A DNA stretch of 60,939 nt, the filler included, from Sluysia triapertura (Eukaryota): the NCBI GenBank assembly GCA_046118255.1. It is 5 parts of 5 records of this genome, joined end to end, with 100 filler letters (N's around TTAATTAATTAA, not from the genome) between each part and the next. Parts side by side here need not be neighbours in the genome. Positions count along the whole stretch, not along the records: positions 14,623 to 26,273 come from JBJNIA010182457.1; 4 more parts are not named here. One strand, written 5' to 3'. Below are positions 1-60,939 of the stretch, in pieces. Made by a program: the position numbers and the translations under genes. Below the pieces are notes generated by a model. It saw nothing but the letters and a program-made list of their open reading frames with translations. It searched no databases and was not told the origin of the DNA. Positions within the stretch are counted from its first letter, which is position 1. Each line of letters starts with the position of its first letter.

Positions 1-562
1 ATTGATTCAGAATTTTTTAACATCACCTTGGCTGACATACGAAATCGTCATTTATTTGTATTGCATTATGGGAATAGATTTTAGTTAATTCAATATTTTT
101 TTTATCGAATATAGTATGCTGATGCTTTAAGAAACGTGAAAATTTAAATTTGTAAATTTCGCTCTTCCAAATTTAACAACAGTGGCGATTTGACACAATT
201 TATGATATAATATATTAACTTTAATTTGGATTGATATTTAAAGATTATTTGAGTTTGAAATAAAAATTTGACATAACGAATTTTTAGAAATGCGCAGAAT
301 AATTAATTCGAGTAAATGTTTCCGTCTATATATACAACTATATAAAGTGTTGCATCATTGCATCATTTAACATCCGATATAAGAGAAGTAAACATTTAAT
401 TTTCTTTAAATAATCATGGCACAAGTTTCAGAATAAAATTTTATTACAATAATAATAATAATAATAATGATGATGATTATGATGATTATGATGATGATGT
501 TGCTAATAATAAGAGTTGTTAATTCTGTAATAATTTATTTATATAATTTATTTATTATGTAG

Positions 563-703
563 GACAAGTATTTCATATTGGTCATCAGGAACTGGTGGAG
601 CTGGTGTATTGGGGGCAACTTCATATGTAGCACTAGCGGCTTTGATAAGTCCTCGAAACACCTTGTTATCGGTGACAGTAATACCACTTATTATTTTGAT
701 AAT
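563..703 (+). CDS. CLN3: Battenin (CLN3) internal exon
   Basis: AG at 561-562 and GTTAGT at 704 bracket a 141-nt phase-2/phase-2 exon reading [46 protein letters not shown]. This matches the CLN3 signature [15 protein letters not shown]....SP..TLL. No other CLN3 exon recognised in this contig. Confidence 0.9.
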
Positions 704-1833
704 GTTAGTTGAAATATTAAAATATTTTTATTAGAAAACAAAAATTGATTTATTAGAATTTTATGACGTTTTGAAAGTGCCTTATTTATAGAAATAGTAC
801 TAAGTAGAGAAACAATGCATTAAATTAATCAGAGATATATTGAAGATACTTAAATTTTACAACATTACATTTGAGGAAATAGATTATTTATTTACATGAT
901 TGAAAATCATTCTCAAAACGATTTCTCTTTATAAACGGTTTAATTGTCTTGGTCTTTCTATATAAGCCTGCCTTCTTATAGAGACGTCTTATTTGACGAC
1001 GACGTCTATTATGACAACCCAGAAGGAAAATTTGGAGGCGGTATAACTAATGAATGTTTATTATCTTAAAATGTTTTGGGTGATTAATAACTACCTCTTG
1101 AACTTCTATATGCTGATCGTGAAGATATTGTGGAATCTTTTCTAACGCATATGTAAATTGATGCTTTCCCTTATAAAAAGTGTAAATTTCCTTTACTGGT
1201 GTTCTGCACAAAGGGCAGTTCATATATTATATAATAGTTTAGTGAAAGAGATTAATAATGCATTTAAAATGAAATTTGTGAAAAGAGGGATATGTTTTTA
1301 TGAAATGTTTATGAATGGAATGTTGGCATATTGGGCATCGATGGAAATACATTGACTGAAATAGATATCTTATTTTAAACTGATTAGTTAATGACTTGTC
1401 CAAATAAAGCAATGCAATAACATTACTTTATCAAAATGTAAATCCGAAATTAATTGTAATACATTGAAGAAAAGCATATATAAAAATGTGAATTCAGGTC
1501 ATCCGTCCTCAAAGTGTTAAGATATTTTTAATTAATGTACTAAAATCTACTTTTAACTTGAAATTTATAACTATCCAAGTAATTTTAGTGCACCTTATTA
1601 AGTGACTATTTTTATATTTATTCTATTATTACTTATTTATTCTATTTGGAACACATATTTTATTAAAATTTCAACTGAATTTTGTACCCCAAATATTTCA
1701 ACTATTTGTGCAAATTTTGTATCTGTTTTCATAACTATTGATTTTATTAACAAAGAATATTAATCGCTTAATCTTTTAACACACACTCAAGTTGTTTTGT
1801 TTTCTTTGATAAAAATTAAAATTGATTTTTTAA

Positions 1834-2017
1834 CACGTTGAATACCATGGAGTCACCGGTAACCGGCGAAGCCAAGATTATTAGAAACACAAAATTCGAG
1901 TAAATTTTTAATGCTTTTAAATTTTTTATAATATAATCGTTACTATGCAACATAAACTGAGATATTCATTTTGGCCAGACTGGCAATCCATGTAAAATTA
2001 TCGTGCCATTAAACGTG
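1834..2017. mobile_element. piggyBac-like non-autonomous element (MITE), degenerate
   Basis: TTAA (1830-1833) then CACGTTGAATACCA; the other end reads CACGTTTAATGGCA on the reverse strand and is followed by TTAG. Internal near-palindrome GTCACCGGTAAC. Confidence 0.55.
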
Positions 2018-2428
2018 TTAGATATGTACATTTCGGGAAAAATCGAATTCTAAGATTTTTAAAAATTAAAAATTTGGTATCCATTGATTTCTTCAAATAT
2101 AGATTTGATCAAACATTTATTTAGGAGAATTTTACATCCTTTTATTTAAACTGTTTAAAAACTATTAATAAAAATCCAGATGTATAATTTTACAGAATTA
2201 TGATATTATGTCTAATTGGATTTTGAAATATTCATAATTTTAAACAGTCATTATTAGACGAAATCACAAAATTTTATTAACAAGTCTTTCGAATATAAGT
2301 GAATTTCCAAATTAATTTTCAAATAAATATCAGTTTTAATTAATAAATCGTGGAATAAAGTCATTTATTATTATGCATATTTAGAAAAAAATATTAAATT
2401 TTATATAGCAATATAAATTTGTCAATTA

Positions 2429-2430
<2 letters not shown>

Positions 2431-2480
<50 letters not shown>

Positions 2481-2501
2481 GTTGTTGTTGTTGTTGTTGT
2501 T
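2431..2501. repeat. Compound microsatellite (TTA)n(GTT)n
   Basis: Directly visible. Confidence 0.95.
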
Positions 2502-2744
2502 ATAAATACTATTGCTATTGTTGAAAATAAAATATTAAATTTCAATTAAAATAATAATAATAATATTGAGAAATTTCATTCAATATCCAATTTGGAGTTT
2601 AGCCGGACTTAATTGAAAAAATAATAATAATGATAATAATGATACAATGATAACAATGGTAATAATAAAATATTAATAAAAATAATTAGTTTAAAGGACG
2701 TAAGGCCTTGTTAATAATTCTCGCACATAAATTTAGTATAAAAT

Positions 2745-3310
2745 AAATTTAATTAGCGTATAAATTTAAAAACTGAATTTAACTTTACTTTTTTCTAAAA
2801 TATTTTCAGTAATTTGACATTCTCTGGTAGTACTGGTTGGATATTTTTGAAACATGAACGGTATACAACCTATCACTTAGCTCTTATTATCACTGTGGAT
2901 TATGTATAGATTATTATTATTTTTTATTGTTCCTAAAAGATATTCAGGACTTCCTTAAATTATTGTGATGATTTTGAATTATAGTCTTGCTTTTATTGGC
3001 AACCAATGTAATTCTTTAAGATAAGATGTTATGTTAGATCTTCTTCCCACGTGGAGAATTAATCTTGCTGCTTGATTAATTATTAATTGTAATTTTTTCA
3101 CTTTTCTACATGAAATTGAGTACAATAAACCATTGTTAAAATCTATGTTGTTAGTTATCAATGAATGAACAATAAGTTTAGCTGTTTCTTTATTAATAAA
3201 TTTTCGAATATGTCATATTTTATTTAATTGATATTGATACACTTTTTAACAATACAATTAATATTTTCTTCTCACTTGGACAATCAAAATTTATTTCGAC
3301 CAATAAGTTT
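2745..3310 (-). mobile_element. L2/CR1-clade LINE ORF2 3' fragment
   Basis: ORF 2979-3161 (ITNNIDFNNGLLY...LQLIINQAARLI...ITSYLKELHWLPIKARL) is the typical post-RT C-terminal segment of L2/Crack-like LINEs. Inverted copy of 11538-12070. Confidence 0.88.
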
Positions 3311-3989
3311 TTGAATATTATATTATAATACTTTTTCTTTATATTTTAACATATATGATTTATCTATGATTTTAATATTTATATTTTTTATATTTTAATT
3401 AACTTCTTGCTTATTCATATACATTTTTATTGGTTATGTGTTTTTCACTTCTATTTTACTGAATTCGTTGTTTGCTTCCTACAATTGGCTAATTACTTTT
3501 TTTAAGACAAGTCTATTTTTTGGGATCTAAAAGCTATTACCTTTCAATAATTAATAAATTATTTTACATTTATAAATTTTAATTATTTAATTATTTATTT
3601 ATTTCATTGGTTTTTTGCTAATTTATGGATTTTGAGTTATTTATTGAGCGAACCAATATATTATCCATATCTGAAACAAATCCAAGTATTTATCGATAAA
3701 AGACTTTTTCAGATATTCTATCTACCAATAATATTCTCTCCAACTGTAATACGATTATTTATTTATTAATTATTAATATAATGGGAAAAATTAATAATAA
3801 TTATAATAATAAGGAATATTTTAGTTTCTAATTATAATCAATAAAAGTAATCAATAAAAAAAATCGATAATGAACAAATTTATTTTTCAAAGTAGTATTG
3901 ACATATAAAAAAGTTTAATTTATTTAAGTAATTTTTAATTTTTGAAAAAATATTATTATTCAAATTATGTATTTTTTGATATATTTAAA

Positions 3990-4285
3990 TGCAAATAATT
4001 CTGTAAATTTTATTTTGGAAATAAATACTTGAAAATCAATGAAGAAAAGTCAGAATTTATAATCTTGAGTAATAAAAATAGCCCAAATACCAAAATAAAT
4101 GAAACTAAAAGAAAATAAATGCGAAATAAAGGCTGTTATATGGATTGAAAAATGAACATGGAAGAAAATATTAATTGTATTGTTAAAAAGTGTAAATATC
4201 AATTAAATAAAATAGTACATATTCATTCGAAAATTTATTAATAAAGAAACAGCTAAACTTATTGTTCATTCATTGATAATTAGCA
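3990..4285 (+). mobile_element. L2/CR1-clade LINE RT fragment (same family)
   Basis: Close to 11395-11670 (FGNKYLKINEEKS.FII; MNMEENINCIVKKCKYQ). Weak APE-endonuclease-like NILSISET upstream at ~3655-3680. Confidence 0.85.
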
Positions 4286-5087
4286 AAAGAGGATAAAATA
4301 CAATTAATAATATAAATATAAATATAAATATATTATTATATAAATATAAATTTATTATTATTATTATTTTAAATTTGAATTTAAGAAAAATATAAAATAT
4401 AATAATAAAATATAAAAAAAATATAAAATTAATTTATTAATTAAAATGGGTATTCCAAAAGAAATCAAAATTGAGCATTAAAAGAAAGTATTTCAAAAAC
4501 TAAATTTAATATACTTTTTATATGTTAAAATTAATTTATTTTTTTCGTATTCGTCATAAGATTTCTGAAATCAAAAGAAATCATCTTTTAACATTTCCAA
4601 TGATTTGACATTTTCGATTTTATAAATTATTTTATCATAAATTATGATATTCATTTTGGATAGTCTATTCATGTAAATATCATTACGATTTTGTAATATG
4701 CTTTTGCTTTATTGGTAACCAATATAATTTTTAACGGGTCAAAATATTTTAATGTATGCAATGCATTTATAATCTAATTTTCAGTATCTGTAATTATGTA
4801 TATACAAAGTTAACAAAATACACATGTTTGATTTTGCAAATCTTTTATTTTAACTAAAACCAACTTCTTCCTGAAACTGGAACGTGTTCAGTTGAAAATA
4901 CAATTTAATGAAAACAGTGATAAATATTTGACTGATTTTAATAGGTTAAAATAATTACGAATTGAAATGTTTCTAAGAAATTCAATTTTTAAATTTTTAA
5001 TCAATTAATTTTTATAATCATTATTATGCAATTTTTCAAGCTTAATTTTCCATATATAATGTATAATATTTGTAATTTATTATATAT

Positions 5088-5130
5088 TATTGAATGTACT
5101 TATTGAATGTACTTATTGAATGTACTTATT
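5088..5130. repeat. 13-bp tandem repeat TATTGAATGTACT x3
   Basis: Three perfect units visible. Confidence 0.9.
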
Positions 5131-5528
5131 ATTATAATATTTCTAAAATAGAAATAATTTGTTAGCTGTTTAAATATTCTACAATTTTCTCTGGTAACTC
5201 GTTGTACCTTATTATCATCATTATTATTAGAATTTACGGCCTTGATTTTAAATTCTACTTTTGCTTTTATTGATAATAATCAAATAAATATATGCTTTTA
5301 AACATTTGAAGTTCAATATTTAGGATTAGACTGTTGCCATAGATTATACTATAGAATATAATCTTCTTCAATATTACTCTGTATCTATAGTGACACCGTG
5401 ACTGAATGTTACTATTACCGTTACTACTATTACTTCTAATATTTATTATTATTAATATTATTATTATTATGTTATTATTTGAAATTGTCATTTTTGCAAA
5501 ATGAAAACTGGTTTCTAATAATAGAAAA

Positions 5529-5590
5529 AGAATTTTCTAGAATGATCTAGAACATTCTAAAATTATATTGGCTGTTAGCGTATATAAATA
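5529..5590 (+). promoter_or_regulatory. Heat-shock element + CCAAT + TATA module
   Basis: aGAAt tTTCt aGAAt gATCt aGAAc aTTCt (5 of 6 alternating nGAAn units, 5529-5558), ATTGG at 5567, TATATAAATA at 5581. Confidence 0.6.
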
Positions 5591-7659
5591 GCTACAGTTG
5601 AATCACAAAGCCGTCATTATTTTCAGCTATAATTTTACTTTCACAATCTCAGCAATTTTGATTTTCATTACTTTGAAGGGTTCTAGTTTCATCAATATCA
5701 ATTCCATCTGGAGAAGTGCTAATCATATTATTCTGAAAGTGTCAATCTGACTCCATTTTATTTATTCTAATTTCCAATTCCATGAGATGCTTAATTTATA
5801 TTTTCCCGATTTACTGAGAAGTAAACTCAGTTTTAAAATTTGTTATTATTAAAAATTAATGACACTGATATTATTTTAATGTTAAATTTAATTTTATTGC
5901 TCTATTTGATTTTCTAATAATTGTTTCTTACTTATTTGTATTGCTTATGATAAAAATTGTGTTAAATTCCATTGTTTGATTTATTTTGTAAAATTTTGAA
6001 TTTGTAATTTATAAAAGATTAAGACCTTCTAAGAATAATTATTACAAGAACAAATGCCAAGTTAAATTGCATAAGTAATTTAACATATTCAGTTAAAGAA
6101 AATTTAAGTTAAGAATAGTTACGGGAACACTCATTCTGTAGTCTTAAAAATTCTATAAGTTTAAGTAATATTTTGTAACTCGTCTAAATAAGAAGTTTAA
6201 CTTAAAAGAAACAAATAAATAATTTTTCGAATGTTTTGCCAATGATTTTAGGAATAATTAATTTCTTCTCCGTAAATTGACTATTGTAAATTGTCACTTG
6301 TCTATATATAGCATTTATACTAATTTAATTTTTCATTTATTAATTTCTTTATGTTCAACTTCAACTATGAGTGAATGAAATTTTCATTTTCTATTTATAC
6401 AAATTTGTCGATTGATAGCCATATTATTTATTTTTATTATGGCAAAACAAATTATTATAATTTAATTTTTTTAATGAACATATATTTAATAATTTAATTT
6501 TAATTCAATAGTAAAATATAAATTTAATAATTTTATAATTTTTAATTTTGAATAAATAATATAATAATAAAATATAATAATGTAATAAAACCGTATATTA
6601 AATAAGATTTTAAATTACATTAGTAAAATTCCAATTTGTAAATCAATGTAAACCAAGATATCTTAAATAACATTATGTTCAATTTGATTGATATTGGTTT
6701 CAGAACTTTTATTAAAGTCTTTTTCAACATTAGTTGTCGATCACGCAGTTTCAATTTCCAGTAACGATTTGTGTTATTAATTTCATTTGATAATTTTTAC
6801 AATTATTTGCTAATGTTTTATCTAGATTATCCACATTTCACATCGCAACTTCTTTATTACTTGAAGCTGAATATGAACTGTTTTCATTAGATAATTGTCA
6901 TGAGAATAATCGATAAATTCGTAAAGATTATACATCTATTCTATAACAAATGAAATTTTTTAAGATCTAAAACTAATATAAATTAGAAAAACTTAGAACA
7001 AATATAGTAATAATTAATAAATTAAAATTTATTCATTTAATAATAAAATTAGTGTTAAAAATTAAATAAAATCATTAAAATTTGTTGAATTTAATAATAG
7101 ATTTAATATTAAATAATTAATAACGATGATGGATAAAAAATTATGAATTTATCATTTATTGTTTATTAATTTATTTTTTTTTCATTACAATGATGAATTA
7201 AGCTTTTGAATCACCACAAATGTTAATAGAATATAATATTTAGGTTAAAGTTTCCAATTATAAATGTACAGTTGAATAAAATATTGTAAGAATGAGCTCA
7301 GTGTTAGAGGAACTAACTACTTAGTTCGATGCAGAGTCAGTCCGCCTTTGCAGTTTAATAGCTAGAATGAAATTTGATGTATTTATAATAATGAGATTAG
7401 TTCGAAAATGCATTCTCCACGAAATAGTTAAATAAATATAACTTCCATTAAATATATTAGCATCATTTATGCAACTTGATTGTATTTTTCTATTTTCAGA
7501 TTATCTTTGCACTTAAATTGGTTTATTATTTTATTTAATGTCAACAATAATTAATATTATCATATCCTTCTAAAATATTTACTTAAATCTAATAAACAAT
7601 GTTAAAAAATTAATTAAATCTTAATATATTATTAAATAACAAAGAAGTTTTATTTATTC

Positions 7660-7871
7660 ATGATCTCATTTAACCTTCAAATTTTCATGCATTACTGCGT
7701 TTGGAGCTTGTCATTAACAGAAACTCTATTTATGATTTGAAAACGAGTTTTGGAAGAGCTTGGAACAATTTCTCGCAAGTTACCATTCAAAACGCTACAC
7801 AAACCTGGATTTCAAGGTTAAGTCGATGCTCTGAAGTGCACGGACAACATTTTGAGCATCTACGAGTGTAA
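7660..7871 (+). mobile_element. Tc1/mariner-superfamily transposase C-terminal remnant
   Basis: Translates ...NSIYDLKTSFGRAWNNFSQVTIQNATQTWISRLSRCSEVHGQHFEHLRV*, the W...RL..C....G.HFE terminus of Tc1/mariner transposases. Decayed DL.P.NF motif upstream. Confidence 0.8.
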
Positions 7872-10800
7872 TATAACATATACCTTTTATAAAAGCTTTT
7901 TAAAATTTATTCTTTGTAAAAATAAATATCTGTTTGACCAATTATTATCATTATTATTACTATTACATAAAATTATTATATTGAACGTTTAAAATAAATA
8001 TGCAAAAGAAAGATATAACAAACGAAATCAGTACAGAAATAAATGTCAAATTTCTTTAAAAATTATCAAATAAATAAAATACAAAAAATTTATATATTTT
8101 ATTGATACTTAACTACAAATATCGTTCATAAAGCTGATAATCAAAATTTATAGAAATTGAAAGATTGCCAAATCTTTGGATATGGTCTTATTCCATTTAT
8201 TTATTTTTTACTAGAAACCGCTGGAGAGAAAGAAAATTTTATTCAGAGCATTCGAATTTAATTCTATTGTTGTTGCAATGACAAGATTAAGTTGTTATTG
8301 GTTTTAGACTTGATTGAGCCTTATGTTTCAGTTTGTTGTAGTCACTCAATTTGAGCAATGTAAGATCAACCGTTTGTCTTGTAATTGGACTTAAATTTTC
8401 CACATCCATCATTTCATTTCAGATCTTACAAATTCTTTGTTCTTTTAGTTGCTGTAAAACGTTTTCAAAATGATAGTTACCTTTTTTTGAAAAAAATCGA
8501 ATTCATACACACATATTTCTGAATATTATCGATGAAATACTTAATAAATAAACTAAACTAAATTAATTTATAATTTATTTTCATTTTAAGTACCACTAGT
8601 AGTACTGAAATAAGAAGTAAGCAAATGAAATTATCAGACAATATTGACATTGTTTCTAAAAACAAAGATCCAATAAATTCCGGAATTGCGTCGAGACTTA
8701 TCATATAAAAGAATAATATGAAAAAAGAATAATGAAGGAAATTAACAATTTTTTCTATGAGTTCAAAACTTTTAAAAAGATTTAGAAAATATATTAAGTC
8801 GATTTTGTACTACTTAAAATTATAATTTTAGAAAATGAATATGTTTTATAAAGTTTATAATTTTATATTACAATATTAATAATAATAATAATAATGATAC
8901 ATTATTATATCTTATTATTATTATTTCTCGAATATCTTACCTAAAGCTGTAATTTTTTATTTTAATGTTTTAGTTTGCTTAAATAATGCAACAAAATGCA
9001 ATAAATTAATTATTGGATTACAATTTCATTTATTTGAAACTTTTCTATTAAAATTTATTTAAGCAATTTGTAAATATTTTTGAAATTTATCATTAATTGA
9101 CGGAAAAACATTTTGTGTCAGTGACAGTTTTAAATTAGGTCAATTTAAATTTATTTTAACGTTTATTTTGTTCAATATTTATTTAACATTTTACAGTGTT
9201 AGTAAAAAAATATTCATTTTTTGTGATATCTTAACGTAAACAACGAAAAACTTTATATATTACAATAAACTTAGAGATAGCTTTAAGGTTTTTAGAAAAA
9301 TTATGGGACCAAACTTAATAAACTTTATTCAACTTTTTAATTGAGACATTCATTACAGTGACGATAGGTAACAAGCAAAGAAGGGTTAGAAAAGTGTGTG
9401 ATTTATTTTATGTTATTACGATTATAAGAGACATTATGATCGAGGAAATGATGTTATTGATGATGATATGAATATGTGAGAATTTAAGATATAATGTTGT
9501 ATGTTTGAATGCATGAATAAATATAAATTATAATAAAGATAACAATAATTATCAATTGTAAAATAATAAATATCAATAAAACATCAAATGTTTTAATAAT
9601 ATTTCATGATTGAAATTCGAAAAAGGAATAAATTATAAGAATTATTATTATTTATTATTTATAATGTAATAGACTATTAGAAAACACGAATAGCTTTTCA
9701 AATATTATTCTGTTTCCTTTGATAATGCTATTTTACAATATTTATTATTATAAATTAGTTTAATTTATATTTCGATTTAATAAATGTAATAAAACCGAAG
9801 AATAATAAAAAACAATAAATAAAAAACAATAAATAAAAATTACATTTGACATATGAAAGATCTTTATGCTTAATGATTTGGAAATATTGTATAAATTTAT
9901 TGTATAAATTTATTATTGTATAAAATTTAACAATAATATTTAAAATAATATTAAATCAAACTTGAAGTAATATATAATTATTTTTTATAACACGGTTTGG
10001 CAGATAAATAAGATTTAGTTAGAAAGAAGCCTTGGATGAAGAAATCATAGTACAGGTCTGATAGCAATCTACTGGGAGATTAGAAATAGAAATGGAATTT
10101 GAACAAATATTTATTTTCGTATTGGAATACTATAAGAAAAAAACAAATATAAATGTAGATTCTAGGACATAAAATTTTGAGTTACATTAATATAAGACTA
10201 TTTTTATTTTTTTTGGAAAAGCGTCAGCTAAAAAATTAAATAAATAAATCAAATTTCTTATATGTAAATAGAATAATAAATCAATTATATTTGACGTAAA
10301 TTTGATCGTACAAATAATATTAATTTCTTAATTATATTTTTCAAAATTATTATGGATTACGCAAATAAATAAAGTATATAAAAATATACGGTTTCAAATG
10401 TCAAATCAACTATTAACGTTTATTTCATATTTTGTGTGCCTTTAGAATAAAATGGTTTAATTAATGAATCATCACAATTTGAATTAATTGACATATTTGA
10501 ATTTTTATATTTCTAATAGAAACTACACTGAAATTATTTATATTATATTAAACAATAGAACAGTTTTAAAATAGCAATAAAATATATGTTAATAATAAAA
10601 TCATTAAAATATTAAATTTAATTTGCGTGTTGTGTTCATTATACATAGAAAGAAAATAAATATAAAATCAAATCATTTAAAAATTCATTTATTTGTGTGA
10701 GACCAATCTGAAGCACAATTTTCTTAACTTTGTTAGATTATTGTTCAGAAAAAGGAAAAATCGATAAATTGAAGATTGTTTCAATTGAAGAACATTTCAA

Positions 10801-11369
10801 TTTATGATAATATTGAAAATTGTCATATTAATTAAAATAATAAATAAATTAATTAAATAATTAAAATATTGAACGAATTTATGTGGAGAATAAGATATAA
10901 TAATGACAATATTTTTTGAACATTGATTTTATATACATTGAACATTGATTTTGTATTTCAGAATGGAATATCTATTTAAAATATATGATTATATAATTGA
11001 AGTATCATTAATTATATTTTATATTTTAGTATTTTGTATTTAACTAATTTATTGAATATTTTAATTAATTTATTAATTTAACATTTATTTAATTATTATT
11101 TTAATTAACTATTATTATTTAATTAATTTAATTGGCCCTCTTGAATCATGAATTGATAAATTAAAGACTTAAGAGGTTTTAATTGTAAACTGTTTATTCT
11201 TTTTATAATATCTATTCTTTTCATCTTGTTTACATCATTCCTTAATTATATTCATTTTGTAACATGCCTTAAATATCGTTTTTATGAATTGTTTGGATTA
11301 CGTTAATTGCGAATTAATAAAGAACCATAAACTTAAATTTAAAAATTATGAATTTAAGTAACTAGTACA

Positions 11370-12180
11370 ACTACTATCTGAATTGATAAAATAGTTTGGA
11401 AATAAATATTTGAAAATCAATGAAGAAAAGTCAAAATTTATAATCTTTAGTAATAAAAATAGCGACAATACTAAAATAAATAAAACAAAGATGCGAAAGT
11501 AAAAGTACGAAATATAGTTTGTTACCTGGATTCAAAAATGAACATGGAAGAAAATATTAATTGTATTGTTAAAAAGTGTAAATATCAATTCAATAAAATA
11601 TCACATATTCGAAAATTTATTAATAAAGAAACAGCTAAACTTATTGTTCACTCATTGATAACTAGCAACATAGATTTTAACAATGGTTTCTTGTACTCAA
11701 TTTCAGATAGAAATGTGAAAAAATTACAATTAATAATTAATCAAGCAGCAAAACTAATTCTCCAAGTTAGAAGAAGATCTCATATAACACCCTATCTTAA
11801 AGAATTATAAAGTTGCCAGTAAAAGCAAGAATAGAATTTAAAATCAGTACAATAATTTACAAATGCTTGCATTACGGAAGTCCTGAATATCTTTTAGAAA
11901 TAATACGAAAATTGGATAGCAAGATGAATATTTCGTTGAGACATAATAATAATCTATACAGAATCCACAGTGATAACATACTAGGTGATAGGTTGCATAC
12001 TTTTATGTCGCAAAAATATACAAGAGAATGTCAAAGTGCTGGAAGATTATGAAATATTTAAGAAAAAAGCAAAGTTCTTTCTGTTTCAGAAATATTATGA
12101 TGAATTATTTACCTTAAAAGCTTTTGGAACTTAATTTTAGTAGATATGAGCGCAATATAAATTAATATATTATTATTATT
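11370..12180 (+). mobile_element. 5'-truncated L2/CR1-clade LINE with 3' tail
   Basis: ORFs 11538-11810 and 11813-12052 are broken pieces of ORF2 (HITPYLKEL..LPVKARIEFKI). Ends in GAGCGCAATATAAATT...(ATT)n, an L2-type terminus. Confidence 0.9.
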
Positions 12181-12829
12181 AAATCAGTGTTTTATTATTT
12201 TAATAAATCTATAAATTTTCCAAGTCTCGTAATATCATCGTTTCATTATTTTAATAAAATTATAAACAAAAAGAATTAAAGAAAACTTTATTAAAATCCA
12301 TCCTTAAAGATCTTGTTACTCGTAAACTGTTGTAAAATTAATTAATTAATAAAAACATCTGAACAAGCAAAAATATAACTTTATAAATTTTCATTCGATT
12401 CTTGTAATATGGATCGCAGATCACGGTCGTAATCTAATTAAACTATAATACTATTTGAAAATTTTCGGTTCTTGTGTAGATCCTGTTTAAAGAGGATCGA
12501 ATATAAAATCCTTTATATTTTAACCTCGCTTTAAAGTGACTCAACTGCAAAAGTATAAAAATTCTATAATCTCGCTATAAAAGCAGAAATCGAATCCGAA
12601 TTACAGCTATACAATAGCCCACCTAGCATTTAAATAATTGTAAATTTAACACAACCATTAAGAAAAATAGAATTCGATTTGATATAATTTTAATCAATCG
12701 ACCTCCAATAATTTATTTTAAGGTACTTTTTCCAAACTTAAAATAATACGAACTAGCTCTTTGGTCATAGGCAGACTGATATGTGAAGTAACAAGTTCTT
12801 AAGATAAATCTTAAGATAAAATTTTATTG

Positions 12830-14522
12830 CTATCTCATTTATGCTTTCGCATTATCAAATCACTTTTAGTTTTACAATCACACATTGTCTTCCATAAATC
12901 ATTAGAAGCTCCTTTGAGAGTTAGACCAACATTAACAACTTTGACAATTAAAATTAAAGGTTAACCTTTAGTGTACGAATGTTATATATTGTTGCGACTT
13001 TGAAATTATTAGTAACAATAAAATAATATCAGATCAATTTATTTAAGAGAATCTCAATAAATTCAACAATCGCTAATTCAACAATCAAATACAAGTTATC
13101 ACAAATTTTCTTACCTTAATAATGATATTTATTCAACCAAAATATTACGTATTTCAATTCAAATTAATAACAATAACTCAATAACACAATAACTAAATTA
13201 AAAAATCAAGTACAAAATCAATTATTTAATAATTACAAATCGTTATTATAAGTTTCTGCATTAACAAGAAAACAAGTGAATTAAATGAAAATGACTAAAT
13301 CTAAAAATTAACAATAATTTTTCACATTATTAAGAACACAATAATCTATCCAAAGAAACCAGAGGTGACGCAGCAAAAATCAAATTATCAATATCAAAAA
13401 AGTTGAAAATAATATCAATACTTAAATAATTTCGGATAATTTTATTCTAACTTAATAGCAGAAAAATTATAAAAAATCATTTTGGCAGGGATCCTCCAAA
13501 AATCACTTTATAAATAAATTAAAAATCAAAATCAAAATAATAATAAAATATTCAACTTAAAGTATTTCAAAATAATTTGGGCAGAGAGTCTCCCAAAAAT
13601 CAATTTTCTTGAAAAATTAATTGAAATTAGAAGTATTTTCCTGCTCAAATAAAAATAAATTAAACGAAATTAAAATAAAATGAACAAAATTACCAACATC
13701 ATGGAAATGAGCAGAACTGTCTGAATTTGAATTATGGCTTTGCATTATTATTGTCTTCTAAAATTTTTAAATTTTTCTTTTTATACTCTCATCATCCAAT
13801 CAATCCTGAGTTTCACAATCAAACTCTCTCACATAAATCATCAAACCTCTTTGAGAATTAGGCGACAATAACAAATTTGACAATTACATATTATGGTCTG
13901 TCAAACTTCGTTATGTACAAAACACAAAAAATTGAATTATTGAAATTTAATATCAAAATTAATATTTAATATTTTGGAGTCAGTTTGTAATTTAATCAAT
14001 TATGAAAAAACAATTTAAATAACTTGTATTAAGATAAAAATTATATAAAACTTACAAAATTTTGTTGTATAATAAAATATAAATGTTACAAAAATTAAAC
14101 ACCTGAGGTAATTATTTTTCCTTAATAAATTTTGAATTAATTTTACTTCAATCTTTTTCTTGAGTATTTAAATCCTCTAAATTTCAATATATTTAAAGAA
14201 TAAATGAAAATTCTAACTTACATTAAAATCCTTCGAAATTTAATTAACAAATACTATTTACCACAAATTTTCTTATTAAATAATAACAAAATTTATTCAG
14301 CACAAAAATTATCTATGAATATTACCTTTTTTAAATTAAATAAAACAACTAAATACTATATTAAATCAAATATATAACAGGAGCAAAAATCAAAAATCAA
14401 ATATAATAATGAGTAAAATGACTAAAAATGATCAGGTCTTTAATAATATTAATTAAATGTCAATATTCACAAAAATTAGGGTCAATAACAATTATATTTA
14501 TGTATTTATTTTAACTTAAAAA
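12830..14522 (-). repeat. Cluster of diverged ~1-kb direct repeats, LTR-like
   Basis: 12860-12950 resembles 13790-13888; 13100-13300 resembles 14264-14430. The middle copy starts TGTAATTGTCA on the minus strand (13888), with ATTGG and TATAAAAAG inside. Confidence 0.45.
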
Positions 14523-14622
14523 NNNNNNNNNNNNNNNNNNNNNNNNNNNNNNNNNNNNNNNNNNNNTTAATTAATTAANNNNNNNNNNNNNNNNNNNNNN
14601 NNNNNNNNNNNNNNNNNNNNNN
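14523..14622. other. Artificial contig spacer
   Basis: N44-TTAATTAATTAA-N44; the 12-mer gives stops in all six frames. Confidence 0.99.
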
Positions 14623-15602
14623 AATTGCTTTAAATTTTTTGACAATTTATAATGGAAACAGCGATCGAATTGCAAAGTGCGAATTGGAAATTGAGAATTA
14701 ACAACTGAGAAGTATAAATCGAAAAATTGTAAATCGAAGATTGTAAAACATGAATTAAGAATTCAAAACTACGTGTTGTGTTGCTGTGAAATATGTTAAA
14801 ATTGTTTAAACTTATATAGTCAATTGAATGACCTTGTGGTTATTTAAACAAAAAAGTAAATATTATAATAGTTTAAACAAAATAATAATGATAATAAAAT
14901 ATTATTTATGACGACGTGACAAATTAATAAACAAATAATTAAAATAAAATTAATCAAAAATAATAAAAATCTTACGTTTAATGTAAAAATTAATATATAT
15001 GTTATTTCCAATTGAAATTTACAAAATATTCAAAATACAATTACAAAATCAAAATATAATTACAAAATATTGATTTTTCAAACTGCAAACATATATTAGT
15101 ACTTTATTCATTAATCTTGTAGTTAAATATAAACGCATATCAAATACAAACCTATATTAGTATTTATGTGTGTACAATTTTATTCATAATCATAACTAAT
15201 CATGACGTCATTTATGTATGTACAAATTTGTTAATCGTGACAGAGAAAAAACTAACAAAAAACTAATAATATGTTCTTATGATAATTCATTTTCAGTAAG
15301 TTATTATTTAATAAAAAATATAATATTATAGTTTTAAATACTATATTATTGTCATTTATTTATTCAAACAAATAAATTATTTAATATTAATTGAAGTAAG
15401 GAAAGTTATTGGAATTGTGGAAGTGTAAAAATAAAGATAAGCTAGTGAATGATTGAATGTGAATCAGTAGGGTTTGTTTGGATCTTGAAAAGATGTTTTA
15501 TTATGTTTGAAATGATTAAGTGAAGTTTTGAATCACGAATAATATTTAGCTTATGGAATAAATTATAAAAATGATGAGTTTATTACTTAACTTCAACAAT
15601 TA

Positions 15603-16975
15603 TAATTTAAATTTATTTATGGGTTCGCCTGTAATCCAGTGATTAATGTCTCCAGGAAGACACGGTTACTGGTAGATGTCAAAATGCTACGAAAAGAGGG
15701 TCCTTATTCAAATGCTTGTTATTCTCCAAATAAATTGTTTTTAAAATAGGGATCTTTTAGTCTCTGCTTAATAGTTTTTTATGGTAATTGTATATATGTA
15801 TTTTCTAATTCTTGTGCAAAAGCTTTAATAAAATAACAAACGAATAAATACCGAAATTTTATTGATTACAAGTTTAAAAGATGAGTACAAATTATTAATA
15901 ATTATAAAATATTGATCCTGAAGTCCTAAGAACTTTAGAAAATTAATATATTTTCGAAGAATGATTTTAAGTCAGGATAAATTCTTAAGTTTAATTAAAA
16001 ATTTTGAGTTGTTTTTGAGTTTAAGTAAAAATTTTGAAACTAATATTATTGTTTAAACTTATTCAAAATTAACTTACGATTTCATAAATGAATAATAAGA
16101 ATGATGGTAAATCTTTTCGTTTCCAATTAAAGCTCACAAATCGTTAAGATACTAATCGTCGAAATACTAATACTTGGAATAATAAATCGTTGAAATGACA
16201 AATCGTCGAAATATGCGAGCGATGACGGATCCTAATCATAATTTTCCTTACATACGAGCGCTATAAAAATGTTTCCTTAAATACCCGTTTCTTCGACTTG
16301 TAAAAATAATAAATTAATAATAAAATAATTCTTACTTTTAATGAAATTGCAAGTTAATCTATCAAAGAATTTATGTTTAACATACTAAATATAAAATTTT
16401 CATAAAATGAATTTATTAATTAAAACATAAAAATTATCATCAATTGAAACGCAAACATAAAATTATCAATTCAATTCTGTCAATCATTTTGAAACATAAT
16501 AAATTGTAAATTATTGAACCATAACTAATCATAAATAATAATAATAAAATTAAAACTTTAAAAATTAAAATAAATTTTTTAAAACTTTGATTTCATTTAC
16601 AAATATTTTAATATTTCGAATTTATTTCTTACAAATTAATCTTTTAAATTTAACTTAATGATTAAACAATTAAATTAATTCATTACTTACAAATTTTATT
16701 TAAAATTTATTCAAAAATTTTAAATTTACAAAAATAAGCCTTACTATTGATTAAAAATTTCCGGCTGCTCAAATCGTTAAAGAAGTTCTTTTTGTTCTAC
16801 AGATTTTTTGATTGTATCTGAATCTAGTAAGTATTTGTACTGGTCAGTGACCAGTGAAATGATAATCCTTCGGAATATTTCAATTCTGGAAAATTATTAT
16901 TTTTTCTTTTTTCGAATATCGCTTAAAATTTAATTAAATTAACTTAATTAAAGCGTTGTTAATGACAACCTAACA
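15603..16975 (-). mobile_element. Solo-LTR-like element, copy A
   Basis: Shares ends and internal blocks with 29363-30893 (GGGT(T/C)CGCCTG, ATGTCAAAATGCTACG, TGACAACCTAACA). Starts TGTTAGGTTGTCA on the minus strand; flanked by AATTA on both sides (15598-15602, 16976-16980). Confidence 0.55.
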
Positions 16976-17437
16976 AATTATATACTTACTCTTTATGTAC
17001 CTAATGTATCTTAATTTTTATAATGATTTCATATAATTAAATGTAAATGTTTTTATGTGCACTGATGGCGATTATTTTAAAACTGTTAAAATGGTGGGAT
17101 ACAGACCTAAAGTGCCACGTATTATGTTGGACTCTAGTGAGTAGAGCATTGAACTGCGCAGTACATTTTACGAAGTCTAACAAAAATACAAATAAAAGGG
17201 AGGATTTAAAGAAAATGAACCCTTATTACACCTAGTAGTTGGTGAATTGATATGAAGAAATATTTGTTAACTTTTATTTGGGTCCATCTTTAAAATATAT
17301 CAGCACTGTACTTTGTATTTTATACTTTGTAATACAATACTGATTCCTCTTCATTTTTTATTGGTGTTGATTGACATTTTAAGCTAGAAAAAAATGAATA
17401 AAACGTAAAATCGCAATTAATTCAAACATTATTTCAG

Positions 17438-17792
17438 ATATTTGCGTTTTGACGATGTTTTCCTTGGAATAGTGCTTCACAAATTATTGATTGTACCTAT
17501 ACATCTTGCCGGAGTGTTTTCTTTTTCACGTGTAAACGAAAAATCAGTCAGTTATCACCAAATGATATCAAGTCACGGCTTCAAATCACCATCTGATATT
17601 ATGAAAACCTGGCTCGAATTACACTGCTCAGATTATTGTCTCAGTACTCCCGATTTACAGATGATGTATCCAGTACATAAAATATTATATGAAAAATCAG
17701 CAATGATAACTAGTGATGATATTTTAGATAATGATGAATATGAACAATTAAACAACATTACTGCATTTACAAATGGTGCATCCAGTTCATAA
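17438..17792 (+). CDS. Brainiac-like beta-1,3-glycosyltransferase (GT31), terminal exon
   Basis: TTTCAG acceptor ending at 17437; YLRFDDVFLGIVLHKL...MISSHGFKSPSDIMKTW matches the brainiac/B3GALT C-terminal motifs RFDDVYLGIV and IASH.F..P......W. Confidence 0.85.
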
Positions 17793-18246
17793 AATATTAT
17801 ATGAAAAATCTGCTGTAATGATAGTTAAGATAATAATAAAACATATTATCAAGAGATAAACTTAAATTATTATCCAACTAATAAATTGCCGAATGAAAAT
17901 AATTGGAATATATTAATATTAATTCCATTTATTGATAATTCGAGATACTTATATTAAATATATGAAAATAATTTTTATCTTTAAACTCGTTACAAATAAT
18001 GAAATTGTTTTTGTTAATATAAACGATGTTTTAATTAAGCTAATTTGTAAAAAGAATTATTTTGATTACATTTATATCAAATTTTATTATATTTTATACT
18101 AACAAATAAATACAAACTGCATTTTAAATAATTTATAAAAGTTCATTAAATTCACAAATAATATTTATCACGTATATCTACTAAATAGGAATTAGAAAAT
18201 GTATTTAAAATTATTTAATTTAATAAACTTTAAAAATCAGAACAGT

Positions 18247-18257
18247 CTAAAATGGCG
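18247..18257 (+). promoter_or_regulatory. YY1-like AAAATGGCG motif upstream of SF3B3
   Basis: Lone GC-containing motif about 200 bp upstream of the ATG; typical near housekeeping transcription starts (inference). Confidence 0.3.
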
Positions 18258-18452
18258 CGTTTGTTATTTGTTTGAATATATTTTATCTCAGAAATTTGAA
18301 TTTTTATTAAAAAAATATATTTGTTATTTATTAAATATTATTTATAATTTTAAAATTAAAATATACTTAAATTTAATTCTACCTCTGATAAGGATTGATA
18401 TACTTATTTCATATGCAAAATTATTTTATGATCTACATATTACAAATTAAAT

Positions 18453-18678
18453 ATGAGGTTGTATAATTTAACATTGCAAAAGAGCACTGGAATAATTAAA
18501 GCTGTGCATGGACATTTTTCGGGCACCAAACAACAAGAAATAGCAGTAGCAAAAGTGAAAACAATAGAATTATTACGAACTGATCAAAGTTCTGGAAAAG
18601 TTCAAACATTAATCTCAACAGAAGTTTTTGGTATTATTAGAGACATTTATGCATTTCATTTAACTGGTAGTACTAAAG
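18453..18678 (+). CDS. SF3B3: Splicing factor 3B subunit 3, coding exon 1
   Basis: MRLYNLTLQKSTGI...FSGTKQQEI...LTGSTK matches the SF3B3 N-terminus; phase-1 donor GTTTGT at 18679. Confidence 0.97.
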
Positions 18679-18716
18679 GTTTGTTTTACCAATTTTTTTA
18701 TAAAATATGACTCTAG

Positions 18717-19994
18717 ATTTGTTGGTTGTTTCTAGTGATAGTGGGCGTATTGTTATTATGGAATATATGCCATCAAAAAATACTTTTGTTAAATTACAAC
18801 AAGAAACTTATGGTAAGAGTAGTTGTCGTCGTATAATACCGGGGCAATATTTGGCTATGGATCCACAGGGTCGAGCCATTATGATTAGTGCAATTGAAAA
18901 ACAAAAAATGGTTTATGTTCTTAATCGTGATTCAGATGCTAATTTAACAATTTCTTCCCCATTGGAAGCATTTACTTCATGCAATTTATCCTTTAATACC
19001 GTTGGAATCGATGTTGGATTTGAAAACCCATTGTTTGCCGTTATTGAGATGGATTATTCTGATGCCGATGCTGATATAACCGGAAAAGCAGCTGAGGAAG
19101 TTCGCAAACATTTGACTTATTATGAATTAGATTTGGGATTAAATAATGTAGTGAGAAAATATACCGAAAAATTAGAAGAGAATGCTAATTTTCTTATATC
19201 TGTACCAGGTGGAAAAGAAGGTCCATCGGGAATTATTATTTGCGCAGAAAACTATATAACTTATAAAAATTTTGGTGATCAACCTGATATTCGCTGTCCA
19301 ATACCACGCCGTAGAAATGATTTAGATGATCCTGATCGTGGAATGATGTTTGTTTGTAGTGCAACCCATACAACAAAGAAAAAAATGTTTTTCTTTTTAG
19401 CTCAAACAGAACAAGGAGATATATTCAAAATTACGTTAGAAGTTGATAATGAAATGGTTCGAGAAATGAGGTTAAAATATTTTGATACAGTACCTGTTGC
19501 TGTCAGTTTGTGTGTTCTTAAAACTGGATTTTTATTTGTAGCTTCTGAATTCGGAAATCATTATTTATATCAGATTACTAATTTGGGTGATAATGATGAT
19601 GAACCTGAATTTTCAAGCAGTATGCCGTTAGATGATGGTGATACGTTTTATTTTGCTCCTAGAGAATTGAAGAATTTGACATTAATTGATGAAATAAATA
19701 GTTTTGCACCTATTACAAGCTGTCAAGTTGCTGATTTAATGAATGAAGATACTCCTCAGTTAGTAGTTGCTTGTGGTCGTAGTTCCAGATCAACATTAAG
19801 ATTATTATCACATGGATTGGAAGTTAGTGTGATGGCAAAATCAGATTTACCCGGTCACCCTAACGCAGTATGGACTGTTAAAAGAACTGCAGATGAAGAA
19901 TATGATTCATATATTGTTGTTTCTTTCGCCAATGCTACCTTAGTTTTGTCAATTGGTGAAACTGTTGAAGAAGTAACTGATAGTGGCTTTTTGG
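18717..19994 (+). CDS. SF3B3: SF3B3 coding exon 2
   Basis: Follows a 38-nt intron (18679-18716). SDSGRIV, YELDLGLN.VVRKY, PIPRRRNDLDDP, GETVEEVTDSGFL; phase-1 donor GTTAGA at 19995. Confidence 0.98.
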
Positions 19995-21876
19995 GTTAGA
20001 TTTAATTTTATATTTAATTTATGGTTGCATTTTCGAACTTTAAAAGACAATTATTTTTGTAAATATTTTCGTACGTCATTTGAGTGAAACTTAGTTTCAA
20101 TTTAATGACAATTTTTTATTGAAATATTGATTACATTGTTAAAAATTTGGTATCAAAGCGTACAAAGTAATTTTGAATTATTACGCAATCTCTTACAAGG
20201 TGCTAAATATACTTACAAATTCATAAAGCAATTATACATGTGTCTAGAGATGTTATGCTACTTGGCATTCTGCTATTTTTTTAGCTGTTAATTAAAAATA
20301 ACTTTAGCAGACATTGCTATCACAATCGCGAAATAACAGCTATTAAATAACAGAGACGTGTTGAAAAAAATTAAAAAGCTTGTGCACGCCTGAACTAATG
20401 TACAGCATATGTCTGTTCTGGATACAATGAGTCTAGTGAAGTTTTTATCATTCCATTCATATGATCTTAAATTTAACATGAAAACGCAAAAGAAATTCAT
20501 TTGCAGAACTCAGGCTGTATAAATCAAAACCCTTGCAACGTTGTTTAAAGCTCTTGTATATCAAGCTTAATGCAAATTTTTATTTAACTATCATTGATCC
20601 AACAATTTGACGAAAATTAATGTATAAGATTGTACTTATACGTTACACAAATAAAAGTGATGGTCTTTTCCCTAAGGTAAATTTTTTAAGCATTTTATTA
20701 AAATAATTTTAAAAAAATTTTTACAAACTTAATAAATCTAAGAAAATTGGACTGGAGAAAGAAAAATGATAACATTACTGATGAATTAAAATTGACTAAC
20801 AAAAGATCTGACTAACATTAGTGATTGTTAAACAATAAAATCTAAAATTTTGCCAAAACTTCATAACCTTAAAATATTAAATCATAACTTTACAAGAATA
20901 ACAGTAGTATAACGAAACAAATACATTCTAACTCATTAACATATATTTCCTATCATTATCACTTACCTCAACAGTTGCATTTCAAAACTTCTCAACAATA
21001 CAAAAAGCAGCAAAACTATTAAACATTATCACACCACAAACAATATAATAATTAATCAATGTTCACATCGGTTAAAACTTTCTGAAATTACTTCGAACTT
21101 AACTATTTCATATTTTAATGTAGTTATGTTTTGGTAATATAATTTCGAAACCCAAAATTAGAATTAGCCATTTAACTACAATATTTTATTTCTGCTTTTT
21201 GTATTTTTTAAATCTTAATTAGAACAAAATAAAGCTTGCGAGAAATGGGTAACTACGGAGCAAGTGTAGTGAGCACAAAATTAAAGCACTCTAGTCATCA
21301 ATTTTAGGTAAACATCAACTCGGGCTAACATTTATAAATAAAATCCTAAACAAGCTTCAATGCAGTCTAACACAATGTGATGGCCAACTTCGCACAAAAT
21401 TTTAATGCACCACAATACACTATAGATTATACTTTTACAACATCTAAACCATTCATAACACCAAAAATCATTAAATTTGCATTTTAAATCTCAAAGTAAT
21501 TTAAACGGAATTTCTTTTTGCATCTCCAACTTCATTAATTTTCTATAATAACTCTATTTCATATTTCTTTTACATGAATATAACGTACAATTTTCTTTTA
21601 GCAAACATTTTATAGCGTATCTGAACAAGCCTTTTATATTTTCAAGAATTTTTAAGAAATGTTTAAGTAAAAGAAAAAATGAAGGAAATGTATGCATTTT
21701 TGTTTTTGTATTAATGTTTATTATTATTATTACCACTATCTATCATACTGTCAGTTGTGACAGTTTTTAATTAATAGATTTATTATATCGGTAAAATAAA
21801 TTGATTGGCATTTGCATTGTTATCACGGCATAATTGTTTGATTGTTGAAATCCTTTTAACTTATAATCTATCTTTC

Positions 21877-21941
<65 letters not shown>
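21877..21941. repeat. (TAT)n microsatellite in SF3B3 intron
   Basis: Directly visible. Confidence 0.95.
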
Positions 21942-21942
<1 letters not shown>

Positions 21943-22031
21943 GTTTTTATAGTTATTATATTTTGTTACCAATGTTTGATTTATAAAGCACAGTTTGTAC
22001 ATCAAATGTAAGATAAAATGAAATCATTTAG

Positions 22032-22267
22032 GTACTACATCAACTCTAATGTGCGGTCAGCTTGGGGAAGATGCGTTAGTTCAAGTTTATCCAGATGGAA
22101 TTCGACATATTCGTCCAGATAGACGTGTACACGTGTGGCGTGCTCCTGTCAAAAAATCGATAGTTAAATGTGCATTGAATCGGCGTCAAGTAGTAATTGC
22201 ACTTAATGGCAATGAACTGGTTTATTTTGAACTAGATTCAACTTCAGGACAATTAAATGAGTTTCAA
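22032..22267 (+). CDS. SF3B3: SF3B3 coding exon 3 (gene continues beyond the contig)
   Basis: TTTAG acceptor ending at 22031; GTTSTLMCGQLGEDALVQVYPDGIRHIR...GQLNEFQ; donor GTAAAT at 22268. No ERKEM-like next exon recognised before the gap. Confidence 0.96.
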
Positions 22268-24442
22268 GTAAATATTTTGAATTTAATATTCAACAAATCT
22301 TAATTTAAATTTCATTGATTCTTTTTTTCTATTGTTATTTATTTAATATTTAATTTAATATACATCATTTGAGAACTCTTCAACATTCTTACTTTTGATT
22401 TAAGAATTTTCTTATTCTAATATTGGATTTCGTCTTTTCAGTGACATGTTTTATTGGAAATTAGAAACTAATTTCGAATTGTGACGCTCTGTTATTTTAA
22501 TCTTTATAATTTAGAACTTATTGATAAGTTAATAAATAAGTTGTAGTATTTGTAATTATTGAAAATCAGTTGGAGAGATCCAAGAAAACACTGGTGAATA
22601 ATTAATTAGTCTAAATGTTTATAAAAAGCTAAATTTACTAAGGTATGTACTAAATAGCAATTTTACAGTCTATATCAAATTTCGAGAACAATTAGTGAAT
22701 TTTAATTAACGAAACACCAATCCAGATATTTATAGAAATTAAAATCTTAACGGCATCATTGTAATGTAATTTTAACAGACTGCTGCTTGAGAAAAAATGG
22801 GGAACATTTATCATTTGGTAATAACTAACAGATATCTTCAAATGGTGTCAGTGATACTATTTAAATAATGTCACCTAAAATTGCAGAAAATTACAATATT
22901 ATTCGATGCCTTCATTTTTCGAATAAAAAAAATTTATCTTAGTACTAGGTATTTGGTAAATATTTCGATATTTTCCTTGTTGAAATTGTGGATACTTATG
23001 CCAATTTTGATCAGCCTGGATAAGAAAGACATAAGTACAGTGCCCGTTGAAAAAGTTCTTAACCCAATTGTTTGCAAATTTTACATCTGTAAAAATAATG
23101 CTTAACAATTATAATTTGCATAATATTTTGTAAAAAATCTATTTTATAATTGTTAAGTATGTTAATGTAAAATTTGTCTTGACTTCTAAATCTTTAAAAT
23201 CTTGTGCCTTGTCTCTTTAATTTTATTTTATTAAGTCTTTATCAAATTTAACTATGGACACTACGTTATACTCTTGTTCCTTACTATTAATTCAAATTTC
23301 TTTGTAAAATTTATACTTATTCTGAGCTTCTCAATTAATATTATCACTTTATATTAAACTTAGCTGGAGGTATGAATCAGTATACTCGTCCTTGCTGTTC
23401 AGGATAGAAGTGCTTAATAATTTATACGATTAAGTTTTAATCAATATTCAACTGTAATATAGATATTTAAATTTTAATTCAATAATAATTGTTTGGTTCT
23501 GTGTTTATTATTACAACTTATTATTATGTCTTCACTGATACACCTTACATATATTTCTTATTTCCTTTTTAGGGGCGCACTCTCAATTTTAGTCGAGATA
23601 AGAATAAAAGAAAAAAGACTAAATTGTTTATTTATAAATTATTACAAATAAAATTATTAAATAAATGTAAAACGCAAAATTTTGTAAAATTAATTTTAAA
23701 TTGAATGAAATAAAATGCAAGACAATCAATACCATTTACTTACAGTAACTGGAATAATTGGCCGGATAAACGACTTAAATCTTCGAAATTCACAATTTTA
23801 ATCTTGTAATCTGTGTTTTGTAAGTAAGAGTCATTTTTATAATAATTCCAAATCGATTGAATCAATTAAATTAAACTAATACAGTAAAAAATAAATGCAT
23901 TGTACATTAACAATAATAATTAAATCAATTATTTCATATACATATTGGCAGTCATTTAATTAATACAATATGTGTAGTAATAATAATTAAATCAAATATG
24001 TAATTAAATACAGTAATACAATAATAAAATCAATAATATAGTAATAATAATAATAATAAAATCAATAACGTGATAATAATAATAATAGTAATATTATCAA
24101 TAAATGATGCTGATTGCCCTTAATTAAAAATAATTTTACTTTTACAATGAATGAGAAATATTGTTACAGATTATTATGTAAATTTAAATGAATATTGTTA
24201 TAATTTAAATGATGTTATGCTTATACCTGCCTACATAATCATAAATCAAAAAAATTAACGTATACAAAAGTGGTTGATTTTAAAATTTAATAATTTATGT
24301 CCTAGGATATTCAACTTCAAAATTGGTCTAAAAATAATGCACTTAAATTACAAATAAATGTGCTATTGCATAAATTTGCAGAACCGCAAAACTTGTAAAT
24401 GTTACTTATTGTCAAAGGGATACTAAGAAGTTTTTATAAAAC

Positions 24443-24474
24443 AGGCGTGGGTTCAAATCTCACTCCTGACACCA
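24443..24474 (+). pseudogene. tRNA-Leu 3' fragment with encoded CCA (PBS-like on the minus strand)
   Basis: AGGCGTGGGTTCAAATCTCACTCCTGACA-CCA matches the T-arm and acceptor 3' strand of eukaryotic tRNA-Leu(CAG/CAA). No intact 5' half. Confidence 0.75.
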
Positions 24475-25219
24475 ATGTGTGGGGGGCAAAAAATATTTTA
24501 GTTTATGAAAGATAAAATTATTTTTATTATAAATGATTCGAATTAAACAATCTATAATTAAACAAAAACAGTTTAAACATATTTCTATTATATTTAACAA
24601 AATAGGTGTAAGGTGTGGAATAATAGAGAAAATGTATAATATAATTGCGTAAGAATTTCAACTTTGTTAGCTGGATTGATTGTCAAAATTGTTGTACAAT
24701 TTCAAACGCACCTAACCCTAACACTTTGAGTGCCACAGAAAATTTTCAGAAAGCCCTCATAAGGTGACAAATATTTTTTTCAAGTTCATATTTTGAGTTT
24801 CAGGTCAAAATTTTACGTTAACTCATTAAAACAACATAAATATTCGAGATAATAAATTGTTTACCTGCAATTTTTGTTGATTTAGTTCTTGCATTAAATG
24901 TTAGGTTTCACATAAGTGTAGAGATCCAAGAATACAGACAAAATCTCACAGTTTAATATGCTTTGTATTTAATTGATGAGAATCAACTTCATCTGAAACT
25001 TTTTTGGAACATGCTTAATCTTTTTGTAAATAACTTCAAGATGGACATATACTTTACTATTCTATACATGTACTGTCAGTTAACAATTATTTAAAATTTT
25101 TAAAGTAAAAAATTGATTAGAATTGAACAACGTGGGGTTGTACAAAATATCGGACTCCCACTTTCTTAACTAAGAATGAACAAAAATTAAAAAAAATCTT
25201 TTATAATTTCTTTTTCAAG

Positions 25220-26273
25220 TTACCTACGTATGATGAAATTGAACACCAACTTGATTGTCTTGGCAAACCGTATTCGGTACAGTAACCATATGCGTACTAA
25301 AAGTATTATAGAGGTACTATTGGTATTTAAAAATTGGTTACTCGTCTCGACGCTGTGAGACAAACAATTAATATATTTTAAAAACTTAGGAAAACTCTTC
25401 GTGTTTACTTCGGTTTTAAATGTGTTTATTATGACCAGTTTGTCATTTAAAAATCTTACTTTAGCTTGGTCGACCTGCGACTTAGTCGTGACGACATTGA
25501 AGTAACTTTTGTAAGGGGCCTTATGAAACTCTTGATCTTCAATTAATTTAAATTGTTTGTTATCTATTTTATTGATAAAACGACCTATATGTAGCATTGT
25601 CTTGCATGATTTATGATTGAACAACAAATTACAAAAATAAGGTAGGAAATACAAAACATTTATTAAAATTTTAAAGTTTAGTAAATAACGAGGTTGGTGA
25701 TACGCATTGTGGTTCAGCTGCACTTCTGTAGACATAGATCCCGGTCTGAAAGAATTTGACCTGTAAATAAAGTAATGAAAGATATAATATATAATATAAT
25801 TGAAGTCAAAAGTTAAATTAATAAGATTAAACTTGTTACCTCGTATGATGTTGCTTAGGTGGATCGTATCAGTTTTACTGTATCTATCCCAATTGATGTT
25901 GCTCGTACGCCGTATACTAATTGTGTCATATTTATTCTGCCTTACATCGTCAGAGTAAGTCGCTTCTATTGCGTAGTACCTGCTTCGTTTTATTCTATTT
26001 ATATAATTCACATCGGTCTTATCTCCTTTACTATCTTTTATACTAAATGAGCGTATTGTATGGATCTCATCATCTTTACTCTGCTTCATTCTATGGATAT
26101 TAATTACATGGATCATGTCGCCTCTGCTTCGCTTTGCTGTATTTACATAATTTACCTCGATTACATCTTCTTTACTATCTTTTATACTAAATGAGTGTAT
26201 TGTATGGATCTCATCATCTTTACTCTGCTTCATTCTATGGATATTAATTACATGGATCATGTCGCCTCTGCTT
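25220..26273 (-). CDS. Unknown repeat-containing protein, 5'-open ORF antisense to SF3B3
   Basis: At least 346 stop-free codons in very AT-rich DNA, open up to the gap. N-terminal part has 16-aa periodicity; hydrophobic segments follow. Confidence 0.55.
25980..26273. repeat. 144-bp tandem repeat made of three diverged 48-bp monomers
   Basis: 26026-26129 equals 26170-26273 except for one base; the contig breaks inside the array. Confidence 0.93.
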
Positions 26274-26373
26274 NNNNNNNNNNNNNNNNNNNNNNNNNNN
26301 NNNNNNNNNNNNNNNNNTTAATTAATTAANNNNNNNNNNNNNNNNNNNNNNNNNNNNNNNNNNNNNNNNNNNN
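26274..26373. other. Artificial contig spacer
   Basis: N44-TTAATTAATTAA-N44. Confidence 0.99.
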
Positions 26374-29362
26374 TTATTATAACAATAATAATAAAAATAT
26401 AATATTAATATCATTATTTTATGAGTATTAATTAATAATAATGAATTGAGCACCAAGCCAATCGTACAGACACTGTTTTCAGACATTGCTATTATATAAA
26501 TAAAAATAAACTAATAACTAACAACTAATAAACTAATAACAAATTTTTTATGATAAAATTTGATGGAAATGATGGAAAAGTGCGTGTGGAATGTGTTGGT
26601 ATGAAAATTAATTCGTATATAACTGGGAATTTCTGATAATATTAAAATATCATATTTAAAACCTTTTGAAGCAAGTGCAAGTAGTTTAAATACAAAGAAT
26701 TATAAAAATGATAAAATGAAATAAAAATTAAAACTAAATCACGAAATAAAAATAACTTATATGAACGGATAGTCAATGTATAATATCCGGATTCTACTTG
26801 TTCAAGCGGTTATAGTGTAGTTGAAGCTATTGGAATAGAATCGACATAGGTAACATCCAAAATATGAATCTAGATGCAAAACTACTTCAATGTGTTGTTT
26901 ATGTAAACATAGCTGATATTCAACGTATTTATGCAGTTGATGGTGAATTATGAATTCTGCGTATGAATTTTGTGCTTTTGTTGATAGTGAAAAGAGAAGT
27001 CATACAATCTACAAAAATAATTTAATATTATTGTTATATATGAATGTGTCAATCAAAGTAACAGACCTCAAATTTCACGAAATCATGCAATTGGAGCAGA
27101 TGATAATAATGAACTATTTCCTTTTAGAAATGGTGTTAATCATGTTAATGATATTGCGTTTGTGTAAAGATATTTGTATTGTGTCGAGATAGTTTGACAT
27201 CAATCATAATAGAGCTGTTCTGTGTTGTTAAGTTTCTAGGTCTGTACAGTTTGTGTTGAATTGATGATAATGAATGGATTCTGTATTTATGTTTGTGGTT
27301 GTCTTATGCGATATAAATTCATGTTCGTAACATTCATTGTGCATTGTCAGAAGTGACTCGAGTGTCACATTTATTAAATAATTGTAATCGATTTTAATAC
27401 TAATATAAAGGTATTAGTTTACAAAGTCACAAGAATTTATAATTAGTTTGTTACGAAACATAACGATAAGATAATTTTGAGTCGAAAAGTAATTGCAAAA
27501 AAGTTTGAAAGTCTCCAAAGATGTGTGGCTATGACGAATGTAGACTATGTGTTTTGTATATAAACTGTCATGATTAACACTGAATTTGATAGGTTTTCTC
27601 ATATATTTAGTATTAAAGTTAGGTAAAGGTATGTTTATACAGATGTAAGTAATCAGATACTTTTATTCATGAATAAATAAATTGCTAAATTTATAGTCAC
27701 TTTATCTACTGAACAAATAACATTACACTTTATGTATAAATTGAATACATTAGAAATTTTATTGAAATCTATTAAAATTAAATTATAATAGAATTTATTT
27801 ATAAAAATTTATTTCCTAATTACTTCACATATTATCAAAAGGCACAATTTTTCTTTAATTTTATGAAGTTGAACATCTCTTATAAAACAACAAAAATAAA
27901 AATCAAAACATTTATAAAAGTTAGGAACAAAAAGAGAATATATACTTACAATCCTTCATGTACCAATTCGCCATTATATTATCTTCACAACCGGAAAGAA
28001 AATCGCAGCATTGATCTTCTACTGCTTTTAGTGTATTGAGTATTTTCACCAAAATAATTTAATTAACTTCACGAAAATGATGTTGCAGAAACTCTAACAT
28101 AATAATACAGGATGCACTTCTAAGTCAAAATTTGTATTATCTGTAAAATTTCTTTTAATAATTGCGTAAACTAATTAATATATTATAAATTCGACTTCAT
28201 CCACAAATTTCGAAGCTAAACTAGAAACATGATAAAATGATTTTTTTGACTTAACTCTAAATATAGCTACTTTATCATTTTTAAAAGTAAGTGGATCGAG
28301 ATCTGAAATAAAGGTCAGCAACATTATCTGAAACATATTTGATATCAACCAAGCACTTCGATAATTCGTACAAAGACTAGATTTATCAATAAGAATGTGC
28401 TTATTAGAATGGTTTTAGAACACCTTCGTTCTTTTCATTAATAAATTGAAATAATAAGGCGTCCTCATTCATTAATCTGGATTAGACTTATGTTGTACTT
28501 AGTAGTTGTAATTAGAACACTTACTTTTATTAATTTATCTTTCTCCGCTATAACTATAATTTTATTAACAACTCAAATTTTTTATATTTGCTTCGTATTA
28601 ACATTTAGCTTTTACGCTAAATCTGTGAACTTGTTATATGTTGAGCATGATATTTTACTCTAGTAATTGTTCTCGAAGAATTTTTAATTGATTGTGTATT
28701 TCTGCTTTAATTTAAGCTCCATAATTCGTTATAATTACGACACAATTTTAAATCTTCTTTTAGTCGAGATATATAATCTTCTTCTGGTAGAATATATAGT
28801 TTCATTTCTAATAACCACCTTTCAGATTTTGGATTTTTTATTTTGTTCATTAATTCATTTGACTTTTCTGACACAAACTAGATCTCTTCAAGTAATTAAA
28901 GCATCTCAAGTGTGACGATTATTGGTATAACACATATGAATTGATATTGTACTTATTACTTTTACTGCATTAAAATTTTGAAATATAAATTAAACTAAAC
29001 TTATAAATTTTCCTCTAATTCTTTTTCGTGTTTAGTTTATTCTTTTGCAAGAAATATGTAAGCCAGAGCAATTTAATCTTTGATTCTTTGTGGGATGCTT
29101 ACATATTTATTTGATTGTAAGCGCCACTTTTCTTGTTCCTGATTTCTTTATTTTAAAAAAATTGTAAACCTTAATTGTGATTTTATTTGTGAAATTATCT
29201 ATGTCTTTTGACATATATCTTATGTGGTATCCACTCGTATACGTTGTTTTTGTTACCACGTACAATTACAAATTTACATAAAATTCACCCACTAACATTT
29301 TTTACATTTCGTAATCTCATCTCTTATCATACTGTTCAACTTTTCTAAGTTTGAAACAATTA

Positions 29363-30893
29363 TGATATAAATTTTTTGGGTCCGCCTGCGTATGTACGAT
29401 TTATATTACGTGAAAGACGTACTCACAGTATGTTAAATGTCAAAATGCTACGCGAAGAATTCCTTACTACTTACATGCAATAACTTCTTTAATAACTTCT
29501 TAAATTTTTTATTTTTTAAATAAATTAATCTAATAACTTTTTGCGTCAATTAATTATGTTTTGAAATACTTAATACATTAATAATTACGCTTTTTTAATT
29601 TTTAACTTCACAAAATATTCTTTAACCTTTATAAAATTATGCTACAAAACAAAATACGAAGATAATTTAATATAATTCGATTAACAGTTGATTGTTCAAA
29701 AATCGTTTAATAATTACTTAGAAATTAATTAATCGACTAACAATTAAAGATTAATTACAAAAATTAGTTACTACTATGTCAAAATTTCTTAAAACACTAA
29801 AAATTCAAAAACAAAATATCTATTTACAATAAAGTATATATAAGTATAAAAGTTCAGGATTTCTCCTGGATAATAAATTTGTAGTTTAAATAAGATTTTG
29901 ACTCAGGCAAATGCTTGAACTTCGAAAATATGATGATTTTAAGTGTATTTTGAGGCAAAATATCATATTTATTCATGGTTTTTTACATTAAATTTCCGGA
30001 TATTATAGTGATAATTTTCGATTTTGTCTAATTTCGATCAATGGTATTTTCTAGATAAATTCGATATCGATCAATGACAACTCCAACAGAATACTTTTCA
30101 CAAACCATTTTAGTATTGACGATTCCAAAAGAATACTTTTCCAAAAAACTGGATTTGCGTTGTAGTACTGAGCTTTATATACAGTTTTTGCCAATGAAAT
30201 ATAAATAATTTGTTTATCTTTTTTTAACGAATAATGTCGGTATTTATTTGTATTTTTTAAGTTTTGACCATCAAATAATAATGTAAATATTTAATCAAAT
30301 ATAAACGGTTTCAATTTTCAAAATAATATTATACTTTAAGTTTTGTCATTTATAATTTACTGATTAATTTTATAACTTCCTTAAGATAATGTAAACAATC
30401 AATTATAATATACATTTTTAATTTACAATTTTTTATTGAATTTTTACAAATTAATTTTTTACTAATTTTCATTAAATGAATTTATTTTTTTACAAATTTT
30501 CATTGAATTTACATTATTTACAATATTAATTTCCTTATACAAAATTAATCTGGACGTAATAAAAATAAATTACTTTTAACATGGAACTGCGAAGAATTGA
30601 ACTGAAACTTTAAAATAATATTCAATCAATATGGCGACAAATAAAATGGCGATTTTCATTATACTGATGCTAGTTTATATTAGCCAATGTAAAGTCGATG
30701 GAATATTCTAGAACATTCTAGAGGCTTATATTCCATTTTTTGAAGCTAATCTTTTTTAGAAAGTTTATTATCTTTTTTGAAAAATAATTACCTTTTAAGT
30801 GATTTTAAAGATTTATAAAGCATTTTAATTGATTTTTAAATAATTTTAATGTATTTTTTGTTATTTTAAATTGGATGTGATGACAACCTAACA
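29363..30893 (-). mobile_element. Solo-LTR-like element, copy B
   Basis: TGTTAGGTTGTCA...TATATCA termini on the minus strand; flanks AATTA / AATAA; colinear with 15603-16975. Confidence 0.55.
30674..30724 (-). promoter_or_regulatory. Heat-shock element + CCAAT + TATA-like module inside copy B
   Basis: gGAAt aTTCt aGAAc aTTCt (30700-30719), CCAAT at 30684, TAATATAAA on the minus strand at 30682-30674; same order as 5529-5590. Confidence 0.55.
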
Positions 30894-32101
30894 AATAAAT
30901 TCCAGGAAAAACTGACAATTTACACTGATTGAAATAATTAAAAACCAATAAAATATTTGAGTCATTCCTGATATTGAACATCAGTTTACTGAATGCATAA
31001 AAACTTTAGAAAAAAATCTAGAAAATATGAATTTGTTAAATCACCTATACAGGCTGACATCTGCAAAAATATTGAACAGAAATTAGTCATCATTTGTTGT
31101 CAATAGAAATATTCAAAAACCATCACAAAACTAGAAAAATATTAAAATATTATATTGAAAGCAACATTATCAACCAATAATTTATTGATTTACTACTTCT
31201 TCCTTTACGTAGAAAGTAGTAAAACAAATTATAATATTTTAATCGTAAACAACTTCGTCACAACTACTCATTCAGTTTGAATTACTTCTACGTACTAGTA
31301 AACGTTAAGGAACTTGTACTGCAAAGTATATATGTATAATGACAAAGAATTAATGCATGCTGGAGGAAGCACCGGTTCTTTGCGTGACTTTGAATTTAAA
31401 GTATATATGATATCCACTAATCTTTTTAAAATGGCGTATTTTAATGCACTGTCATTTCAAATAAAACTTTCATTATTATTATTAGGGATTTTAAGGATCA
31501 TACCAAATAGTATTATTACTAATGATACATGATGTTCGTGCACCCTGAAGGATTCTTGGATTTAATTCAAAATATTACACTTAAATTTTGTAAGTAAGCC
31601 AATAATTAGAGTGTCAGATCCTTAAAAAGAACAATCAACAGTCATTATTACAACATACAACGCCGGATAAATGGCCGGACACAAAAGTTTGAGAGATCCC
31701 GATATAAAAATAAAATATTTTTTACATTCATTATTTTTTTTATATTTTATGAATTAAAATCGATCATTTTTCATGAAACATCGAATTTTTTTAGCAAGCA
31801 ATAAATTTTTTATTTAATAATACCAACGCTAATTACTTTAATATTGTAAACTGATTACAAACTGATTTTCAAAAAAAATTAATTTAATTAACTATGTTAT
31901 TGAATTTTTGACAAATAGCATTATAAAAATCTCGCTCCTTCGTCTCTCAAATTCCATATGTTGCATTGCTTGTAAATAAATAACAATATATTATTTTTTA
32001 AATCAATAATTGTTTTACGCAGTTCTTTATTTTAATTTTGATTTTTTGCCTTTTTAACTAGTATTTTTAATTCGCGGTAAATTTATATATTCTTGTATGA
32101 A

Positions 32102-32155
32102 AGGGCGCCAAATTTTGTTTTGCCCGGGGAGCCCAAAACCCTAGACCCGGCCCTG
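32102..32155. mobile_element. Single hAT-like terminal inverted repeat
   Basis: GC-rich island whose reverse complement begins CAGGGCCGGGTCTAGGG, a common hAT terminus; partner end not found. Confidence 0.5.
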
Positions 32156-35137
32156 ACAACATGATAAAGTATACACTAAGGTTCCGTAACCTAAGACCCG
32201 TGACAGGATTTTGAAAAGATTATGAAGATATTTGACTGTCCCGTGACCGAATGTTAAATAACGATAATATATTTAGTAAACAAAAATTATTTTAATATTC
32301 ATTAAAATTCAATATTTAAATTTTAAATTTTATAACTATTTAATAGTTATTGTAATTTATTAACAAAATGACAGATTCTTAAACGATTACCTTTAAAAAA
32401 GAACGTAATTGTGACATTTCTTTATTTGTGATAAAATTCATTATATAATTGCATATCCTAACACAACAGTAATTTTGTATTTATTATTTTAGTAATTAAT
32501 TTGTCAATAAACACATACTGACTTTTTCACAATAGATCGTGAGTAAAATTTTATTACAGTAACAATATAAATTAAAGTAACTAATTTTAATTATCTTTTT
32601 AATACAGATCATTAATAAAATAGCATAATTTATACAGTTTTAAGGTCATATTAAAATCCTACTCAATATATTTAGAATTTTCATTTAAATTTTCATCTCA
32701 CAGGTACTATTTAAAAAAAGAACCTTAATAAAATTTAATCTCGCTAGTATGCAGAACCGAAATATCTAGTAAGGTCTAAAATTTTATTAACTTCTCCAAA
32801 AGGCGGGTTAAGGATCATTAAGTAATAAAAAATAAAAAAATTCTTTTGAGATTCCATTTAAGAAGGAATTTTCTTAAAATATTTCTTAAAGTTTCATTTA
32901 AGAAGAAACCATACTAAAATAATACTGTTAAGGCCTTGTATAAGACAAGTGACTTAAGTAGAAAAACTCTCACTTTATTATAAGATTAAATAAATTTTAA
33001 AATCCCAGATGAATACCATTACTCTCTTTAAAATCCTACGGACTAGCCATAACTCTAAGTCTATAATCGTTTTATTGTTTACTTGACAAACACAAACACT
33101 ATACATATATTGATACTTTTAATAGAGCTTCATCATCAATAAAGCTATCATTAGTACTCTATAGATGTAGATGACATAAGAAGATATATGTTCAGAAGTT
33201 TGATGTTTCATACATTTTTTAAGACTTTTTGTTACATTTCGAATTTCATATTTTAAATAATCATCTTCGCGTTTGTGAAGATGTATATAATATGATTTCA
33301 TTCACAGTTTTTATGAAGGTTTCCGCGAAAGAGTCATTTTAATATTCGCTATAATTTTTTAACTTTTAATCTATGGCAAAATATTTAATCAGGGTCTCAT
33401 TACCACTTATGACATCAAGTTGGCGTACCTCTAGCTAAAATTGGCGATATTCATTACAAAATTTATCTTAATTCTTAAAGCTTCTGTAACTTCATCTAAT
33501 TTATATAGTAACTAGATATTTATATAGGGTCTTTATAACTTCTTTATTAATTTTTTGTCTTTTATTAATTTAATTTAACAATGTCACAAAAAACAATTTT
33601 AAAATAAAACTTGAATTATAAATTATACTAAACAAAATTTATAAATAAAGAAATATCTCAATATAGCAGATAAAAGCTATTAGTTTATAATTAAAATTAC
33701 TAGGGTATTTAATTGACATTCTAAAGATTTTAAATGAATTTTTTCCTTCATTCAAACGAAGTTGAGAAAAATGTATTAAAATAGTACTTTAATGGATTTT
33801 AAAATTTCGATTCAGAGTCACAATTACTTTATAATTGAAATAGTTTAATGGTACAAAAACTTTTTAAATTTCTTCAGAATTTCCCACAATAATTGATACT
33901 AGATCTGTGTGACAATATCTTTGTTACTGAAATTGGTAGTTTGTAAAATTTTAAAGATAATTGCACTTTGAATTTTGATCACAGCATATCGTTAGGCAAA
34001 TTTGTTAACTTTATAAACTAAAAATCAAATATTTTGTTGAAGCTAAATTAACTGGTATGTCTGAGTTGTTAATTATTATTTGTAATAGACTAAATAAAAT
34101 ATCTCATATTCTTCTATTTTAGTGGAGGAACAAGAAAATTTAACCGAATATATAATATTTGCAGAGGTCATAAAATCAAACCAGAAATATCTAAATGTAC
34201 AAAACATATTTAAAATAGAATCCAAAATACATAATGCAATGTACTAGACTTCAAAATCGAACCTTGTCTCTAAGTTTGGCATCTTTAGCTTATTGTTTAA
34301 AATCCCTAGACTTAGATACCTTATTATTTTTAATTAATGAAAAACAGATACAATGCAAACAAATGGAGCAGAATGAATCAGAATGACAATACCATAGAAA
34401 CAAGAAATTCAATTACTAATTCCTTAATATTAAATTTGTATTATTATTACCGCTAAAATAAAAAAAATAAAAACAAAGCAAACAAAAATTTGAAAATACA
34501 TACTGTTTGAATGGTTTGTTACAACATTTTAATTTCTTTTTATTTCTAAAATCATAGAATTATTTTTCTTCAAACGACATACAAAAAATCTCTTTAAAAA
34601 TTTCATTAAAATTAGCAATAGATAATAAAAATAATATTCAAATTAAAATAAACGATGAAATTATGCATAATTTGTAGAAGAGTGCATAGGGAAATGAAGA
34701 TTTTGGATGCTTAAGTTGTTTTAGTTAAAAATAATTGTATCAATAAATGGACTACAATACAAATTTTAATTATACTAGACAGTTTTTCATTACAAATTAA
34801 CATACACACTTGTAGACATGTTATTAACAAATTTAACTTTTTGAAATAAATATATTCATTCATTCTTTATTTTAATTAATTTAATTTAATAATCAAATTT
34901 TGACATTTTGTCATGACTAAATTAGATACAGTTTACTTAGTATATTAATTTCGTGTTTATATAGAAAAAATGTTTTCTTTAAATTCTCTTTAATGTTTTA
35001 ATGAAATTTAAAAATACATACTAAATTGTATTGTGAATTTAAAATAAATTATGTAATTTTCATTTAAATGATGAAGTTATAAATTATTCATTAATTTTTA
35101 ATATTATGAAAATTATGAATTTATAAAACTACTTTAA

Positions 35138-35356
35138 CCTCTTGTCGCCCGAATTAATTCTCAAATCTAATAAAAAATTTTCGAAATTACTTCCGGTAAA
35201 TTGTTGTAATGAAAAGCTATTCAGTACCAGCTAAATATGTAGTATTAAATGAGTCGTAAACGCTACAGTGGGCTATAAGGGAATAAGTAAAGGCATTTGT
35301 TCAATAAATTATAGTTTTCAGTTTGAGTCGTATACGACTCACCGGGCGACAAGAGG
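35138..35356. mobile_element. piggyBac-type MITE, 219 bp
   Basis: Perfect 14-bp TIR CCTCTTGTCGCCCG, TTAA on both sides (35134-37, 35357-60), subterminal 18-bp palindrome. Confidence 0.92.
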
Positions 35357-36130
35357 TTAATATCATCTCGTTTAAAACACATTTAATTTAAACAAAAATT
35401 ATGATTTGTTTACACTGTTTTTTGAGATTATTTTCAAATTTTTAAAATTTTTATCCAGTAATAAGAAATTTATTCAACAAATGGTGTTCATCGAAAATGT
35501 GAGGATTATGAAATTAAGTACAATTTTAAAGTATTAATTTTATTGAATCATACAATGACAATACGATGAATGATACATAAAAAATAATATAAAAAGTTCT
35601 AAAAATTCACAAATATTTAAATAAAAGATTCATTTTTATTTTTTAAATATTAAATCAACAAAACGTCGCTAAATCTTACTTTGGCGATTTATTAAAAATA
35701 TAAATTATACGAAATACATTATAGAAAATGAATATTATAATTTTATAATTATTAAAATTTTGTTTGGGTTATTGCGCATTACCCCTTACAGAAAACAATA
35801 GTTGGTATTCTAATTGGTTACGATATTCAAAGTATTAAAATTATTATCATCTAAAAAACAATATTTCTATTATATTAATTATTATTCATATTATTTTTAT
35901 TACCGTTTTATTACTATTATAATTAATACGTCGGTTCCTTACAGTATACTTGTGAAAAGTTCTTGATATAAATTAAAATAACTTTTCTTAGTTTCACGAC
36001 GTAGAATTTAGATAATACCTTAATGTGTGCACCGTAAGTAAATTTTTTTCAATCATTTCTTTACTCAGCGATAATACATTATTCAATACATTTAATTCAA
36101 TTTAAATACAATTAAATTTATGCCATTAAA

Positions 36131-36132
<2 letters not shown>

Positions 36133-36181
<49 letters not shown>

Positions 36182-36195
36182 TTAATAATAATAAT
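36133..36195. repeat. (AAT)n microsatellite
   Basis: Directly visible. Confidence 0.95.
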
Positions 36196-38335
36196 TTCTA
36201 ATATAAAATTGTTTAATACAAAAGTTATAATTGAATATTTTAGAACCAGAATAGTTGAATTAATAATATTAAATGGTTCTGTAGAGTTTGAAACACAAAA
36301 TGCTTTGATGAATGACGTTAAATGTTGAAGGTTTAATAAAATTTCATGAAATTGTAAAGAGAATATTTGATGATCACAAAAAGCAATTGATGATTTATGA
36401 AGTGATTTACAATGATTAAAATTAGTGATTTTATTATGTACTTTGTGAATTATAGAGTATTTATGTATGTAGTGTCCAACTCACTCACCAATCTCTAACA
36501 CAGGCAGTCAAAAATAGTCAATACACATTACACCAATATATCATAACTTAAATAAAATATAATATTGCTTAACTCGAATAATATATAATATACTGTAATT
36601 TAAACAGATCATAATATACTTAAATTACAATAATTTATTATATAACCATTACTTTTAATCCGCTGAGATCACCTCTTCCAACTGCATCAACATTGCGTAA
36701 ATTGTCACACCCTTTCTTTTTATTATTATTATTATTGTTCTTATTATCATTATTTGTAACATCATCATTATTATTATTAGTATTTTATTATTGTTATGCC
36801 GACTATTGTTTAAACAGATATATTAACATGACTAGTCTATTCTTCGGTTTTAGAACATTTTATAAACATATCTTTGAAATTCATTTATTCCCTGAAATTG
36901 GTGCACATCTTGTGGTTGATTTATTAATTTGTGTATTTTAATTCATAATTATCTGTAAACTGTCTCAGTCTCTTTTTATAAAAATATTTCCAAATTGAGT
37001 TGAAATGAAAATTTTTCTTACATATTACGAATTATTATGCATTTCTGTCTTATGTCATCTTTATTATTGTTAATTTTTTTTACCGGTGTAAGATGTTATG
37101 CTTTTATTATTGTGTATGAGTTTTTAACATTTTGGCTCGCTTATATATTTCAAGAACTTTGTGCTCCATAAATTTTATGAACAATATTTAGAAACATTTA
37201 ATTAGTTGAGAACGTGGATTTTATTTTTTCTAATATTCTAATTAAAACAATAAATGTTTGAAATTTCATATAATTCAATCAAAATTTTTAATGAAATAAA
37301 TACACAAAAGAAATATTCGAACACTTATATGCTAAAGAAAAGAAGGAAATAAAACAAACTTAATATACCTTGATCTATTATTAAAGTATGGCATAGATTT
37401 CTTAATATTTTAATACAATTTAAAACGCCAAAAATTTTAATTAGAATCCCAGTTATTAATTGTTAATTATCAGATATTGTTAATTTAAGAATTTGGAATG
37501 ATGTTTAATTAATAAGAAATTCATTACTTTAAAATAATATTGAAAAACCTTAAGGCCATTATATTGTGTATTAAGATTATCTTTAGAGCCGATTGAAAAA
37601 ATGAAAATTCATTAATTTCGATTAATAAATCTAAATAAAACTTAGTGAGCGTCACGAAAAACTTTATTCTAGGTTTAGAGGCTTTACAATATTTAAAATC
37701 CGAGGATGCTTCACAATATTTTTGGAGGATCCAACATTGAATTATAAGAATTGCAAACATTTATAAATACCACAAAACATGAATAACGTAACAATAATTG
37801 TTATAGAGTCCGTGAAACTAAATCTTCATGATGAGTAAATTGTTTTAAATACTTTTGTATTTCAAGTATTAACATCTTTCAAACGTATCAATATATTTTT
37901 GTTTAAGCGTACATTATTATTTTTATTAGTCAATTTCGTTTTAGACTAACGTCATAGATTCAATCAAGATTATTATTTTCATATATACCAATTTCTTTAG
38001 AGAAAATACTAATTATGTTATCGTCATTTGGACAAGAACACTTTCCATTCTTACTAAGGAAGTGAATCATTATTTATACTGTCAACAGATTTATATACAA
38101 TGAACTCGGAATTCGGGCTAATGATGGTGAGGGTCGGCATGGATAATCCGCAAAATAATAATAAAAAGTACAAGTATTCAATGCTTTATTAAAAAATCGG
38201 TAATTTTGGTCTGTTTAAGTGAATTTCTCAATGACTTCATATCATCTCGAATTTTTCTTAAAGATACGATTTTTACTTAGTTTGTCGTGCAAAATAGTTT
38301 ATTAGTTACACTGGGTTTGCTTGTAATATATGGCT

Positions 38336-38435
38336 NNNNNNNNNNNNNNNNNNNNNNNNNNNNNNNNNNNNNNNNNNNNTTAATTAATTAANNNNNNNNN
38401 NNNNNNNNNNNNNNNNNNNNNNNNNNNNNNNNNNN
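38336..38435. other. Artificial contig spacer
   Basis: N44-TTAATTAATTAA-N44. Confidence 0.99.

Positions 38436-38482
<47 letters not shown>
38436..38482. repeat. (ATT)n microsatellite at contig start
   Basis: Directly visible. Confidence 0.95.
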
Positions 38483-38483
<1 letters not shown>

Positions 38484-39444
38484 TTTATTTATATTAAACA
38501 AAATTATACAATGACTTAGAACGTATTAATATTTTAAAAATAATTATAATTCTCCTTTTCTTTTAAGGAAAATTCAGAATTTAACAATAATATTCCTTCA
38601 CAAACAATATGTAATGAATATCTTAAAATTATTATTACTCAATTTCAAAGTAATACTTTTTTATATCTTCTCTTAAACTTACTACCTAATAAGATCCCTT
38701 TTTTACATTAATTCATCTCTATAATGTCTATTCTGTTGAAAAAATATATTATAACTTTATATTAAATAACATCTCTCATAGTGAGCTTTTGGGACTATTA
38801 ACCTTTATACAATCTCAACTCCCATAAAAAAGTAAATAAGCTTGGTGCATAAAAATGAATTTCCAGTATTTGCAACTATTAATCAAAGAAGTTTTCAAAT
38901 GGCAAATTCTTTATAATGAAGAAAAAATAGAAAAGTAATAAATAATCATCAAATCTCATTCGTGATTTGTTGAGAATTTTACTGGACCCATCAATAAGGT
39001 TAAAAAATAGTATTTCATATTTGCATACATTAAGTAAGAAAAGATTGATCGAATAATTAGAACTAATTGAATTAAAACACCCACTATAGAGTCTTGATTT
39101 GGCTTTGAGTGATTCTTAGTTGTTTAAAGAGTAGAATTTGAAATTATTGAATTATATTGCTTATTGTATAGAAATATTTCAAACAGCTGAAAGACTATTA
39201 TTATCTAAAGTATAAAAGATCTTGTAATCGATCAGAAGTACGTAAAACGATAAATGATGCCTTTGCAAGATTTTATAAAATTATGCTAAATCTTGTGTTG
39301 GTATTTATTCTATTTCTGTGTCACTAGTTAATGAAAATACGACGTATTTTAGGTAGTTCTATTGTATTTACATAAAGATATTAATGTTACTGTCAAGTAA
39401 CATTAGTATTTTATTTCATTAAAACTTAAATAATAAAATTATAA

Positions 39445-40224
39445 TCTATATAAAAGTATTTTTGTTTGTCTGTAACACCCCTGTAAAAGTGACCATAAAC
39501 ACTAAACGAAACATATCATTGTAGAAATAAGTGTAGAAGTATAGATCTATTGTATAAATTATTGTTGAGAAAATTATATTGAAAGTTTTATTTTATTTTG
39601 AATTTATTATTTTTCTTGAAATCTTTTTAAAACAATATAGTTACAGAAATATTTGGTGATACAATTCAACATGCACGATGTACAATCAAAAGTTATTTTG
39701 AGCACTACAAATAATAAATAATAATATTATTCAAAAACTTCCTGGAGAAGTGACAATAGTAAACGTATGGATCATATAATTTGTGATATTTAAGAAGATA
39801 TGACGAAATAACCAATGTATTTTTTCAATACTTATTTAAGCACTGGTTTGTCTCCACCTTAAAGTTGGAGCTATTGTAATATCAAAATTTTCGTTTCATA
39901 GTTATGTAAATTTTATCAAGCATAATAAATTGTGAAATTATTACTGAAAGTTTTGCTATCAAAATTTCCTATTTGCTTATCTTTCACAATGACAATTAAC
40001 AAATCTCAAGGACAAACGTTTAACAAAATTGGAATTCAACTGGATTCTCCCGTTTATATACGCGGTAGTTATATGTGGCCTTGTCTCGGGCCAAATCAAT
40101 GCTTTCGTTAAAGATTCACTTGTCTAGAAATACTTCAAAGAGATATTTGAATAAAATTTTAATTTATTTAATTGCATGAAGTATTCATACACACACAGCT
40201 CGTATCAAATAGATAGGATGTTAG
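39445..40224 (+). mobile_element. Helitron remnant (PIF1-like helicase C-terminus)
   Basis: 39966-40100 reads FPICLSFTMTINKSQGQTFNKIGIQLDSPV..(frameshift)..LYVALSRAKS; upstream KVILSTTN, IIQKLPGE, LKVGAIV. 5' A|TCTATATAAAAG start. The 3' boundary is uncertain. Confidence 0.85.
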
Positions 40225-42028
40225 TTTTCGTGACAAAACCATTAAGAAAAGTTTAATTATAAAATTTAGTTTAGGCGATACATTTATTTCTAGAATTGTT
40301 TTTAGAATTATATCATTTCTAAATGGAATAAAAATAATAAGTTTTAATTTGTAAATTTTGCATTTAAGTTAAATGAAAATTTTATTTCATCTAATTTTCC
40401 ACTTACTCAAAAAATGAATTATAATTTGATCAACATCTATAGTTATGGCTGATGACAAAAACAACATGGGAATAATTACTGAGCTCAGTCTTTATTAATA
40501 ATAGTAATAGTGATAATACTGTTATTATTAGTTTATTTTTAACGGTTTTTGCTAACCTTTTTGATTTCCAATCTATAATAAAAAGCTTAGCACTTAAAGC
40601 ACCAGCTCCGTATCAATAGAGCACTGAGCCCACATAATACTGATACCTTACAAACCGCATAAGGAAAAAAGCAGTTCCTTGAAAATTTGACGACGTGAAT
40701 AATGAATCTATTTCCGTCCTTATCTTTAGAAAGTATTTATAATATATAAGATAATTCGAAGGCTTATAATTGAATTTAAGTTTTATTTAATCTCTGTTTT
40801 TGAATGTATCTCACCTGTCCTTTCTACTATTTATTGTAATATTCTATTATTTTATAAAACAATGGATATAGACTGTGACAAAAGGTGTACGCAGACAATT
40901 TATCATGAAATTAATCTAATGATGATGAAGATTCTAGTGAAAAAAGTACTGAAGATGATTCTTAAAGTTTGCACTTGACAGAATAATAATAAATAGCTTA
41001 ATTAGTTGCGAATCAGAAACTAATGATAAAGAAAGTAATAATGGTGGGTCACAGGTAGGTAAAACACCAATTCTTGAAATATTTATGGAACTTTGAAGAT
41101 AAATGATCAAACAAATGATCCACAAAATATATTAAAGGTTTTAAAGTTACTTATAGGTGATAATTTATTTAATTTATTTAAACAAATCGGTATAATCAAC
41201 AAAATATCGAAAAATTTATAGACTTAAAAAAGTCTTTAAAGATTTTATCTATTTATTATCTATTTATCTATTTATTATGTAGAAAAATGCATGCTTCTTC
41301 AAATTCCGTCAAGTATACATAAAGTTTCCCAAAAAAATAACAGGCATTTTAAGTGTTAACTGAATTATGATAATTTGTTTTTATATTGTGTAATTCCTTT
41401 ATTAACTCTTGGCTATATCACTGTGTACAGTATTATATGATATTTTAGATTTCTTTGTATTACGTTTACTCCGTTATGGAAGTCCTAAACTCTGATTATG
41501 GATAAATGATTTACTTGTTTCGTCGCTTCATTACTTTCATTTGAATTTCTATATTTTTCGAAGTCAGTCATTATCGTTATTTTTATGCTATTGGTAAACC
41601 ATCAACTTTTCGCGATTTTTCCGCATCAAAGTATCCGCGCTTTGATAATTCAGGCAGTGATGCAAAAAAAATAGTTGAGTGAAGTAGAGAGTAGTGATTC
41701 TGACAATGACGAAGTAATAGTGATCAGAAGTTTGAATCTAAACAATTTTACAATTTTTTCGTGTTCGGTAAGTGCAACATTGCAAAATATACCAGTACCA
41801 AAATGGTTAAAAATAAAATAAAAATAAATTATAAAGTAATTTAAAAAAGAAATAAAATTATTTTTAAAATTCCGTCCCTGGATGAATTAAAACGAAAAAT
41901 TTGTTTTATAAAATAAATTAAAATATTTCACCTTTTTTATTTTATAATTTATTTAATATTAAATTTTTTGCATTAATTTAAATTTCATCATCACTAAGAA
42001 TGCAAAAGATTAAAAATAATTATATTTG

Positions 42029-42062
<34 letters not shown>

Positions 42063-42077
42063 TGATGATGATGATGA
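42029..42077. repeat. (AAT)n(GAT)n microsatellite
   Basis: Directly visible. Confidence 0.93.
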
Positions 42078-43099
42078 ACAATTAGTAATAGTAATAAATT
42101 ATAAATTATATGCATCACAAATTCTTGTTTGCAGTTTGAAATAAATTTTAAAGTATCACTTAATAAATATAAAATTAAATTAAATTCTTTCTCGAATCAA
42201 GAAAATATATTTCAAGTTTTAAACGTTTAAAAAATTAAAAATCAATATTGCAATATTTATTTTTATTATGATAGTCCATTTTACCTATTATTTCAAAATA
42301 TTATTAATGCTTATAAATAGTAAATTTAAATTAAAAGTTATTTGTCTGATAATATGATAAAAGCATTTAGATTTATTATTAACAGAATATATTTGCACAA
42401 AAAATATAAAAATAAGCATTGTTTTTCCTATTTCAGGAATATTAGGAAGAATAACGCATTAAATCTAATTAAAATTTTTAATATAGAATTTAAATGTTTC
42501 AAATTATAGAGATTGTTCTGAACTCGTCTTTGTTAATAAATATGAATGTACGAAGTTTTATCACTTATGAATGACTAAAATTTCAACTTATTATGCTCCA
42601 AATAATATTAAGATACACGGAAATATATATATGTAGAAAGCATATTTTATTTATTAAAATAATTTTTTAATATTTATTTAAATATTGATTTTGTTAATCT
42701 TAAGCAGTTTTTTAGATAATATTCCTATTTGAGTTTCCTTTGTGATTATTGCTTAAAAGTGCTCATTTTTCTTGATAAAATTAATCAATTTATTAAAAGA
42801 TCAAAAACAAACCAATTTTGATTTGCCAATACTTGTACAAAAATTTGTATTTTTTGTTGCTTGTTGTAAAACATGTGTGTTGTTACAGAGAAAATACCAA
42901 CTTATGTAGTATTTTTCACTAACATTATATTATGTCAATAATTTCTTACCTAAATTTAATCCCGTTATTTATAAAATATAATTTTGATAAAATATAAAAT
43001 AAAATATAAAATAAAATATAATATAATGTATTTACTTTCTCTTTACTATTTTATTTTTTATTTACTATTTTATATTAGTATTTTATTTTTTTCTTTTTT

Positions 43100-43511
43100 C
43101 TTTTTCTAAGATGCTTCTCTTTAATTCGTAGCTTTTCTTCTTGCTAATTAAGTGTAATTAGTTCTGCATTAAAATCCGTTTTGTTCTATATAATAATTCT
43201 AGCCTTATAATCTATTTGAAATCCGCATTTCAATTTCAGTAACGTTAACTAATTTTTATATTCCAACAATGTTTACAAACAATCCGTTTATTTCTATTTT
43301 CGTTTTTATTTTCTAAGTTTAAATGCATTATTAAGATAGTTCTTTCTAATTTTTGGATTTTAAGTATTCTCAATGAAATTACAAAGAATACTGGATCTCT
43401 CCATAAAGTTTTAATTAAATTTTTACAATTTCTTTTACTTAAAATTACATTTAAATTTTCATTTAATTTATATTCTGATTTTAATTTTATTTTTTTATCT
43501 TTAATAAGCAT
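43100..43511 (-). mobile_element. Possible non-LTR retrotransposon C-terminal zinc-knuckle remnant
   Basis: ...IMHLNLE...RIVCKHC..(frameshift)..LLKC followed by an A-rich tail; resemblance only. Confidence 0.3.
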
Positions 43512-44687
43512 TAATATATTATTTCTTTCAAAAAAATACCATTAAAATTAAATTTTTTACTTAAAAATAATAAAAAATTGAAATATTTGAAATTTAATTA
43601 AATTTTTATTTACGTAATATAATTAATAAAAGTTAAATAGATAATTATTTGGTAATTATTATAAATAGATAAAATATAAATAAAATAAAATATAAACATA
43701 TAAAATAAAATAGATAAAATAGAAAATTTTTTTAAATAATCTTCAAATAATCAAAAAATTAAAGGGTAAAAAATGTAAGTTGTTAAATATAAAAATTTGA
43801 TTGATTTCCATAATTACAGTTTAACATAGATTCATACTGCAACTTTTTTACATAAATTTTTAAAAATTAATAAATATTATATACAAAATATAAAATACAA
43901 ATATAAAAAGAAATAAAATGATAAACTAAAATTTATAAATAAAAATATCAAATTTTTTATTTGTAAAATTCGTTAATCTATTCAATTAGTTAAAATACTA
44001 TTTATTTATTTATTTAATACAATATTATTAATAATATTAATAATTATAATTATTATTTTTTAATAATTATGTTTCAGATTATTATACATATGCTACAAAT
44101 AATGATTATTAAATATCTAAATTTAAATTTGTGTTTTTAAATTATTTAAAAAATTTTATTATTAAAAACGATTATTTATTTTATTTACTTTAAAATGTAT
44201 GAAATAAATTTGTTTAAATTCATTAAAAAATAATTAAAAAATAATTCATGATTTCAAATTAATTATTTTTTATCAAAGAAAAGTCTATTTCAAAAATAAA
44301 AAGTTGTTACTATTTTAATTAAAATTTATTTTCATTTTCTTTTAACTTGTTAAACCATTAAACTGCCACAATATTTTTAAAACATTTTACACTTAATTTA
44401 TTACCAATAATTATCACCAACAACGTAGATAATTTAACTAATTATTTCTTTTGTATTTATAATATAAACACGAAGTTGTCAATGTATTACATATATTTAT
44501 TGTGCTACTACATTGTAAATATATATAGCTAAATTGTACAGCATACACGAAATAAATTTATAATCGGATATTAGTAATTTGGAAATATTTAATAAAGGTA
44601 TTAATAAAAGAAGGAACGAGTTAAAAATAACCCAGAATATATGATTGGAAAACTAATATAAATACTGCAAATAAGTGATATTAAAAG

Positions 44688-45028
44688 TAAGGCTGTTCTC
44701 GGTGCATCGGTTTTTGATTCAGGTGTACCTGATTTTATCTTATGAATATGATCTAAACAGTATAATGATCATAAAAATCATGAATTTTCTTGATTGTTTT
44801 TTATAAATAACATTCTAAAATATTTACAACAAATTTCTAATTGGTAATCAATGTTTTATAATACAAAACATTTCTCATTTTGGAATAATAGTTGTTCGTA
44901 GGTGTTTCATTATATACTATATAATATACATATATTTATATTATTTGTATTATATTTTATTGTATTGAAAAGGGATCACAATTAATAGGTACACCGGTGC
45001 AGGAAAATCCTTCAAAGTCACAGCCCTA
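44688..45028. mobile_element. hAT-like MITE
   Basis: TAAGGCTGT ... ACAGCCCTA termini, inverted subterminal GGTGTACCT motifs, flanks ATTAAAAG / ATTAAAGC resembling an 8-bp TSD. Confidence 0.6.
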
Positions 45029-45493
45029 ATTAAAGCACAAAACATAAATTATTTATAAAAGTAAGATTAAAACAAAATTTATATAATAAATAACAAAAAG
45101 AAAATATAGCACATCTAATTTTTTAATTTCATACTGTTAGTACTTTAAGATTTATTATAGGAATAAATTATTCGAAGAATTCGAAATATTTAACTTAAAT
45201 ATTTTACATTTTAGGTAATAATTATGCTAAATTTGATATATTTAATTTTAAAAATGAGTAATGATTGAAACAAAATTTATTTAAATAATTACTCCACATT
45301 TTACTGTCGATTAAAACGTAATGATTTCTTTGAATGATGTAGAAACATATTTCCATAAGTATATTTCAAAATTATATAATATTTCATTATTCAATTTAAA
45401 TTATTTGAAATATTTAAGTAACATTTATACAAAAATATTTTTCAATTTAATTTTTAATATTTATTATCTACTTATATATGATGAAAACTATTG

Positions 45494-45572
45494 TTATTAT
45501 CATTATATTTATTATTATCATTATTATCATTATTATCATTATTATTATCATTATTATTATTATTATCTTTAT
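45494..45572. repeat. (TAT/CAT)n low-complexity repeat
   Basis: Directly visible. Confidence 0.9.
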
Positions 45573-48489
45573 TATATTGACATTTTTGTTATGATATGCT
45601 AATATTGTATAAAATAAAATATAAAATAAAAGCAGAAATTCATATTAAATATTTTTATGCACGAAATGTCTTATTGATTGATTATTGATGGTCTTATTCG
45701 AAAGATTTTCTTAAATACTTAGATATTTGAATATCTCTACTCACTTGATTTTAATTGTATTTATTGAGGATACATGTTTAGCAAAGATGCACAGAAAATG
45801 GTCTATTGGCCAAGCGAAACAATACTATCAAAGAATATTAGACAATCTGGAATTATTGACCTTGGAAGTAAACGACATATTAAAATTGATTTGGAATTCA
45901 TAGAACAAAGATAATTCAAATATATGCTGTTTATAAAATTAATAAAAAGACTATCTCTATTAAGATTGATAATAATAAGTTTACACTTAAACTTATTTAC
46001 ATATTGTGTTAGTCATTGGGGATCGTATGAACAATTACTCTCAATAATTTCATCAGGGTAAAAACATCAGCTTTATTTTAAATTTGAATCTCATAATATA
46101 ATAATGATTACATCAACATATGAATGTTATTACATGTAATAAATTTAGTAATAGTTAGATTGAGAAAAGTGGCTAAAGTTTATTTCAATTCCAAAACATT
46201 AAATGGTTAACTATTTTGGATTGTGACATATTATATCTATGATAATAAACAAAGTTTTTTATGAACAAAGAGAAGGCTCACCCTTTTTAAAACAACACAA
46301 AAATAAGAATACTGATCGTTAATATTTCAAATTTAAAAAAAATAAAAGTCTGTATTGTGAGAGTCATAATATTTACTAAAAAGTTCTAAGTTTGAGATCA
46401 GTGATCGTCATTTTGTTCCAATATAGGTTTTGGCATTTGTACAGAGGAATTGATACTTGACACACTTTTACTTTTATCGCAAAAATCATCGACTTCGAAG
46501 TGATTACTTTGTTGAATTAACTAAATCTTAAAACTCAATTGAAAGTCTTTATGTTCTTAAATCGGTTAACAATGACTTAAGTTGAAAATAAAAATCAATT
46601 GCATTCATCGAAAGTATTTTTATGTCGTACTTTGTTAGTTTATCTATAGATAAATAATAAATTTTGAATTAGACATTGGTTACATCTTTAGAATTAATAA
46701 GGTGAGAGTAAATAGAGATTGTACATTGAACTCCTTAACAGAAATCAGAAACTGAATCTTTGTGGTTAGTAATTACGAACTCTTCGATAGATCTTTTAAC
46801 TGAAAAAATCATTTGTATAATTAAAATCAGATTTACGTAAATTTGACTGTGCGTTTCATTCCAGTTAACTAAGTTTAACGAATCGTTAGAACTCATTGTT
46901 TTGTAAAGTCATGACTAAAGTCAGTTTCAGATATTTTTGAGGAATTAAATTTTGAGATGTCACATATTACCATCAGAAAAACAGTTAATTCGATTTTAAA
47001 CTATTACAGATGTCGTAATTATTGTTGAAATTTGCTTTGGGAGTTGTTACAAAATATAATAATCTTTTATTACTTCTGCTTATGCCATTAATGCTGCTCC
47101 AAATTTTTATATTGTACCTTATTTTTCATTTCCAAACTTTTTGAGTATTTTTTGCCAAATGATTATTCTAATATTTTAAAATTATTAAAATTACAAGAAA
47201 ATATTGACACTATTTCTACCACGATTTTGTGTATTTTTATACCATCTATGTATATTAAAATCTAGGATGAGCTGAAGGAAAAATAACCGCTAAATAAATT
47301 ATACGAAAAGTCAAAACATGAATTGAGAAAAAAGGGTTAAACTTAGAAAATAATTTCAAATTAAAATGTTAAAAGCTGTCTTTTGACACCTTTGGTAGAA
47401 ATAAATTTGCTTCAATGAAATACGAAATGGCAGCTAATTCAGCCAATACACATTTCATTACATTGTGAATATTAATTGTGTGAGTTGTCTTATGATGGCA
47501 ATGATGGTGACGCAGTATTTGTGATAAAATGAGGGCTAAATGTTTTGTTATTCGTTACGATAATAATAGAAATTATTATATTAATGATATTATTATATTA
47601 TATTTGTGGATAAAGCAAGTTTTTGAGTTAGAAATTATGTTATTAGAAATTTGAAGTTATAAATTTATGATAGTTTAAGGTATATAATGATATTGAACAG
47701 CATCAACTAAATATGAAATATGAAATGATGATCTCTTGTATCTTACTGTTTAATACTAACGATATAATCGTATGTATTGAAACACAAAATTTACATATAA
47801 CTTCTGAGAACGTGTATTTACTAAATGAATTTGAAATGAATTAAATTGTTAATTTAAATGATTAAAACTGGAGTTCTTATTATGTATATTTTTTGAATTA
47901 TGTGGTGATTGTTTGGTGTGGATATAATAAAATTATTCGTTATAAATTGAACCACCACAATGTGAATTTGCATTATTCTGTTGCAATATAAATTTATATC
48001 CAACACTGTTTAAAATTTGGTCGTCACTTCTGGTGCTCTATTCTTGAATCGCTGTCAAACTTACATTTAATCTATTTTCTTGTTCATTAAATAGTATCAT
48101 CGAGCGAAATCTGCATTGAAAATAAATTCAAATCTTAATTGCCATTTGACAGTCACTTATATTTTGTAGTTTATTAAGTACTTCTATACTGTACTACAGG
48201 TACATTTTCTTGCTGCTCTACGCTGTTTACATTATTTTATATCAGAATCACCGATTTTAATAGAAACTTCATAAATCACACTTCTCTCATTTTGAATAAT
48301 ATGAGTTCTATCGTTTATCTTAGAAATTGTACTTCTTTGTAATTTTTTAAACTCATTATGAACTTGAAATACAACATAAAAATTGATTTATGAAAGAATT
48401 AATATTATCAATAAAAGATCTACTTATAAATTTTCAAAATAAATATTCCATTTTTAATTTACAATATATAATATAATATTTGATGCACA

Positions 48490-48492
<3 letters not shown>

Positions 48493-48550
<58 letters not shown>

Positions 48551-48582
48551 TTAATAATAATATTAATATTAATAATAGTAAT
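48493..48582. repeat. (AAT)n microsatellite
   Basis: Directly visible. Confidence 0.95.
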
Positions 48583-49221
48583 AAAGCTCAATCATAATTT
48601 CAGTCCGCACAGTTCTATAAAACAAAATATGAATTTCCATTTTTGAGGTTGCTAAAAAATGAAATGTTGCAAGAGCGTCATTAGTTTGCAATATAAAGAA
48701 AGGTGATAGGAAATGCATGATAATTAAGAGTACATAAATATCATGATAAATTATACTTATTGATTAGTTACATTTGTATATGTGATAGTTAAATGAGATG
48801 TTTAAATAAAAATAAAAAAGATGGAAGGCGAAAATACCTTTAAAGTAAATTGATCATTTGAGCTCAGTAACTTCGCATATGATGTGCGCATTAAAAAATA
48901 ATACTAATAATAAAATTTATCAGTATTATGAACACCGAAATAATATGATGTAGACAACGTAAAATGGTTAGTTTTAATTAATTTTCTTCTTGATAAAGGT
49001 ACATTCTTATTTGTTATAATGATCGTACATAGTAAAAGAATATATCTAATTAATATATCAAACATATCACTTTATAAATGTTACTGAAATTGACCAGTAA
49101 CGTTTTGTGACAAAAGTTATTAAGGAAATAATTTTCATATTTAATTCAAATTGATATATTGTAGCAATAAGTATTGTAATAATTATGTTAAATTTTGATT
49201 TTAATATTTCGAATTAGGAGA

Positions 49222-49321
49222 NNNNNNNNNNNNNNNNNNNNNNNNNNNNNNNNNNNNNNNNNNNNTTAATTAATTAANNNNNNNNNNNNNNNNNNNNNNN
49301 NNNNNNNNNNNNNNNNNNNNN
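49222..49321. other. Artificial contig spacer
   Basis: N44-TTAATTAATTAA-N44. Confidence 0.99.
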
Positions 49322-49395
49322 GTTAAATTTAAAAAAAAAAATTAAGTCAGTTTTTGACCATTCACAGAAAAAAAATAAAACCGGTAAGGGGTTAA
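49322..49395. mobile_element. Possible piggyBac-like end cut by the gap
   Basis: CCGGTAAGGGG-TTAA (reverse TTAA-CCCCTTACCGG) near the contig start. Confidence 0.3.
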
Positions 49396-49568
49396 AAATA
49401 ATCTTACGTATTGAAAAACAAATTAATTCTATCAAATATACAAATAATGTTAAAGCATAACGTTTATTAGTGTGGCACAGGTGGTATGAAAAATTTGTGG
49501 TTAAAATAACAATACTCAACTATAACAGCAAAGCAGACGGAAAAAAGTTTATAATACAATATAATAAC

Positions 49569-50209
49569 CTTGTATATGTACGATTTGTTAAATCATCCGT
49601 ATTCACAGAATTAATGTTCTTCTTGGATCGATAATTAAGCAAATTAGCCAGTTTCCAGTGTAATTCATTATTCGATACAGCTTCACACATTGATATGGCA
49701 ACATGAAGAATGTTACGCTGCCCATCTAATTGTTCGTGGATTATTTTATCAACAAAGGCTTCGTCAGAATCAATAGAATATCCACCAGCACTCACTAACT
49801 GAGATAAATTATCCAGTGTATTAGCGACACGTTTTTCTTCACCGCGCAATATCTGTGTCATCAAAGTTTGTGATTCGACAACAACGAAACCTATCAAGAA
49901 ATGATTAAACATTTTATTTGCTGTTTTTGATTTAGAAGCATCAGAACTATTTATTGTGGTTGGCATAACCGATGTTGATGTTAAGGAATTGGTATTGGTT
50001 GATTTTGGTTGTATGATTAAATTAAATTCAACGCAACGTATTGGGGCTAAATCAACCCACACGGGATTGGTGATTGGTTCATTATTTGAATGCTGATGAT
50101 TATCGTTAAATACCATTGGATAAACGGTACCATTACCATCACGAATAAATAACGGTTTATGACGTTCAACATTAAATACATTTCCTTGTTTAATGTTATA
50201 AAAGTTACT
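49569..50209 (-). CDS. UBR5: UBR5 exon (6th seen)
   Basis: TTTCAG acceptor (50212-50210); LFIRDGNGTVYPM, P.WVDLAPI, QTLMTQILR, DGQRNILH motifs. Donor GTTATT at 49568 is tentative. Confidence 0.88.
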
Positions 50210-50215
50210 CTGAAA

Positions 50216-50229
50216 CAATAATAATAATG

Positions 50230-50265
<36 letters not shown>

Positions 50266-50284
50266 GTAATAATAATAATAATAA
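50216..50284. repeat. (AAT)n microsatellite abutting a UBR5 acceptor
   Basis: Directly visible. Confidence 0.93.
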
Positions 50285-50426
50285 TTTTATTGATATTTTT
50301 TGAGACTCGTATTATTATTTCAAAATCATTAATTTGTAATTTCGAATATATTTCATTAACCTTTAGTATATGAATGTTAGATATAAATTAATGGTCAAAA
50401 TAGGCAAATGTTATGAATCACTGTAG

Positions 50427-50714
50427 CAGGCCTGGCAAAGCTCCTTGATAATCTGAGTCATTTTTCAAAATTTGAAATTGTTCGCGAGCCGCAATTAAAT
50501 ACGTATTAAAAAGTATGCAAAAAAGGTATTAAAAATTTTTTTTGAGTCATATCATTCTTAACTTGGACGGAAATGAAATTTGTTACAACGTTGCACTTAA
50601 TTTTTCATATTTGTTGTTAGTAATTTAGAAGAATAATTTTTTAAAATGTAGTAACACAAAAATGAAAAGGGAACTCGGGTACATTTATCGAGAGCCGTAG
50701 TTTGGCCACCCCTG
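50427..50714. mobile_element. hAT (Buster/Charlie-like) MITE in UBR5 intron
   Basis: CAGGCCTGGCAAAGCT ... AGTTTGGCCACCCCTG; 8-bp TSD CACTGTAG / CACTATAG; internal GAGCCG motifs. Confidence 0.85.
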
Positions 50715-51007
50715 CACTATAGTAATATTTTTTTGAATAAAAAATATGTAACGTCGAGTTTAAAAAATATGTTTAGTATAAATTCTTATACTGAAGGTTA
50801 ATGTCTTATTATATGTATAGATCTATCGATTGTTTGAATAGCCCTATTGATAAAATTTGATCATTTATGCATTTCAAAGAAACGATTACATCTACAAAAT
50901 AACTTCTAATGAAAACTCTATTAATATGATTAATGACATTCGATCGAGTAAACTTGACTAATCAATTTAATCTATTTTAATTCTCATTAATAATTACATG
51001 AACTTAC

Positions 51008-60939: not shown

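What the first reader, a model, noticed from the sequence alone, without database searches (positions are those of the whole stretch)
25220..26273. Long antisense ORF inside an SF3B3 intron, built from a 16-aa higher-order repeat
This is the longest ORF here not explained by a known gene, and it is open to the gap. Monomers align: MIHVINIHRMKQSKDD / EIHTIHSFSIKDSKED / VIEVNYVNTAKRSRGD / ... / KTDVNYINRIKRSRYY / AIEATYSDDVRQNKYD / TISIRRTSNINWDRYS. The units are highly diverged yet stop-free and indel-free, which points to selection on protein. The alternating pattern suggests a beta-solenoid. The trimer (48 aa) was recently re-duplicated. Hydrophobic stretches follow, and the ORF end (CGTAG|GTAACT) could be a splice donor. 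Candidate novel nested gene or cargo of an unknown element.
Basis: partly seen in the sequence, partly recalled or inferred. Interest (0 to 1): 0.72.

Follow-up and report, generated by a model that had tools for sequence, protein, structure and literature searches.

The report
Orphan ORF inside a high-copy repeat
The long antisense reading frame in the SF3B3 intron is real, but it belongs to a repeat family present in tens to over a hundred copies, most likely an unclassified mobile element with an orphan coding region, and not to a unique nested gene.

Summary
On the minus strand, 25220-26273 is stop-free for 351 codons and open to the N gap. The other two frames of that strand have 34 and 46 stops. 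The 209-codon part outside the array beats all 5000 dinucleotide shuffles. The 48-nt (16-aa) units stay in register for nine units, and a 144-nt block is duplicated.

The interpretation needs changing. Contigs of the likely source run show single-copy DNA (depth 23) up to about 25305. From about 25306 to the gap, 547 contig pieces at 80-100% identity sum to depth 840-3500. The ORF therefore lies in a high-copy, apparently dispersed repeat family. Its last 28 codons, stop and proposed splice donor lie outside the repeat, in unique intron DNA.

The protein has no relative in 1.84 billion representatives, Pfam, PDB, the ESM Atlas or the metagenome scans. Codon-position GC (0.32/0.28/0.37) is unlike the host gene (0.46/0.37/0.19). 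This copy's differences from the family look neutral: 10 synonymous, 28 replacement, 0 stop. Diverged family contigs show no net frameshift.

Best reading: a decaying copy of an unclassified mobile or repetitive element that carries, or recently carried, an orphan coding region. Expression could not be tested. Interest is modest.

The parts
25220..26273 (-). Stop-free reading frame of 351 codons, open to the N gap. The stop TAA is at 25220-25222.
25829..26260 (-). Array of nine in-register 48-nt (16-aa) units. Units 0-5 are clear, units 6 and 8 are significant, and unit 7 is degenerate.
25980..26267 (.). 144-nt block present twice, 91% identical. The divergence is concentrated in the third 48-nt unit.
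25306..26273 (.). Segment belonging to a high-copy repeat family. Summed contig depth is 840-3500 against 23.1 for the adjoining single-copy contig; 547 contig pieces at 80-100% identity were laid on the whole 24150-26273 stretch, most of them on this segment. The left boundary is at about 25306-25318.
25650..25848 (.). Sub-block of the repeat with the highest depth outside the array and its own recurrent alignment ends. One contig of depth 816 continues past 25848 into sequence unlike the array.
   Evidence: tables 2, 7, 8
25220..25305 (-). Last 28 codons, the stop and the proposed splice donor of the ORF. They lie in single-copy intron DNA outside the repeat.
   Evidence: X1 contig 24584-25335, exact match, depth 23.1
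18453..22303 (+). Host gene SF3B3. Exons lie at about 18453-18678, 18717-19996 and 22049-22290. No further exon was seen before the gap.

Best explanation
The ORF is the visible part of a coding region, or a recently coding one, carried by an unclassified multi-copy interspersed repeat. This is most likely a transposable element or a composite derived from one. One copy lies antisense in an SF3B3 intron. The element has an internal 48-nt tandem array that reads as 16-aa units, followed by about 180 codons rich in hydrophobic residues and AT-rich codons. The open frame is a property of the family, not of this locus. This copy looks inert: it carries private replacement changes, and its frame runs out of the element at about 25306 and ends by chance 28 codons later in unique intron DNA. 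The assembly gap at 26274 probably exists because the repeat could not be assembled through. Shown here: the open frame is beyond chance; the sequence is multi-copy; there is a sharp boundary to single-copy DNA; there are no detectable relatives; codon usage is not host-like. Inferred: mobility, the class of element, and that the family's master copy is translated.
For: Frame: 0 stops in 351 codons against 34 and 46 in the sister frames. The non-array part, 209 codons, exceeds all 5000 shuffles. Copy number: in run X1 an exact contig at 24584-25335 has depth 23.1. From 25286 onward the summed depth is 840-3500. 547 contig pieces were laid on the 24150-26273 stretch, in identity bands 77/115/186/169 (99+, 95-99, 90-95, under 90%), and single contigs reach depth 805-816. 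Boundary: alignments in three other runs start at 25306, 25307, 25317 and 25318, and those records continue into unlike sequence (table 8). Many distinct loose ends suggest dispersed copies (table 7). Frame kept among diverged copies: the listed contigs in the ORF part carry about 356 substitutions. Examples are 42 in 232 nt, 46 in 383 nt and 32 in 193 nt. Their only gaps are one 3-nt deletion and +1/-1 pairs 2-3 nt apart. A contig of the neighbouring repeat has 14 gap letters for 18 substitutions. The array, block B and block A all share one frame. Composition: the region has GC 0.31-0.32, against 0.19-0.27 in the surrounding intron.
Against: No transposase, reverse transcriptase, integrase or any other domain was found in the visible 350 aa. 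No termini, target-site duplication or second end could be examined. An ORF that is open through an element's end is unusual for known TE classes. Depth does not rise towards the 25306 end as it would for 5'-truncated LINEs. The substitution pattern is neutral (10 synonymous, 28 replacement, 0 stop). GC3 exceeds GC1 and GC2. ESM recognition is low (1309) and AlphaFold2 pLDDT is 35, so no positive sign of a folded, conserved protein exists. The tool warns that summed contig depth is not a copy number, and only 31 of 614 contig pieces were listed.
Confidence: 0.62

Rival explanations
1. It is a lineage-specific, rapidly evolving multigene family amplified by segmental or tandem duplication, not by transposition. 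This locus would be one member or a pseudogene. The product would be a repeat protein with beta-strand/loop 16-aa units and hydrophobic C-terminal helices.
For: The frame is kept among copies 12-18% diverged, while replacements are frequent. The units alternate hydrophobic and polar residues. AlphaFold2 draws strands in the units and long helices at 148-171, 194-218 and 221-243, though at very low confidence.
Against: The homology ends inside the ORF, 28 codons before its stop. The copy sits antisense in the intron of an essential gene, next to another high-copy repeat. There are tens to more than a hundred copies with a broad identity spectrum and many different junctions. Codon usage is not host-like. 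No protein of the family appears in 1.84 billion representatives.
Confidence: 0.12
2. It is a non-coding composite repeat (satellite plus flanking repeat) that never encoded a protein, and the open frame has no meaning.
For: Substitutions are neutral and spread evenly over codon positions. GC3 is higher than GC1 and GC2. No homologues were found. ESM recognition is at the level of shuffled sequences. A tandem array multiplies whatever open frame its unit happens to have.
Against: There are 351 codons, 209 of them outside the array, with no stop in 31% GC DNA, while the sister frames carry a stop every 8-10 codons. No shuffle out of 5000 reaches the non-array part alone. The distal units are diverged to 31-52% identity yet remain open and in register. 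All indels seen in family contigs preserve the frame.
Confidence: 0.1
3. One reading: a unique, novel nested gene antisense in the SF3B3 intron, under purifying selection and spliced onward from the donor at the ORF end.
For: The ORF is long, and AG|GTAAC overlaps the stop.
Against: All but the last 28 codons of the visible ORF are high-copy. No purifying selection is seen. Stops are dense downstream in all minus frames. The donor lies in the unique flank, so it cannot be a feature of the family.
Confidence: 0.03

Closest known systems
Transposable elements with internal tandem arrays, such as the foldback transposon Tetris of Drosophila virilis (PMC4079207) and the composite MITE DTC84 of the clam Donax trunculus (PMC3879986)
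   Same: A dispersed, high-copy element holds a short internal array of tandem units flanked by non-repetitive element sequence. Such arrays can seed satellites and break assemblies.
   Different: DTC84 is a nonautonomous MITE, and neither source links its tandem array to a reading frame. Here one reading frame runs through the array and about 180 further codons. Termini and inverted repeats could not be examined because the other end lies in the gap.
Accessory or ORF1-type proteins of retroelements and large DNA transposons (own knowledge: these are poorly conserved and often orphan)
   Same: The ORF is multi-copy, its sense strand is A-rich (A 0.38), it has no detectable homologues, and individual copies decay neutrally.
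   Different: No RT, endonuclease, integrase or transposase lies next to it. The repeat ends at about 25306 where a downstream pol or ORF2 would be expected. The depth profile is not that of 5'-truncated LINEs.
Macrosatellite-borne ORFs such as D4Z4/DUX4 (own knowledge)
   Same: An ORF embedded in repeated DNA that is present in many copies.
   Different: In those, the kb-sized tandem unit holds a whole homeobox gene with clear homologues. Here the tandem unit is 48 nt inside the ORF, and the copies appear dispersed with differing flanks.
Beta-solenoid repeat proteins with 16-residue units in 48-residue higher order, such as bacterial ice-nucleation proteins (own knowledge)
   Same: A 16-aa unit, a 48-aa higher-order period and alternating residues typical of beta strands.
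   Different: There is no sequence similarity (0 hits). No confident fold was predicted. Only about nine units are present and the distal ones are degenerate.

Membership tests
Interspersed repeat / transposable element | Many copies in the genome with a spectrum of divergence | tested here: met
   547 contig pieces at 80-100% identity on the 24150-26273 stretch. Summed depth over 25306-26273 is 840-3500 against 23.1 for single-copy DNA, and single collapsed contigs reach depth 805-816.
Interspersed repeat / transposable element | Defined termini with differing flanks and target-site duplications | tested here: inconclusive
   One recurrent boundary at 25306-25318 adjoins unique DNA here and unlike sequence in other contigs. 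The other end is in the gap. No TIR, LTR or Helitron hallmark is recognisable at the visible end.
Interspersed repeat / transposable element | Encodes a recognisable transposition enzyme (RT, transposase, integrase, Rep/helicase) | tested here: not met
   No Pfam family reaches its cut-off in the 350 aa or in either half. phmmer against 1.84 billion representatives gave 0 hits. Only part of the element is visible.
Satellite DNA | Head-to-tail tandem arrangement of the whole repeated sequence | tested here: not met
   Only 25829-26273 is tandem (48/144 nt). The stretch 25306-25828 is high-copy but not tandem within the window.
Satellite DNA | Non-coding | tested here: inconclusive
   The frame is open far beyond chance, but the substitution pattern is neutral and no expression data exist.
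Single-copy nested protein-coding gene | Unique locus | tested here: not met
Single-copy nested protein-coding gene | Purifying selection and host-like codon usage | tested here: not met
   Differences split 10 synonymous, 28 replacement and 0 stop, against a neutral expectation of 25/72/3%. GC1/2/3 is 0.32/0.28/0.37 against 0.46/0.37/0.19 in the SF3B3 exon.
Single-copy nested protein-coding gene | Minus-strand transcript | not testable with these tools
   No RNA run holds the stretch, and all four runs are contigs of unrecorded kind.
Beta-solenoid repeat protein | Confident solenoid fold, or homology to a known solenoid family | tested here: inconclusive
   Single-sequence AlphaFold2 gave mean pLDDT 35 and pTM 0.20. 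There is no PDB or Pfam relative.

The most novel reading that the evidence does not exclude
The family encodes a genuinely new, fast-evolving protein: 16-aa strand/loop repeats followed by membrane-like helices. It is carried by a new kind of mobile element, or amplified as a surface or secreted multigene family. Selection keeps the frame open but lets residues change, as under diversifying selection.
Probability: 0.12. Interest if true: 0.55.

Novelty: new member of a known kind. Interest (0 to 1): 0.3.

Why it matters
The result matters mainly as a correction. A striking 350-codon antisense ORF in the intron of an essential splicing gene would be an exciting orphan nested gene if it were unique. 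The read evidence shows instead that it is one copy of an abundant repeat. Orphan ORFs in unclassified repeats are common in poorly studied, AT-rich animal genomes. Some interest remains: the family keeps a long frame open across copies 12-18% diverged, yet has no relative among 1.84 billion protein representatives. It could be an uncharacterised element-borne protein, and it would be worth classifying once full-length copies are available.

Tried and rejected
**Splicing of an intron-like stretch inside the ORF.** A GT at 25839 and an AG at 25761 or 25746 look like splice sites. The intron would be 79 or 94 nt. Either would shift the frame into a TGA within about 15 codons (read), so the continuous frame is the simpler reading.

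**Other genetic codes.** No other frame becomes open when TGA alone, or TAA and TAG, are read through.

**Antisense shadow of a plus-strand gene.** The plus-strand frames have 17-34 stops, and their translations resemble nothing.

**Further SF3B3 exons in 22303-26273.** None was seen.

**Other copies within the piece.** blastn and tblastn found only AT-rich noise.

**RNA families and tRNAs.** Nothing was found.

**Relatives elsewhere.**
- Word search: 0 hits.
- Full HMMER search: 0 hits.
- ESM Atlas: no usable hit.
- PDB: nothing below E 2.5.
- Exact look-up: not in the collection.
- DNA pattern in viral and metagenome contigs: 0 hits.
- Protein-guided metagenome scan: 0 hits.

**Fold search.** It was not run, because a model with pLDDT 35 gives meaningless matches.

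**Organism.** It was not identified, because run and organism names were coded.

Full report
**Observation.** On the minus strand the frame ending with TAA at 25220-25222 has no stop up to the N gap at 26273, a run of 351 codons. The first ATG (26260) lies inside a repeat unit, so the frame is cut by the gap and does not start there. Within the same 1050 nt, the two other minus frames carry 34 and 46 stops, and the plus frames carry 17, 18 and 34. The piece is very AT-rich: GC is 0.19-0.27 in intron DNA, and 0.31-0.32 in both the ORF region and the exons. Chance therefore cannot give such a frame. The 209 codons outside the tandem array alone exceed every one of 5000 dinucleotide-preserving shuffles, whose mean was 62 and maximum 158.

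**The array.** TRF and the repeat finder confirm a 144-nt block present twice at 91% identity and a 48-nt period. Laid out in register, units 0-5 are clearly related: 0 equals 3, 1 vs 4 is 96%, and 2 vs 5 is 69%. Units 6-8 are 31-52% identical to the others. A weight matrix built from the clear units ranks units 6 and 8 first and second among about 700 downstream positions, both exactly in register, while unit 7 is weak.

**Context.** The plus strand carries SF3B3. I searched the exons separately by reference and did not join them into a spliced model. Exon 18707-19996 matches human SF3B3 residues 74-501 at E 6.7e-223. The three exons hit the RSE1/DDB1/CPSF1 first and second beta-propeller families. 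The last exon in the piece reaches only position 144 of 327 in the second propeller, and no further exon is seen before the gap. The ORF therefore very probably lies in an intron, which is an inference. The first intron is only 38 nt.

**The decisive result: the sequence is multi-copy.** The one read-laying run put the contigs of four public runs on 24150-26273 at 80% likeness or more. Run X1 holds 60% of the sampled words. In X1, an exact 752-nt contig covers 24584-25335 at depth 23.1, which is the single-copy level. From bin 25286 onward the summed depth jumps to 840-3500. Across the whole stretch 547 contig pieces were laid, in identity bands 77/115/186/169 (99+, 95-99, 90-95, under 90%), most of them on the ORF part. 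Individual collapsed contigs reach depth 805-816.

The tool warns that summed depth is not a copy number. I read it only as 'tens to more than a hundred copies'.

Alignments in the three other runs begin at 25306, 25307, 25317 and 25318, and those records continue into unlike sequence. This marks a recurrent repeat boundary. Many different loose ends point to dispersed copies with varying neighbours. One abundant variant (depth 816) leaves the window's sequence at 25848, exactly where the array starts. Block 25650-25848 has its own recurrent ends, so the family is structurally mosaic.

The last 28 codons of the ORF, its stop and the proposed AG|GTAAC donor all lie in the single-copy flank. The frame simply runs out of the repeat and meets a stop, which has roughly a 10% chance of taking 28 or more codons at the local stop density. 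Downstream, every minus frame is dense with stops.

**Is it coding?**

Evidence for:
- The length of the frame.
- One frame is shared by the array and both non-array blocks.
- The listed family contigs in the ORF part carry about 356 substitutions. Examples are 42 in 232 nt, 46 in 383 nt and 32 in 193 nt.
- Their only gaps are a 3-nt deletion and +1/-1 pairs 2-3 nt apart. A contig of the neighbouring repeat at 24461-24606 has 14 gap letters for 18 substitutions. From general knowledge, non-coding DNA accumulates roughly one indel per 10-20 substitutions, so this suggests the frame was kept while subfamilies diverged. The caveats are that only 31 of 614 pieces are listed, the contigs share ancestry, and the aligner may clip at indels.

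Evidence against, or neutral:
- The 38 best-supported differences between this copy and the family are 10 synonymous, 28 replacement and 0 stop, spread 10/14/14 over codon positions. The neutral expectation is 25/72/3%.
- The 11 differences carried by at least 85% of the depth, which are this copy's private changes, are all replacements.
- The two 144-nt copies differ in 13 codons, 10 of them replacements.
- GC by codon position is 0.32/0.28/0.37, against 0.46/0.37/0.19 in the SF3B3 exon.
- Residues F, Y, M, I, N and K make up 45% of the product and G, A, R and P make up 12% (counts).
- ESM recognition is 1309, in the range of shuffled sequences.
- Single-sequence AlphaFold2 gives pLDDT 35.

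Neutral decay of individual copies is what one expects of a mobile-element family.

**Relatives.** None were found.
- Pfam: nothing above cut-off for the whole ORF or either half.
- Word-index search of 5.8 billion clusters: none.
- Full phmmer against 1.84 billion representatives: 0 hits at E up to 0.001.
- PDB: nothing below E 2.5.
- ESM Atlas: no usable hit.
- Exact look-up: absent.
- Viral and metagenome contigs, by DNA pattern and by protein: nothing.

No RNA run was available, so expression is untested.

**Interpretation.** The best-supported reading (about 0.6) is a copy of an unclassified interspersed repeat, most likely a transposable element or a composite derived from one. Its family sequence carries, or recently carried, a coding region with an internal 16-aa repeat array. 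The copy is inserted antisense in an SF3B3 intron and is decaying. Elements with internal tandem arrays are well known, for example Tetris (PMC4079207) and DTC84 (PMC3879986). The unusual points here are that a reading frame runs through the array and that it is open to the very end of the repeat. The class of element cannot be named. No enzyme domain is visible, the second end lies in the gap, the visible end shows no hallmark, and the depth profile is not LINE-like.

Three rival readings remain:
- An amplified lineage-specific gene family (0.12).
- A repeat that never coded (0.10), which is hard to reconcile with the frame statistics.

Noticed in passing
window 24434-24646: A second high-copy repeat, with summed contig depth 1800-5200 against 23 for single-copy DNA. 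Its left end, 24444-24475, reads like the 3' part of a tRNA (T-arm, acceptor strand and CCA). ARAGORN and Rfam call nothing there. It may be a tRNA-derived SINE-like element.
   Followed up: partly
window 17442-17792 (+): A 116-aa ORF upstream of SF3B3 with ordinary protein-like composition, perhaps the last exon of a neighbouring gene. Pfam gave nothing above cut-off.
   Followed up: partly
window 18679-18716: The first SF3B3 intron is only 38 nt (GT..AG), while later introns exceed 2 and 4 kb. The host is a very AT-rich animal, with GC3 0.19 in the SF3B3 exon.
   Followed up: no
window 21877-21942: A perfect (TAT)22 microsatellite inside an SF3B3 intron.
   Followed up: no
window 24294-24470 and the ORF region, runs X2-X4: Runs labelled as three other organisms hold low-depth (2-7x) pieces nearly identical to the window. 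These include single-copy intron DNA: one X3 contig covers 24294-24470 with 0 differences. The samples are the same or very close species, or contain its DNA.
   Followed up: no
window 25848: An abundant family variant (contig depth 816, also seen in run X4) leaves the window's sequence exactly at the array/non-array junction and continues with more GC-rich sequence. Many copies therefore seem to lack the 48-nt array (tables 7-8).
   Followed up: partly
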